DNA of 64,000 bases from Tagaea sp. (GTDB lineage Bacteria; Pseudomonadota; Alphaproteobacteria; CACIAM-22H2). A program made the position numbers and the translations under genes. Shown here piece by piece: positions 1-64,000 of the stretch. Each line of letters starts with the position of its first letter. Position 1 is the first letter of the stretch. The stretch is taken from positions 512,001 to 576,000 of the forward strand of contig CBDIIB010000004.1 in the NCBI GenBank assembly GCA_965279525.1, read 5' to 3'. The notes under the pieces are model-generated. The model was given only the letters and a program-made list of their open reading frames with translations. It searched no databases and had not been told where the DNA came from.

Positions 1-462
1 CCAGTGCTTGCGCCCGTTGAGCACGTAGCCGCCGCCGCGCCGGTCGGCGCGCGTGGTCATGTCGGTCGCCGCACTGCCGGCTTCGGGTTCGGTGATGCAG
101 ATCGCCGGCTTGTCGCCCGACAGCACGCAGGACGCGGCGAGCTCGCGCTGGGCCTTCGTGCCGTAGGCGACGACCGCACCCACCGCACCCATGTTGGTCT
201 CGACCACGATGCGGGCACATGCCCCGCAGGCACGCGCGATCTCCTCGATGACGAGCACGGTGTCGAGATAGGAGCGGCCCTGGCCGCCGAGATCCTTCGG
301 GACCGTCATGCCGAGGAAGCCCGCCTTGCGCATCGCCTCGACATTCGCCCACGGATACGCCTCCGTCCGGTCGGTCTCGGCGGCGGTCGGGGCGAGGACT
401 TCGTCGGCAAACTTGCGCGCGCGGGCGCGCAGGGTGGCCTGATCTTCCGTCAGCTTGAACAT
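1..462 (-). CDS. Acyl-CoA dehydrogenase family protein, probably 3-sulfinopropionyl-CoA desulfinase (5' part only; runs off the window edge)
   Basis: Not in the ORF track; translated by hand from ATG at 462: MFKLTEDQATLRARARKFADEVLAPTAAETDRTEAYPWANVEAMRKAGFLGM...GDKPAICITEPEAGSAATDMTTRA...YVLNGRKHW. Contains the ACAD TEPxAGS and LNGxKxW motifs. Confidence 0.85.
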   Translation of the reverse strand, partial: MFKLTEDQATLRARARKFADEVLAPTAAETDRTEAYPWANVEAMRKAGFLGMTVPKDLGGQGRSYLDTVLVIEEIARACGACARIVVETNMGAVGAVVAYGTKAQRELAASCVLSGDKPAICITEPEAGSAATDMTTRADRRGGGYVLNGRKHW

Positions 463-493
463 GCGCGAAGCCTCATACTTTCCGGCTTGCCGG

Positions 494-1408
494 TCAACCC
501 AGAAGGGCGAGGGCGAGGGGCAGCGTCACCGCCGCGATGACGACCTGGCCCGACACGATGCTTGCCATCAGGGCCGCATCGCCGCCCAGCCGGCGCGCGA
601 GGATGTAGCTCGACGTGGCCGCCGGCTGCGCGGCGAAGATGACGGCGACGGAAAGCGCCATCGGGTCGAGCCCGATCCACCGCCCGATCGCCCAGACCAG
701 CAGCGGCGACAGCACGAGCTTGGGAAGGCTCGCAAGCACGATGCCGCGCACGTGCGCGCCCACGCTGCCGAGCGACAGCCCGGCCCCGACCGTGAGCAGG
801 CCGAGTGCCAGCGAACCGCGCCCGAGGATGTCGGCCATCTGCGAAAGCGTGGCCGGGATGGCGATGTCGGCGAGCGACAGGGCGAGACCGGCGAGCGAGG
901 CAAGGATCAGCGGGTTCTTCGCCACTTCCGAGGCGACCGAGGCCGACCCGCCGCCGCCGCGCATGCCGAAGCGCGCAAGGGCCAGCACGCTGATCGCGTT
1001 GCCGAGCGGCACCGCGAAGGCGAGCACGATGGCAAGCAGGGCAAGCCCCGCCTTGCCGTGCAGGCCCGCCGCCACGGCAAGGGCCACATAGGTGTTGAAG
1101 CGCAGCGATCCCTGCACGACCGAGGTGAAGGCCGGTCCGTCCATCCCGAGATGGCGGCGCAGCACGAACAGGCCGGCCGCGACGAGCGACATCATGGCAA
1201 GGCACGCGGCGATGAGCTGGATCGTCTCGACGCCGTCGATGCGCGCTTCGGCGATCGACGTGACAAGCAGCGGCGGGAACAGCACGAAATAGGTCAGCCG
1301 CTCGACCGGCTCCCAGAAGCCCGTGTCGCGGAACGCATAATGCTTCAGCACCACGCCCAATGCGATCAGCCCGAAGACCGGGGCGAGGGCGGCGGCGACG
1401 GCGTTCAT
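494..1408 (-). CDS. AEC (auxin efflux carrier) family transporter
   Basis: About 10 hydrophobic segments with VERLTYFVLFPPLL, RFNTYV, KNPLILA and PAATSSYILARRLGGD motifs; ATG at 1408 overlaps the ruvX stop. Confidence 0.9.
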   Translation of the reverse strand: MNAVAAALAPVFGLIALGVVLKHYAFRDTGFWEPVERLTYFVLFPPLLVTSIAEARIDGVETIQLIAACLAMMSLVAAGLFVLRRHLGMDGPAFTSVVQGSLRFNTYVALAVAAGLHGKAGLALLAIVLAFAVPLGNAISVLALARFGMRGGGGSASVASEVAKNPLILASLAGLALSLADIAIPATLSQMADILGRGSLALGLLTVGAGLSLGSVGAHVRGIVLASLPKLVLSPLLVWAIGRWIGLDPMALSVAVIFAAQPAATSSYILARRLGGDAALMASIVSGQVVIAAVTLPLALALLG

Positions 1409-1875
1409 CGCCCGATCCGCACCCAGTCGAGATAGCCCTGCAGGATGAACGACGCCGCCATCTTGTCGACGACTTCGCTGCGCTTGGCACGGCTCATGTC
1501 GGCCTCGATCAGCGTGCGCGTCACGGCCTGGGTGGACATGCGCTCGTCCCAGAACACGAGCGGCAGGTCGATTCGCGCCAGCAGGTTTCGCGCGAAGGCG
1601 CGCACCGCCTGCGCGCGGGGGCCGAGCGTGCCGTCCATGTTGGTCGGCATGCCGCACACGAAGCCGCCGATGTTGCGCTTGGCGACGACCTCGGCGATCC
1701 GGTCATAGTCGGCCTTCGCCTTGCGACCCCGGAGAATCGTCTCGAGCGGCGAGGCGATGGAAAGGCCCGGGTCGCACACGGCAAGCCCGACCGTCTTCTC
1801 GCCCGGGTCGAGGCCGAGAAGGCATGTCTTTTCCGGCAGTTCGGCCAGAAGGTCGGTGGGGTTGCGGATCGGCAT
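1405..1875 (-). CDS. ruvX: Holliday junction resolvase-like / pre-16S rRNA nuclease RuvX (YqgF)
   Basis: LLGLDPGEKTVGLAVCD, WDERMST and VDKMAASFILQG motifs; divergent from gatCAB. Confidence 0.95.
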   Translation of the reverse strand: MPIRNPTDLLAELPEKTCLLGLDPGEKTVGLAVCDPGLSIASPLETILRGRKAKADYDRIAEVVAKRNIGGFVCGMPTNMDGTLGPRAQAVRAFARNLLARIDLPLVFWDERMSTQAVTRTLIEADMSRAKRSEVVDKMAASFILQGYLDWVRIGR

Positions 1876-1951
1876 GTCGGATGTTAGCTTCCCGGCCCGT
1901 TTTCACCGACGTTTTCACCGTCATTTCAAGGCCCAAGGCGAGACATACCGC

Positions 1952-2263
1952 ATGTCGCTCGATCAGGCTACCGTCGCACGAATTGCACAGCTGGCACGCA
2001 TCCGGCTCGCACCCGAAGACCGCCCGAAAATGGCGAACGAGCTGCAGACGATCCTCGACTGGGTCGAGCAGCTCAAGGAACTCGACACCTCGAAGGTCGA
2101 GCCGATGACCTCGACCGTCGAAGTCGTGATGCCGAGCCGCGAAGACAAGGTCACCGACGGCGGCTATCCCAACAAGGTGCTCGCCAACGCGACCGACCCG
2201 GTGCGCGTATCGACGACCGAGGATCTCGGCGGCTTTTTCACCGTTCCGAAGGTGGTCGAGTGA
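1952..2263 (+). CDS. gatC: Asp/Glu-tRNA amidotransferase subunit C
   Basis: [17 protein letters not shown]...[13 protein letters not shown]...FFTVPKVVE; ATG at 1952. Confidence 0.95.
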
Positions 2264-3726
2264 TGGCCGAGCTTGTCGATCTTACCATTGCCGAACTGCG
2301 CGACGGCCTGAAGGCCGGCCGCTTCTCCGCGATCGAGCTGACGAAGGCGTATCTCGCCGCGATGGAGAAGAACCGCCACCTGAACGCCTTCATCGTCGAG
2401 ACGCCCGACATGGCGTTGACGCAGGCGGCACTCGCCGACGCAAAGCTCCAGAAGGGCGAGGGGCGTCCGCTCGAAGGCATCCCGCTCGGCATCAAGGACC
2501 TGTTCTGCACCAAGGGCGTGCAGACGACCGCCGGCAGCCACATCCTCGAAGGCTTCAAGCCGCCTTACGAGTCGACCGTCTCGCAGAACCTGTTCGATGC
2601 CGGGGCGACGATGCTCGGCAAGCTCAACATGGACGAGTTCGCGATGGGCTCGGCCAACGTAACCAGCCATTTCGGGCCGGTGAAGAACCCGTGGAAGCGC
2701 AAGGACGGCAAGGACCTGGTGCCCGGCGGATCGTCCGGCGGTTCGGCTGCCGCGGTCGCCGCGCATATTGTTGCTGCCGCCACTGGAACGGACACCGGCG
2801 GCTCGATCCGCCAGCCCGCGAGTTTCACGGGCATCGTCGGCATCAAGCCGACCTACGGGCGCTGCTCGCGCTGGGGCATCGTCGCGTTCGCCTCGTCGCT
2901 CGACCAGGCCGGGCCGATGGCGCGCACCGTGCGCGATGCCGCGATCCTGCTGAAGTCGATGGCCGGGCACGATCCCAAGGATTCGACGTCGGTGCCCGTA
3001 CCGGTCCCCAACTACGAGGCGGCACTCACCGGCAACGTGAAGGGCCTTAAGTTCGGCATCCCGAAGGAATACCGCGTCGACGGCATGCCGGCGGAGATCG
3101 AGAAGCTCTGGCAGCAGGGCATCGACTGGCTGAAGGCCGCGGGTGCCGAACCGGTCGAGATCTCGCTGCCGCACACCAAGTACGCGCTGCCGACCTACTA
3201 CATCATCGCGCCCGCCGAAGCGTCGTCGAACCTCGCGCGCTATGACGGCGTGCGCTACGGGCTGCGCGTGCCCGGCAAGTCGCTGGACGAGATGTACGAG
3301 AACACGCGCGCCGAAGGTTTCGGGGCCGAAGTGCGCCGGCGCATCCTGATCGGCACCTACGTGCTGTCGGCCGGCTACTACGACGCGTACTATCTGAAGG
3401 CCCAGCGCGTGCGCACGCTGATCTTCAACGACTTCAAGGAAGCGTGGAAGAAGTGCGACGTGGTGCTTACGCCCACCGCACCGTCGGCCGCGTTCGGCAT
3501 CGGCGAGAAGGACGACGATCCGATCGGCATGTATCTCAACGACGTGTTCACGGTGCCGGTCAATCTCGCCGGCCTGCCGGGCATGTCGGTGCCCGCCGGC
3601 CTGTCGGGCGACGGGCTGCCGCTGGGGCTGCAGCTGATCGGCAAGCCGTTCGGCGAGGAAACCCTGTTCCGCGTGGGTGGCGTGCTCGAAAGTGCCGCCA
3701 ACTTCACCGCGCGCCCGGGAGCGTGA
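2263..3726 (+). CDS. gatA: Asp/Glu-tRNA amidotransferase subunit A
   Basis: Amidase signature [12 protein letters not shown]...[12 protein letters not shown] plus [13 protein letters not shown]. Confidence 0.98.
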
Positions 3727-3730
3727 AGCG

Positions 3731-5185
3731 ATGATCATCGAAGGCAAGTCCGGCAAGTGGGAAGTCGTCGTGGGCCTCGAGGTCCACGCGCAGGTCGTCT
3801 CGCAGGCGAAACTGTTCTCGGGCGCTTCGGCCACCTATGGCGGCGATCCGAACGGGCAGGTGAGCTTCGTCGACGCGGCGTTCCCCGGCATGCTGCCCGT
3901 CATCAACGGTTTCGTCGTCGAGCAGGCGATCAAGACCGGCCTCGGCATCGAGGCGAAGGTCAACGAAGTGTCGATCTTCGACCGGAAGAACTATTTCTAC
4001 GCCGACCTGCCGCAGGGCTACCAGATCAGCCAGTACACGCGGCCCATCGTGACCGGCGGCAAGCTCGAACTCGACATGCCCGGCGGCGTGACCAAGACCG
4101 TCGGCGTCACGCGCCTGCATCTCGAGCAGGACGCCGGCAAGTCGATGCACGACCAGAGCCCGTCGAAGAGCTACATCGACCTCAACCGGTCGGGCGTGGC
4201 GCTGATGGAGATCGTGTCGGAGCCGGAAATCCGCTCGCCGGAAGAGGCGGGGGCGTATCTGAAGAAGCTGCGCGCCATCCTGCGCTATCTGGGCACGTGC
4301 GACGGCAACATGGAGGAAGGCTCCATGCGGTGCGACGCGAACGTATCCGTGCGCAAGGTCGGTGCCACCGAGTTCGGCACGCGCAACGAGATCAAGAACG
4401 TCAACTCGATCCGCTTCGTCATGCAGGCGATCGAGTATGAAGCGATGCGCCAGGTCGAGGAGCTGGAGAACGGCGGCACGATCATCCAGGAAACGCGCCT
4501 GTGGGATACCGCCAAGGGCATCACGCGCCCGATGCGCTCGAAGGAGCACGCGCACGACTACCGCTATTTCCCGGACCCGGACCTGCTGCCGCTGGTGCTC
4601 GATCCCGCGACGATCGCGCGCATCAAGGCCGCGATGCCCGAACTGCCCGACGCCAAGAAGGCGCGCTTCGTGTCGCAGTACAAGCTCTCGCCCTACGACG
4701 CGAGCGTGCTGGTGGCCGAGCAGGAGCAGGCCGATTTCTTCGAAACCGTCGCCAAGGGCCGCAAGGACCCGAAGCTTGCCGCCAACTGGGTGATCGTCGA
4801 GCTGTTCGGTGCGCTCAACAAGAAGGGCGTCGACGTGGCGCACTCGCCGGTCTCGGCCAAGAACCTCGCCGGGCTCCTCGACCTCATGGAAAACGACACG
4901 ATCTCGGGCCGCATCGCCAAGGACGTGTTCCAGTTCATGGTCGAGACGGGCAAGGACGCGGCAAGCATCGTCGCCGAGAAGGGCCTGACGCAGGTCACCG
5001 ATACCGGCGCCATCGACGCCGCCATCGCCAAGGTCATGGCCGAGAACGAGGCGAAGGTCGCCGAGTATCGCTCGGGCAAGGTCACGCTGTTCGGCTGGTT
5101 CGTCGGGCAGGTGATGAAGGGTACGGGCGGCAAGGCCAACCCCGCCAAGGTCAACGAGATCCTCAAAGCGAAACTCGGAGGATAG
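3731..5185 (+). CDS. gatB: Asp/Glu-tRNA amidotransferase subunit B
   Basis: [38 protein letters not shown] and YRYFPDPDL motifs. Confidence 0.98.
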
Positions 5186-5189
5186 GACC

Positions 5190-6002
5190 ATGGCTGCGAA
5201 GAAGAAGACGCCACCCAAGAAAAAGAAGGCGGCGCCCAAGCCGAAGCCCAAGAAAATCCTGAAAGCCACGCCGGCGATCAAGGCGTCGGCAGCAAAGTCG
5301 GCGAAGAAGGCCGCCAAGGGTGCGCGCATCGGCAAGGCCGGCTACGACGTGCCGGCGAAGAAGGCTGCATCGAAGGCGCCGGCGCACGTCACGCTCCACG
5401 GCTTCCACCTGTCGCTGCCGTCCTGCAAGGTGGCGCTGATGCTGAGCATGCTCGGCGCCAAGTGGAACTACCGCCATGTCGACCTGCGTGCCGGGGCGCA
5501 GAAGACCGCCGACCATCTGAAGATCAACCGCTACGGCCAGGTGCCGGCACTGGTCGACGGCACCGAGGTGATCGTCCAGTCGAACGTGATCCTCCAGTAT
5601 CTCGCCGACCGTTTCGGCGCCTTCGGCGGCTCGGCCGCGCACGAGAAGCGCCGCATCGCCGAATGGCTCGCGTGGGATCTCGATCGCATGACGTCGGTGG
5701 GGCAGGCCCGCTTCCTGCGGCGCAACCAGCCCGACAGTCCGGCGCTGCCGTTCGTGTTCGGGCGCGGCGAGCAGTCGCTCGAACTGCTCGACCGGCATCT
5801 GGGCACGTCGAAGTTCCTTGCCGGCCCGAACCCGACCATCGCCGACATCGCGGTGTTCCCGTGGATCGCGACGGCGGAAGAAGCACAGTACGACGCCGGC
5901 AAATACCCGAACATCCGCGACTGGGGCCAGCGCATGATGAAGCTGCCCGGTGTGGCACATCCGTATGCGCTGATGCCCAAGGAAGACCGCGCGGCCCAAT
6001 GA
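5190..6002 (+). CDS. Glutathione S-transferase family protein with a Lys/Ala/Pro-rich N-terminal extension
   Basis: GST core INRYGQVPALVD...QSNVILQYLA...PTIADIA preceded by about 64 residues of histone-H1-like sequence. Confidence 0.88.
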   Translation: MAAKKKTPPKKKKAAPKPKPKKILKATPAIKASAAKSAKKAAKGARIGKAGYDVPAKKAASKAPAHVTLHGFHLSLPSCKVALMLSMLGAKWNYRHVDLRAGAQKTADHLKINRYGQVPALVDGTEVIVQSNVILQYLADRFGAFGGSAAHEKRRIAEWLAWDLDRMTSVGQARFLRRNQPDSPALPFVFGRGEQSLELLDRHLGTSKFLAGPNPTIADIAVFPWIATAEEAQYDAGKYPNIRDWGQRMMKLPGVAHPYALMPKEDRAAQ

Positions 6003-6061
6003 TCCATTAACTATTTTCTGGCGTAAGTTCCGCTAAGGGGTAGCTCCAGAAAGGACCTTCC

Positions 6062-6853
6062 ATGAAGACCCGCATTTTTGCCTGCACGCTCGCCGTGCTC
6101 GCCGCCACGTCCACCGCCGCCAGCGCGCTCGAACTCGTCGGGCTGACGGACCGCAACGAGCTTGTCCGCTTCGAATCCACGAGCCCGCAGAAGACATGGA
6201 TGGTCGCCGTGCTCGGCACCGCCAGCCGCGTGATCGGCATCGATGTCCGCCCCGCGGACGGAAAGCTCTACGGCCTCGATGCCGCCGGCAACATCTATCG
6301 CATCGACGTGGTCAGCGGCCGCTCGGAGAAGGTGTCGACACTGTCCGTTCCGCTCGAAACGCAGGACGGCGCCGTCGTCGACTTCAACCCGCAGGCCAAC
6401 CGCCTGCGCGTGATCGGTCCGAACGGGCAGAGCCTGCGCGTCAATGTCGATACCGGCGAAGCCGCGGTCGACGGCCGCCTCGCGTTCGCGGCCGGCGATC
6501 CCAACGCCGGGAAGAAACCGAACGTCACGGCGGGGGCCTACATCAACTCGGTCGCTGGCGCCAAGCAGACGCAGCTCTTCGAGTACGATTCCGCCAACGG
6601 CGCCTACCTGATCCAGGACCCGCCGAACGACGGCACGCTCGCCTCGATCGGCGAACCGGGCCTGCCGCCGGGCACGCGCATCGACGCGATGGACATCTTC
6701 ACCGACAAGGACATGAAGAACTATTCGGGATTCGCGGTCGCCGCGTCGCGCCTGTGGGAGTTCTCCGTCGTCAACGGCAAGATGCGCGAGATCGGGCCCA
6801 TCGCATCGGGCACGCGCAAGATCGTCGACATCGCCGTCGTCACCGCGCCCTGA
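6062..6853 (+). CDS. Secreted DUF4394-like beta-propeller protein
   Basis: Signal peptide; [34 protein letters not shown] and QDPPNDGTL motifs. Confidence 0.8.
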
Positions 6854-6878
6854 ACCCGGACAAGGAACCGCCAAGCCG

Positions 6879-7496
6879 ATGATCGATCTCTATACGTGGA
6901 CGACGCCCAACGGCCGCAAGGCCTCCGTGATGCTCGAGGAACTCGGGCTCGCCTACAACGTCCACAAGATCAACATCAGCAAGGACGAGCAGTTCGCACC
7001 TGCGTTTCTCGCGATCAGTCCCAACAACCGGATCCCGGCCATCGTCGACAATGACGGCCCGGGCGGCAAGCCGATCTCGGTCTTCGAATCCGGCGCCATC
7101 CTGATCTATCTGGCGGAGAAGACGGGCAGCAAGCTGCTGCCCGCCGACCCGCGCGCACGCACGGTCGTGCTCCAATGGCTGATGTGGCAGATGGGCGGCG
7201 TGGGGCCGATGTTCGGCCAGACGCACCACTTCATGCATGCGGCCCCCGAGAAGGTGCCCTACGGCATCGAACGTTATTCCAAGGAAACGCGCCGGCTCTA
7301 TGGCGTGATGGACAAGCGCCTCGGCGAGGCCGCGTATCTCGCCGGCAGCGACTACTCGATCGCCGACATCGCCACCTATCCGTGGGTCGCGCGCCACGAG
7401 CATCACAAGGTGGATCTCGCCGGGTTCCAGAACGTGAAACGCTGGTTCGACGCGATCGGCGCAAGGCCGGCTGTCGTGAAGGGGATGGCGGTCTAG
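6879..7496 (+). CDS. Glutathione-dependent disulfide oxidoreductase (YfcG/YghU-type GST)
   Basis: [39 protein letters not shown] and [11 protein letters not shown] motifs. Confidence 0.93.
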
Positions 7497-7511
7497 GGTT
7501 TTTAGGCCGTC

Positions 7512-8049
7512 ATGGATGACATCGAGATCGTCGACTACGATCCGCGCTGGCCTGCACGGTTCGCCGAAGAAGCCGAATGCCTGCGCGCGGCCCTGAGCAC
7601 CGGTCAAGTGCGGGAAAATGGCACTCGAGCATTTCGGCAGCACCGCCATTCCCGGCCTCGCCGCCAAGCCGATCATCGACATCCTCGTCGCGGTCCGCTC
7701 GCTGGCCGTCGCACGTGCCACGTTCGTCGAACCGCTCCGCACGCTCGGCTACGTCTTCTGGGCAGAGAACCCGAAGACGGATCGCCTGTTCTTCGTGAAG
7801 GGCATGCCGCCCTATGGCGAACGCCGGACACATCATGTCCATGTCGCGGAACCGACGGCGGAGCCGTGGCTGCGACTGCCGTTCCGGGATTACCTGCGTG
7901 CGCATAGGCAAGAGGCGCAGCGCTACGAGCGGCTGAAGCGCGAACTGGCGCTTCGGCATCGGACCGACCGGGAGGCCTATACGGACGCGAAGTCGGCCTA
8001 TGTGGACGAGGTGCTTGCCAAGGCGGGGCAGGACGCCACTCGGCTCTAG
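7512..8049 (+). pseudogene. GrpB/UPF0157 family nucleotidyltransferase-like gene, frameshifted near 7612-7618
   Basis: The N-terminus IEIVDYDPRWPARFAEEA (frame of 7512) and the rest, EHFGSTAIPGLAAKPIIDI...FRDYLR...YTDAKS (frame of 7618), are in different frames. Confidence 0.8.
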
Positions 8050-8051
8050 GC

Positions 8052-8085
8052 GTCATGCCCGGCGAATGCCGGGCATCCACGACTT
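8052..8085. repeat. REP/RIME-like palindromic element
   Basis: GTCATGCCCGGC-GAAT-GCCGGGCATCCACGACTT; 9-bp perfect stem; resembles alphaproteobacterial GTCATGCCCGG...CCGGGCATCCAC extragenic repeats. Confidence 0.6.
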
Positions 8086-8151
8086 CCTTCGCCGAATCCC
8101 GAAGCGCAGCTATAAATCGCGCTGACGCATCAAACCGGGAAGGGTGAATCC

Positions 8152-8421
8152 ATGCACATGGCTCAAGTGATCGGCGCGGGAATCCTGCTTCTCGGCGTGT
8201 TCCTGCTTTTCGGCAAGCTGTGGGGGACCGACACGAGCACCATTGCCGCCGGTGCGACGCTGTTCCTGCCGGCATGGCTCGCACTCGCCGTCGCCAACAT
8301 GTGGGTCGGCGTCACGAAGGCCGGCTACACGCTCGCCCAGGAACTGCCGATCCTGCTCGTCGTGTTCGCCGTGCCCGCCGCGATCGCGCTGGCCGTCGCC
8401 TGGCGGCTGTCGAAGGCGTAA
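8152..8421 (+). CDS. Small membrane protein (3 TM), function unknown
   Basis: Hydrophobic 89-aa ORF with NMWVGVTKAGY...ELPILLVVFAVPA. Confidence 0.8.
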   Translation: MHMAQVIGAGILLLGVFLLFGKLWGTDTSTIAAGATLFLPAWLALAVANMWVGVTKAGYTLAQELPILLVVFAVPAAIALAVAWRLSKA

Positions 8422-8431
8422 GCCGCGCCCC

Positions 8432-9466
8432 TTACTTCGCCGCCGCCTTGATCTCGCGGTCCCAGCGCGCCAGCAGGCGCGTGCGTTCGGCCGGGTCGCC
8501 GTATTTGGCGAAGTCGTAGTCGATCAGCTTGGCGTCGACCGCCTTGGCGATTTCCGGGGGCAGGGTGACCGACTTGTTGGCCGGCACCTGGTACGACTTC
8601 ACCGACAGGCCGATGGCCTGGGCTTCGGGCGACAGCAGCCAGTCATAGAGCTTTTTCGCACCCGCCATGTTGCGCGAGCCCTTGATCAGCGACATCGAGC
8701 CGACTTCGAAGCCGGTGCCCTCGCATGGCGCCACGTTGACGATCGGCGCCTTCTCGAGGATCTGCACCAGCGCATCCGACATGAACACGATGCCGACGGC
8801 TGTTTCACCGGTCGCGGCCGCGCGCACGGGGGCTCCGCCCGACTTCGTGTATTGGTTCACGTTCTTGTGCATCGCCTTCATGAAGTCGAAGCCCTTGTCC
8901 TCGCCGAAGAGCTGCACCATCGTCGCGAGGAACGTGTAGGCCGTGCCCGACGAGTTCGGGTCGGCGACCTGCACTTCGTCCTTCAGCTTCGGGTCGAGCA
9001 GGTCGGACCAGCACTTGATCTCGCGCATGCCGCGCTTGGCGAGCTGGCCGGGGTTGTAGACGAGACCGAGCGCGCCCGAATAGACGCCGACCGTGCGGTT
9101 GCCCGAGCGCGTCGCCTGCTTCTGCGCCCAGTCGTGCAGCTGCGGCAGCAGCGGCGAGGTGTAGGGTTCGGTGAGGCCTTCGAGTGCGGCCTGCAGGTGC
9201 GGATCGCCCGTACCGCCCCACCACAGATCGTTGCGCGGATTGGCGGCCTGCGCGCGGATCGTGGCGAACGCCTCGCCGGTCGACTGGCGGACCATGAAGA
9301 CCTTGCCACCGCCGGTGCGCTCGTAAGCCGAGACGAGCGCCTGGCAGTATTCCTGCTGCGCGCTGCATACGAACGAGACGGGGGTCTGCGCGCTCGCGGT
9401 TCCGGCAAGCAGCGTTGCGGCAAGTCCGGCAAAGGTCGCGCCTAGCAGCGGCAAAGTTTTCGGCAT
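8432..9466 (-). CDS. ABC transporter substrate-binding protein, AfuA/FbpA-like (sugar-phosphate or Fe3+)
   Basis: Signal peptide; STGE, DLWWGGTGDP, ADPNSSGTAY and YTKSG motifs. Confidence 0.88.
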   Translation of the reverse strand: MPKTLPLLGATFAGLAATLLAGTASAQTPVSFVCSAQQEYCQALVSAYERTGGGKVFMVRQSTGEAFATIRAQAANPRNDLWWGGTGDPHLQAALEGLTEPYTSPLLPQLHDWAQKQATRSGNRTVGVYSGALGLVYNPGQLAKRGMREIKCWSDLLDPKLKDEVQVADPNSSGTAYTFLATMVQLFGEDKGFDFMKAMHKNVNQYTKSGGAPVRAAATGETAVGIVFMSDALVQILEKAPIVNVAPCEGTGFEVGSMSLIKGSRNMAGAKKLYDWLLSPEAQAIGLSVKSYQVPANKSVTLPPEIAKAVDAKLIDYDFAKYGDPAERTRLLARWDREIKAAAK

Positions 9467-9490
9467 GGTCGGTCGGGCCCCCGTTTGAAA

Positions 9491-9508
9491 ATGACAGTTC
9501 CATGACAA
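9491..9508 (-). promoter_or_regulatory. Pho box (PhoB-binding site)
   Basis: Minus strand reads TTGTCAT-GGAA-CTGTCAT, two heptamers with 11-bp period, about 25 nt upstream of the AfuA-like ATG. Confidence 0.7.
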
Positions 9509-9736
9509 CGCTAGCCAACCGGCAGGGCGAGCGCCAGATACGGGTTTTGTTTGCTATTTTTCTTATACTAGGATATATATCTAAAACGAGATTGGAGTGG
9601 AAACAGGAGCCTCCGGACGTCCTACATGACACAAGAAATTCACGTCATCTCGTCAACTATAAAGCAGAATCAAGAACTTGGAATGTTGACGGTAAACTCT
9701 CGTCAACTGCCGTCAACTGAAGTTTGCGGTGCCGTT

Positions 9737-10861
9737 CTAGCGCTTCCGGCGGAACTGCTTGGCCAGAGTCAGACCCTGGCGCTGGTAATTGGAACCGATA
9801 CCCATTCCGTAAATCCTGTCGGGAACCGCCGTCAGGTGTTCGAACGCGAAGCGGCCGACGACCTGGCCGTGCTCGAGCAGGAACGGCACGTCGTGCGAGC
9901 GCACCTCCAGCACGGCGCGCGTTCCCTGGATGTCGTTGGCGCCGTAGCCGAAGCCGGGATCGAAAAAGCCGGCGTAGTGGATGCGGAACTCGCCGACCGA
10001 CGTGTCGTAGGGAACCATCTCGGCCGCGTAGGCATGCGGCACGCGGATCTTCTCGCGGCTGACGAGGATGTAGAAATCGTCGGGATTGAGCACGAGCGAG
10101 CGCAGCCTGTTGCGCTTGAGCGGCTCCCAGAACTCGGCCGGGTCGTAATGGCCGATCTTCGAAAGATCGACGAGCGGCGTGTTGTGGCGCGCGCGGTAGC
10201 CGATCGTGTCGCTGTCAGGCCCTTCGAGATCGATCGAGATCCACAGGCCCTGGCCGATCTTGGCGCGCTCGCGGTTCTCGTCCGGTGCGAAGACCAGCCC
10301 GAGCTTCTTGTCGAGAGCGGCGAGCGCCTTGTCGGAAAAGTCGGGTGCACCGCGGCGCAGGCGCAGCTGGTTCAGCGCCTGGCCGGTGCGCGCGAGGATC
10401 GAGAAGGTGCGCGGGCTCACTTCCAGATAGAGCGGACCTTCGTAGCCGGCGGGCACCTTCTCGAACTCGCGCACGCCGTCGCACAGCAGGCGCGTGAAGA
10501 TGTCGAGCCGGCCCGTCGTGCTCTTCGGGTTTGCCGTACCCGCGATGTCGGCGGGCAGCTTCAGGCGTTCAAGCAGCGGGATGATGTAGACGCAGCCGCG
10601 TTCGAGGACAGCACCTTCGCGCAGGTCGACGCTGTGCATCTTCAACCGGTCGAGCTTGCTTTTGACCGTGTTGCCGATGCCCGGCATGAAGCCGGCGGCC
10701 ACGCGATAGGCATGCGTGCCGAGGCGCAGGTCGATGCTGGCAGGCTGGATCTGGTCGTCGGCCACCGCGATGTCGGCTGCGATACGGCCCTGGGCGACAT
10801 AGGCGCGATAATCCTGCGAGGGCAGGATTCCGGCAGGGGAAGGACGGCGCGTCTTGCTCAA
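9737..10861 (-). CDS. dcd: dCTP deaminase (long alphaproteobacterial type)
   Basis: QIQPASIDLRLG, ANPKSTTGRLDIFTR, HYAGFFDPGFG and SNYQRQGLTLAK motifs. Confidence 0.93.
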   Translation of the reverse strand: MSKTRRPSPAGILPSQDYRAYVAQGRIAADIAVADDQIQPASIDLRLGTHAYRVAAGFMPGIGNTVKSKLDRLKMHSVDLREGAVLERGCVYIIPLLERLKLPADIAGTANPKSTTGRLDIFTRLLCDGVREFEKVPAGYEGPLYLEVSPRTFSILARTGQALNQLRLRRGAPDFSDKALAALDKKLGLVFAPDENRERAKIGQGLWISIDLEGPDSDTIGYRARHNTPLVDLSKIGHYDPAEFWEPLKRNRLRSLVLNPDDFYILVSREKIRVPHAYAAEMVPYDTSVGEFRIHYAGFFDPGFGYGANDIQGTRAVLEVRSHDVPFLLEHGQVVGRFAFEHLTAVPDRIYGMGIGSNYQRQGLTLAKQFRRKR

Positions 10862-10989
10862 TCAGGTAATCCCGCAAAGTCGCGACGGGCGGGAATCGCC
10901 GGTCGCGGGCGGGACAAGCTAGTTCAACGGCAAAGATGCGTCGAGGCCGTCAAGCCGGGGACGCCATGCCTGGCATCCCCGGCCGGAAA

Positions 10990-11226
10990 TCAGGCGGCGA
11001 CGGTCTGGTCCTGCTGGATGATGGCGCTGCCCGGACGGATGCTGTTGCGCGGGCGCAGGGTCCGGCGGGGGAGTGCCGGGCCGCGCACGGCCAGCAGTTC
11101 GCGCTTGGCGTTCTCGAGCACCGAGTGGATGCGGGCATCCTCGCGGTCGATCACGTCCATGGCGGTCAGCTTGTTGTCGATGAGATCGAGAAGGGTGTCG
11201 ATCACCGGGCGGGAAATGGAAGACAT
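10990..11226 (-). CDS. Small hypothetical protein (78 aa)
   Basis: GC3-rich codons, GAGGAG RBS, amphipathic helix IDTLLDLIDNKLTAMDVIDREDAR, downstream hairpin at about 10954-10983. Confidence 0.75.
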   Translation of the reverse strand: MSSISRPVIDTLLDLIDNKLTAMDVIDREDARIHSVLENAKRELLAVRGPALPRRTLRPRNSIRPGSAIIQQDQTVAA

Positions 11227-11340
11227 GGGTCCTGGCTCCTCTGGGTCCGTAAATCCGACTTTTTGCGCCGAAAACGGCTTCTGGTCCTTTGTGTCGGGCG
11301 ACCTTTCTCAGGCCGCGTGCATATAGATTTGCGCCCTATT

Positions 11341-11357
11341 GGTTAACAATCCATAAA
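11341..11357 (-). promoter_or_regulatory. CtrA-like binding site
   Basis: Minus strand TTTA-TGGATTG-TTAACC, one mismatch to TTAA-N7-TTAAC; extra TTAA half-sites and a GANTC at 11377-11397. Confidence 0.55.
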
Positions 11358-11480
11358 ACTTGGTCAAAATTTTGAATTAACTGAATCGGCATTTTAATCG
11401 TGTTGCGCCCAAAGCACAGGACGGCCCCGGAGCCACGCCCCGGCAGGCGGCATAAATCGTGGCGGGACAGGCGCTTCGCG

Positions 11481-11509
11481 TTGACACCGGGGGCCGGCCC
11501 CCGTAGAAG
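11481..11509 (+). promoter_or_regulatory. Sigma70 promoter of tRNA-Ser
   Basis: TTGACA-N17-TAGAAG upstream of the tRNA. Confidence 0.7.
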
Positions 11510-11547
11510 CCAACCAGCATATGCCGTGTGATTTACCCACTCCCGGC

Positions 11548-11639
11548 GGAGGGGTGGCCGAGTGGCTGAAGGCGGCAGTTTGCTAAACTGTTATGCGGGG
11601 AAACCTGCATCGTGGGTTCGAATCCCATCCCCTCCGCCA
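11548..11639 (+). tRNA. tRNA-Ser(GCT)
   Basis: Acceptor GGAGGGG/CCCCTCC-G-CCA, anticodon arm GCAGT-TTGCTAA-ACTGT, long variable arm, GTTCGAATC T-loop. Confidence 0.97.
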
Positions 11640-11671
11640 TTCTTGTTCCCCTGTTCGAGGTGCGGGCACCC

Positions 11672-12292
11672 GTGATCCTGATCGGCCAATACGACTCGCC
11701 CTTCGTGCGGCGCGTGGGCATCGCGCTCACGCTCTACGAAATGCCGTTCGAGCATCGGACCTGGTCGGCCTTCAAGGACGCCGATCGCCTGCGCGAACTC
11801 AATCCGCTGTGCCGGGTGCCCGCGCTGGTGCTCGACGACGGCACCGTCCTTGCCGACAGCCACGCGATGCTCGACCATCTCGACGGGCTCGTCCCCGCCG
11901 ATCGGGCGATGTTCCCGCGTGCCGAACCCGAGCGGCACAGGGCGCTGCGCGTCGCGACGCTCGCGACCGGGCTCGGCGACAAGGCGGTCAGCCTGTTCTA
12001 CGAATTCCGGATGCACAGCGAAGTGTCGCAGATGTGGGCCGACCGGTGCCGTGCGCAGATCCTTTCCACACTCGCGGTGCTCGAAGCTGAGTGCCCGGCA
12101 GCCGGCTACTGGTTCGGCGGACGCATCGGGCATGCCGACATCGCCATCGCGACGGTGCTCCGCTTCGTCGTCGAAGCGCATCCCGGCCTGTTCGTGCCGG
12201 GCGACCATCCGGCACTCGCCGCACACGCCGCACGTCTCGAAGCTCTGCCGGTCTTCCGGCAGGTGGCGCAGACGTTCAAGCCACCTTCCTGA
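11672..12292 (+). CDS. Glutathione S-transferase family protein
   Basis: GTG start; LIGQYDSPFVRRV, NPLCRVPALVLDDG, DSHAML and IGHADIA motifs. Confidence 0.9.
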   Translation: MILIGQYDSPFVRRVGIALTLYEMPFEHRTWSAFKDADRLRELNPLCRVPALVLDDGTVLADSHAMLDHLDGLVPADRAMFPRAEPERHRALRVATLATGLGDKAVSLFYEFRMHSEVSQMWADRCRAQILSTLAVLEAECPAAGYWFGGRIGHADIAIATVLRFVVEAHPGLFVPGDHPALAAHAARLEALPVFRQVAQTFKPPS

Positions 12293-12301
12293 ACCGGGCA
12301 G

Positions 12302-13294
12302 CTAGCCGGCGATGACGGGCGGCGGTGCGGATCGGCGTTCGCGCCACTGGCTCGGCGACGTTCCGACCGCGCGCTTGAAGGCGCGGCTGAAAGCCGCTTC
12401 CGACTCGTAGCCGACTTCGCCGGCCACCTGCGCGATCGGTGCCTTGCCATCCGCCAGCATCGTGGAGGCGAGCTGCATTCGCCACAAGGTGAGGTACTGC
12501 ATCGGCGGCTTGCCGACATGGCGCAGGAACCGCTCGGCCAGCGACGAGCGCGACAACCCGGTGTCCCTTGCCAGGCGTTCGAGGCTCCAGGCCTGCGCCG
12601 GCGACTGGTGCAGGAGGCCGACCGCGCGGCCCACATGCCGGTCCCTCAGGCCCGTGAGCCAGTTGGCGCTGTCGTCGGGCAGGCCCGCGAGATGATCGCG
12701 CACCAGATCGATGAACATGATCTCGCTGAGCTTCGCGAGCATCGAAGCGCCGCCGGCCCGCTTCTCGTTCGCCTCCAGCGTGGCGAACCTGGCGAAGCGG
12801 TCGATCCAGCCGCCGTTCTTGTCGCCGCGCATGTGCATCATGCGCGGCAGGGCGCTTAACAGCGGGTTGAACGGCCGCGCATCGAACCCCAGGAAGCCGC
12901 AAACGATGTGCCCGCGAGTCCCGCCGCCGCCGATGCGCACGATCGCGGGCAGGGCGCGCGGTGCGGCCGACGGGCGGCAGCTGTCGACATCGGGCGAAGA
13001 ACGCATGCCGGGAGCGCTCGACAGGATGTGCGCGTCGCCCTGCGGGAACGCGACGACGTCGCCGGCGGAAAGCCGCACCGGCTCCCAGCCCTTGTCGTAG
13101 AGCGAGGCCCAGCATTCGCCCTGCGTCACCACGTGATACTCGATGACATGGTCGCAGCCCGGAAGGATGGAGGGGCCGACCATTGCCGATGGCATCGCCT
13201 CGGCGACCCATGGCGTGCTCAGTTCCACATCGATGAACAGCGCCTCGCGCACGCGAACGGCACGAAGGACATCGGACAGCGGATCGAAGCTCAT
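12302..13294 (-). CDS. AraC family regulator with Cupin_6 domain (paralog 1)
   Basis: DPLSDVL, YHVVTQGECW, LSRSSLAERF, PMQYLTLWRM and VGYESEAAFSRAFKR motifs. Confidence 0.95.
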   Translation of the reverse strand: MSFDPLSDVLRAVRVREALFIDVELSTPWVAEAMPSAMVGPSILPGCDHVIEYHVVTQGECWASLYDKGWEPVRLSAGDVVAFPQGDAHILSSAPGMRSSPDVDSCRPSAAPRALPAIVRIGGGGTRGHIVCGFLGFDARPFNPLLSALPRMMHMRGDKNGGWIDRFARFATLEANEKRAGGASMLAKLSEIMFIDLVRDHLAGLPDDSANWLTGLRDRHVGRAVGLLHQSPAQAWSLERLARDTGLSRSSLAERFLRHVGKPPMQYLTLWRMQLASTMLADGKAPIAQVAGEVGYESEAAFSRAFKRAVGTSPSQWRERRSAPPPVIAG

Positions 13295-13421
13295 CGACTT
13301 CTCTCCCGGTGCTTCGCCATCGTCAGCCGGCTGGACGACTTCCCGAACAGGCGGCGATCAGGATCGGCCATCCCGGGCCGGCGATCAATATTCGATTGCG
13401 GGATGCCCGGAAGGCGCAGGC

Positions 13422-14417
13422 TCACGGCAAATGGACGGCTGCGGCAGTCGCCCGCCGTTCGCGCCACATGCTGGGAGACATGCCGACGGCACGCTTGAAC
13501 GCCCGGCTGAAGGCCGCCTCGGACTCGTATCCGACATTGCCGGCAATCTCCACGATCGGCACGTTGCCGTCGACCAGCATCGAGGATGCGATCTGCATGC
13601 GCCACAAGGTCAGGTACTGCATGGGCGGATGTCCCACATGGCGCTGGAAACGTTCGGCGAGCGACGACCGGGAGAGGCCGGTCTCCTTCGACAGGCGCTC
13701 GAGGCTCCATTCTTCGGCCGGCGACTGATGCAGCAGGCTGACCGCCCGCCCGACATGGCGGTCCTTGAGGCCCGCGAGCCAACTCGTGCTGGAGTCCGGC
13801 AGAGTGGCAAGATGCTGGCGCACCAGGTCGATGAACATGATCTCGCCCAGCTTTACGAGGATCGAAGGACCGCCCATGCGCCGTTCGGCGGTCTCCATCG
13901 TCGCGAATTTCATGAATCGGTCGATCCAGCCGCCGCTCTTGTCACCGCGCATGTGCATCATGCGCGGCAGGGCGCTCAGCAGCGGATTGAAGGGCCGCGC
14001 GTCGCAGCCGAGGAATCCACACACGAGATGCACGCCCTCCGGCTCGCTGCCGCCAAGCTTGAAACGCACGGGCAGAGAGTTCGGTACGGCCGGCGGCCGG
14101 AAATTGTCGAGCACGGGATCGGCCCGCATTCCGGGCGTGCTCGACAGCACATGCGCCTCGCCCTGCGGAAAGGCGACCGCGTCGCCGGCGGTGAGCCGGA
14201 TCGCCTGCGCGCCGTCCTCGGCCATCGCAACCCAGCACTCGCCGCTCGTGACAACGTGATAGGCCATCACGTGGTCGACGCCCGGCAAGATCCCGGGACC
14301 GACGACTTGTGAATGCGGGGATTCCGCGACCCACGGCGCGTTTGCCTCGACATCGAAGAACACCGCCTCCCGGAGGCGGACTGCACGCAACACGTCCGAC
14401 AATGGATCGAAGTTCAT
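13422..14417 (-). CDS. AraC family regulator with Cupin_6 domain (paralog 2)
   Basis: Same motifs as paralog 1; ATG at 14417 (MNFDPLSDVL). Confidence 0.95.
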   Translation of the reverse strand: MNFDPLSDVLRAVRLREAVFFDVEANAPWVAESPHSQVVGPGILPGVDHVMAYHVVTSGECWVAMAEDGAQAIRLTAGDAVAFPQGEAHVLSSTPGMRADPVLDNFRPPAVPNSLPVRFKLGGSEPEGVHLVCGFLGCDARPFNPLLSALPRMMHMRGDKSGGWIDRFMKFATMETAERRMGGPSILVKLGEIMFIDLVRQHLATLPDSSTSWLAGLKDRHVGRAVSLLHQSPAEEWSLERLSKETGLSRSSLAERFQRHVGHPPMQYLTLWRMQIASSMLVDGNVPIVEIAGNVGYESEAAFSRAFKRAVGMSPSMWRERRATAAAVHLP

Positions 14418-14585
14418 CGGGGCATCCTTATGTATTCGAACGCATCCGAAAATCGCGATTGCGGAATTTCGATCATGCATTTCAGAGGATCAGTCATTCA
14501 CCTTCGGCGAACGCCATGACATTCCGACACCATGCGCGGATGGCCCGTTTCGGGCATTTTCCGGAGGCACGCAAGGAAATTCATT

Positions 14586-15419
14586 ATGCAATCCACGATC
14601 TCGACTACGGCTGCCGAAGTCCCACCCTTCCAGGCGATCAAGGCACGCCAGCAAAAAATGTGGGCGTCCGGCGACTTCGCCGTCGTAGGCACGACGCTGC
14701 AGATCGTCGGTGAATCGTTGTGCGAAGCGCTCGATATCCGCGCCGGCGAACGCGTGCTCGATGTCGCAGCCGGAAACGGCAATGTCTCGTTGGCCGCCGC
14801 ACGCCGCTTCTGCGAAGTCACCGCGACGGACTACGTTCCCGCACTTCTCGACCGGGCCCGCGAACGGGCGAATGCCGAGCGCCTGCCGCTGAAGATCCAG
14901 GAAGCCGACGCCGAAGCGCTGCCGTTCGCCGACAACAGCTTCGATGTCGTCGTCTCGACCTTCGGCGTCATGTTCGCGCCCGATCAGGAACGGGCAGCGA
15001 AGGAACTCCTGCGTGTCTGCCGGCCGGGCGGCAAGATCGGCCTTGCGAACTGGACCCCGGATGGTTTCATCGGGCAGCTGTTCAAGGTCGTCGGCAGGCA
15101 CGTGCCGCCGCCACCGGGGCTGCAGTCCCCGTCGCGCTGGGGCGTGGAAGCGAACCTCAAGCAGATGTTCGGCGATCAGGCATCGGTCGGCGGCACGCTC
15201 CGGCACTTCGCGTTCCGGTACCGCTCGGCCACGCACTGGATCGACGTGTTCCGCGGCACGTATGGCCCCGTGCTGAAAGCTTTCGAAGCCCTCGATGCGA
15301 AGGGGCAGGAAGCGCTCAACGCCGGCATCATGGCGCTGATCGAGCGCTTCAACGTTTCGGGTACCCCGTCGGTCGTGGCGCCAGCCGAGTATTTCGAAGC
15401 GGTGATCGTCAAGCGCTGA
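14586..15419 (+). CDS. Class I SAM-dependent methyltransferase (UbiE/COQ5-like)
   Basis: VLDVAAGNGN, ADAEALPFADNSFDVV and LRVCRPGG motifs; divergent from the AraC pair. Confidence 0.93.
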   Translation: MQSTISTTAAEVPPFQAIKARQQKMWASGDFAVVGTTLQIVGESLCEALDIRAGERVLDVAAGNGNVSLAAARRFCEVTATDYVPALLDRARERANAERLPLKIQEADAEALPFADNSFDVVVSTFGVMFAPDQERAAKELLRVCRPGGKIGLANWTPDGFIGQLFKVVGRHVPPPPGLQSPSRWGVEANLKQMFGDQASVGGTLRHFAFRYRSATHWIDVFRGTYGPVLKAFEALDAKGQEALNAGIMALIERFNVSGTPSVVAPAEYFEAVIVKR

Positions 15420-15555
15420 ATGTCCCGGCTGCACCGCAAGCAACGCACAATTTCAGTCTTCCTGGTCGTTTTGCCGGACATCCGGCATACAAAGTGTTTA
15501 AATCCTTGCGCTGGCGAAATCATCCTCGAACGGAAATTCGGGGGGAGCTTACGCA

Positions 15556-16026
15556 ATGTCGATCCAGATACTCGTCGACCGGCCGCCACCGTCGAGCGCA
15601 GATCCGCGTCTGCATTCACTCCATGCCTACTGGACCGAAATCCGGGGCCAGCGCCGTTTTCCGGCGCGCGCCGATCTCGACCCGATCGACATTCCCGACC
15701 TGCTGCCGTACCTGTCGCTCGTCGATGTCCGGACGGGCGCTGATCGATTTGTCTATCGCCTGGCCGGAACGATGGTCGTCGACCTGCTCAGGCGCGAAGT
15801 GACCGGGCTTCCGGTCGGTACGGGCGTCAAGCCGACGGAGCTCGAGTCAGTCCTATCGCGCTACCGCCGCGTGGCCGACGAGGGCGTCGCGCTCTACCAT
15901 CACGACCTGACGCAGGAGCAGGCGAACGACTATACCGGGATCGACAGGCTGATGCTTCCGATGGGTGATCGCGACGAACGTGTCGACCTCATCCTCAGCA
16001 TCGTCGTCCGCACGAAGACTGCCTGA
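15556..16026 (+). CDS. Stand-alone PAS domain protein (PAS_5/DUF1457 type)
   Basis: LHAYW...PARADLDPIDIPDLLPYLSLVDV...YRLAGT...RLMLP. Confidence 0.85.
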   Translation: MSIQILVDRPPPSSADPRLHSLHAYWTEIRGQRRFPARADLDPIDIPDLLPYLSLVDVRTGADRFVYRLAGTMVVDLLRREVTGLPVGTGVKPTELESVLSRYRRVADEGVALYHHDLTQEQANDYTGIDRLMLPMGDRDERVDLILSIVVRTKTA

Positions 16027-16029
16027 CGC

Positions 16030-16845
16030 TCAACCGGTCTCCTGCGCGTCCGCGACCGCGTAGAGCATGATTCCCGCCGCGACGGAAAGGTTCAGCGAGT
16101 CCGCCCGACCGCGCATCGGCAAGCGAACCAGATGCCCGCAGGCACCGCGCATCTCGGCGCTGAGCCCGCTCTGCTCGGTTCCGTTGACGATCAATGTCGG
16201 TCGCGGATACGCGAGCGTGCGGTAATCCGTCTCGGTCTGCAGGGCGGTCCCCACACATGTTCCCGGCCAGGCACGGACGAATTCGACGGCCGGACCGGCT
16301 TCGGCGGCAAACAGCGGTACCGCGAAGATCGATCCCATCGTCGCGCGCACCGCTTCGGGGCTGAACGGATCGCATGTCGTGCCGATCAGGATCACGCCGC
16401 CGGCACCGACCGCGTCGGCCGTCCGCACGCAGGTCCCGAGATTGCCCGGATCCTTGACGCCTTCGAGCGCCAGCCAGATCGGCGCCTTCGACGGATCGAG
16501 CGCCGACAGCGGCAACACTTTCTGGCGGAACACGCCGATGACGCTCTGCGGATTGTCGCGCTGCGAGATCTTCTCGAGCACGTTGGGCGAGACTTCGAGC
16601 AGCAGCGCACCGGCATCGCCGGCGGCCTTGCGCACGCCCGCCACCGACGGCTGGTCGCGCTGGTCGGCGCGATAGGCCAGCATCTCGGGAACCACGCCAT
16701 GATCGAGCGCTTCGCGCACCGTGCGCGCACCTTCGGCGATGAACTGGCCGGTCTCGACGCGCGCCTTGCGCATGTGGAGCGCCCGGATGTCCTTGATCAG
16801 CGGGTTCGTCGGGCTGGCGATCTCGCGGATGCGCGCACCCGTCAC
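16030..16845 (-). CDS. TrmH/SpoU family RNA methyltransferase
   Basis: DPGNLGTCVRTADA, VRATMGS, GTEQSGL and DSLNLSVA SPOUT motifs. Confidence 0.93.
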   Translation of the reverse strand: MTGARIREIASPTNPLIKDIRALHMRKARVETGQFIAEGARTVREALDHGVVPEMLAYRADQRDQPSVAGVRKAAGDAGALLLEVSPNVLEKISQRDNPQSVIGVFRQKVLPLSALDPSKAPIWLALEGVKDPGNLGTCVRTADAVGAGGVILIGTTCDPFSPEAVRATMGSIFAVPLFAAEAGPAVEFVRAWPGTCVGTALQTETDYRTLAYPRPTLIVNGTEQSGLSAEMRGACGHLVRLPMRGRADSLNLSVAAGIMLYAVADAQETG

Positions 16846-17765
16846 GGGGCCGCTCCCGGGCCCGACCAGCGGACATAGAGCGACGTCGACAGATGCCGCT
16901 GCTCGCCCTGCTGTGCCACCACCAGTTCGCCCGCCTCGAACGTGCCGCCGCGCGGCAACAGAGCGTCACGCGCCGTTTCGAGCAACGACAGTGCCGACAT
17001 CCGGATCGCGTAGGCGGTCAGCATCAGGAAGGAGGGGCCATCGGCCAGCAGCCGCGCGCAGTCGGCGAGCATCGGTTGCAAGCCTTCCTCGATGCGCCAG
17101 GTCTCGTTCGCCGGCCCGCGACCGAATTTCGGCGGATCGAGCAGGATGCCCTGATAGCGGTTGCCGCGCCGCACTTCGCGCGCGACGAACTTCGTCGCGT
17201 CGTCGCAGATCCAGCGGATCGGCGCCTGCGTCAGGCCGGATGCGGCCTGGTTCTCCTTCGCCCAGGCGATCGCCTTCTTCGACGCGTCGACATGGGTCAC
17301 CTCGTAGCCTGCGGCCGCCGCCACGAGACTTGCGGCACCGGTGTATGCAAAGAGGTTGAGAAGCTTCGGCCGTTCGCCGCCCGCATTTGCGGCACGCGCG
17401 GCCATCCAATGCCAATGCGGCGCCTGCTCGGGGAACAGGCCGACATGGCGGAACGCGGTGAAGCGGCAGGCGAGGGTGGCCTCGCGATAGCGCACCGGCC
17501 ACTCGGGCGGCAGCGGACGGGGAAAGCGCCAGCGTCCCCAAGCATCCTCGTCGTCGCCGGGTTTCGCGTCGCCGGGCTTGGAATCGAAAAAGGCGTCGGC
17601 GTTTTCCCACGCATCCGCCGGGCCCGATGGGGTCCACAGGGCCTGCGGCTCCGGACGCACGAGCGTCAGCCTGCCGAAGCGTTCGAGCTTTCGCCCGCCG
17701 CCGGAGTCGAGAAGCGCGTAATCGTCCCACCCCGAAGTCGCCAGAATTCTAAGCTGCGGTGCCAA
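16842..17765 (-). CDS. SAM-dependent rRNA methyltransferase-like protein (RlmI/RlmK family)
   Basis: YALLDSGGGRKLERFG, LNLFAYTG, VDASKKAI and ILLDPPKFGRG motifs. Confidence 0.88.
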   Translation of the reverse strand: MAPQLRILATSGWDDYALLDSGGGRKLERFGRLTLVRPEPQALWTPSGPADAWENADAFFDSKPGDAKPGDDEDAWGRWRFPRPLPPEWPVRYREATLACRFTAFRHVGLFPEQAPHWHWMAARAANAGGERPKLLNLFAYTGAASLVAAAAGYEVTHVDASKKAIAWAKENQAASGLTQAPIRWICDDATKFVAREVRRGNRYQGILLDPPKFGRGPANETWRIEEGLQPMLADCARLLADGPSFLMLTAYAIRMSALSLLETARDALLPRGGTFEAGELVVAQQGEQRHLSTSLYVRWSGPGAAP

Positions 17766-17807
17766 TTCGTCCGTCCTGTCTCTCGCGTCGCAACACTACC
17801 AGTGGGC

Positions 17808-18746
17808 TTATAGATCCCCAATACGGAAGGAGAAACTGAGAACCTTCGGTACCGTCATCGGCGGCGCGTCGGGCTGGCGCTTGAAGGGCTGGGCCTGACG
17901 CATCGCACCAAGGAAGCTTTCGAGCGCCGTCCGCTGGTCGCGAAGGTCCGGGCGTTGCAGCTCGGCATAGTTCGCGATCATCTTTTCCGGCGCCCACGGG
18001 TCCTGGATGCCGAAGGGCGCGCCCAAGGTCCCGTCGGGATTGAGCTGGAAATTTCCCGATATCACGATGTCCTTGAACCGGGCGGCACGGTAGTCGATCA
18101 GCCACGCGCGGAACACCTGTGCAAGCAGATGGTCGAGCTCGCTCTGGCTTACCTTTTCGCCGACGGGCCCGGACGGCGCCGGCTCGGTTCGCGTGCGGCT
18201 TGCCGAGACTCCCGCCCTCGGCACGACGCGCTCGACCGGCGGCGCGTTGGGTGCGAGCAGCCCGTCGCGGCTTTCCGTATTGCGCGGGGTTGCCGGTGGC
18301 GTCGGTGCCGGCGGGGCTTCCGCGCGCTGGACAGGGCGTGCAGCGCTCGATTGCGGGGCGCTTGTCGCCGTCTCGCGCTGGACCGGTTGCGGCGGGGGCG
18401 GCGGCGGAAGTGCGGCCGCGGGCGGAGAAGGAGGGGCAGGCGGAGGAGGAGGTGGCGCGGGCGGCGGCGCCGGAGGAGGAGGAGGTGGTGGCGGGACGCG
18501 CGGAGGCTCGGGCACCGGTGCCGGTGGTGGCGGGGCAAGGGCCGACTCAGGGACCATCTCGATCGGCACAAACCGCTCGGCATCAGGAAAATCGCGCGGC
18601 TGAAGTTCGATCCACGAAAGCGCGATCAGGAAGTGGAGCAGGAGCGACAGCAGCAATCCGGCGAAGATCGGCCACCGCACGCGCATCGCGTCGTCCGAGA
18701 TGCGGAAGGTCTCGTGCGCCGCTTCGGGAGGCAGCGCCACAGTCAT
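17808..18746 (-). CDS. Membrane-anchored proline-rich TonB/TolA-like protein
   Basis: TM anchor with SLLLH, long Pro-rich linker, C-terminal domain ...FQLNPDGTL...AMRQAQPF. Confidence 0.7.
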   Translation of the reverse strand: MTVALPPEAAHETFRISDDAMRVRWPIFAGLLLSLLLHFLIALSWIELQPRDFPDAERFVPIEMVPESALAPPPPAPVPEPPRVPPPPPPPPAPPPAPPPPPPAPPSPPAAALPPPPPPQPVQRETATSAPQSSAARPVQRAEAPPAPTPPATPRNTESRDGLLAPNAPPVERVVPRAGVSASRTRTEPAPSGPVGEKVSQSELDHLLAQVFRAWLIDYRAARFKDIVISGNFQLNPDGTLGAPFGIQDPWAPEKMIANYAELQRPDLRDQRTALESFLGAMRQAQPFKRQPDAPPMTVPKVLSFSFRIGDL

Positions 18747-19456
18747 GCGGCCGGCTCGACCTGCGGCAAGGGCCCGTCCTTCCAGCCGCAAAGGCGCATC
18801 TGGACTTTCATGTGCTCGGGAACCTGGGCAACCGCCTTGACCGGCGTACGACGCGGATAGAGCGGCACGCGGATCTCGCGGGCATGAAGATGCAGCGTAT
18901 AGCGTGCGGCGCGCGTCGCGGTTCCGCCATAGACCGGATCGCCGAGGATCGGGCAACCGATTGCCGCAAGATGGACGCGCAGCTGGTGCGTGCGGCCGGT
19001 CTTCGGCTCGAGGGCGAGCCACGAAAGTCCGTCCCCCGAACCGATGCGCCGGTAGCCGGTCTGCGACGGCTGGCCCGTGGGATCGACGCGCATGTTCCAG
19101 CCGGTCTTGCGGTTCTCCTTGGCGAGCGGCAGGTCGATCAGTCCCTCGTCCTGCGGCGGCTTGCCGACGACGACGGCCCAATAGACCTTGCGCACCTGAC
19201 CTGCCGAGAACAGCCGCCCGAGCTTCGAAAGCGCCTTGCGATTGCGCCCGAGCACCAGGCAGCCGCTGGTATCCCGGTCGAGCCGGTGGGCGAGGTCGGG
19301 CGGCTGGGCATTGCCGAACTGCAGGCCGCCCAAAAAGTCGCGCAGGTTCTCGCCGCCGCGCGGGCCGGCATGGACCGCAAGGCCGGCCGGCTTGTCGAGG
19401 ATAAGCATCAGGCCGTCGCGGTAAAGCAGGCGGGATTCGAGTTCCTGGGGCGTCAT
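18743..19456 (-). CDS. RluA family pseudouridine synthase
   Basis: LDKPAGLAVH, HRLDRDTSG, TGRTHQLRVH and PILGDPVY motifs. Confidence 0.95.
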   Translation of the reverse strand: MTPQELESRLLYRDGLMLILDKPAGLAVHAGPRGGENLRDFLGGLQFGNAQPPDLAHRLDRDTSGCLVLGRNRKALSKLGRLFSAGQVRKVYWAVVVGKPPQDEGLIDLPLAKENRKTGWNMRVDPTGQPSQTGYRRIGSGDGLSWLALEPKTGRTHQLRVHLAAIGCPILGDPVYGGTATRAARYTLHLHAREIRVPLYPRRTPVKAVAQVPEHMKVQMRLCGWKDGPLPQVEPAA

Positions 19457-19537
19457 GGCGGGCAAGCTACACTCTTCGCTGGCGATATGCGAAGGGCTCG
19501 CTAAGGTGCTGGCCCTGCTGGAGGAGACCGGAATCCG

Positions 19538-20389
19538 ATGGGCGATACGGCCCGAAACGACGTCAAGGGTGCCATCTACATCGTCAGCGGGGCCATCTGC
19601 TTTGCCATCTGCGGGGGATTGCTCAAGCATTTGACCGCTGAAATGTCGTGGGGAACCGTCGGTTTCCTGCGACACGCCTTCGCGCTTCCTTTTTTCCTGC
19701 CCATGATCTGGCGGAAGGGATGGGGAAGCGTCGCGACCCGGCGGCCGCTCGGACACCTGCTGCGGGGAGCCGCCGGATTCTCAAGTTTCATGTTGTTCGT
19801 CGTGGCACTCATGCAAATGCGGATGGGCGACGCATTCGCGCTCTCCTACACGACACCATTCTGGTCGCTCGCCATTGCCGTGCTGGTATTCGGCGAGCGG
19901 CTCGGCATCCAGCGCGTGGTCGCGACGGCGGTCGGTTTTGCCGGCGTCCTGATGGTGGTCAAGCCGGCCGGCGACTATAACGTCTTTGCCTTCGTGGCGC
20001 TCGCCAGCGCTGGCCTGACATCGATCGCGATGATGATGGTCAAGCAGCTTTCGGCGACCGAGCCGCCGGACCGCATCGCTTTCTGGTTCATCCTGAGCGG
20101 TCTGCTGCTCGGCGCACCTCTGGCAGCATTCGCCTGGACCCCGCCAGACGGTGCCGCTCTCGGTCCGCTTCTCCTGCTCGGTGCCTTGACCTGGCTGGGC
20201 CAGCGTTGCCTGTCGCGCGGCTATTCGCTCGGCCAGTTCTCGAAAATGGCGCCGCTTGTCTTCGTGCAGGTCGCGATCGCGACCGGGATCGGAATCCTCT
20301 ATTTCGGCGAAGTCCCCGATCCGCTGGCGGCGGTCGGCATGGTGCTGATCGCGGCGGGCGCCATCGCCGTCGTCCGGCGCAGCGGCTAG
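19538..20389 (+). CDS. DMT/EamA family transporter
   Basis: 10 TM segments; FGERLG, VGFAGVLMVVKP and FGEVPD motifs. Confidence 0.9.
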   Translation: MGDTARNDVKGAIYIVSGAICFAICGGLLKHLTAEMSWGTVGFLRHAFALPFFLPMIWRKGWGSVATRRPLGHLLRGAAGFSSFMLFVVALMQMRMGDAFALSYTTPFWSLAIAVLVFGERLGIQRVVATAVGFAGVLMVVKPAGDYNVFAFVALASAGLTSIAMMMVKQLSATEPPDRIAFWFILSGLLLGAPLAAFAWTPPDGAALGPLLLLGALTWLGQRCLSRGYSLGQFSKMAPLVFVQVAIATGIGILYFGEVPDPLAAVGMVLIAAGAIAVVRRSG

Positions 20390-20390
20390 T

Positions 20391-20759
20391 TCACTTCCAG
20401 ACGACTTCCTTGACCGACTTCTTCTTCGGCTCGGCCGCCGGTGCGGGCGCCTTGGCGGCAATGGCCGCCGCCGCCGACTTGGTGCCGCCCAGGCGGTTCA
20501 GGATCGACGACATCGTCATGCTGTTCTTCTGCTTGATCGCGACGCCTTCGGCCGTCTCGGCAACGCGCTTGCGCTGGTAGACGGGCAGGGCGTCGAAGGT
20601 CCGGCGGGCACGGTCGATGTTGATCGTCGTCGGCCGCTCGGCCGCCAGCTTGACGAATTGCTGGATCTTGGAATGTTCGCCAAGAATCTGCCCCACCGAC
20701 GACGCCAGAATCTGGAGCGCCGCCTTGTCGACCTGTTCCTTGGCTTCTTCCGAGTCCAT
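20391..20759 (-). CDS. Hypothetical protein (about 122 aa)
   Basis: GC3-biased ORF between two DMT genes; no motif recognised; start uncertain. Confidence 0.65.
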   Translation of the reverse strand: MDSEEAKEQVDKAALQILASSVGQILGEHSKIQQFVKLAAERPTTINIDRARRTFDALPVYQRKRVAETAEGVAIKQKNSMTMSSILNRLGGTKSAAAAIAAKAPAPAAEPKKKSVKEVVWK

Positions 20760-20848
20760 GAGGCGTGACTTTACCGTATTTTCGCGCACAACATCAATGA
20801 ACTGACATCGATTCCGCCGCACGGGCAAGCGGCTTCGGAGGGGCCAAG

Positions 20849-21175
20849 ATGCTGACGATCCTGCTGCTCATATGCTCGAACATATTCATGACGTTCGCCT
20901 GGTACGGCCATCTCAAGTATCCGCACTGGCCGCTCTGGCAGGCGATCGGCGTGAGCTGGGGCATCGCATTCATCGAGTATTGCCTGGCGGTACCGGCAAA
21001 TCGCTACGGCTACGGCACGTTCACCGGCGTCCAGCTGAAGACGATCCAGGAGATCGTCACGCTGGCGGTGTTCGCGGTCTTCGCCATCGTCTGGCTGGGC
21101 GAGGGGCTCAAATGGAACCATCTCGCGGCCTTCGGATGCCTCGTCGGCGCCGCGTTCTTCATATTCTGGGAATGA
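20849..21175 (+). CDS. Small DMT family protein (DUF486 type)
   Basis: SNIFMTFAWYGHLK, SWGIAFIEYCLAVPANR and QLKTIQEIVTL motifs. Confidence 0.92.
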   Translation: MLTILLLICSNIFMTFAWYGHLKYPHWPLWQAIGVSWGIAFIEYCLAVPANRYGYGTFTGVQLKTIQEIVTLAVFAVFAIVWLGEGLKWNHLAAFGCLVGAAFFIFWE

Positions 21176-21300
21176 AAAAGAAAAGCCGGCTTGCAATGAC
21201 CCGGAGGGTTCTGCAAGCCGGCGGACCAGGCCAAGGGACCAACTTGACCGAGGAAGTTTGAACATGGAGACCGGCGGAAGAAGGCCGGGTGAAGAGTGTG
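21176..21300 (-). ncRNA. Candidate small RNA with three hairpins and an intrinsic terminator
   Basis: TTGACA (21334-21329) and TATAAA (21312-21307) promoter; hairpins at 21271-21288 and 21241-21258; terminator stem 21185-21222 followed by UUUUCUUUUU. Confidence 0.65.
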
Positions 21301-21475
21301 AGAGCATTTATATATAATTTTATGAAAATGTCAAAGTGATTTTATGAGAATTTATTTAAAGAGCTTTATCGGAATCAAAAATTCATATAAATAATTATAA
21401 ATCAAATAGTTATAATGTTTTTCTACCACTGCGTTGGAATTGCGGCCCGCACTCCAGATCAGATAGGCTGCCGAT

Positions 21476-21742
21476 ATGCTCTGGAAAAATATCTTCGGAC
21501 TCGTCGCGTTGCTGGCATTGGCGCACCCCGCCGGCGCACAGACCGGCAAGCCGCCAGCCAGCTATTCGGACTGCGATGCGCTCTATGCCCGCGAGATCAA
21601 GAAGGCGGTCGCCCAGACCGGCAAGAACCTGCGCGAAACCCAACATCTGGCCGGGCTGCAGCGCCTGCGCTGCGAGCGTGCCGTCGAGCGCAAGCTGATC
21701 ATGGACCGCGCGAAGGGCGCCAACCGGCCGGGCGGCCGGTGA
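21476..21742 (+). CDS. Small secreted hypothetical protein
   Basis: Signal peptide ending AHPAGA, two Cys, basic helical mature part. Confidence 0.75.
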   Translation: MLWKNIFGLVALLALAHPAGAQTGKPPASYSDCDALYAREIKKAVAQTGKNLRETQHLAGLQRLRCERAVERKLIMDRAKGANRPGGR

Positions 21743-21745
21743 AGC

Positions 21746-22285
21746 TCAGTCTTCCTTGTCGTCGAACCGCAGCAGGCGCGGCGCACGCTCGATGACAACC
21801 TCGAGGATCTGCTCGGCCGCGATCAGGTCGGCACGCGTGCGATCGTTGAGCCGGTTCAGGTAACGCTCGCTCTCGATACGCTCTTTCGCGTGATAGAGAC
21901 TGCGCAGCTCGGACTTGAAGACGTCGCGCGCACCCAGCGGCAACTCGCGCTTTTCGGCCAGGATGCGCAGGAAATGAAGGCTCGCCGTGACGATCGACGA
22001 AAGCATGAACGCCGTCAGCTCGTCGAATTTCTCGGCAAGCGCGGCGGCCTTCTCGTCGCGTAGGCGCTTCAGCTTGTATTCGATGACGATCGCCAGCGTG
22101 TCGAAATCGTCGACGACCTCGCGGAACGCCACATAGGCCTTGAACTTGTCGTCGTTCGCCTCGTTGGCCGCCTGCTGTGCTGCGAGGATCACGCGCGTGG
22201 CGCCGCGCTCGAGCGCCAGGAGCATCTCGCGCACCTTGGCGATGACGATCTCGTTCTCGCGGTCGATCTGTGTGCTGGAAAGCAT
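21746..22285 (-). CDS. Hypothetical helical protein (paralog A)
   Basis: Shares DDFDTLAIVIEY, ELPLG, SELRSLY and IERAP with the adjacent gene. Confidence 0.85.
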   Translation of the reverse strand: MLSSTQIDRENEIVIAKVREMLLALERGATRVILAAQQAANEANDDKFKAYVAFREVVDDFDTLAIVIEYKLKRLRDEKAAALAEKFDELTAFMLSSIVTASLHFLRILAEKRELPLGARDVFKSELRSLYHAKERIESERYLNRLNDRTRADLIAAEQILEVVIERAPRLLRFDDKED

Positions 22286-22812
22286 TATACGGCTCCGCCG
22301 ACTTCCAATTGCAGCAGGCTCGGCGCGCGCTCGATGATCACGCCGAGGATCTCTTCGGCCGTCTCGATGTCCTTGACCGCACGCGACGAGATCTTGTTTT
22401 TGTAACGATCCATTTCAAGCAGCTGCTTGACCCTGTAAAGGCTGCGCAGCTCGGACAGGAAGATGTCCTTGGAGCCGAGCGGAAGCTCGTTGCGATGCGC
22501 AAGCAGCCGCAGGAAATGGAGACTCGTCTGCAGGGTCGCCGAAAGCATGAAAAGGGTCAGTTCCTCGAACTGCGCCTCGAGCGCCTTGTCGCGGCCGCCA
22601 CGCAGGTTCTTGAGGCGATACTCGATGACGATCGCCAGCGTGTCGAAATCGTCACAGGACCCGCGGAACTTCGCGTAGATGCCGAATTCCTCCTGGGCGA
22701 TCGCGCCGGATACTTCCTTGGCGGCCGAGATGACGCGGTCGGCGTGGCCTTCGAGCGCTGCCAGGAGCTGCTCGACCTCGCGCCGCGTGTGCTGTGTGGC
22801 AGGTCTCGACAA
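22285..22812 (-). CDS. Hypothetical helical protein (paralog B)
   Basis: Probable TTG start at 22812 by length match to paralog A; its stop overlaps the next ATG (TAATG). Confidence 0.8.
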   Translation of the reverse strand: MSRPATQHTRREVEQLLAALEGHADRVISAAKEVSGAIAQEEFGIYAKFRGSCDDFDTLAIVIEYRLKNLRGGRDKALEAQFEELTLFMLSATLQTSLHFLRLLAHRNELPLGSKDIFLSELRSLYRVKQLLEMDRYKNKISSRAVKDIETAEEILGVIIERAPSLLQLEVGGAV

Positions 22813-22911
22813 AGGGGGGCCCGGCTTCCGGTGGCGACGGCGCAGGATGGACCAGCCGATGGCGTTCGCGCAACGCTTTCGGCCGCCCGCCGGTCCCGCT
22901 AGTCTTGCGCC

Positions 22912-23520
22912 ATGCCAAGGGCCCGGGCCGGCGATTTCGGCGCAAAACAGCAACTGATCCGCGATCGGGCGGCCGAACTCTTCGCGTCGCGCGGATTCGC
23001 CGCCACGTCGACCGCCGACGTGGCACAGGCCTGCGGGATTTCGAAGGGGCTGATCTGGCACTACTTCGAATCGAAAGAGGCGATCCTTTTCGACCTGTTG
23101 CACGCGCATGTCGATGCGCTCGACGCCGCGGCGACGGCCGCGCTTGCCGAATCCGCCGATCCGCGCGCCCAGCTCCGGGCGTTCCTGCATGCCCATCTCA
23201 GGCTTTATGCCAACGCCCGCGCGCGGCACGTCCTGCTGGTGAGCGCACTTGAAAGCCTTGCCCCGCGACAGCGCGGCATCATCATCGCCAAGCAGCGCAG
23301 GCTCGTCGAAACGGCCGCGGGCCTGCTGGCGCGCGTGGCGCCCTCGCTCAAGGGAAATACGGCGCTGCGCTGGCCGGCGGCGATGGGCCTCTACGGATTC
23401 ATCAACTGGACCTACACGTGGTTCGATCCGGCGGGACCGACCACGCCCGAAGCCTTCGCCGAGTTCGCCTGCACGACATTCCTGTCGGGCATCGAGACCG
23501 CGGCGAAGGCCCGGACCTAG
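22912..23520 (+). CDS. TetR/AcrR family transcriptional regulator
   Basis: HTH AAELFASRGFAATSTADVAQACGISKGLIWHYFESKEAIL; C-terminal NWTYTWF. Confidence 0.93.
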   Translation: MPRARAGDFGAKQQLIRDRAAELFASRGFAATSTADVAQACGISKGLIWHYFESKEAILFDLLHAHVDALDAAATAALAESADPRAQLRAFLHAHLRLYANARARHVLLVSALESLAPRQRGIIIAKQRRLVETAAGLLARVAPSLKGNTALRWPAAMGLYGFINWTYTWFDPAGPTTPEAFAEFACTTFLSGIETAAKART

Positions 23521-23523
23521 GCG

Positions 23524-24567
23524 CTAGACGCCGGACGGAAGCTTGCGAAGCTCGGCGGCCGGCAGGAACGCGTTGGTGTAGATGAGGTCGTTCGACGGCA
23601 CCTGCGGGATGTTGAACGTCTCGCACAGCGCGACGATGTTCTTGGTCAGGCGTGCGGCATCGACATGCCCGATGCCGTTTGCGCGCGTGGTCGGCGTGGC
23701 GATCGACTGCTCGAGCACCATCTGGTAGCGCGGCAGTTCGACTTCCATCGTGTTGAGTGGCTGACGGCGTACCGCCGCCTGGATCGAGGCGCGCGGATCG
23801 GCCATCATCGCCTGCATCGATCGCGCGGTCGCCCGCGCGAAGCCGCGCGCCACGTCCGGGCTCTTTTCAAGGAAGTCCTTGCGCGCGAAGATCGTCGAGC
23901 CGAACAGGTCGATGCCGACGCTGGCATAGGCGATCCAGCCGATCTGGTCGAGCGGCACACCCGCACGGACCATGTTGAGCGCCACCGACGACACGAAGCC
24001 GGTCGCACCCTGCGCTTCGCCGCGCACGACGAGCGTCTCGCGCAGCGGGAAGTCGATGTGGCGAAGCGTGACCTTCGAGGGATCGATCCCGGCGGCACGC
24101 GCGAACAGCGGGAACATCTGCCGGCCGGCGTCCGGCTCGGGCGCCGCGAGGACCTTGCCCTCGATGTCCTTGGCCGACGTGATGACGCCCTTCTTGAAGA
24201 CGATGCCGTGCTGGAGAAGGTCCCACAGCACGAAGAAAGACGTGACGGCGGTCGCCGGGTTGGTTGCCGTGAAGCGGGCGAGCGTCCCGAAATCGCCGAA
24301 GCCGATGTCGTAGGTGCCCTGTGCGACGCGGGTAACGGCCTGCCCGGAACCCGCACCGCCATCGATCTGCACGTCGAGGCCTTCGTCGGCGAAGAAGTTC
24401 TTCTCGACACCGTAGAGGAAGTTCGACTGCGGTCCCCAGAAATCGACGTCGAGTGTGAATTTCACGCGCGTCTTTGCCTGTGCCAGGGCAGGGGCCGCGA
24501 GTGTGCTCGCAGCAGCGGCACCCGCAAGGCCAAGGCCGAAGGTGCGACGGGAGAACGAGTTGGTCAT
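23524..24567 (-). CDS. ABC transporter substrate-binding protein, NMT1/THI5/TauA family, Tat-exported
   Basis: SRRTF twin-arginine signal; FFADEGLDVQIDGGAGSG and YDIGFGD motifs. Confidence 0.88.
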   Translation of the reverse strand: MTNSFSRRTFGLGLAGAAAASTLAAPALAQAKTRVKFTLDVDFWGPQSNFLYGVEKNFFADEGLDVQIDGGAGSGQAVTRVAQGTYDIGFGDFGTLARFTATNPATAVTSFFVLWDLLQHGIVFKKGVITSAKDIEGKVLAAPEPDAGRQMFPLFARAAGIDPSKVTLRHIDFPLRETLVVRGEAQGATGFVSSVALNMVRAGVPLDQIGWIAYASVGIDLFGSTIFARKDFLEKSPDVARGFARATARSMQAMMADPRASIQAAVRRQPLNTMEVELPRYQMVLEQSIATPTTRANGIGHVDAARLTKNIVALCETFNIPQVPSNDLIYTNAFLPAAELRKLPSGV

Positions 24568-24625
24568 GGCTGGAAGGCCTTTCGCCGGAGGATCGCGGAC
24601 GCAAACGCGCCCTTCCTCCCCGGCT

Positions 24626-24641
24626 TGCAAGCCGGAGGCCA
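24626..24641 (-). promoter_or_regulatory. Sigma54 (-24/-12) promoter
   Basis: Minus strand TGGCCT-CCGGC-TTGCA (GG-N10-GC) about 60 nt upstream of the binding-protein ATG. Confidence 0.7.
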
Positions 24642-24699
24642 GCGGCACCCACGCGAAAGTTCCGGTTTTACCGCGACTTGGCTGCCGAATTTCCCGGCA

Positions 24700-25698
24700 T
24701 CAGGCGCCGAGGACTTGGGCAAACTGGGCAGGGTCGACATTGCCGCCCGAGGCGACGACGACGACCGTCTTTCCCCGGATCGGGTACTTGCCGCTCAGCA
24801 CGCTGGCGAGTGCCACCGCTCCGCCCGGTTCGACCACGAGCTTGAGTTCGAAGAACGCGGTCGCCATCGCGGCACGCGCCTCATCGTCGCTGACGGCAAG
24901 GCCGCCCTTCAGCAGCCGCTTGTTGAGCGCGAATGTCATCTCGCCCGGCGTTGCGGCGAGCAGTGCATCGCAGATCGAACGGGCCTTGGGATCGTTGGAC
25001 TCCCGCTTGCCGCTTTCGAGGCTGCGCTTCGTGTCGTCGAAATCCTTCGGCTCGGCGGAATAGACCGGCACGCCGGGCATGGCCTGCGAGAGCGCCAGTG
25101 CCGTGCCCGACACCAGGCCGCCGCCGCCGCAGCAGACGATGACGGCGTCCGGCCTGATGCCGAGCGCGCCGCATTGTTCCGCGATCTCCAGCCCGATCGT
25201 TCCCTGGCCGGCGATGATGTCCGGATCGTCGTAGGGACGCACGAGCGTAGCGCCGTGCTTGGCCTGCAGCTCAAGGCCCATCGCCTCGCGGTCCTCGGTG
25301 TAGCGGTCGTAGGGAACGACGGTCGCGCCGAATTCCTTCGTGCGCGCGATTTTGATCGCCGGCGCGTCCTTGGGCATGATGATCCACGCCGGAATGCCCA
25401 GCATGCGCGCCGCAGCGGCAACTCCTTGCGCATGGTTTCCAGACGAATAAGCGACGACGCCATTGGCGCGCCTGGCTTCCGGGATCTGGCAGAGCTTGTT
25501 GTAAGCGCCGCGGAACTTGAACGAGCCCGTGCGCTGGAGCGGCTCGGCCTTGACCAGCAGCCGGCCGCCAAGCTTCTCGTCGAGGGCGGGCGAGCCGAGC
25601 AGGGGCGTGCGAACGGCATGGCCGTCGATGCGCCGGGCCGCCGCGCGCACGTCTTCGAACACGGGGAGGTCAGATTTCGTTGCGGCGGAGGAACTCAT
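24700..25698 (-). CDS. Threonine/serine dehydratase (PLP, catalytic domain only)
   Basis: LQRTGSFKFRGA, SSGNHAQG, CGGGGL and VVEPGGA motifs. Confidence 0.93.
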   Translation of the reverse strand: MSSSAATKSDLPVFEDVRAAARRIDGHAVRTPLLGSPALDEKLGGRLLVKAEPLQRTGSFKFRGAYNKLCQIPEARRANGVVAYSSGNHAQGVAAAARMLGIPAWIIMPKDAPAIKIARTKEFGATVVPYDRYTEDREAMGLELQAKHGATLVRPYDDPDIIAGQGTIGLEIAEQCGALGIRPDAVIVCCGGGGLVSGTALALSQAMPGVPVYSAEPKDFDDTKRSLESGKRESNDPKARSICDALLAATPGEMTFALNKRLLKGGLAVSDDEARAAMATAFFELKLVVEPGGAVALASVLSGKYPIRGKTVVVVASGGNVDPAQFAQVLGA

Positions 25699-26524
25699 CG
25701 ATGGCCTCGATACTGGCGGGTTCTTCGAGCGACGGCGTGTGACCGACCCCTGGCAGCTCGATCTGCGCGAGGTCGGGATTTGTCCGCTTCATGCGGGCAA
25801 ACGTGTCGGGCGAAAGCACGTCGGAAACGCCGCCACGGACGGCGAGGATAGGCAGATGCGCCACCGATTTCCAGAGTGCCCACAGGTCGAGATCGGGATC
25901 GACGCCTCGGCGGACAGCCTTGTGCAGGTTCACGTCCCAGTCGAAGTGGAGCAACCCGTCCGCACCTTGGCGATAGGTGTTCTTCGCCACGCGGATCCAG
26001 CCAGCTTCATCGCTGACCGACAGGTTAGGCAGCAGCTTGCGGATATGCGTCGCGGCAGACGGCCAGTCCGGCTGCGGCCGGTCGACGGAAATGTAGTCGA
26101 GAATGCGCGACTGCCCTTCGGCCGAAATGTCGGGGCCGACATCGTTGACGATCAGGCCGGCGAGGGATGCCGGCATCGCGGCCCCCATCGCCATGCCGAG
26201 CAGCCCGCCCATCGACGTGCCGATCACGACGAAACGGTGCAGGCCCTCGATCGCCAGCAACGCTCGCAGATCGTCGAAATAGAAGGCCGGGTCGTAGGTC
26301 CGCCAGTCGGCGGAATAGGCCGAGCGGCCGCGCCCGCGCAGGTCTGGGCTGACGACACGGCGGCCCGCGGCGCACAGCCGTGCCGCCACGGACGTGAAAT
26401 CCCCCGAGTGGCGCGTGAGGCCGGGGATGCACAGGACCGGTAGCGCCGTGACCTGCACCGGCTCGTAGAGGCGGTAGAAAAGCTTCAGACCGTCGCTCGA
26501 CGTGTAGTGGCGCTCGAGGCTCAA
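25670..26524 (-). CDS. Alpha/beta hydrolase
   Basis: PGLTR, DLRGRGRS, GTSMGG nucleophile elbow and GHTP. Confidence 0.92.
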   Translation of the reverse strand: MSLERHYTSSDGLKLFYRLYEPVQVTALPVLCIPGLTRHSGDFTSVAARLCAAGRRVVSPDLRGRGRSAYSADWRTYDPAFYFDDLRALLAIEGLHRFVVIGTSMGGLLGMAMGAAMPASLAGLIVNDVGPDISAEGQSRILDYISVDRPQPDWPSAATHIRKLLPNLSVSDEAGWIRVAKNTYRQGADGLLHFDWDVNLHKAVRRGVDPDLDLWALWKSVAHLPILAVRGGVSDVLSPDTFARMKRTNPDLAQIELPGVGHTPSLEEPASIEAIDEFLRRNEI

Positions 26525-27318
26525 GCGCGCTCCTCATCCTTGGCGCGGTTCCACAACGCGTCCATCTCGGCGAGGTCCGACTGTGCGGGCGTGCGGCCCT
26601 GTTCGGCCAGCAGCGCTTCGATACGCCCGAACCGGCGCTCGAACTTGGCGTTGGCACGCCGCAGCGCCGTCTCGGCGTCCACGCCGGCGAGCCGCCCCAC
26701 ATTGACGACGGCAAACAGCAGGTCGCCGACCTCTTCTTCGATCGCGGCCTGGCGCGGACTGCCGAGTTCGGCACCGAGTTCCTCGACTTCCTCGGCGACC
26801 TTCTCCAGCGCCAGCTTGGCGTCTCCCCAGTCGAAGCCCACGCGGCTCGCGCGCTTCTGGAGCTTCTGCGCGCGCATCAGGGACGGGAAGGCGACCGGCA
26901 CGCCGTCGAGGACGCCCGACTTCGCATCCTTGGCCTTGCGCTCGTGCGCTTTGAGGGTTTCCCAGGCTTCGGTCTGCGCATCGGCGTCCTTGATTTCGCG
27001 CGTCGCGAACACATGCGGATGGCGGCGGACCATCTTGTCGCTGAGGTCCGTGGCGACAGCCTCGAAATCGAAATGTCCGGCTTCCTCGGCCATCCGCGCG
27101 TGGAAGACCACCTGGAACAGCAGGTCGCCGAGTTCCTCGCGCAAGGCCGCCATGTTGTTCTTCTCGATCGCGTCGGCGACTTCGTAGGCTTCCTCGATCG
27201 TGTAGGGCGCGATGGTCGCGAAATTCTGCTCGACGTCCCACGGGCAGCCTTCGGTCTTGTGGCGCAGTCGGGCCATCACGGCGAGCAGCCGGGACATGGG
27301 CGAGGGATCTGCTGTCAT
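26521..27318 (-). CDS. mazG: Nucleoside triphosphate pyrophosphohydrolase MazG
   Basis: GCPWD, EEAYEVADAI, EELGDLLFQVVFH, RRHPHVF and GFDW motifs; the real start is well inside the longer track ORF. Confidence 0.95.
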   Translation of the reverse strand: MTADPSPMSRLLAVMARLRHKTEGCPWDVEQNFATIAPYTIEEAYEVADAIEKNNMAALREELGDLLFQVVFHARMAEEAGHFDFEAVATDLSDKMVRRHPHVFATREIKDADAQTEAWETLKAHERKAKDAKSGVLDGVPVAFPSLMRAQKLQKRASRVGFDWGDAKLALEKVAEEVEELGAELGSPRQAAIEEEVGDLLFAVVNVGRLAGVDAETALRRANAKFERRFGRIEALLAEQGRTPAQSDLAEMDALWNRAKDEERA

Positions 27319-27380
27319 TTCGGCTGTTTCCGGCGGGCAGGGGGAAGATTGGAAAGGGCGCCGCCAACCTAGGCGAGGCG

Positions 27381-28241
27381 TCAGCCGCTTGTCGAGCCGG
27401 GCGGCAAGCGCTTGCGGTCGAAGGCGGCACCGTCGATGGCAGCGCCACGCATGTCCACGCGATCCAGGCGCGCACCCGTGAAGTCGGCAGCACGCAGGTC
27501 GGTGTCGATGAAGGCGGCATCGTTGAGGTTCGCATGCGCGAAGCGCGCACCGCCGCAATAGGCAGCGGAGAAGGAGGCTTCGGCGGCCTCGGAGCCGTAA
27601 AAATCGGCGTTCTCCAGCACGGCAAGCTGGAAATCGGCGCGTAGCAGCTTGGTGCCGGCAAGATTGGTTCCGCAGAGATAGGCGCCCTTGAAGCTCGCTC
27701 CGGTGAAATCGCCGTCCGACAGGTCGTAGCCGGAAAGGTTTGTCCCGGCGAGCGACAGCCGCGCGTTTGGCGGATCGTTGGCACGCTGGCGCCGGCCGAG
27801 GACCGAGACCGCCGCCTGGATGTCGGTCGTCGGCTGCCGATAGACAGTCTCCGGTGCCGGGGCCTTGTAGGCGCCGTCGACGAGTGCCGGGACGGGCGCC
27901 GGGCAACGGTCGCGCACGAAGGCGGCCAGCGTCTGGACGATGGGACCCTGATCTTTGGGGCGCTCCCGGGCATGGCGTTCGAGCGTGTAGATGGCACCGA
28001 CGCGGACCTGGATCTGCGAACCGCCAAGCCCGGCAAAGGCCGCCGCCATGACCTCGGCCGATTTGCCAAGCTCGGTTGCCTCGGCAGTCCGCTGCTGGGC
28101 CGCGACCAGCTTTCGCGCCACCCAGGCCCGGTAGCCGAGAAACGGCACAACGCCGGCGGCCGCCGCCGCGACCAGCAGGTCGCGCACTTCGCCCGCATTG
28201 GCGAGCAGCCAGAACCATGCGTAGTCGAGGTCGCTCTGCAT
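27381..28241 (-). CDS. Membrane-anchored pentapeptide repeat protein
   Basis: N-terminal TM, VRVGAIYTLER and DIQAAVSVLG, then many A(D/N)(L/F)xx repeats. Confidence 0.88.
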   Translation of the reverse strand: MQSDLDYAWFWLLANAGEVRDLLVAAAAAGVVPFLGYRAWVARKLVAAQQRTAEATELGKSAEVMAAAFAGLGGSQIQVRVGAIYTLERHARERPKDQGPIVQTLAAFVRDRCPAPVPALVDGAYKAPAPETVYRQPTTDIQAAVSVLGRRQRANDPPNARLSLAGTNLSGYDLSDGDFTGASFKGAYLCGTNLAGTKLLRADFQLAVLENADFYGSEAAEASFSAAYCGGARFAHANLNDAAFIDTDLRAADFTGARLDRVDMRGAAIDGAAFDRKRLPPGSTSG

Positions 28242-28317
28242 CTGCTTTGTGACCGACGATCGAGAGCCCGGAGTCGGGCGATGAACCAGTGTACCAGAGG
28301 CAGGAGCCGCGATCTTA

Positions 28318-28345
28318 TTATCGCATAATATATATTATCAAAAAT
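28318..28345 (+). other. dif: dif site (XerC/XerD chromosome dimer resolution)
   Basis: TTATCGCATAA-TATATA-TTATCAAAAAT compared with E. coli GGTGCGCATAA-TGTATA-TTATGTTAAAT; intergenic, AT-rich, KOPS converge on it. Confidence 0.85.
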
Positions 28346-28390
28346 ACTGCATCGATATATCGTGCAAATACTTACGCGACTTTCAGGCTG

Positions 28391-29185
28391 TCAATTCTCG
28401 ACATCCAGAACCATGCCATCATACGCCGGTTCGACGCTCGCGGGCAGCTTGGCGCGCCACGTGTCGTAGTCGACGCGGTGGTTCATGTGCGTAAGCACGG
28501 CCCGACGTGGCCGGACCCGGCCGATCCAGTCGAGCGACTGGTCCAAATGGCTGTGGGCCCAGTTCGGCTGCTCTTGCAGGCAGTCGACGATCCAGGTGTC
28601 CACCCCTGCCAGCGCCCGGAAGGCTGCCTCATCCAGGGTCTTCACGTCGGTCGAGTATGCGAAGCGTCCGAAGCGAAGTCCCAGGGTCGGCGTCCGGTCG
28701 CCACCATGCATCTGCTCGAACCCGACCACGTCGATGTCGCCGATCCGGAACGGACGGCCAAGCTCGACGGCCCGCGGCTGCAGGACGGGCACGACGTAAT
28801 AGCCGCCCGGCAGGTCGTCGACCGACCCGAACGCATACCCGAAACGGGCCTGCGCTTCGGCCAGCGTCGTGGCATCGGCGTAGCAGTCGAGCGGCGCCAG
28901 CCGGGCGTGGTTGACCGAGCGCAGCTCGTCAATGCCGTGCATGTGGTCGGCATGGGCATGGGTGAAGATCACGGCGTCGAACTTCGTCTCGCCGAAGGCC
29001 AGGAGCTGGGCGCGCAGGTCCGGGCTGGCATCGACAAGGATGCGCGTCGTGGCGCTTTCCACGACGATCGAAACCCTGAGGCGCCGGTTCTTCGGATCGT
29101 CCGACTTGCACACGACACAACTGCAGCCGACGAGCGGCACGCCGCCCGACGACCCGGATCCGAGAACGGTGACTTTCAGCTTCAT
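28391..29185 (-). CDS. MBL-fold metallo-hydrolase (PhnP-like)
   Basis: LGSGSSGGVP, THAHADHMHG and LTHM motifs. Confidence 0.93.
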   Translation of the reverse strand: MKLKVTVLGSGSSGGVPLVGCSCVVCKSDDPKNRRLRVSIVVESATTRILVDASPDLRAQLLAFGETKFDAVIFTHAHADHMHGIDELRSVNHARLAPLDCYADATTLAEAQARFGYAFGSVDDLPGGYYVVPVLQPRAVELGRPFRIGDIDVVGFEQMHGGDRTPTLGLRFGRFAYSTDVKTLDEAAFRALAGVDTWIVDCLQEQPNWAHSHLDQSLDWIGRVRPRRAVLTHMNHRVDYDTWRAKLPASVEPAYDGMVLDVEN

Positions 29186-29964
29186 GCGGGCCGGCGTGCG
29201 CGCGCGAACAGGCTGTAGAAGTTATCGCTGGTCGCCTTGCCGAGAACGTCCAGCGAAACGCCCTTGAGGTCCGCGACGAATTGGGCCGTGTGCAGCACGT
29301 AGCTGGGTTCGCACGGCTTGCCGCGTTTCGGGATCGGCGCCAGGTACGGCGAATCCGTTTCGACCAGCAGCCGCTCGAGCGGCAGTGCGCGCACCGTCGC
29401 GCGCAGGTCTTCGGCATTCTTGAAAGTGACGATTCCGGAGATCGAGATGAAATAGCCGAGCGCGATCGCCCTCTGCGCAAGCTCCAGCGACGACGTGAAG
29501 CAATGCAGAACGCCGGTGACGCCCGGCAGCTCGCGATGCGCCCAGTCGAGCAGTTCGGCCGTGTCGGCGTCTGCATCGCGCGTGTGGATCACCAGCGGCA
29601 GGCCCGAAGCCTTCGCCGCGCGCATGTGGGCGCGGAAATTCTCGATCTGCGGCGCGCGCGGGCTCTTTTCGTAGAAATAGTCGAGCCCCGTCTCGCCAAG
29701 GCCGACGACCTTCGGATGCTCGGCAAGTGCCAGCAGCGATTCGACCGCCGCCTGCTCGTTCGCCGCCTCGTGCGGATGGATGCCAACCGTACAGAAGATG
29801 TTCGCGTTGCCTTCCGCGATTGCCCGCACGCCCGGGAATTTCGAAAGTTTCGTGCCGATGGCAAGCATCGTCTCGACGCCGGCCGCGCGCGCGCGCGACA
29901 GCACACCGGGAAAATCCCGCTGCAGCTCCGGAAAATCGAGATGGCAGTGGCTATCGACGAGCAT
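29182..29964 (-). CDS. tatD: TatD family hydrolase
   Basis: VDSHCHLD, GIHPH, GETGLDY and VETDSPYLAP motifs. Confidence 0.95.
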   Translation of the reverse strand: MLVDSHCHLDFPELQRDFPGVLSRARAAGVETMLAIGTKLSKFPGVRAIAEGNANIFCTVGIHPHEAANEQAAVESLLALAEHPKVVGLGETGLDYFYEKSPRAPQIENFRAHMRAAKASGLPLVIHTRDADADTAELLDWAHRELPGVTGVLHCFTSSLELAQRAIALGYFISISGIVTFKNAEDLRATVRALPLERLLVETDSPYLAPIPKRGKPCEPSYVLHTAQFVADLKGVSLDVLGKATSDNFYSLFARARRPA

Positions 29965-29972
29965 GGCGCGGG

Positions 29973-31538
29973 TCAGGCCTTCGGCCCCTGCCCCTCTTCG
30001 ACATAACGCGGAAACAGCCCGCTGGGCGGTGGCAGCGCCGTTCCGGCGACCAAGGCAGCATCCCATGCCGCGAACTGCCGGCCGTCGGCCGGGATCGCCA
30101 GCAGGTCGAGCAGCCGCGCGATCGTCGCGGGCATGAAGGGTTGCAACAGCAGTCCGACGCGGCGCAGCGTTTCCATCAGCACGTAAAGGACCGTCGCCAT
30201 GCGCGCGGGATCTGTCTTGCGCAGCGTCCACGGCGCCTGGCTGTCGACATAACGGTTGGCGTCGGCAACGACCGCGAAGATCGCTTCAAGCGACTTGTGG
30301 AACGCCGGCTGGGCAAGTTCGGCGCGCGTGATGACGAGCAGTGCAGCCGCCGCATCGAGCATCGCGCGGTCGGCCTCGGTGAAAACGCCAGGCGCAGGCA
30401 CCGCGGCACCGGCATTCTTTGCCACGAACGACAGCACGCGCTGGGCAAGATTACCAAGGTCGTTGGCAAGGTCGGTGTTCGTGCGCCGGATCATCGCGGC
30501 ATGGCTGAAATCGCCGTCCTGCCCGAACGAGACCTCGCGCAGCAGGAAGTACCGCACCTGATCGAGGCCGTACCGCTCGACGAGCGCGACCGGGTCGATC
30601 ACGTTGCCGGTGGATTTCGAGATCTTCTGGCCTTCGTTCGTCCACCAGCCGTGCGCGAACACGCGCTTTGCCGGCGGCAACCCTGCGGCTGTCAGGAAGG
30701 CCGGCCAGTAAACCGTGTGGAAACGCACGATGTCCTTGCCGACCATGTGCAGGTCGGCGGGCCAGAACTTGCGGAACTTGTCGCTATCGACATCGGGATA
30801 GCCGGCGGCCGTGATGTAGTTGGTCAGCGCGTCGAGCCACACATACATCACGTGCTTCTCGTCGCCGGGCACCTTGACGCCCCAGCCGAACGTCGTGCGC
30901 GAGATCGACAGGTCGTGCAGCCCCTGCTCGACGAAGCTGCGCACCTCGTTGAGGCGCGTGGCCGGACCAACCGCATCCGGGTTCGACTTGTAGAAATCGA
31001 GCAGCCACTCGCCCCAGTCCGACAGACGGAAAAAGTACGAAGGCTCCTCGACCCATTCGACTTCGGCCCCGGAAGGTGCACGCTTCTTGCCGTCCGGACC
31101 GGTCGTGAGTTCGGACTCGTCGTAGTAGGCTTCGTCGCGCACGGCGTACCAGCCGTCGTACTTGCCCAGATAGATGTTGTCGTTACCCTTGGGCGTCTTG
31201 CGCGCGGCCATCGCCTGCCAGATCGCCTGACTGGCGCGGATGTGACGCGGCTCGGTCGTGCGGATGAAATCGTCGTTCGAATAGCCCATCGTCGCGGCGA
31301 GGGCGCGGAAATTGGCCGAGACCTTGTCGGTGAAGTCCTTGGGCGTCATGCCGGCGCTGACGGCGGCCTTCTCGACCTTCTGGCCATGCTCGTCCGTACC
31401 GGTCAGGTAGAACACTTCGTAGCCGTCGAGGCGCTTGAATCGCGCCAGCACGTCGCAGGCAAGCGTCGTGTAGGCGTGGCCGATATGCGGCACGTCGTTG
31501 ACGTAGTAGATCGGCGTCGTGATGTAGTAGCTTTTCAT
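29973..31538 (-). CDS. metG: Methionine--tRNA ligase
   Basis: YITTPIYYVN..PHIGHAY, GTDEHG, YVWLDAL and KISKS motifs. Confidence 0.98.
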   Translation of the reverse strand: MKSYYITTPIYYVNDVPHIGHAYTTLACDVLARFKRLDGYEVFYLTGTDEHGQKVEKAAVSAGMTPKDFTDKVSANFRALAATMGYSNDDFIRTTEPRHIRASQAIWQAMAARKTPKGNDNIYLGKYDGWYAVRDEAYYDESELTTGPDGKKRAPSGAEVEWVEEPSYFFRLSDWGEWLLDFYKSNPDAVGPATRLNEVRSFVEQGLHDLSISRTTFGWGVKVPGDEKHVMYVWLDALTNYITAAGYPDVDSDKFRKFWPADLHMVGKDIVRFHTVYWPAFLTAAGLPPAKRVFAHGWWTNEGQKISKSTGNVIDPVALVERYGLDQVRYFLLREVSFGQDGDFSHAAMIRRTNTDLANDLGNLAQRVLSFVAKNAGAAVPAPGVFTEADRAMLDAAAALLVITRAELAQPAFHKSLEAIFAVVADANRYVDSQAPWTLRKTDPARMATVLYVLMETLRRVGLLLQPFMPATIARLLDLLAIPADGRQFAAWDAALVAGTALPPPSGLFPRYVEEGQGPKA

Positions 31539-31626
31539 CGTCCTCGGGCCCTCGGCGGGCGGTCGTTATGCTGTAAGCGGCGGCGGCGCGCAACTCCGGA
31601 CGAACGATATGGGAACGGGCCGGGTT

Positions 31627-31642
31627 TGGCGAGGTTCTTGCT
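31627..31642 (+). promoter_or_regulatory. Sigma54 (-24/-12) promoter
   Basis: TGGCGA-GGTTC-TTGCT about 38 nt upstream of the AtzG-like ATG. Confidence 0.65.
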
Positions 31643-31680
31643 AGCCTTATCGTGCTCCGGAACCCAGCGAAACGAGCGCC

Positions 31681-31869
31681 ATGCCGACACCTCCCGACAA
31701 CATCGCCGACTATGTCGACCGTGCGGCGGCGGCCGTCGGCCTGACGATCGCCGCCGAGCACCGGCCGGGCGTGATCGTCAATTTCCAGCGCACCGCGGAA
31801 GTCGCCCGGCTCGTCACGGAATTCGCCATTCCCGACGACATCGAGAGCGCGGCGATCTTCCGGCCATGA
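31681..31869 (+). CDS. AtzG/HpxX-like small amidase partner (DUF4089)
   Basis: 62 aa, YVDRAAAAVGLTI...RPGVIVNF...AAIFRP; ATGA overlap with the amidase. Confidence 0.82.
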   Translation: MPTPPDNIADYVDRAAAAVGLTIAAEHRPGVIVNFQRTAEVARLVTEFAIPDDIESAAIFRP

Positions 31870-33254
31870 TCCCGATCGAGATGCCGGCAACGGAAATCGC
31901 CCGACGCGTGCGCGAGGGGTCCCTCTCCGCCCTCGCCGTGACCGAGAACCACTTTGCCCAGATCGATGCGCGCAACCCGGTGCTGAACGCCTTCACCGAC
32001 GTGACGCGCGAGCGTGCGCTCGCCAGGGCGCGCGACATCGATGCACGGCGTGCGACCGGCGGCAGGCTTGGGTCGCTCGCCGGCGTGCCATTCGCGGTCA
32101 AGAACCTGTTCGACGTCGCCGGCCTGCCCACGCGCGCGGGATCGAAGATCAACCGCGACCGGGCGCCCGCCGAAACAGACGGCCCGCTCGTCGCCCGCCT
32201 CGACGCCGCCGACGCCGTGCTGCTTGGCGCGCTCAACATGGGCGAATACGCCTACGATTTCACAGGCGAGAACGCGCACGACGGCCCGTCGCGCAATCCG
32301 CACGACGTTTCCCGCATGACTGGCGGTTCGTCCGGCGGCTCGGGTGCGGCGGTCGCTTCGGGAATGGTGCCGCTTGCCCTGGGCTCCGACACCAACGGTT
32401 CGATCCGCGTGCCCTCGTCGTTCTGCGGCCTGTTCGGCCTGAAGCCGACATTCGGGCGACTGACGCGGGCCGGGTCCTTCCCGTTCGTCGCGTCGTTCGA
32501 CCATCTCGGGCCGTTCGCGCGCAGTGCGGCCGACCTCGCCCTCGCCTACGACATCCTGCAGGGTCCCGACCCGGCGGATCCGGCCTGCGCCCAGCGTGCC
32601 GTCGATCCCGCCTTCCCGTCGGTCGAACAGGGCATTGCCGGGCTTCGGATCGGGGCGCTCGGCGGCTATTTCGCGCGCGGCGGCGATCCGGTCGTCTATG
32701 CGGCGGCCGACAAGGTCGCCAAGGCACTGGGTGCCACGGCGGGCGTCGAGCTGCCGGAAGTCCATCGCGCGCGCGCCGCCGCGTTCGTGATCACCAATGT
32801 CGAAGGCGCGCAGTTGCACATCGACCGGCTGCGCACCCGGGCCGCCGATTTCGATCCGGCAACGCGCGACCGCCTCATCGCCGGCAACCTGCTGCCGGCC
32901 GCGTGGTACGCGCAGGCCCAGCGCTTCCGCACTTGGTTCCAGCGCGAGACGGAAAAAATCTTCGAGAAGTTCGATATCCTGCTCGCCCCGTCCACACCAT
33001 GCACGGCACCGCTGATCGGCCAGCAGACATTCGTGCTCGACGGCAAGGAAGTGCCATTGCGCCCCAACATCGGCATCTACACGCAGCCGATCTCGTTCAT
33101 CGGCCTGCCGGTCGCGGCCGTCCCGGTGCGGGGCATTTCTCCACTTCCGGTCGGCGTGCAGGTCATCGCCGCTCCCTGGCGCGAGGATCTTGCCCTGCGC
33201 GTCGCCCACGAACTCGAACGGACCGGCATCTGCGCCGCTCCCGTCGCACGGTAG
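31866..33254 (+). CDS. AtzE family amidohydrolase (oxalurate/carboxybiuret amidase)
   Basis: [26 protein letters not shown] and GGSSGGS...[13 protein letters not shown] motifs. Confidence 0.92.
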
Positions 33255-33261
33255 GAACAAC

Positions 33262-33644
33262 ATGCCCGAGATCAACATCCCCGAAATCCATGCCGAGATG
33301 GTCGCCGCGTTCGAACGTTACGAGGGGGCGCTGACCACGAACGATGTCGCCGTGCTCGACGAGCTGTTCAAGGACGCGCCCTATACGGTTCGCTACGGCG
33401 CCACGGAAAATCTCTACGGCTATGCCGAGATCCAGGCATTCCGCGCCTCGCGTCCTGGGCAGGGCCTGCAGCGCAAGCTCGAACGCACGGTCATCACCAC
33501 GTTCGGACGCGATTTCGCGACGGCATCCACGCTGTTCCGCCGCGTTCCCGGCAAGATCGGCCGCCAGCAGCAGACATGGGTGCGCTTTGCCGAAGGCTGG
33601 CGCGTCGTCGCCGCCCAGGTCTCGCTGATGGAAGATCCGAAGGC

Positions 33645-33648
<4 letters not shown>
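33262..33648 (+). CDS. HpxZ/AtzH-like NTF2-fold protein
   Basis: [20 protein letters not shown]...[10 protein letters not shown]...GRQQQTWVR...VVAAQVS. Confidence 0.9.
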
Positions 33649-36389
<2,741 letters not shown>

Positions 36390-36421
36390 GCGGCTGTCTT
36401 AAACGGACGCGGGGCTATCGC

Positions 36422-37072
36422 TCAATAGTCCTGCGACTCGCGGGTGATCCGGCGGATCTCGCGCTGGACCATCCGCTCGACGAGATCGGGCAGATACTGG
36501 TCGAGCCACGCCTTCAGGATCGGACGCAGTTCGGCGCGGACGAGATCCTCGATCGTGAGATCCGAGTTTCCGAGCAGCAGGTTACGCGGCACGCGGGCCT
36601 GGAGACCCTGCAACGCGTCGGAAGCCTGACGCGCCGTGTCGTCGGACATCAGGCGCCGCGGCTCCTCGGCCATGATCGGCGGCGGCTTGTCCACCACGTT
36701 GGTGAGCTCGAGAACGTCGTCCATCTCCGGTTCCGGCATGGGCATGCGCGGACGCGGCGGCGGAGGGGGCGGCGGCGGCGGGGGTGGTGGAGGCGGCGGA
36801 GGCGCCTCCATCATCATCGGCTCGGGTTCAGGCTCCGGTTCAGGCTCCGGCTCCGCCATAGGTGGCGGTGGCGGCGGAGGTGCTGCAGCAGGCGGAGGCG
36901 GCGGGGGTGGCGGCGGAGGGGGTGGTGGCGGAGGAGGCGGGGGTGCTGCTTCGGCGGCGGCAGGCGCCGCTGGCGGCGCCTTACCGGCGTCTCCATCTTC
37001 CGAAATAATTCGACGGATGGAGGCGAGGATCTCCTCCATCGACGGTTCTTGTTGGTTCTTTGGGTCCGTCAT
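36422..37072 (-). CDS. popZ: Polar organizing protein PopZ (DUF2497)
   Basis: N-terminal EPSMEEILASIRRIISED, DDVLELT, and C-terminal TIEDLVRAELRPILKAWLDQYLPDLVERMVQREI; lies between tolC and valS. Confidence 0.95.
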   Translation of the reverse strand: MTDPKNQQEPSMEEILASIRRIISEDGDAGKAPPAAPAAAEAAPPPPPPPPPPPPPPPPPPAAAPPPPPPPMAEPEPEPEPEPEPMMMEAPPPPPPPPPPPPPPPPRPRMPMPEPEMDDVLELTNVVDKPPPIMAEEPRRLMSDDTARQASDALQGLQARVPRNLLLGNSDLTIEDLVRAELRPILKAWLDQYLPDLVERMVQREIRRITRESQDY

Positions 37073-37162
37073 CGTCGTGCTTTAACCATTCCAAGTCCAG
37101 AGCTTAGGCGACGAATCGCTGTCACGCCAGAGATATCCGCCAAGGCAGTCGCTCATCCTACC

Positions 37163-38590
37163 TTACCGGCGCGGCGCCTCGTCGGGTATGTCAGTACCCG
37201 ACCAACGATTCCGCGTCGCCTCGAGATATGCCGTCGGATCGTATAGTTCGACCTTCAGCGCAAGGTCCCGGGCCGTCAAGCGACCCGTCGCGGACAGGAG
37301 CTGGAAGGACGCCAAGACCTGATCGCGCTGTGCCTGGACAAGACTGACCCGGCTGTTGAGCAGTTCCTGCTCGGCGTTGAGGACGTCGAGAACGGTCCGC
37401 GACCCGACCCGGGCTTCCTGCGACACGCCTTCGAGGGCGATTTCATTGGCCCGGATCTGCGACTGGAAGGACTGGATCTGCGCCCTGGCCGTGGTGAGCT
37501 GCTGCCATGCGCGATTGGCTTCGTCGACGACCTGACGCTGCGAAACGTCGATCTGGGTCCGGCGCTGGCCTTGGGTCTGCTTGGCTTCGCGCACCCGCGC
37601 GTCCGTCAGGCCCTGCTGATAGATCGGCACGGTCACGGTAAGCAGCAGGTCGACGGTGTCGCGGCGGACGCCACGGCTGCCCGCCGGCTCCTGCGAGCGG
37701 ATCGCGTCGGCCTGAAGACCCACGGTCGGCAGCTTTTCGCCCTCGATCAGCGACACGTCGTGCCCCGATGCCTCGTGCGTGTAGCGTGCCTGGTTGACCG
37801 TCGGATTTACGGTGAGCGCCATGTCGCGCGCCTCGGCATCCGAACCCGGAAGAAGGCCGACCGGAACCGCGGGCACGGCCGGACGACCGGCCTGCTCGCC
37901 CACGACACGCAGATAGGCGGCGCGCGCGGTATTCACGTTGCCTTCGGATCCGGTCCGGGTCGCCTGCGCCTGGGCCAGTCGCGCCTCGGCCTGGCTGACG
38001 TCGGTGCGCGTGATTTCGCCGACCTGGAAGCGGTCGCGCGCCGCATCGAGCTGGCGCTGCAGGACCTGCACGTTGTTGATGTTGAGATCAAGAACGGCAA
38101 GTTCGCGCGCGAGATTGATGTAGGCCGTCGCCGCGTCGAGAAGGACGCGCTGCTCCGTCGCGGCAAGCTGCGAACGGGATGCCTGGACGTTCGCCTCGGC
38201 CCGCGCGAGTTCGGCCGTCGAGCGGCCGCCGCGGTAGAGCGGCTGCGTCATCTGGAGCGTAGCCGTCGCCTGGCGGCGGTTACGCTCGTTGGTCGTCGTG
38301 CCGCGATCGGAGCTTCCGTCGCCGTTGTAGTTGGTGGTCGTGACCGCGTTGTAGTCGCGCGCCGGGCCGGCATTGCCGGTTACCTGCACCGTCGGACGCC
38401 ACTGCGAAAGCGCGCGCGGCACCTGCTCGTCGACCGCGCGAAGCGCCGAGCGCTGCGCGAGCAGCTCGGGATTCGAGCGGTAGGCGCTGGCAAGCGCGTC
38501 ATCGAGCGACTGGGCATCGGCAGGCATGGCCGCGATCCCGATCGCGAGCGCAATTGCCGCCGTCGCCGTCCGCCGCATCAACATATTCAT
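37163..38590 (-). CDS. tolC: TolC family outer membrane protein
   Basis: Signal peptide; RFQVGEITRTDVSQAEARL and VGSRTVLDVLNAEQE motifs; start uncertain. Confidence 0.95.
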   Translation of the reverse strand: MNMLMRRTATAAIALAIGIAAMPADAQSLDDALASAYRSNPELLAQRSALRAVDEQVPRALSQWRPTVQVTGNAGPARDYNAVTTTNYNGDGSSDRGTTTNERNRRQATATLQMTQPLYRGGRSTAELARAEANVQASRSQLAATEQRVLLDAATAYINLARELAVLDLNINNVQVLQRQLDAARDRFQVGEITRTDVSQAEARLAQAQATRTGSEGNVNTARAAYLRVVGEQAGRPAVPAVPVGLLPGSDAEARDMALTVNPTVNQARYTHEASGHDVSLIEGEKLPTVGLQADAIRSQEPAGSRGVRRDTVDLLLTVTVPIYQQGLTDARVREAKQTQGQRRTQIDVSQRQVVDEANRAWQQLTTARAQIQSFQSQIRANEIALEGVSQEARVGSRTVLDVLNAEQELLNSRVSLVQAQRDQVLASFQLLSATGRLTARDLALKVELYDPTAYLEATRNRWSGTDIPDEAPRR

Positions 38591-38673
38591 TCTCGCCGTG
38601 CTCCTCGAACTCATTTCAGTACCTACCGGATTTCCAACACCGCACGGGGCGTGCAAAGGTTGCGCCGAAGCCG

Positions 38674-39327
38674 TCAAAACACGAACCCCGGTTCAAGGGC
38701 AAGACCCGGCAGCATCGGCGTCCCTGCGTCGAAAACGATGCGGCTGGTCAAGGTCGCGCCGAACTTCCGCCAGATCGTGGCGCGTCCTGGCTGATCGGGC
38801 TGCGCGACGACGCCGACAATGTGCCCGCCTTCGGCGAGCTGGCCGGCATATGCCGACGGAAGTTGCCCGGTCGCACCTTCGAAGATGATGGCGTCATAGG
38901 GTGCAGCCGACGGCCAGCCCTTTTCGAGGGGGCCTTCGACGACGATCGCGCTGCCGTAGGTTCCTCTCGATAGCGCGATCTTGGCGGCGGCAACGAAATG
39001 GCTGTCGCTTTCGAGCGCGAAGACCGTGGCTCCGGCAGCCGCAAGGACGGCCGCCCCGTAGCCGCAACCGGCGCCGACCAGAAGCACGCGTCCGCCGTTC
39101 GGGATCTGCGCGTACTGCGCAAGGCGTGCAAACACCATCGGTTCCATCAGGTAGCGGTCGCTGCCCAGCGGAATATCCTCGTCGACATAGGCGATCGACC
39201 GCAACGCGTCGGGCAGGAATGCTTCGCGTGGCACACGCGCCATCGCCGCGACAAGGCGCTCGTCGATCACCTTGTTGGTGCGCAACTGGCTTTCGACCAT
39301 GTTGTGACGTGCGGCGGCGTAATCCAT
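38674..39327 (-). CDS. pcm: Protein-L-isoaspartate O-methyltransferase
   Basis: ARHNMVESQLRTN, VPREAF, VGAGCGY and APYDAII motifs. Confidence 0.92.
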   Translation of the reverse strand: MDYAAARHNMVESQLRTNKVIDERLVAAMARVPREAFLPDALRSIAYVDEDIPLGSDRYLMEPMVFARLAQYAQIPNGGRVLLVGAGCGYGAAVLAAAGATVFALESDSHFVAAAKIALSRGTYGSAIVVEGPLEKGWPSAAPYDAIIFEGATGQLPSAYAGQLAEGGHIVGVVAQPDQPGRATIWRKFGATLTSRIVFDAGTPMLPGLALEPGFVF

Positions 39328-39506
39328 CGCGGCAGAGCTTCCGGTTAGAACCATGCGACATGCGCTGACTGTCGAATCGACAGCCAAACCGCCGCAGGTA
39401 ACTTTATAAGTCTGTCTTGCCCGCGTGACAATCAAAGCGCAGCTAGACCGTTGAATCGGTGTCCTGACCGAGACGTCATCCGGAGCCGGCAGAGGATACC
39501 GGCCTG

Positions 39507-39535
39507 TTGACCCCCGGGGTCGGCCTCACTATACG
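39507..39535 (+). promoter_or_regulatory. Sigma70 promoter of tRNA-Cys/tRNA-Asn
   Basis: TTGACC-N17-TATACG followed by a GC-rich discriminator. Confidence 0.7.
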
Positions 39536-39552
39536 TCCTGCCGTCGCCCGGC

Positions 39553-39627
39553 GGCCGGGTAGCAAAGTGGTAATGCAGGGGACTGCAAATCCCCTATACG
39601 GCGGTTCGATTCCGCCCCCGGCCTCCA
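39553..39627 (+). tRNA. tRNA-Cys(GCA)
   Basis: GGCCGGG/CCCGGCC-T-CCA; anticodon arm GGGGA-CTGCAAA-TCCCC. Confidence 0.97.
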
Positions 39628-39687
39628 CCTCGCCTTTTTTCGACTGGCGCACCGGCCGGATTTTGATATAAGCCTGCCTCGTTTCGT

Positions 39688-39762
39688 TCCCTGGTAGCTC
39701 AGCGGTAGAGCAGCCGACTGTTAATCGGCTGGTCGTTAGTTCGAATCTAACCCAGGGAGCCA
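39688..39762 (+). tRNA. tRNA-Asn(GTT)
   Basis: TCCCTGG/CCAGGGA-G-CCA; anticodon arm GCCGA-CTGTTAA-TCGGC. Confidence 0.97.
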
Positions 39763-39833
39763 TTTTCTCGCCAACTGCAGGGGCCGTTCCGGGCGGAATG
39801 CCCGCCCCTCGCCGGCCGTTGTCGGGCGGCCAT

Positions 39834-40151
39834 ATGCGAAATCCGCTGCTCATCTCCGTTTTCATCGCCGTCCTCGCCGGGGGATGCACGCCGATGCGCT
39901 GGGAACACCCGGCCTTCGGTCCGGACGATGCCGGGCGCGAGGCAAGCGAGTGCCGGCAGATGGCCTGGGCCGAGGCGCAGCGCCAGTCTTTCATGTTCGG
40001 CAGCTTCGCAAGGCGGTCTGTCTCGCGCGACCGGTACGGGCGCATCCACTACACGCCGTTTTCCGATTTCCACGAGCGCCAGATGATGGAGATGCAGCTC
40101 AACGATTTCTGCATGCGCAGCAAGGGCTTTGCCCTCGTACCGGTCGGCTAG
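39834..40151 (+). CDS. Small putative lipoprotein
   Basis: LAGGC lipobox-like motif; C...CMRSKGF. Confidence 0.78.
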   Translation: MRNPLLISVFIAVLAGGCTPMRWEHPAFGPDDAGREASECRQMAWAEAQRQSFMFGSFARRSVSRDRYGRIHYTPFSDFHERQMMEMQLNDFCMRSKGFALVPVG

Positions 40152-41191
40152 AACTTGATCGACATCGAAAGCGCCCCGAAACGGTCGGGGCTGCCCTGGC
40201 TTTCGAACTCGCGCGTGCGCATCACATAGGTGAAGGTGACGCGGACCGGCGCGTAGACCATCGCCATCCCCATCTGCAGGTCGCCGACGAGCGGACGGCG
40301 GTCGACCGAATGGCTTCGCGCGAACGTGTTTCCGTCGAGCGTTATGTCGCGCGCGACCGCCCTGCCCTCGAGGCCGATGAAGGCATAGGCGGCAAACGGC
40401 TCGCCTTCGTCCGTGTCGAAATGCATCGATCCCGCAAGGCCCGGACGGATGCGCGGCGGCCCGTAATCGACGCCGAGATTGTGGCCCACGCGCAGCGTGA
40501 CCCCGGTGCCGGCATAGGTGAACACGTTGCCGAGCGATCCGCCGACATGCGGCGAGAAATCGCCCTCGATGCCCGGCAGGATGCTGGAGCGCGCGACATT
40601 GCGCCACTTGCGCTCGTAGAACAGCACGATCCCGGGTTCGTTGCGCAGCTGGTTGCCCCACCCCTGGGGCAGCGGCGACCCGATGAGGCGATGGTATTCG
40701 CGCTGCGTCTCGGCGGCATAGCTCTGCGGGCCGATGATGCCGAGATTGAGTTCGAGCGTGTCGAGGCGCGCGGCATCGCCGGCTTCCCGGCTCGACGTGA
40801 TCGCAGCGGCGACATAGGTCCAGCCCGAATAGGGCCGGTCGTTATAGATGCGCTCGCGCGTGCGGGTATTCTCGGGCGTGTACATGTTCTGGCCGACGGC
40901 GTAGCCGACGCGCGTGACGCCACCATCCGGAAAGACCGGGACCCATGCCGCAAGCCTTCGGCCCCATTCGGGCGTTTCGCGCGGTTCGGATATCCAGTTC
41001 AACCGGACGCCGTTGGTGAAATTGCGGTCGGTCTGCCGCTCGGTGTTCGGGGAATTGAACTTGTCGTTCTCAATGACGACCGACAGCGTGCCCCGCGGCT
41101 CGGGCTTGCTTTCCTGTGCCGGTGCCTGTGCACCCGCGATCGCCGGAAAGGCGGCGCACAGGACAATCGTCGGCAGCATTCGAATTCGCAT
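40148..41191 (-). CDS. Lipid A deacylase LpxR family outer membrane protein
   Basis: IENDKF, DRNFTNG, GQNMYTP, DRPYSGW and GWGNQL motifs; C-terminal Phe. Confidence 0.88.
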   Translation of the reverse strand: MRIRMLPTIVLCAAFPAIAGAQAPAQESKPEPRGTLSVVIENDKFNSPNTERQTDRNFTNGVRLNWISEPRETPEWGRRLAAWVPVFPDGGVTRVGYAVGQNMYTPENTRTRERIYNDRPYSGWTYVAAAITSSREAGDAARLDTLELNLGIIGPQSYAAETQREYHRLIGSPLPQGWGNQLRNEPGIVLFYERKWRNVARSSILPGIEGDFSPHVGGSLGNVFTYAGTGVTLRVGHNLGVDYGPPRIRPGLAGSMHFDTDEGEPFAAYAFIGLEGRAVARDITLDGNTFARSHSVDRRPLVGDLQMGMAMVYAPVRVTFTYVMRTREFESQGSPDRFGALSMSIKF

Positions 41192-41237
41192 CCCGTTCCC
41201 TTACCCGAATTCGTCCTGCGGTACTACAATGACGGTC

Positions 41238-41576
41238 ATGGCCTTGCGGATCACAACCCTACTCGTGACTTTGGCTTATGGCGTTTTTGTGGCGTCCTGC
41301 AGCCCCGGAACGGATGCCCTGTCCTTGAAGCATCCCACGCTTGCACCGGCCGAGCAGTCGGCGATACGCAACGCGTGCGCGATCGAGGCGCAAGGACGGC
41401 TTGGACCCGCCCCGCTCTCCGCGTCGCCCGCGCCGTGCCGCGAGGACGGCGATGCGTCGGCACGCGATCGCTGCCGCGCGCAGGCCGACTTGGCGCTGAT
41501 GGCCGAAACACGCTACGTCCGTCGCCTCGATTCAGAGACGGCCGCCTGCCTGCGCGCCAAGGGCTTCGGCGACTGA
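41238..41576 (+). CDS. Small Cys-rich putative lipoprotein
   Basis: VASC lipobox, four further Cys, C-terminal CLRAKGF. Confidence 0.65.
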   Translation: MALRITTLLVTLAYGVFVASCSPGTDALSLKHPTLAPAEQSAIRNACAIEAQGRLGPAPLSASPAPCREDGDASARDRCRAQADLALMAETRYVRRLDSETAACLRAKGFGD

Positions 41577-41618
41577 AGGCTTCCCTGCCGTGCTTTTATG
41601 GCTATTCTGCGCTCCATC

Positions 41619-43160
41619 ATGAATACGGATTCTCCTTACGATCTTCTCGTCATCGGTGGCGGCGTCAACGGCTGCGGCATCGCGCGCGATGCCGCAGGCC
41701 GCGGCCTTTCGGTCCTGCTTGTCGAACAGAACGACCTTGCCTCGGCGACGTCATCTGCTTCGACCAAGCTGATCCATGGCGGGCTTCGCTATCTCGAGTT
41801 CTACGAGTTCCGGCTGGTCCGCGAGGCGCTGTCCGAGCGTGACGTGCTGCTCGACGGGGCGCCGCACATCATGTGGCCGATGCGCTTCGTGCTGCCGTAC
41901 GATCGAAGCCAGCGCCCGGCCTGGATGATCCGCGCGGGCCTTTTCCTCTACGACCATCTCGGCTGGGTTCCGGGCCGGAAATCGAAACTGCCGGGCTCGC
42001 ACAAGGTCGATCTGCCCGGAAACCCGTATGGCCGGGGATTGCGCGCCGATATCGGCGTCGGCTTCGTCTATTCGGACGGTTGGGTCGACGATGCGCGTCT
42101 GGTCGCGCTGGCGGCGCGCCATGCCGCGGATCTCGGCGCGGACATTCGCGTACGCACGCAGGCGACGTCGGCCAGGCGCGAAGGCGGCCTCTGGCATGTG
42201 TCGCTCTCGGACCGCATTTCGGGACAGACGGCCGAGGTCAAGGCGCATGCGGTCGTGAATGCCGCAGGGCCCTGGGTCATGCAGACGCTGTCCGGCATCC
42301 TCGGCGCCAATGCGCCGGCGTCGGTCAAGCTGGTCAAGGGCAGCCACATTGTCGTTCCGCGCCAGTACGAGGGCGAGCACGCTTTCATCCTGCAGAACGA
42401 AGACCGGCGCATCGTCTTCGTCATTCCCTACCAGGGGCAGTTCACGCTGATCGGCACGACCGAGGTGGCGCATGACGGCGATCCTGGCCGCGTCTCGATC
42501 ACGTCGGCCGAGACGGAATATCTTTGCACGGCCGTCAGCCGGTTTCTTGCAAAGCCCGTTTCGCCGTCCGATGTCGTGTGGAGCTATTCGGGCGTGCGGC
42601 CGCTCTACGATGACGGCGCCGACAATGCGACCGCGACGACGCGCGACTATGTGCTGTCGCTCGATGACGGCGGCGGCCGTGCGCCGGCGCTGTCGATCTT
42701 CGGCGGCAAGATCACGACGTTCCGCAGACTTGCCGAGCACGCGCTGGAAAAACTTGCCCCGTTCTTCCCGAAGATGAAGCCTGCCTGGACCGCCGGCGCG
42801 CGTCTGCCCGGGGGCGAACTTGACGGTGTCGACGGCAATTTCGAGCGTTTCACCGGCGCGCTGGCCGCACGGTTTCCGTTCGTGCCGCCCGAACATCTTC
42901 ATGCGATGGCACGTCGACAGGGCGGCCGCGTGTTCCGCTTTCTCGAAGGGAAGTCAAAACTCGAAGATCTCGGTGCGCATTTCGGCGCAGGTTTGTATGC
43001 CGCCGAAGTCGATCTCATGGTTGGCGAGGAATGGGCGCGGACGGCGAACGACATCCTGTTCCGCCGCTCGAAGCTGGGCCTGCATATCGGACTGGCGGAC
43101 CAGGCCGCACTCGGGAGCTATCTCGCCGACAAGCACGGTCTGGGACGTGTCCTGGCCTGA
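41619..43160 (+). CDS. glpD: Aerobic glycerol-3-phosphate dehydrogenase
   Basis: DLLVIGGGVNG, TSSASTKLIHGGLRYLE, YSGVRPL and GGKITTFR motifs. Confidence 0.97.
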   Translation: MNTDSPYDLLVIGGGVNGCGIARDAAGRGLSVLLVEQNDLASATSSASTKLIHGGLRYLEFYEFRLVREALSERDVLLDGAPHIMWPMRFVLPYDRSQRPAWMIRAGLFLYDHLGWVPGRKSKLPGSHKVDLPGNPYGRGLRADIGVGFVYSDGWVDDARLVALAARHAADLGADIRVRTQATSARREGGLWHVSLSDRISGQTAEVKAHAVVNAAGPWVMQTLSGILGANAPASVKLVKGSHIVVPRQYEGEHAFILQNEDRRIVFVIPYQGQFTLIGTTEVAHDGDPGRVSITSAETEYLCTAVSRFLAKPVSPSDVVWSYSGVRPLYDDGADNATATTRDYVLSLDDGGGRAPALSIFGGKITTFRRLAEHALEKLAPFFPKMKPAWTAGARLPGGELDGVDGNFERFTGALAARFPFVPPEHLHAMARRQGGRVFRFLEGKSKLEDLGAHFGAGLYAAEVDLMVGEEWARTANDILFRRSKLGLHIGLADQAALGSYLADKHGLGRVLA

Positions 43161-43185
43161 AAAATAGAAGTCAGTCTGAAAATGC

Positions 43186-43212
43186 AAAAGGCCACGTCCA
43201 TTCGACGTGGCC
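43186..43212 (-). terminator. Intrinsic terminator for the minus-strand microprotein gene
   Basis: GGCCACGTC-N5-GACGTGGCC 9-bp stem followed on the minus strand by TTTTGCATTTT. Confidence 0.7.
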
Positions 43213-43235
43213 CTGATTTCCGGTCGTTCCGGAAT

Positions 43236-43379
43236 TCAGTGCTTTGTGTGCGGCAGCAGCCCGTCTTCGACCAGGATCTTCTTGAGGCTGGCGAGCACTT
43301 CGGCGATGTCCGGCGTATCGGACTTCGTGCTGCTGCCCTTGCGGCGGCTGGTCGGGAGCGATGCAATCTTGCGGGGCAT
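43236..43379 (-). CDS. 47-aa microprotein containing a PopZ helix-1-like motif
   Basis: MPRKIASLPTSRRKGSSTKSDTPDIAEVLASLKKILVEDGLLPHTKH; 41 of 47 codons end in G/C; own terminator. Confidence 0.7.
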   Translation of the reverse strand: MPRKIASLPTSRRKGSSTKSDTPDIAEVLASLKKILVEDGLLPHTKH

Positions 43380-43508
43380 GATTTTCACGTGCTTCCGGGG
43401 TTTGTCTTGTAGTCTGATAACTGAATATCGCATTCGGCTTTGCAAATTGCAAGATCAATTTTTCTAATGGTAGAGACGATCGCTTGACGCGTATCCTACA
43501 AAAATATA

Positions 43509-43539
43509 GAACAAACCGAGAATTGAACAAAAGACGAAC
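43509..43539 (+). promoter_or_regulatory. Tandem alphaproteobacterial LexA (SOS) boxes
   Basis: GAAC-AAACCGA-GAAT (43509-43523) and GAAC-AAAAGAC-GAAC (43525-43539), overlapping the -10 of TTGACG-N17-TAGAAC (43484-43512). Confidence 0.85.
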
Positions 43540-43554
43540 GCCAAGGAGCCGCCA

Positions 43555-44472
43555 ATGTTCGAAGCGACTTTCTCGCCCCCGCCGATCGATGGTTTCTTTC
43601 CGGAACATATCGTGCACGAAAGCTTTGCGCGAATGCCGCGGCTTGGTCTTGCCAGCCTGCCGAGCCGGAACCAGTCGAGCTTCGGAAAGATCCGCAACCC
43701 CTTGATCAGAAGCACCATGGCAACCCAATCCGGCATCCTGCGTCGCCCCGCCTCGACCACGGTCCAGGAACTGAAGGCCCGTCTGGCGGCTTTCGGCGAA
43801 CGCGTGCCGCCCGGCCGCGGTCCGCTTGCCTTCGGGATCCCGGCGATCGACACGGCCCTGCCTTGGTCGGGCCTGCCACGCGGCGCACTGCACGAGATCG
43901 CCGGCGCTTCGAACGACGGGGCCGCCGCGGGCTTCGCGACCGCCCTGCTCGCCCGGCTCGCCGGCGACGGCCCGGTGCTGTGGATCGCGCGCCGCCCCGA
44001 TCTGAGTGCGGCCGGTCTCGCGGCACTCGGGCTTGAGCCTGCGCGCCTGCTCATCGTCAATGCGCCCAAGCGCGCCGATGCGCTGTGGGCTTTCGAAGAA
44101 GCGCTGCGCAACCCCGCACTTGCCGGAGCGGTCGCCGAAATCGACGGCGTCGATCTCACGCAGTCGCGCCGCCTGCAGCTTGCCGCCGAGATGGGTGGCA
44201 CGACGGCCCTGCTGCTGCGCCCGCCGGGCGAACTCGACCAGGCGAGTGCCGCGCGCACGCGCTGGCGTGCCGCCGCCCTTCCCGCCGACGCCACGGATGG
44301 CGAGAGCCGCCGCTGGCGCCTGACGCTCGCGCGCGCGCAAGGCGGCACGCCGGGCGAATGGAACATCGAACACCGTCGCGACGGATGGACACTTGCCGAT
44401 GACGAGCGGCCGGCGATTTCTCTCGATCTTCCTGCCGCATCTGCCGACCGACCGGTGCGCGCGGCAGGCTGA
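43555..44472 (+). CDS. imuA: ImuA (RecA/SulA-like)
   Basis: GLPRGALHEI, GPVLWI, ALWAFEEALR and SRRLQLAAE motifs; start at 43555 (AAGGAG RBS) or 43717. Confidence 0.92.
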   Translation: MFEATFSPPPIDGFFPEHIVHESFARMPRLGLASLPSRNQSSFGKIRNPLIRSTMATQSGILRRPASTTVQELKARLAAFGERVPPGRGPLAFGIPAIDTALPWSGLPRGALHEIAGASNDGAAAGFATALLARLAGDGPVLWIARRPDLSAAGLAALGLEPARLLIVNAPKRADALWAFEEALRNPALAGAVAEIDGVDLTQSRRLQLAAEMGGTTALLLRPPGELDQASAARTRWRAAALPADATDGESRRWRLTLARAQGGTPGEWNIEHRRDGWTLADDERPAISLDLPAASADRPVRAAG

Positions 44473-45969
44473 CGACGCGATCGATCCGGTCGCGCGCGCG
44501 ACATTCGCGTCCGTCCAGGGCGGCCTGCAGCTTGCCGCCGTGTGCCCGCGTGCCAAAGATGCGGGCCTGCGGCCCGGGCTGGCATTGGCGGAAGCGCATG
44601 CGCGGGTTCCGGACCTGCGCGTCGAACGCCACGCGCCGGAAGCCGACCGCGCCTTGCTGCGCCGGCTCGCCGAATCGGCGCAGCGCTGGTCGCCTTGCGT
44701 GGCGATCGAAGACGACACCAGCGGCCTGCGCCTCGATGCCAGCGGTGTCGCCCATCTGTTCGGCGGCGAGGAAGCGCTGCTCGCGGACGTCGCCACGCGG
44801 CTGAAGCACCAGGGTCTCGTCGTGCGGGCCTGTCTTGCCGACACGCTGGGGGCGGCATGGGCCGGCGCGCGTTTCGCGCCGACGGCCGTGTCGATTTTCG
44901 CGTCAAGCACGACACGCGAGGCGATCGCCGGCCTGCCGGTCGCAGGCCTGCGCCTTGCGGTCGAGGATCTTGCAAACCTCGACCGGCTCGGCCTGCGGCG
45001 GATCGGCGATCTCCATGCGCTGGCCGATGCCGCCGGAGGCCGTGCCGCCCTCGCCCGGCGCTTCGGCCCGACGATCGCGCGCCGGCTGCTCCAGGCTCTG
45101 GGCGCCGAAGCCGAGCCACTCTCCCCGGATGCACCACCGCCGGCCTTGCGGTCACGGCTTTCTTTCGCCGAACCGATCACGGCTCCTGCCGACATCGAAC
45201 GCACGCTTGAACGGCTTGCCCGCGAATTGTGCGCGCGGCTGGAAAGTGCGGCTCTCGGTGCGCGACGGGTGGCGCTCGTCTTCCATCGCGTCGATGGCGT
45301 TGCGACACGCATGGCGCTCGGCACCAGCCGGCCGACGCGCGATGCGCACGCACTATGCCGGCTGTTCGCCGAACCGATCCAGCGCATCGATCCCGGTTTC
45401 GGCTTCGAACTCGCAACGCTCGACGCCGAACTCGTCGATACGCTCGATCCCGAGCAGCAGCGCTTTGCCCGCTCGCTGCTGCCCGACGGCGATTGCGCGG
45501 CAGCCGAACTCGCCAAGGCGCCGCTGATGGCCCCGCTCGTCGACCGGCTCGCCAACCGGCTGGGGGCCGCGAACGTGGTGCGGCTGGCGCATGTCGAAAG
45601 CCATGTGCCCGAGCGCGCGCAGGCTTTCGTCGCACCGTTTGCCCCGCTGCCCGCGTTGTTGCGCGGCGCGCGGGCACCGGCTTCCCCGCGCCCGCTGCGC
45701 CTGTTCGTGCATCCCGAGCCGATCGACGTCGCGGCCGAACTGCCCGATGCGCCGCCGCTGCTGTTCCGCTGGCGCCGGCTCGTCCACCATGTCGCCGCCG
45801 CCGCCGGCCCCGAGCGCATCGGCACCGAATGGTGGCGCAAGCGCGGCGAACCTCGCGACTATTACCGGCTCGAGGATCGCGACGGGCGGCGCTTCTGGGT
45901 TTTCCGCGAAGGGCTGTGGACGCCCGGGCGCGCACAGCCGCCGCGCTGGTACCTGCACGGGCTGTTCGC

Positions 45970-45973
<4 letters not shown>
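44399..45973 (+). CDS. imuB: ImuB (inactive Y-family polymerase)
   Basis: LPHLPTDR, GLRLDASGVAHLFGGE, DPGFG, GPERIGTEWW and RDYYR...WYLHGLFA motifs. Confidence 0.95.
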
Positions 45974-49122
<3,149 letters not shown>

Positions 49123-49452
49123 TCAGTCGACGATGAACAGCGTGGCGCCAGTCGCGGTGCGCGAACGGTGCGCCTCGGCGCCGTCGGCCACCTGGTAGCT
49201 GTGCCCGGGTCCCATCTTGAACACGCGTCCGTCGGCAAGCTCGGTCTCGAGTTCGCCCGTCAGCACGAACAGCACGTGCCCCTTCTGGCACCAATGGTCG
49301 GCAAGATAGCCCGGCGAATACTCGACCATGCGCACGCGGATGTCGGCGAAGTGGCGCGTGCGCCAATGCGCGACACCGGTCTCGCCCTTGTGCTCGGTGC
49401 GCTCGACGCCGGACCAGTCGACCGTCGCGAACGGGATTCCCTTCATTTCCAT
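49123..49452 (-). CDS. DHCW motif cupin fold protein
   Basis: VEYSPGYLADHWCQKGH...HRS...LFIVD. Confidence 0.92.
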   Translation of the reverse strand: MEMKGIPFATVDWSGVERTEHKGETGVAHWRTRHFADIRVRMVEYSPGYLADHWCQKGHVLFVLTGELETELADGRVFKMGPGHSYQVADGAEAHRSRTATGATLFIVD

Positions 49453-49543
49453 CGCTTGATCCTATCGCGTCGAGTCGAGCTTGGGCGACTCGGAAGCGAT
49501 GTGAGACGGTCCCTGTGGATATTCCGAATCGAGTTGGTGTCAC

Positions 49544-50635
49544 ATGGTCTTGCGCGCATTTTCCACAACCCTCCTCACGCTCGCCCTGGCGGTCACGACG
49601 GCCCAGGCGCAGAAGCGGCCCGACTATCTCGACGGCATCTATGTCGGCGGAAATGTCGGCGTGCACAAGCCGCAGAACTCGAGCATGAGCCGCGGCGGAC
49701 AGAGTTCGACCGTCAGCATCGGCACGGGATTGGCCGGCACGGCTTCGGTCGGCTACGGCTTCGGCAACGGGCTGCGCGGCGAACTGGAACTAGGACATCG
49801 TGCGGGCAGCGTGCGCAGCGTGGACAACGCGGCCGGAACCAGCGGCGGCGGCCGGCTCGACGTGACGAGCCTGATGGGCAACCTCCTCTACGATTTCGCG
49901 AACGAAACGTCGTTCGTTCCCTATATCGGCGTCGGCGCGGGCGGTGCGCGCCTGCGCGCAAAGGACGTCGGCCCCGATCAAGGCAATGCGATCGTGTCGG
50001 GAAGCGCCAACGTGTTCGCCTATCAGGCCATCGCCGGTCTCGACTACCGGATCGGCACGAACACGGCGCTGGGTGCGAGCTACCGCTATTTCGCGACACA
50101 GTCGGCCAGCATCGGCAGCAGTGCCGGCGATTCGGCATCGATCCCGTATCGCGACCATTCGATCATGGTCGGCATGCGCTATGCGTTCAATCCGACACTG
50201 GCCGTGCCCGCCGCGATGCCGGCCGCCATGGCAATGCCCGTCGCCGCACCGGCTCCGCCGCCGGCTGCACCCGCTCCGGCACTTGCGGCCGCGGCGGTTG
50301 CCGGCCCTCGGGCCTTCACCGTCTTTTTCGATTTCGACAAGTCCGCCATCAGCGACGATGCCAATCGCGTACTCGTCCAGGCGGCGGATTCGGCGAAATC
50401 CGGTGTTTTCACCCGAATTCGCGCGACCGGGCATACCGACACGATGGGCGCCCCGCGCTACAACATGGCGCTCTCGATCCGGCGTGCGAATGCCGTGCGT
50501 GATGTCCTCGTGCGGGAGGGGATACCGGCAACACAAATTGTTGTGATCGGCCGCGGCGAGACCCAACTCCTGGTACCGACCCCGGATCTGGCCAACGAGC
50601 CGCGAAATCGACGCGTGGAAATCGTTATAGAATAA
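49544..50635 (+). CDS. OmpA family protein (beta-barrel plus peptidoglycan-binding domain), copy 1
   Basis: PYIGVGAG, AYQAIAG, Pro/Ala linker, VFFDFDKS, GHTD and NRRVEI. Confidence 0.93.
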   Translation: MVLRAFSTTLLTLALAVTTAQAQKRPDYLDGIYVGGNVGVHKPQNSSMSRGGQSSTVSIGTGLAGTASVGYGFGNGLRGELELGHRAGSVRSVDNAAGTSGGGRLDVTSLMGNLLYDFANETSFVPYIGVGAGGARLRAKDVGPDQGNAIVSGSANVFAYQAIAGLDYRIGTNTALGASYRYFATQSASIGSSAGDSASIPYRDHSIMVGMRYAFNPTLAVPAAMPAAMAMPVAAPAPPPAAPAPALAAAAVAGPRAFTVFFDFDKSAISDDANRVLVQAADSAKSGVFTRIRATGHTDTMGAPRYNMALSIRRANAVRDVLVREGIPATQIVVIGRGETQLLVPTPDLANEPRNRRVEIVIE

Positions 50636-50817
50636 ATAGATAAATGATACTCTTCATCTGAATTGGTGTGTGTGTCCCATCAGCCACAGCCTCACGAAAC
50701 ATGTCGGATGAGCATCCACATTCCGCCACGCTGTGGTATGTAACTGATTGAGCGATTCCCGGGAAACCGGAATCACCCCTAGTTCTTCCGACTTCGACGA
50801 CAAAAGGATTAACCCTC

Positions 50818-51930
50818 ATGCGTTTGCGCACCGTTCTGCTTTCAGCAGCAACCCTTCTGGCTCTGGCCGCTCCGGCAGCCGCCCAGAACGTGGCCGGCTT
50901 TTACATCGGCGGCGGCGCGGGCATTAACTGGTTGCAAGACCAGGGCGGCAGCGCCAGCCCGGGCGCATCTTCGATCGATACGGACTACAAGATGGGCTAC
51001 GCCCTTGTCGGCGCGCTCGGCTACGGCTACCGCAACGGCTGGCGCACGGAACTCGAACTCAACTTCCGTGACAACAACGTCGATAGCATCAAGCGCAACG
51101 GCACCGCCCTGACCGGGCCTGGTGGCAACCTCCATCAGTATGGCGTCTTCGGAAACGCGCTCTACGACTTCAATGCCGGCCTGCCCTTCACGCCGTATCT
51201 CGGTCTCGGCCTCGGCTGGCTGCGTTCGGACCTGACGGCCAAGGGCAACGGGATCACGGCGGTCGACGACACCGACGATCTCGTCGGCTACCAGCTGATC
51301 GCCGGTGCGGCTTACCCGCTCGCCCCGCAGCTGAAGCTCACGCTCGACTATCGCTTCATGTCGACGTTCCAGAAGCCGAAGTACAGCACGACGGCAGCGT
51401 ACAGTGCGGCTTTCGCCGGCGAAAACTCGATCACGATGGATCGGCCGATGAACCACGCAGTCCTGCTCGGCCTGCGCTGGGAATTCGGCGCTCCGGCACG
51501 TCCGGCCCCTGCCCCGATGGCAACCCCGGTCGTGGCACCCATGCCGGCACCTGCGCCGGCGCCTGCACCCGCTCCGGCGGCTGCACCTGCCCCGCAGATC
51601 CAGCGCAACTTCCTGGTCTTCTTCGACTTCGACCAGTCGGTCCTGACGCCGGAAGCAGCCCGCATCATCCAGCAGGCGGCGACCACGGCCAAGCAGGGCA
51701 ACGTGACGCGCATCACGGCGACGGGCCACACGGACACGTCGGGCTCGCCGCAGTACAACCAGCGCCTCTCCGAGCGTCGTGCAGCTGCCGTCCAGGCGGA
51801 ACTCGTCCGTCAGGGCATCGCGGCGAACCAGATCGTCACGGTCGGTCGCGGCGAAGGCGAACTGCGCGTCCGCACCGCCGATGGCGTGCGCGAGCCGCAG
51901 AATCGCCGCGTGGAGATCGTCCTCCAGTAA
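50818..51930 (+). CDS. OmpA family protein, copy 2
   Basis: Same architecture as copy 1; strongly biased codons suggest high expression. Confidence 0.95.
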   Translation: MRLRTVLLSAATLLALAAPAAAQNVAGFYIGGGAGINWLQDQGGSASPGASSIDTDYKMGYALVGALGYGYRNGWRTELELNFRDNNVDSIKRNGTALTGPGGNLHQYGVFGNALYDFNAGLPFTPYLGLGLGWLRSDLTAKGNGITAVDDTDDLVGYQLIAGAAYPLAPQLKLTLDYRFMSTFQKPKYSTTAAYSAAFAGENSITMDRPMNHAVLLGLRWEFGAPARPAPAPMATPVVAPMPAPAPAPAPAPAAAPAPQIQRNFLVFFDFDQSVLTPEAARIIQQAATTAKQGNVTRITATGHTDTSGSPQYNQRLSERRAAAVQAELVRQGIAANQIVTVGRGEGELRVRTADGVREPQNRRVEIVLQ

Positions 51931-51956
51931 ACGACCCAGCCTCGGCTGGAAATGCG

Positions 51957-51990
51957 AAGGGCCGGTCGAAAGACCGGCCCTTTTCTTTTG
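51957..51990 (+). terminator. Rho-independent terminator
   Basis: GGGCCGGTC-GAAA-GACCGGCCC followed by TTTTCTTTT. Confidence 0.9.
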
Positions 51991-52022
51991 GGGAGTTCTC
52001 TACCGGAAAACCGGGGGCACGG

Positions 52023-52526
52023 TCAGCGCGCGAGCACGTATTGCATCGCCGGATCGCGTCCGCACAACTCGCCGAACCGTTGCGGCGTATGCTTGGCCCG
52101 CTCCTCGACCGCCTCGCCCAGCTTGCCCCGCTCGATGCGCACGATGCTTTCGAAAAGTTCGGTCGTGTCGTGGCAGAAGGTAGGATTTGCCATCGAACGA
52201 TTCGACGCGTCGTTTGCCAGGGCCGTCGTGAACGTGTCGTAGCGGCGTTGGGGGTTGCCCCCGCCGATGCGCGCGAAATGCTGCTGGATGAGGCGGTTGT
52301 ACCGCTGGATCTCGGCGGAGTGCCGCTCGACGAAGGCGTTGTATTTCGAGCTCTGGTCGACCGCCCGGACACATGAGAGCGTTGCGACCATCAACTCGGT
52401 TTGCATGACGCGCGCCTTGACAGCGACGGCTTCATCGCGCGTCAGGCAGGCCTGCTGGGAAAAAGCGGTACCAGCGCCGACACTCAGCGTCAGCGCGGCG
52501 ACGGCGGTAGCAAGTCCGAAACGCAA
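52023..52526 (-). CDS. Secreted hypothetical protein
   Basis: TTG start after a GGAGG RBS; signal peptide; QTELMVATLSC...YNAFV...YDTFTTALAN; four Cys. Confidence 0.8.
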   Translation of the reverse strand: MRFGLATAVAALTLSVGAGTAFSQQACLTRDEAVAVKARVMQTELMVATLSCVRAVDQSSKYNAFVERHSAEIQRYNRLIQQHFARIGGGNPQRRYDTFTTALANDASNRSMANPTFCHDTTELFESIVRIERGKLGEAVEERAKHTPQRFGELCGRDPAMQYVLAR

Positions 52527-52645
52527 TTTTGCCTCCGTCGAAATTCGTATCAAGGACTTATATACGATGCGGCGGGTCAACCGAACCCTTTTCAAGGCAT
52601 TGCTAGGTGCTTCGAAAATCTGGAAATTCCGCCATAATCGCGTCC

Positions 52646-53446
52646 ATGAAGATCGGAATTGTGGGACTCGGGGCAATCGGCAGCAAGGTCGCGTCAATGC
52701 TTGCGGCCGGTCGGCCAGATCTGACCCTGACTGCCGTGGCCAGCCGCGATGCCGGCAAGGCGGCACGACAGGCAATGGATCTGAAACTCGGCGTGCCGGC
52801 GGTTCCGCTGGCCGGGCTTGTCGAGCTTTGCGAAACCGTCGTCGACTGTGGCCCGTCCTCGGCCCTGCGCGACACGGCTGCCGCCGCTTTCGCGCGCGGA
52901 CGCACGCTGGTGACTGTCAATGCCGCGGCCCTTCTGGATAGTCCGGATGTCATCGCTTTGGCAGCCTCCTCGGGTGCGCGCCTTGTCGTGGCGACCGGCG
53001 CCTTGCTGGCACTCGATGCGGTCGCGGCGGCAGCACTCGGGCGGATCGAACGCGTGACGATGCGCAACCGCAAGCCGCCACGCGGCCTCGCCGGTGCGCC
53101 ATACATCATCTCGTCCGGAATCAATCTCGATGCGATCCGCGAGCCCACCTGCATTTTCCGGGGGGCCGCCCGCGCAGCGGCGAAGGGTTTTCCGGCGAAC
53201 GTGAACGTCGCCGCAGCCTTGAGCCTTGCCGGAATTGGCCCCGACCGGACCGAGGTCGAGATCTGGGCCGACCCGACGATCGAGCGCAACATCCACGAAT
53301 TCGACCTGGTATCCGACAGCGTCAGCTTCTCGGTCCGGACCGAGGGCCTGCCCTCGCCCGAGAATCCGAAAACCAGCGCGATCGTTCCGCTGTCGGTCGT
53401 CGCCACGCTGGATCGACTGGCAGGCCCCGTCAGGATCGGGACGTAA
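52646..53446 (+). CDS. nadX: L-aspartate dehydrogenase
   Basis: IGIVGLGAIG, FPANVNVAA, NIHE and NPKTS motifs. Confidence 0.9.
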   Translation: MKIGIVGLGAIGSKVASMLAAGRPDLTLTAVASRDAGKAARQAMDLKLGVPAVPLAGLVELCETVVDCGPSSALRDTAAAAFARGRTLVTVNAAALLDSPDVIALAASSGARLVVATGALLALDAVAAAALGRIERVTMRNRKPPRGLAGAPYIISSGINLDAIREPTCIFRGAARAAAKGFPANVNVAAALSLAGIGPDRTEVEIWADPTIERNIHEFDLVSDSVSFSVRTEGLPSPENPKTSAIVPLSVVATLDRLAGPVRIGT

Positions 53447-53855
53447 GCGCGCGCGTCTCGATCCGCTTTTCGGCGGACAGGAACTTGTGGACCGGACAGT
53501 GCTCGGCGATCGCCAGAAGGCGCTGGCGCTGTTCGGCATCCAGATCGCCTTCCAATTCGATTTCCCGGACGATCCGGTCGATTTTGCCCTTCCCGTCGGC
53601 CGCTTCGATCTTGTCCATGTCGAGCCTTACGGAGACACGGTTAAGCTTCCAGCCCTTGCGGTCGGCGTACATGCGGATCGTCATGCTGGTGCAGGCGCCA
53701 AGTCCGGACAGCAGGAACTCGAACGGCTGCGGTCCGCGTCCGGCACCGCCGGCGACGGCCGGCTCGTCGGCCGTCAGGCGATGCGTACCGATCTCGACGC
53801 TGTTCTCGTATCTGGGGCCTGTCTCGCGCACCCAGACGGTTTCAGGTTCGGCCAT
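53430..53855 (-). CDS. OsmC family protein
   Basis: ADEP..GG, LGACTSMTIRMYA and IAEHCPVH motifs. Confidence 0.92.
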   Translation of the reverse strand: MAEPETVWVRETGPRYENSVEIGTHRLTADEPAVAGGAGRGPQPFEFLLSGLGACTSMTIRMYADRKGWKLNRVSVRLDMDKIEAADGKGKIDRIVREIELEGDLDAEQRQRLLAIAEHCPVHKFLSAEKRIETRALTSRS

Positions 53856-53988
53856 GTCGCCCTCTCGATCCGTTGCAGGTTGAGATTTGGCGCTCCTGGC
53901 AACCGACTTCAAGCGTCATGCGAATGCGCTTTCGAAGTGGCTGACGCCACGATATGCCTGTCTTGCCCATGCCTTGAGGACGAATCGG

Positions 53989-54600
53989 ATGACAAACGAC
54001 GATGTCGAGATCCTCTCCCGGGAAAGGCGATATGCCGGATTCCTGAAGGTCGACGAGTTCCGGCTGCGCCACCGCCTTTTCGCCGGCGGGTGGAGCCCGG
54101 TCCTGTCACGCGAGTTGATGGAGCGCGGCCATGCGGTAAGCGTGACGCTCTATGATCCGGATCGCGATTGCGTCGTGCTGATCGAACAGTTCCGCATCGG
54201 CGCCTACGTGGCCGGCAGTCCGGCATGGATGGTCGAGTGCGTCGCCGGCATGCTCAAGCCCGGTGAAGATCCGGTCGAAGTCGCCCGCCGGGAGATTGCC
54301 GAGGAGACGGGATTGACCGCATCGGAGATCGTCCCGGCCGGCCGGGCGTTTGCGTCGCCGGGAGGGACAAGCGAAATGGTCGAGATGTTCGTCGCCCGGG
54401 TCGACTCTTCGGCCGCAGGCGGAATCCATGGTCTCGCCCACGAGGGCGAGGACATCCGCGTGCTGGTCGAGCCCTTCGACGGGGCGCTCGCAGCATTCTT
54501 CGATGGCAGACGCATCGGGAGTTCCTTTACCCTGATGACCCTGCAATGGCTCGCCCTCAACCGGGCGCAGCTCCGGACGAAATGGGAGACACGGACTTGA
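53989..54600 (+). CDS. nudF: ADP-ribose pyrophosphatase (NUDIX)
   Basis: LIEQFRIG, Nudix box AGMLKPGEDPVEVARREIAEETG, SPGG and EGEDI. Confidence 0.9.
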   Translation: MTNDDVEILSRERRYAGFLKVDEFRLRHRLFAGGWSPVLSRELMERGHAVSVTLYDPDRDCVVLIEQFRIGAYVAGSPAWMVECVAGMLKPGEDPVEVARREIAEETGLTASEIVPAGRAFASPGGTSEMVEMFVARVDSSAAGGIHGLAHEGEDIRVLVEPFDGALAAFFDGRRIGSSFTLMTLQWLALNRAQLRTKWETRT

Positions 54601-55649
54601 ACGAGATCCGGAACGGCTTTGTCGGCGCCATCGGCAATACCCCCCTCATCCGCCTGCAGAAGGCAAGTGCCGCGACCGGCTGCGAGATCCTCGGCAAGGC
54701 CGAGTTCCTCAATCCCGGCGGGTCGGTGAAGGACCGTGCGGCCCTGCAGATGATCCTCGACGCCGAGGCCAAGGGCCTGATCAAGCCCGGCGGCACGATC
54801 GTCGAGGGCACCGCCGGCAATACGGGCATCGGGCTTGCCCTCGTCGGCAACGCGCGCGGCTATCGCAGCGTCATCGTGATGCCGGATACGCAGAGCCAGG
54901 AGAAGAAGGACTTCCTCCGCCTGATCGGCGCCGAACTGCGGCTGGTGCCGGCCGTGCCCTATGCCAATCCCAACAACTACGTGAAGGTCTCGGGCAGGCT
55001 TGCGGAGGAGATCGGCCGCTCGTCACCCGGCGGCGCCCTGTGGGCCAACCAGTTCGACAACGTTGCCAACCGCGAGGCGCACGTGCGCACGACAGGTCCC
55101 GAGATCTTCCGCCAGACCGACGGCAAGGTCGACGGCTTCGTGTGCGCCGTCGGCTCGGGCGGAACGCTTGCCGGAACGGCACAGGCGCTGCGCCAACTCA
55201 AGCCCGGCGTGAAGATCGGGCTTGCCGATCCCTTCGGCGCAGCCCTCTACAGCTACTTCACCGACGGCGTGCTGAAGTCGGAAGGCAGTTCGATCACTGA
55301 GGGGATCGGACAGGGCCGCATCACGAAAAACCTCGAGGGCCTCAAGGTCGATCACGCCTTCCGCATTCCGGACGCAGAAGCAGTTCAGATCGTCTTCGAC
55401 CTGCTGATCGAAGAAGGGCTGTTCGTGGGTGCATCGACCGGAATCAATATCGCAGGCGCCATCGCACTGGCGCGCAAGCTCGGGCCGGGCCACACGATCG
55501 TGACGATCCTGTGCGACGGCGGCGCCCGCTATGCCTCGAAGCTTTTCGACCCGGCTTTCCTGCGCTCCAAGAACCTGCCTGTCCCGCACTGGCTGGACAA
55601 GCCGCAAGCGAATCCCGTTTCCACTCCGTTTGAAAAGGTCGCCACATGA
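54582..55649 (+). CDS. cysK: Cysteine synthase
   Basis: IGNTPLIRL, KAEFLNPGGSVKDR, EGTAGNTG and VGSGGT motifs; start at 54582 or TTG 54597. Confidence 0.93.
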   Translation: MGDTDLNEIRNGFVGAIGNTPLIRLQKASAATGCEILGKAEFLNPGGSVKDRAALQMILDAEAKGLIKPGGTIVEGTAGNTGIGLALVGNARGYRSVIVMPDTQSQEKKDFLRLIGAELRLVPAVPYANPNNYVKVSGRLAEEIGRSSPGGALWANQFDNVANREAHVRTTGPEIFRQTDGKVDGFVCAVGSGGTLAGTAQALRQLKPGVKIGLADPFGAALYSYFTDGVLKSEGSSITEGIGQGRITKNLEGLKVDHAFRIPDAEAVQIVFDLLIEEGLFVGASTGINIAGAIALARKLGPGHTIVTILCDGGARYASKLFDPAFLRSKNLPVPHWLDKPQANPVSTPFEKVAT

Positions 55650-56491
55650 CGACCCCGCCCCTGGTCAGCACCGACTGGCTTTCCGAACGTCTGGGTGACG
55701 CAAACGTGCGCGTGCTCGACGGGTCGTACCACCTGCCGACCGCCAAGCGCGATGCAGCGGCGGAGTTCGCGGCAGCCCACGTTCCCGGCGCTTCGTATTT
55801 CGACATCGAGGCCGTCAGCGACCATTCGAACGACCTGCCCCACATGCTGCCGTCTGCCGAAGCATTCGCCGAAGCCGTCGGTGCAATGGGCATCGACAAC
55901 CAGACCCACGTCGTCGTCTACGACGCCTACGGGCTGATGAGTGCCGCCCGCGTCTGGTGGATGTTCCGGATATTCGGGCACGACATGGTTTCGGTTCTCG
56001 ACGGCGGCTTTCCCAAATGGACGAAAGAATCCCGGCCGACCCAGAGCGGGACGCCTTCCGTCGCGGCCCGCCGGTTCAAGGCAAACCTGCGCCCGGAGCT
56101 CGTCCGGACCAAGACTGACCTTGTGGCGAACATCGCGACCGGAGCGGTTCAAGTCATCGATGCACGGGCGGCCGGCCGGTTTGCCGGCACGGCGCCGGAG
56201 CCGCGCCCGGGCCTTCGCAGCGGCCGCATTCCGGGATCGAAGAACCTGCCCTTCACGCAGCTGCTCGATCCGGCAAGCGGCACCGTCCTGCCACCGCTCG
56301 AACTCGCCCGGCAGTTCGCGGCCGCGGGAATCGATGCCACCAAGCCGATCGTGGCGAGCTGCGGTTCGGGCGTGACGGCTTGCGTGATCGCACTCGGCCT
56401 CCACGTTCTCGGCGCCAAGGATGTGGCGATCTACGACGGTTCGTGGTCCGAGTGGGGCCTTGCCGACGGCCCGCCGATCGAAGCCGGATGA
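55646..56491 (+). CDS. sseA: 3-mercaptopyruvate sulfurtransferase
   Basis: LVSTDWL, PHMLPS, active site SCGSGVTAC and YDGSWSEW. Confidence 0.96.
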   Translation: MTTPPLVSTDWLSERLGDANVRVLDGSYHLPTAKRDAAAEFAAAHVPGASYFDIEAVSDHSNDLPHMLPSAEAFAEAVGAMGIDNQTHVVVYDAYGLMSAARVWWMFRIFGHDMVSVLDGGFPKWTKESRPTQSGTPSVAARRFKANLRPELVRTKTDLVANIATGAVQVIDARAAGRFAGTAPEPRPGLRSGRIPGSKNLPFTQLLDPASGTVLPPLELARQFAAAGIDATKPIVASCGSGVTACVIALGLHVLGAKDVAIYDGSWSEWGLADGPPIEAG

Positions 56492-57045
56492 GCTTGCCCG
56501 TGGCTGACGAGCTTGACGTCGCCATAACGCATCTCGAGATGCGGGCGCGCCCGGCGCCGTCGGCGCGCGGACAGCGGCGCTATCCGTTTTCCGTCGCCAC
56601 CTTCCGCGTCGAACAATGCCCGCTCCCCTTCTACCGCTTCCTCTATGCCGAAGTCGGGCGGGAATGGCTCTGGTACGAGCGGCGAACGCTGTCGGACGCC
56701 GCACTCGCCGCTGCAATCCACGTCGAGGGAGTCGACATCCTCGTGCTCTATGCCGGCGGCGCTCCGGCCGGCTATGCCGAACTCGACCGGCGCGAGACCG
56801 ACGGGCCCGGAACGCAGATCCGGTATTTCGGACTCATGCCCGGATTTCTAGGCAAGGGACTTGGCGACATGCTCATGTCGGCCACGCTCGACCGGGCCTG
56901 GTCGGCCGATCCGGCACCTTCGCGCCTTTGGGTGCATACCTGCACGCTCGATCATCCCAGCGCGCTTGCCTTCTATCAGCGCTGGGGCTTCAACGTGTTC
57001 GCCCGCGAACAGACGCGGATCGTCGACCCGCGGCCGCTCGACTGA
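56488..57045 (+). CDS. GNAT family N-acetyltransferase
   Basis: FYRFLYAEVG, YFGLMPGFLGKGLG and WVHTCTLDHPSAL motifs. Confidence 0.9.
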   Translation: MSLPVADELDVAITHLEMRARPAPSARGQRRYPFSVATFRVEQCPLPFYRFLYAEVGREWLWYERRTLSDAALAAAIHVEGVDILVLYAGGAPAGYAELDRRETDGPGTQIRYFGLMPGFLGKGLGDMLMSATLDRAWSADPAPSRLWVHTCTLDHPSALAFYQRWGFNVFAREQTRIVDPRPLD

Positions 57046-57064
57046 CGGCGCTGCCTTACCTCAA

Positions 57065-57838
57065 TCAGTGATTCAGGATCTGCGACAGGAAGAGCTTCGT
57101 GCGCTCGTTCTGGGGATTCGAGAAGAACGCTTCCGGCTCGTTTGCCTCGACGATCTCGCCCTTGTCCATGAACACGACCTTGTCGGCCACGGCCTTGGCG
57201 AAGCCCATCTCGTGCGTGACGCAGATCATCGTCATGCCTTCGCGCGCCAGCGACACCATCGTGTCGAGAACTTCCTTGACCATTTCCGGATCGAGGGCCG
57301 AGGTCGGCTCGTCGAACAGCATGATCTTCGGCTTCATGCACAGCGATCGAGCTATCGCGACGCGCTGCTGCTGGCCGCCCGAAAGCTGGCCCGGATACTT
57401 GTTCGCCTGCTCGGGGATGCGCACGCGGTTGAGGAAGAACATCGCCGTTTCTTCGGCTTCCTTCTTCGGCACCTTGCGGACCCAGATGGGGGCGAGCGTC
57501 AGGTTTTCGAGCACGGTCAAATGCGGGAACAGGTTGAAGTGCTGGAACACCATGCCCACCTCGCGGCGGATCGCCTCGATGTTCTTGAGGTCGTTCGTCA
57601 GTTCGATGCCGTCGACGATCAGATCGCCCTTCTGGTGCTCTTCCAGCCGGTTGATGCAGCGGATCATCGTGGACTTGCCGGACCCCGAGGGACCGCACAC
57701 CACGATCTTCTGGCCGCGCCGGCACTCGAAATCGATGTCCTTGAGGACGTGGAATTCGCCGTACCACTTGTTCAGCTTCTTGAGCTGGATCATCGGCGGT
57801 TCGGAAGTCTTGGCGGCCTGGGCTGCGGTCATGTGCAA
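57065..57838 (-). CDS. aapP: General L-amino acid ABC transporter ATPase
   Basis: [17 protein letters not shown] and FDEPTSALD motifs. Confidence 0.95.
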
Positions 57839-57864
57839 GTCACTCCGTCAGTAGCGATTGAGGA

Positions 57865-58968
57865 TCAGCGATGGTGGCTGCGGTTGAGCTCGTGCTCGAC
57901 CTGCTGGCTGTATTTCGACATCGCGAAACAGAACACGAAGTAGATCAGCGACACCCCGAAATAGACATCCGGGCCGAATCCGCGCCAGGCGGGATCGCTC
58001 ACCGCGGTCTTGGCCGCGTTGAGAATGTCGAGAAGACCGATGATCAGGACGAGCGAGGTGTCCTTGAACAGGCCGATGAAGGTATTGACCATCGGCGGAA
58101 TGACCATGCGAAGGGCCTGCGGCAGGACGATCTTGCCGGTGGCCTGCCAATAGGACAGGCCAAGCGCGTCGGCTGCCTCGTACTGCCCCTTCGGGAGGGC
58201 CTGCAGGCCGCCGCGCACCACTTCGGCGAGATAGGCGCCGGCGAAGCCGATGATCGCGATCTGCGCGCGCAGCAGCTTGTCGATCGTGATGCCTTCCGGC
58301 AGGAACAGCGGAAACATGACCGATGCCATGAACAGCAGGCTGATCAGCGGCACGCCGCGGATGAGTTCGATGTAGACGACGCACAGCGTCTTGATCGCCG
58401 GCATGTGCGATCGCCGCCCGAGGGCCAGCAGGATCGCGAGCGGGAACGCGAGCGCGATACCGAAGGTCGACAGGATCAGCGTCAGGACGAGTCCGCCCCA
58501 ACGCTCCTGCGGCACGAAGCTGAGACCGAGGATGCCGCCCCACATGATCACGGCGATCGAGACGAGGCCGACGATCCAGACGAGCGGCAGGCGCGCGTTC
58601 CAGTTCACGCGCATCGCGCTGTAGATGTAGAGCGCGAAGAAGATCACGCAGGAGATCGCGGGCCGCCACTGCTCTTCGTAGGGATATGTGGCGAAGAGAA
58701 TGAACCGCCACTTCTCGGGAAAGACCGCCCAGCAGGCACCGATCCCCTTGACGGCGCGGCAGTCTGCGGCCGGGCCGTACCACACCGCATTGAAGACGCC
58801 CCAGCCGAGGAACCAGATCAGCGTCTTGCCGACCAGATAGAGCAGGACAAGCGAAAGGGCCGTGTTCCACCAGCTCGAGAAGAAATTCGCGCGCACCCAT
58901 TTGGCCGCTTTCGAATCCATCACGCCGCCGGAAGGGCCGCCGATCGTCGCGGTATGACCGTTCGCCAT
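57865..58968 (-). CDS. aapM: General L-amino acid ABC transporter permease
   Basis: IRGVPLI, EVVRGGLQALPKGQYEAA and FKDTSLV motifs. Confidence 0.93.
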   Translation of the reverse strand: MANGHTATIGGPSGGVMDSKAAKWVRANFFSSWWNTALSLVLLYLVGKTLIWFLGWGVFNAVWYGPAADCRAVKGIGACWAVFPEKWRFILFATYPYEEQWRPAISCVIFFALYIYSAMRVNWNARLPLVWIVGLVSIAVIMWGGILGLSFVPQERWGGLVLTLILSTFGIALAFPLAILLALGRRSHMPAIKTLCVVYIELIRGVPLISLLFMASVMFPLFLPEGITIDKLLRAQIAIIGFAGAYLAEVVRGGLQALPKGQYEAADALGLSYWQATGKIVLPQALRMVIPPMVNTFIGLFKDTSLVLIIGLLDILNAAKTAVSDPAWRGFGPDVYFGVSLIYFVFCFAMSKYSQQVEHELNRSHHR

Positions 58969-58971
58969 CTC

Positions 58972-60171
58972 TCAGCGCTCCTTGAAGGCGATACGCTTGT
59001 TGTACCAGTTCATGAACACCGAGATCGAAAGACTGACGGTCAGGTAGGCCGCCATGATGATCGAGATGCCTTCGATGGCCTGGCCGGTCTGGTTCAAGGT
59101 CGTGTTGGCGATCGAAACGAGATCGGGATAGCCGATCGCCACGGCAAGCGACGAGTTCTTGGTCAGGTTCAGGAACTGGCTGGTCATCGGCGGGATGATT
59201 ACGCGCAAGGCCTGCGGCAGGATCACGAGTTGGAGCATCGGCCCCTTGCGGATACCGAGAGCCGAGGCGGCTTCGGTCTGCCCATGCGGAACGGCGAGGA
59301 TGCCCGCACGCACGATCTCAGCGATGAACCCGGCCGTATATGTGATGAGCCCGACCACCAGTGCGGCAAACTCCGGGGTCATCGTCAGGCCACCCTGGAA
59401 ATTGAAACCGCGCATGACCGGCCAGTCCATCGCGATCGGCGCACCGCCAAGCAGCCAGACGACGAAGGGCAACCCGAATATCAGGCCGATCGCCGTCAGA
59501 AATACCGGGAACTGCTCGCCCGTCGCCGCCTGTCGTGCAGCGGCCCAACGCTTCATGAAAAAGGCCGCCACAATGCCGATGACGAGTGCCGCACCCATCC
59601 AGACGTGGATCCAGTGTTCGGCCGGAATCGGAAGCTTGATGCCACGGTTGGAGAGGAACACGCCCGGAAGCGGCTGCAGCGCCTCGCGCGGCCCCGGAAA
59701 GGCATCCTGGAAAATCGCCCACCAGAAAAACAGCTGCACGAGCAGCGGAAGATTCCGCATGAATTCGACATAGACCGAGCAGGATTTGGCCACGAGCCAG
59801 TTCTTGGACAGGCGGCCGATGCCGATGACCGTGCCAAGGATCGTCGCGAAGAAGATGCCGACGACCGCGACGCGCAGCGTATTGAGGATCCCGACCCACA
59901 ATGCGCGACCATAGGAGTGTTCCGGCTCGAATTCGATTACGGACTCGCCGATCGCGAAACCGGCTTCGCGGGTCAGGAAGTCCCACCCCGTCGCGATCGC
60001 CCGGACTTCAAGATTGCGCAACGTATTGGAAATCAGCCACCAGACGATCAACCCGAAGCCGCCGATGACGACGACCTGCCAGAAAATCGCCCGGAATGTC
60101 GGATCGTTGAGCGACATGCGCATGGCGCTGCCGCTTGGCCGCCCACCGGAGCCTGCCGAAATTCCGGCCAT
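58972..60171 (-). CDS. aapQ: General L-amino acid ABC transporter permease
   Basis: RLSKNWL, AEIVRAGI..GQTEAA and LNLTKNSSLAVAIGY motifs. Confidence 0.93.
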   Translation of the reverse strand: MAGISAGSGGRPSGSAMRMSLNDPTFRAIFWQVVVIGGFGLIVWWLISNTLRNLEVRAIATGWDFLTREAGFAIGESVIEFEPEHSYGRALWVGILNTLRVAVVGIFFATILGTVIGIGRLSKNWLVAKSCSVYVEFMRNLPLLVQLFFWWAIFQDAFPGPREALQPLPGVFLSNRGIKLPIPAEHWIHVWMGAALVIGIVAAFFMKRWAAARQAATGEQFPVFLTAIGLIFGLPFVVWLLGGAPIAMDWPVMRGFNFQGGLTMTPEFAALVVGLITYTAGFIAEIVRAGILAVPHGQTEAASALGIRKGPMLQLVILPQALRVIIPPMTSQFLNLTKNSSLAVAIGYPDLVSIANTTLNQTGQAIEGISIIMAAYLTVSLSISVFMNWYNKRIAFKER

Positions 60172-60262
60172 CGCTCCACCCCTCCGCTCGCTGTTTACTC
60201 TCTACCGGTCGGACCTGCGGCTCTTGATCGGCCGCATCGGTGGTCCTTCAAGAAACGGGCCA

Positions 60263-60292
60263 TCGGCGTCCGGGGCTGCCCCCGGACGCCGA
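60263..60292 (-). other. Intercistronic stem-loop after aapJ
   Basis: 13-bp perfect stem TCGGCGTCCGGGG/CCCCGGACGCCGA without an adjacent U-tract. Confidence 0.7.
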
Positions 60293-60303
60293 CGGCTGCC
60301 GTT

Positions 60304-61332
60304 TTAGCGCACCGGCGGAACGTACATGATGCCGCCGTTGGTCCACAGGTTGTTGACACCGCGCTCGATGCCGAGCGGCGTCACGTTGCGGGTGAAGCTT
60401 TCGCCGTAGTTCCCGACCTGCTTGACGATGTTGTAGGCCCACTTGTTGTCGATACCCATCATCGCGCCGAGGCCGCCCGTGGCGCCCACGAAACGCTGGA
60501 TGGCCGGGTTCGTCGAGGTGAGCTGCGAGTCGATGTTGGTCGAGGAAAGGCCGATTTCCTCGGCTTCCACCATCGCCGCGAGCGACCAACGCACGATGTC
60601 GGCCCAACGCTGGTCGCCGTGGCGGACCGACGGACCGAGAGGCTCCTTCGAGATCACTTCCGGCAGGATCACGTGGTCGGCCGGATTCGGCGTGTTCGAC
60701 GCGCGCACCGACGCGAGGCCCGACACGTCGGTCGTGAACGAGTCACAACGGCCGGCGAGATATGCCGCGATGTTCTCTTCAAGACGCTCGATGACGACCG
60801 GTGTGAAACGGATGCGGTTGGCGCGGAAATAGTCGGCGAGGTTGAGTTCGGTCGTCGTGCCCGGCTGCACGCAGATCGTGGCGCCGTTGAGTTCCTTGGC
60901 GCTCTTGATGTTGGCAGACTTCTTCACCATGAAGCCCTGGCCGTCGTAGAAGTTGACGCCGACGAAGTCGAGGCCGAGCGAGGTGTCGCGCGACAGCGTC
61001 CAGGTCGTGTTGCGCGCGAGGATATCGACCTCGCCGGACTGGATTGCCGTGAAGCGCTGCTGGGCGGTGAGCGCCGTGTAGCGGACCTTCGTGGCATCGC
61101 CGAAAACGGCTGCCGCGACCGCGCGGCAAGAGTCGACGTCGAGGCCGGTCCACACGCCCTGCGCGTTCGGCATGCCGAAGCCGGCAACGCTGCCGTTGGC
61201 GCCGCATTGGACGAAGCCGCGCGCCTTCACGGCGTCGAGCGTGGGCGAAGAAGCCGGCGCCTGCGCCTGCGCCGGAACGGCAGCGGCGATCGCAACGACG
61301 GCCGTCGCGAGAACGGTAGCCATGGTTTTCAT
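60304..61332 (-). CDS. aapJ: General L-amino acid ABC transporter binding protein
   Basis: TLDAVKARG, RNTTWTLSRD, ISKEPLGP and VGNYGE motifs. Confidence 0.95.
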   Translation of the reverse strand: MKTMATVLATAVVAIAAAVPAQAQAPASSPTLDAVKARGFVQCGANGSVAGFGMPNAQGVWTGLDVDSCRAVAAAVFGDATKVRYTALTAQQRFTAIQSGEVDILARNTTWTLSRDTSLGLDFVGVNFYDGQGFMVKKSANIKSAKELNGATICVQPGTTTELNLADYFRANRIRFTPVVIERLEENIAAYLAGRCDSFTTDVSGLASVRASNTPNPADHVILPEVISKEPLGPSVRHGDQRWADIVRWSLAAMVEAEEIGLSSTNIDSQLTSTNPAIQRFVGATGGLGAMMGIDNKWAYNIVKQVGNYGESFTRNVTPLGIERGVNNLWTNGGIMYVPPVR

Positions 61333-61551
61333 GAATTGAACTCCCTGTCGGATCGGATGATTTCTAAGAACCAGCTCGGCGGAAGCGTTAACCCCGGAAA
61401 AGGCCGCTTTGCCAAGCCAAGAAGCAGGACGCTAACACGGCGTAGGAACCGGTCTCAATCGGTTTGTATCGATACGTTGTGGGGTTGGTCGATGCGTGCG
61501 GCCGGCGCTATAGTCGCGGGCTTTCCTCAAGAAAACAGGCGATTTGCGAAT

Positions 61552-62736
61552 ATGAAGCCCGAAACGAAGGTCACCACGCTCGGTCGCGACCCAGAAGCGA
61601 ATTTCGGCGTCGTCAATCCACCGGTCTATCACGCGTCGACGATCCTTTTCCCGACGCTTGACGCCCTCGATGCCGTCCAGAAGACGAAACACAAGGGGCA
61701 GATGCGATACGGCCGGTATGGCACGCCGACGACATTCGCCTTGCAGGACGCGATCGCGGAACTTGAAGGCGGCTACGCTACATTCGCCGTCGGCTCCGGA
61801 GCGGCCGCGATCGTTTCGACCCTGATGGCCTTCACCAAATCCGGCGACCATGTCCTGTGCGTCGATACGGCCTACGGTCCGACGCGGCGCTACCTCGACG
61901 TCGTCCTCAAGCGCTACGGCGTCGAGACCACATACTACGATCCGATGATCGGCAGCGGCATCGCCGCCCTCATCCGGCCGAACACGACTTTGTGCATACT
62001 GGAATCACCGGGCACCATGACGTTCGAGATACAGGACGTGCCGGCGATCGTCGCGGCGTGCAAGACGAAGGGTGTGGCGACCGCGCTCGACAATACTTGG
62101 GCAACGCCGCTCTACTTCCGTCCGCTCGATCTCGGCGTCGACGTGTCCGTGATGGCCGGCACGAAGTATGTCGGCGGGCATTCCGACATCATGATGGGGC
62201 TCATCACCGTGCGCGACGAGGAGGTCTACAAGACCATGCGCGCGGCGGTCGACGAGTTGGGCGCATGCACGGGCCCGGACGACCAGTACCTCGCGTTGCG
62301 CGGCCTGCGCACGCTCGGCGTGCGGATGCCGCGGCATTTCGAGACGGGCGTGACGCTTGCGAAATGGCTGCAGAACCAGCCCGAGGTATCGCGCGTGCTG
62401 CACCCCGCCCTGCCCGACTTCCCGGGCCACGCGCTGTGGAAGCGGGATTTCAAGGGCGCCTCGGGCCTGTTCAGCTTCGTGCTGAAGCCGCTTCCGCGTG
62501 CCGCACTCGCCGCGATGGTCGACGACCTCGAGTTCTATGGCATGGGATTCTCATGGGGCGGCTTCGAGAGCCTGATGGTCCCCTCCGACGTGCGTGCGAA
62601 CCGGACCGCGACGCCATGGACCGACGCCGGCCAACTCGTGCGCGTCCATGCCGGTCTCGAAGCACCCGAGGACCTGATCGCCGATCTCGACCGCGGTTTC
62701 CAGCGCCTGCGCAAGGTCGCGCGCGAACAAGGCTGA
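61552..62736 (+). CDS. metC: Cystathionine beta-lyase
   Basis: VNPPVYHAST, YGRYGTPT, DNTWATP, AGTKYVGGHSD and FSWGGFESL motifs. Confidence 0.95.
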   Translation: MKPETKVTTLGRDPEANFGVVNPPVYHASTILFPTLDALDAVQKTKHKGQMRYGRYGTPTTFALQDAIAELEGGYATFAVGSGAAAIVSTLMAFTKSGDHVLCVDTAYGPTRRYLDVVLKRYGVETTYYDPMIGSGIAALIRPNTTLCILESPGTMTFEIQDVPAIVAACKTKGVATALDNTWATPLYFRPLDLGVDVSVMAGTKYVGGHSDIMMGLITVRDEEVYKTMRAAVDELGACTGPDDQYLALRGLRTLGVRMPRHFETGVTLAKWLQNQPEVSRVLHPALPDFPGHALWKRDFKGASGLFSFVLKPLPRAALAAMVDDLEFYGMGFSWGGFESLMVPSDVRANRTATPWTDAGQLVRVHAGLEAPEDLIADLDRGFQRLRKVAREQG

Positions 62737-62739
62737 CGC

Positions 62740-63132
62740 ATGGAGCCGCTCGATGACCTGCTGGCAGAGATCGCGTTCGACGCGCAGGGGCTTGTCGTCG
62801 CGATCGCCCAGCAGCACGACAGCGGCGAAGTCCTGATGGTCGCGTGGATGAACCGCGATGCCGTGCGCGAGACGTTGCGCACCGGTACCGCGTGCTACTG
62901 GTCGCGTTCGCGAATGAAACTGTGGCGCAAGGGCGAGAGTTCGGGCCAGGCGCAGCGTCTCGTGGAACTGCGCATCGACTGCGACGGCGACGCGATCCTG
63001 CTGCGCGTCGATCAAACCGGCGTGGCTTGCCATACCGGGCGCCGGGATTGCTTTTTCCGCGTCGTGCGCGACGGACGGTTCGTCGTCGACCGTCCGGTTC
63101 TCGTCGATCCCAAGTCGCTCTATGGCGGGTAA
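62740..63132 (+). CDS. hisI: Phosphoribosyl-AMP cyclohydrolase
   Basis: YWSRSR..LWRKGESSG, DCDGD and ACHTGRRDCF motifs. Confidence 0.97.
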   Translation: MEPLDDLLAEIAFDAQGLVVAIAQQHDSGEVLMVAWMNRDAVRETLRTGTACYWSRSRMKLWRKGESSGQAQRLVELRIDCDGDAILLRVDQTGVACHTGRRDCFFRVVRDGRFVVDRPVLVDPKSLYGG

Positions 63133-63511
63133 GCGGCCGCCCGCCGCGCGTGCGGAGGGCCCGCGCCTGCGTATCCTGCTCGGCGAGGCGATCGCGCTCG
63201 GGCCAGGCAAGGCCGCCTTGCTCGCGGCGATCGGACAGACCGGCTCGATTTCCGCCGCGGCGCGCGCGATGGGCATGAGCTACCGGCGCGCGTGGACTCT
63301 CGTCGACGAGATGAACCGGGCGTTCCGGGCACCTCTTGTCGCCAGCGAGGCCGGCGGCCGGCGCGGTGGCGGTGCGGTCGTGACCGTACTCGGCAACGAC
63401 GTCCTCGCCCGATATCGCCGGATGGAAGCGATGGCGAGGCGCGCCCTGGCAGACGAAATTTCGGCTTTCCGGCGCCTGTTGCGGACCGACGCCGGCCCGA
63501 GCAGCGATTGA
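63122..63511 (+). CDS. ModE-family winged-helix regulator (DNA-binding domain only)
   Basis: LGPGKAALL..TGSISAAARAMGMSYRRAW...GGRRGGGA; no molybdate-binding domains. Confidence 0.9.
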   Translation: MAGKRPPAARAEGPRLRILLGEAIALGPGKAALLAAIGQTGSISAAARAMGMSYRRAWTLVDEMNRAFRAPLVASEAGGRRGGGAVVTVLGNDVLARYRRMEAMARRALADEISAFRRLLRTDAGPSSD

Positions 63512-63603
63512 AGGAAAATCCGTAAGTATCTGTAAAAAAATGCGTATATTTCGTTTTAACAAATTTTTACCAAAGTGCTTGTTTTCGTTGCGATACTCGA
63601 ATT

Positions 63604-63619
63604 TGGCGCTTATATTGCG
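63604..63619 (+). promoter_or_regulatory. Sigma54 (-24/-12) promoter
   Basis: TGGCGC-TTATA-TTGCG, preceded by an AT-rich block with CtrA-like TTAA-CAAATTT-TTAC (63556-63570). Confidence 0.65.
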
Positions 63620-63678
63620 AAGTAACTACGGATCGGTCGAATACCGTCCGCGAAATGGCTGTCAGAAGGACTGTCGCA

Positions 63679-64000
63679 ATGGTGGCTCTGCCGCCGATCA
63701 CCGCAACGTCGACCCTGCCGGGCTTTGCTCGGCCGGTTCCCGTTTCGCAGCCCACCCCGGCGGCGCAGGCCGCACGCGGCGGCGCTGGCGCGTCGATTGG
63801 TGGCGGTGCGGCGTCCTCGGCCATCGCCAACCAGTCGCGGCAGACCCTCGTTGAAGCTTCAAAGAAGGCAGTTGCAGGCGACCCCGCGGCGGAAACCGAA
63901 GCCAAGCCGCGCGCCCAGCTTCCGTCCCCGCCTTTCTCGCAGAATGTCGGGCTTTACGTGAATTCGACGCGCGTGTTCGTCGATATCGTCCTTTCCGGCG
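63679..64000 (+). CDS. Hypothetical protein (5' part only; runs off the window edge)
   Basis: AAGGA RBS, ATG at 63679; MVALPPITATSTLPG...GLYVNSTRVFVDIVLSG stays open to the window end. Confidence 0.65.
   Translation, partial: MVALPPITATSTLPGFARPVPVSQPTPAAQAARGGAGASIGGGAASSAIANQSRQTLVEASKKAVAGDPAAETEAKPRAQLPSPPFSQNVGLYVNSTRVFVDIVLSG

Follow-up and report, generated by a model that had tools for sequence, protein, structure and literature searches.

Does the short interval between imuA and glpD in Tagaea, a genus of Rhodospirillaceae, contain a protein-coding gene, and if so, is its product connected with the polar scaffold PopZ, with the SOS response, or with neither? PopZ is a model bacterial scaffold and condensate, and to our knowledge all known recruitment of its clients runs via its helix H1. 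We addressed this question in a window of 64,000 nucleotides (the whole stretch of DNA analysed), for which a sequence-only reading had proposed that a microprotein resembling H1 is encoded back to back with the LexA-boxed imuA and acts as a decoy in a DNA-damage checkpoint. The locus comprises the following elements.

43236..43379, minus strand: coding sequence of the microprotein, 47 codons plus TGA (stop included)
43314..43379, minus strand: residues 1-22, a basic tail predicted to be disordered, with a conserved P-[RP]-K motif (pLDDT 56-61, no secondary structure)
43260..43313, minus strand: residues 23-40, an H1-like amphipathic helix with a proline N-cap and an E-D-G C-cap
43239..43259, minus strand: residues 41-47, the family-specific tail L-L-P-x-x-x-H, in which P43 and H47 are invariant and for which PopZ has no counterpart
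43188..43214, minus strand: intrinsic terminator hairpin (11-bp stem with 7 G-C pairs, loop of 5, then the T-rich TTTTGCATTTTC)
43424..43452, minus strand: candidate promoter (-35 TTGCAA at 43452-43447, 17-nt spacer, -10 GATATT at 43429-43424)
43440..43452, without strand: palindrome TTGCA-N3-TGCAA spanning the -35 and the spacer, a candidate operator
43484..43539, plus strand: imuA promoter, given as neighbouring context (TTGACG at 43484-43489, 17 nt, TAGAAC at 43507-43512)
43509-43523 and 43525-43539: LexA-type boxes (ATTC-N7-GTTC and GTTC-N7-GTTC, respectively), 130-160 nt from the ATG of the microprotein
36422-37072, minus strand: popZ (PF10691), 6.2 kb from the microprotein gene and on the same strand
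36992..37045, minus strand: PopZ helix H1, within popZ, the helix that the microprotein resembles

The minus-strand ORF lies where the sequence-only reading had placed it, with G or C at the third position in 41 of its 47 codons; its translation, MPRKIASLPTSRRKGSSTKSDTPDIAEVLASLKKILVEDGLLPHTKH, begins with MPRK and ends with HTKH. Searching 40 related genomes with tblastn, we recovered intact, stop-free orthologues sited by imuA in 19 of the 20 other genomes of the genus, with identities to the window's protein of 83-96% in eight matches and 45-53% in eleven. The one genome of the genus without an orthologue (G010) is 74% complete, its imuA was likewise not found, and the weak match that it gave is a chance one. 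The 20 family sequences align at 47-54 residues and have K4, P23, L29, K33, L36, E38, P43 and H47 in common without exception, with I35, D39, G40, L41 and L42 nearly invariant (L41 and L42 at 90% or more). Variable sites are distributed 12/9/33 over the three codon positions of the whole ORF, with a dN/dS of 0.18 in the nine closest orthologues, in which the N-terminal half has a dN/dS of 0.43; codons 23-47 show a distribution of 3/1/17, so that 17 of their 21 variable sites fall on position 3, with a dN/dS of about 0.02.

That the ORF arose by chance in GC-rich intergenic DNA, or marks a small RNA there, would be in line with the Shine-Dalgarno sequence, which is weak or absent, and with the lack of any model for the protein in the family databases (Pfam, scanned at E <= 1 with both the 47-aa and the 69-aa reading of the ORF, gave 0 families, and no NCBIfam family matches). 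However, the 3/1/17 pattern with its dN/dS of 0.02, a reading frame that is open in all 20 sequences down to 37% identity, and the absence of an Rfam match within 43000-43700 speak against a non-coding origin, which we consider wholly improbable. We conclude that the ORF encodes a protein and is under selection; frame conservation, synteny with imuA and dN/dS, by which the earlier reading had suggested that it be checked, all bear this out. The gene represents a new family. Gene callers list it as 'hypothetical protein' in public MAG annotations, and the ESM Atlas contains the exact sequence, for which it gave no usable feature match. A search of PDB sequences with the family alignment yielded three weak matches (E >= 0.037; a fimbrial subunit and YopM among them), which were taken as chance.

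The family is restricted to Tagaea-type genomes. A profile built from the 20 sequences, searched against 1,835,955,588 proteins, retrieved six representatives at E <= 0.001, all with lengths of 47-65 residues and with matches that span the entire profile. Scanning one genome per species (185,579 species) with a pattern confirmed 16 microprotein loci, eight of them in assemblies titled Tagaea sp. and the remainder under loose or doubtful titles (e.g., Rhodospirillales bacterium), including one cyanobacterial culture assembly. Two of these loci, L074 and L078, come from assemblies labelled a cyanobacterial culture (Halotia wernerae) and an Asaia MAG, and are probably contigs of a Tagaea-like co-inhabitant or mislabelled bins. 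By tblastn, four genera of the same family and 16 other genomes of the class gave no convincing match (best E 0.25). In the genomes of the four sister genera no match was better than E 0.5; imuA is present in all four, and the 200-900 nt upstream of it that were inspected contain no microprotein-like ORF. Since the family is limited to one genus, it is not a general part of PopZ biology. Within the genus, imuA (starting at 43555 in the window; NCBIfam ImuA_translesion, E 2e-22, under the curated cut-off) is divergent from the microprotein gene in 20 of 20 loci, and glpD (ending at 43160) is convergent with it in 17 of 20. These loci are not independent observations, because synteny inside one genus is inherited.

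The microprotein gene is transcribed. A short contig lies on it in each of four RNA runs (environmental metatranscriptomes from four studies), in which 5-9% of the words sampled from 42600-44400 were present: 43242-43399 in run X17 (158 nt, zero differences), 43229-43406 in X21, 43179-43372 in X20 and 43196-43472 in X16, all contigs of a kind that shows neither strand nor level, from libraries in which DNA can occur. In X17, X20 and X21 the rest of the 1801-nt stretch, with imuA and glpD, is uncovered, apart from a single diverged piece of 38 nt in glpD in X17. We gave X16 no weight as a separate transcript, because a 5.2-kb contig from a relative, reaching from glpD to imuA, is also present in that run. 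Upstream, the X17 contig ends at 43399 and the X21 contig at 43406, consistent with transcription starting near 43417, where the -10 would place it. Both the terminator and the TTGCAA-N17-GATATT promoter that had been attributed to the gene are present, and we place the terminator at 43188-43214. A consensus scanner found 0 promoters because the candidate matches 8 of 12 positions and the threshold of the scanner is 9; the layout [C/T]TTGCA-N16-octamer is found at the same position in 20 of 20 family loci. A heat-shock (sigma-32) promoter was also considered: hsp20 and groES read CTTGAT/CTTGAC...CCATATT-like with similar spacing, but the microprotein -35 reads TTGCA[AT], and the idea was dropped because sigma-32 and sigma-70 are not separable by sequence.

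The palindrome over the -35 occurs at all 20 family loci, in 15 exactly and in five with TGCGA. Across 21 genomes of the genus the exact palindrome has 80 sites, against 13 of the reversed control pattern; its spacer is mostly A/T, and several species share sites at orthologous positions (sites away from the microprotein gene include G000 C2:126223, C3:17294, C4:813435 and C5:1297703, and loci L101-L120). Genes located 40-130 nt downstream of the palindrome include an MCP, two further HAMP-domain sensors, flagellin, PAS_5, DUF2336 and GAF; unrelated genes (GH114, a PhnD-like and a GpmI-like protein) are also found near such sites. The motifs of CtrA, FNR, Fur/Mur, Irr, NsrR, sigma-54 and DriD were compared with the palindrome and none fits. 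Presumably, the palindrome is the candidate operator of an undescribed regulator, and the genes around it provide a lead to a regulon that leans to chemotaxis, motility and signalling and away from SOS control. Near a palindrome site we also observed a conserved small ORF of 75-77 aa (MFRNK.DGFK.GDRF...; G000 C2:125756-125983 and L101:879-1109, both on the minus strand), which matches no Pfam family, is separated from the site by 92-240 nt and is divergent from a GH114 gene.

Is the microprotein then part of the SOS response? In the checkpoint that had been proposed, LexA would repress the microprotein together with imuABC, and damage would lead to segregation or cell-cycle factors being drawn off the pole. 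The back-to-back arrangement with a LexA-boxed imuA, seen in 20 of 20 loci, is what favours this proposal. The boxes, however, overlap the -10 and the start region of imuA, run toward the imuA ATG and stop 56 bp short of the microprotein -35, a gap of at least 56 bp at this locus. The lexA promoter of the same genome (G000 C3, ~576805-577000) reads TTGACG-N17-TAGAAC with GAAC-N7-GAAC over its -10; as the lexA and imuA promoters have one layout, imuA is credibly SOS-controlled. At imuA and at lexA a LexA box starts inside the -10, imuA having two tandem boxes, and recA carries GAAC-N7-GTAC. The distance from the start of the nearer box to the microprotein ATG varies by lineage between 140 and 198 nt, the GTTC-N7-GTTC box is absent from the microprotein promoter (43424-43452), where another palindrome is conserved instead, and in three of the four RNA runs the microprotein gene is covered without imuA. 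We therefore regard the checkpoint as very unlikely. The proposed link to DNA damage is not supported by these observations. The reservation once attached to it, namely that boxes about 130 bp from the ATG perhaps serve imuA alone, fits their overlap with the imuA -10, as at lexA.

AlphaFold2 predicts a single helix at residues 25-38 (pLDDT 88-95), preceded by a tail with a charge of +6/-0 over residues 1-20, in which K4 is invariant. The protein has no hydrophobic membrane segment, its longest uncharged stretch being located inside the amphipathic helix. The DUF2497 assembly domain, for which the PopZ of the window scores 7.4e-23 in Pfam, is absent, and so is an acidic proline-rich linker, the sole disordered part of the microprotein being basic. 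As it has neither of these parts, the microprotein is not a PopZ, in agreement with the description by which it lacks the C-terminal assembly domain and has a basic tail in place of the acidic linker.

The likeness to PopZ lies in the helix. Without gaps, PDIAEVLASLKKILVEDG of the microprotein aligns with PSMEEILASIRRIISEDG of PopZ (36992-37045) with nine of 18 positions identical, as had been reported. In the PopZ of the class this helix follows the motif E-P-[ST]-M-E-E-I-L-A-S-I-R-R-I-I-S-E-D at 30 of 30 loci sampled class-wide. When the family HMM was run against the six-frame translation of the genome (76,676 ORFs of 20 residues or more), the best non-self match was PopZ residues 13-30, numbered along the open frame (E 1.2); conversely, an HMM of the PopZ N-terminus from 30 class-wide sequences returned the microprotein as its best non-self match in the same genome (E 3.5), a comparison with genomic ORFs of the kind that the sequence-only reading had put forward. 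Profile-profile alignment with hhalign gave a probability of 92% and P values of 7.7e-7 and 6.3e-7 over 18-23 columns, with a score of 29.9 against 8.0 +/- 2.0 (maximum 17.7) in column shuffles, none of 300 of which reached the real score, and against 7.1 for the reversed family alignment. The three sub-lineages taken singly align in the same register (P 3.6e-7, 5.2e-5 and 5.0e-5), and the features in common with H1 are the proline N-cap, the hydrophobic face, L-A-S, the basic residue K33 and the E-D-G cap. Judged from these alignments, the likeness of the microprotein helix to H1 is beyond chance.

The helix is nevertheless under looser constraint than H1: it varies across the sub-lineages at E27, A30, S31, K34 and V37, the equivalents of which are nearly invariant in H1 class-wide. 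The retention of the equivalents of the client-binding residues E12, I13, I17 and R19 is thus weaker than had been stated, E27 being replaced by V/M/G and K34 by E/D within the family. The profile search of 1.84 billion proteins did not return PopZ at E <= 0.001. Searching proteins of 20-88 residues with the profile of the PopZ N-terminus gave 1192 matches at E <= 0.01; among the best 120 of these, the named ones are partial DUF2497/PopZ proteins (two are 'uncharacterized protein') and most are nameless. A further ORF of the genome, G000 C3:17285-17443 on the plus strand (PTVADILSAIRL), was the third-best match of the PopZ-N profile (E 5.2) and was judged to be chance, given that it coincides with a palindrome site and, on the opposite strand, with the beginning of a PAS_5 gene.

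We suspect that the microprotein gene is a partial duplicate of the 5' end of the nearby popZ, which sequence comparison makes probable and does not prove: as the likeness is confined to 18-23 columns, with E of about 1-3 per genome, common descent is not separable from convergence. The sub-lineage nearest to the window and several members of the second have a candidate popZ frame of about 210-250 aa at a distance of 6-11 kb on the same strand, whose match to the microprotein covers residues ~12-40 of the latter and whose counterpart in the window is popZ. Two third-sub-lineage genomes, G003 and G005, have the corresponding frame about 65 kb away on the opposite strand.

What might a free helix of this kind do? 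[quoted passage not shown] Members of two candidate client families, DUF1465/RcdA and HPTransfase/ChpT, are encoded in the genome. As a soluble H1-type ligand, the free microprotein might occupy those client surfaces that normally dock on H1 of PopZ, and recruitment of the clients to the pole would then be lowered or re-timed. We take the gene to be transcribed from a sigma-70-like promoter of its own, with the conserved palindrome, the presumed operator, overlapping the -35, and to be outside the control of the LexA boxes of the imuA promoter. We propose such competition for H1's sites on clients as a tentative reading, possible and yet still short of probable, against which it counts that the likeness covers 18-23 columns with E of about 1-3 in single genomes, that the helix is much less constrained than H1, that the L-L-P...H tail is conserved without a PopZ counterpart, and that the family is limited to one genus. 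The conserved end hints at a partner separate from those of PopZ.

Two other readings have to be weighed against competition for clients. In dilute-phase Caulobacter PopZ, the available portion of PMC12999525 reports, H1 folds back on the oligomerisation domain and suppresses contacts between filaments. The microprotein helix could take this site on the assembly domain in trans while the basic tail screens the acidic linker, with the effect that PopZ condensation would be altered or PopZ's own H1 exposed. The retained hydrophobic face of H1 would suit this, and so would a tail of +6/-0 opposite a linker that in the window's PopZ is rich in proline and glutamate; but the contact between H1 and the domain is known in cis alone and for Caulobacter PopZ alone, and we find binding to PopZ itself doubtful. 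A complex prediction of the microprotein with three copies of the C-terminal 100 residues of PopZ, run without controls, scored 0.00 against a mark of 0.32, a value that we weighed neither for nor against binding. Alternatively, the helix may be a generic amphipathic one that has converged on H1 and serves a partner unrelated to PopZ, e.g., the ImuA-ImuB-DnaE2 mutasome or a chemotaxis or motility component linked to the palindrome. The shortness of the similarity (E of about 1-3 per genome), the family's own conserved E-D-G-L-L-P...H end, the strict adjacency to imuA in 20 of 20 loci and the recurrence of the palindrome near MCP, HAMP, flagellin and PAS genes all agree with convergence. On the other hand, the microprotein and PopZ are reciprocal best non-self matches among 76,676 ORFs, the proline N-cap, L-A-S, the basic pair and the E-D-G cap align ungapped in one register in all three sub-lineages, and the adjacency was inherited within one genus, so that 20 syntenic loci do not count as 20 observations. 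In view of the shortness of the helix and of the conserved end peculiar to the family, we hold a PopZ-unrelated partner to be about as likely as competition for sites on clients. Returning to the microprotein as an H1 relative, the full reading, i.e., a trans-acting copy of H1 that is controlled by the regulator of the palindrome and competes with PopZ H1 for either the clients or the assembly domain of PopZ, appears somewhat unlikely as a whole and is offered as a working model derived from sequence.

If the microprotein binds the partners of H1, it would be a natural H1-only protein, a competitor peptide shaped by evolution, and its variation would map the residues of H1 that matter, with the hydrophobic face, K33 and E-D-G kept and others free to change. 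With it one could ask whether titration of docking sites is a means by which cells control a condensate, and the microProtein principle would gain a clear bacterial example. On the full reading, the microprotein would further be a diffusible, naturally occurring regulator of a polar condensate in bacteria, acting in step with the assembly of polar organelles. The scope of this significance is one little-studied genus and a predicted function. A stand-alone H1 protein is not described in the open-access full-text literature that we searched, which matches the statement in the sequence-only reading that no such protein was known to it.

Among known systems, PopZ (PF10691, DUF2497) is closest: the two proteins have a helix of 18-23 residues in the same register, and popZ is located 6.2 kb away on the same strand. 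The microprotein differs from PopZ in lacking both DUF2497 and the acidic proline-rich linker, in having a basic tail and an L-L-P...H end, and in a helix that varies among species; H1 shows hardly any variation class-wide. SidA and DidA of Caulobacter are small damage-induced division inhibitors and membrane proteins. The Tagaea protein resembles them in being small and in having been proposed earlier as a DNA-damage checkpoint factor, and differs in that it has no membrane segment and its promoter no LexA box. Truncated FtsZ paralogues of Hyphomicrobiales, for which a role in tuning FtsZ function has been proposed in the available part of PMC13732431, are likewise shortened paralogues of a core alphaproteobacterial cell-organisation protein; their parent protein is another one, their domains are much larger, and they are not known to be linked to PopZ. 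Plant microProteins, as far as the accessible text of PMC7534434 describes them, are small single-domain relatives of the interaction domain of a larger protein, with which competition is possible. The Tagaea protein is bacterial and its role as a competitor is predicted from sequence, but with 47-54 aa, one helix and a relationship to H1, it has the make-up of a microProtein, a small single-domain relative of an interaction domain.
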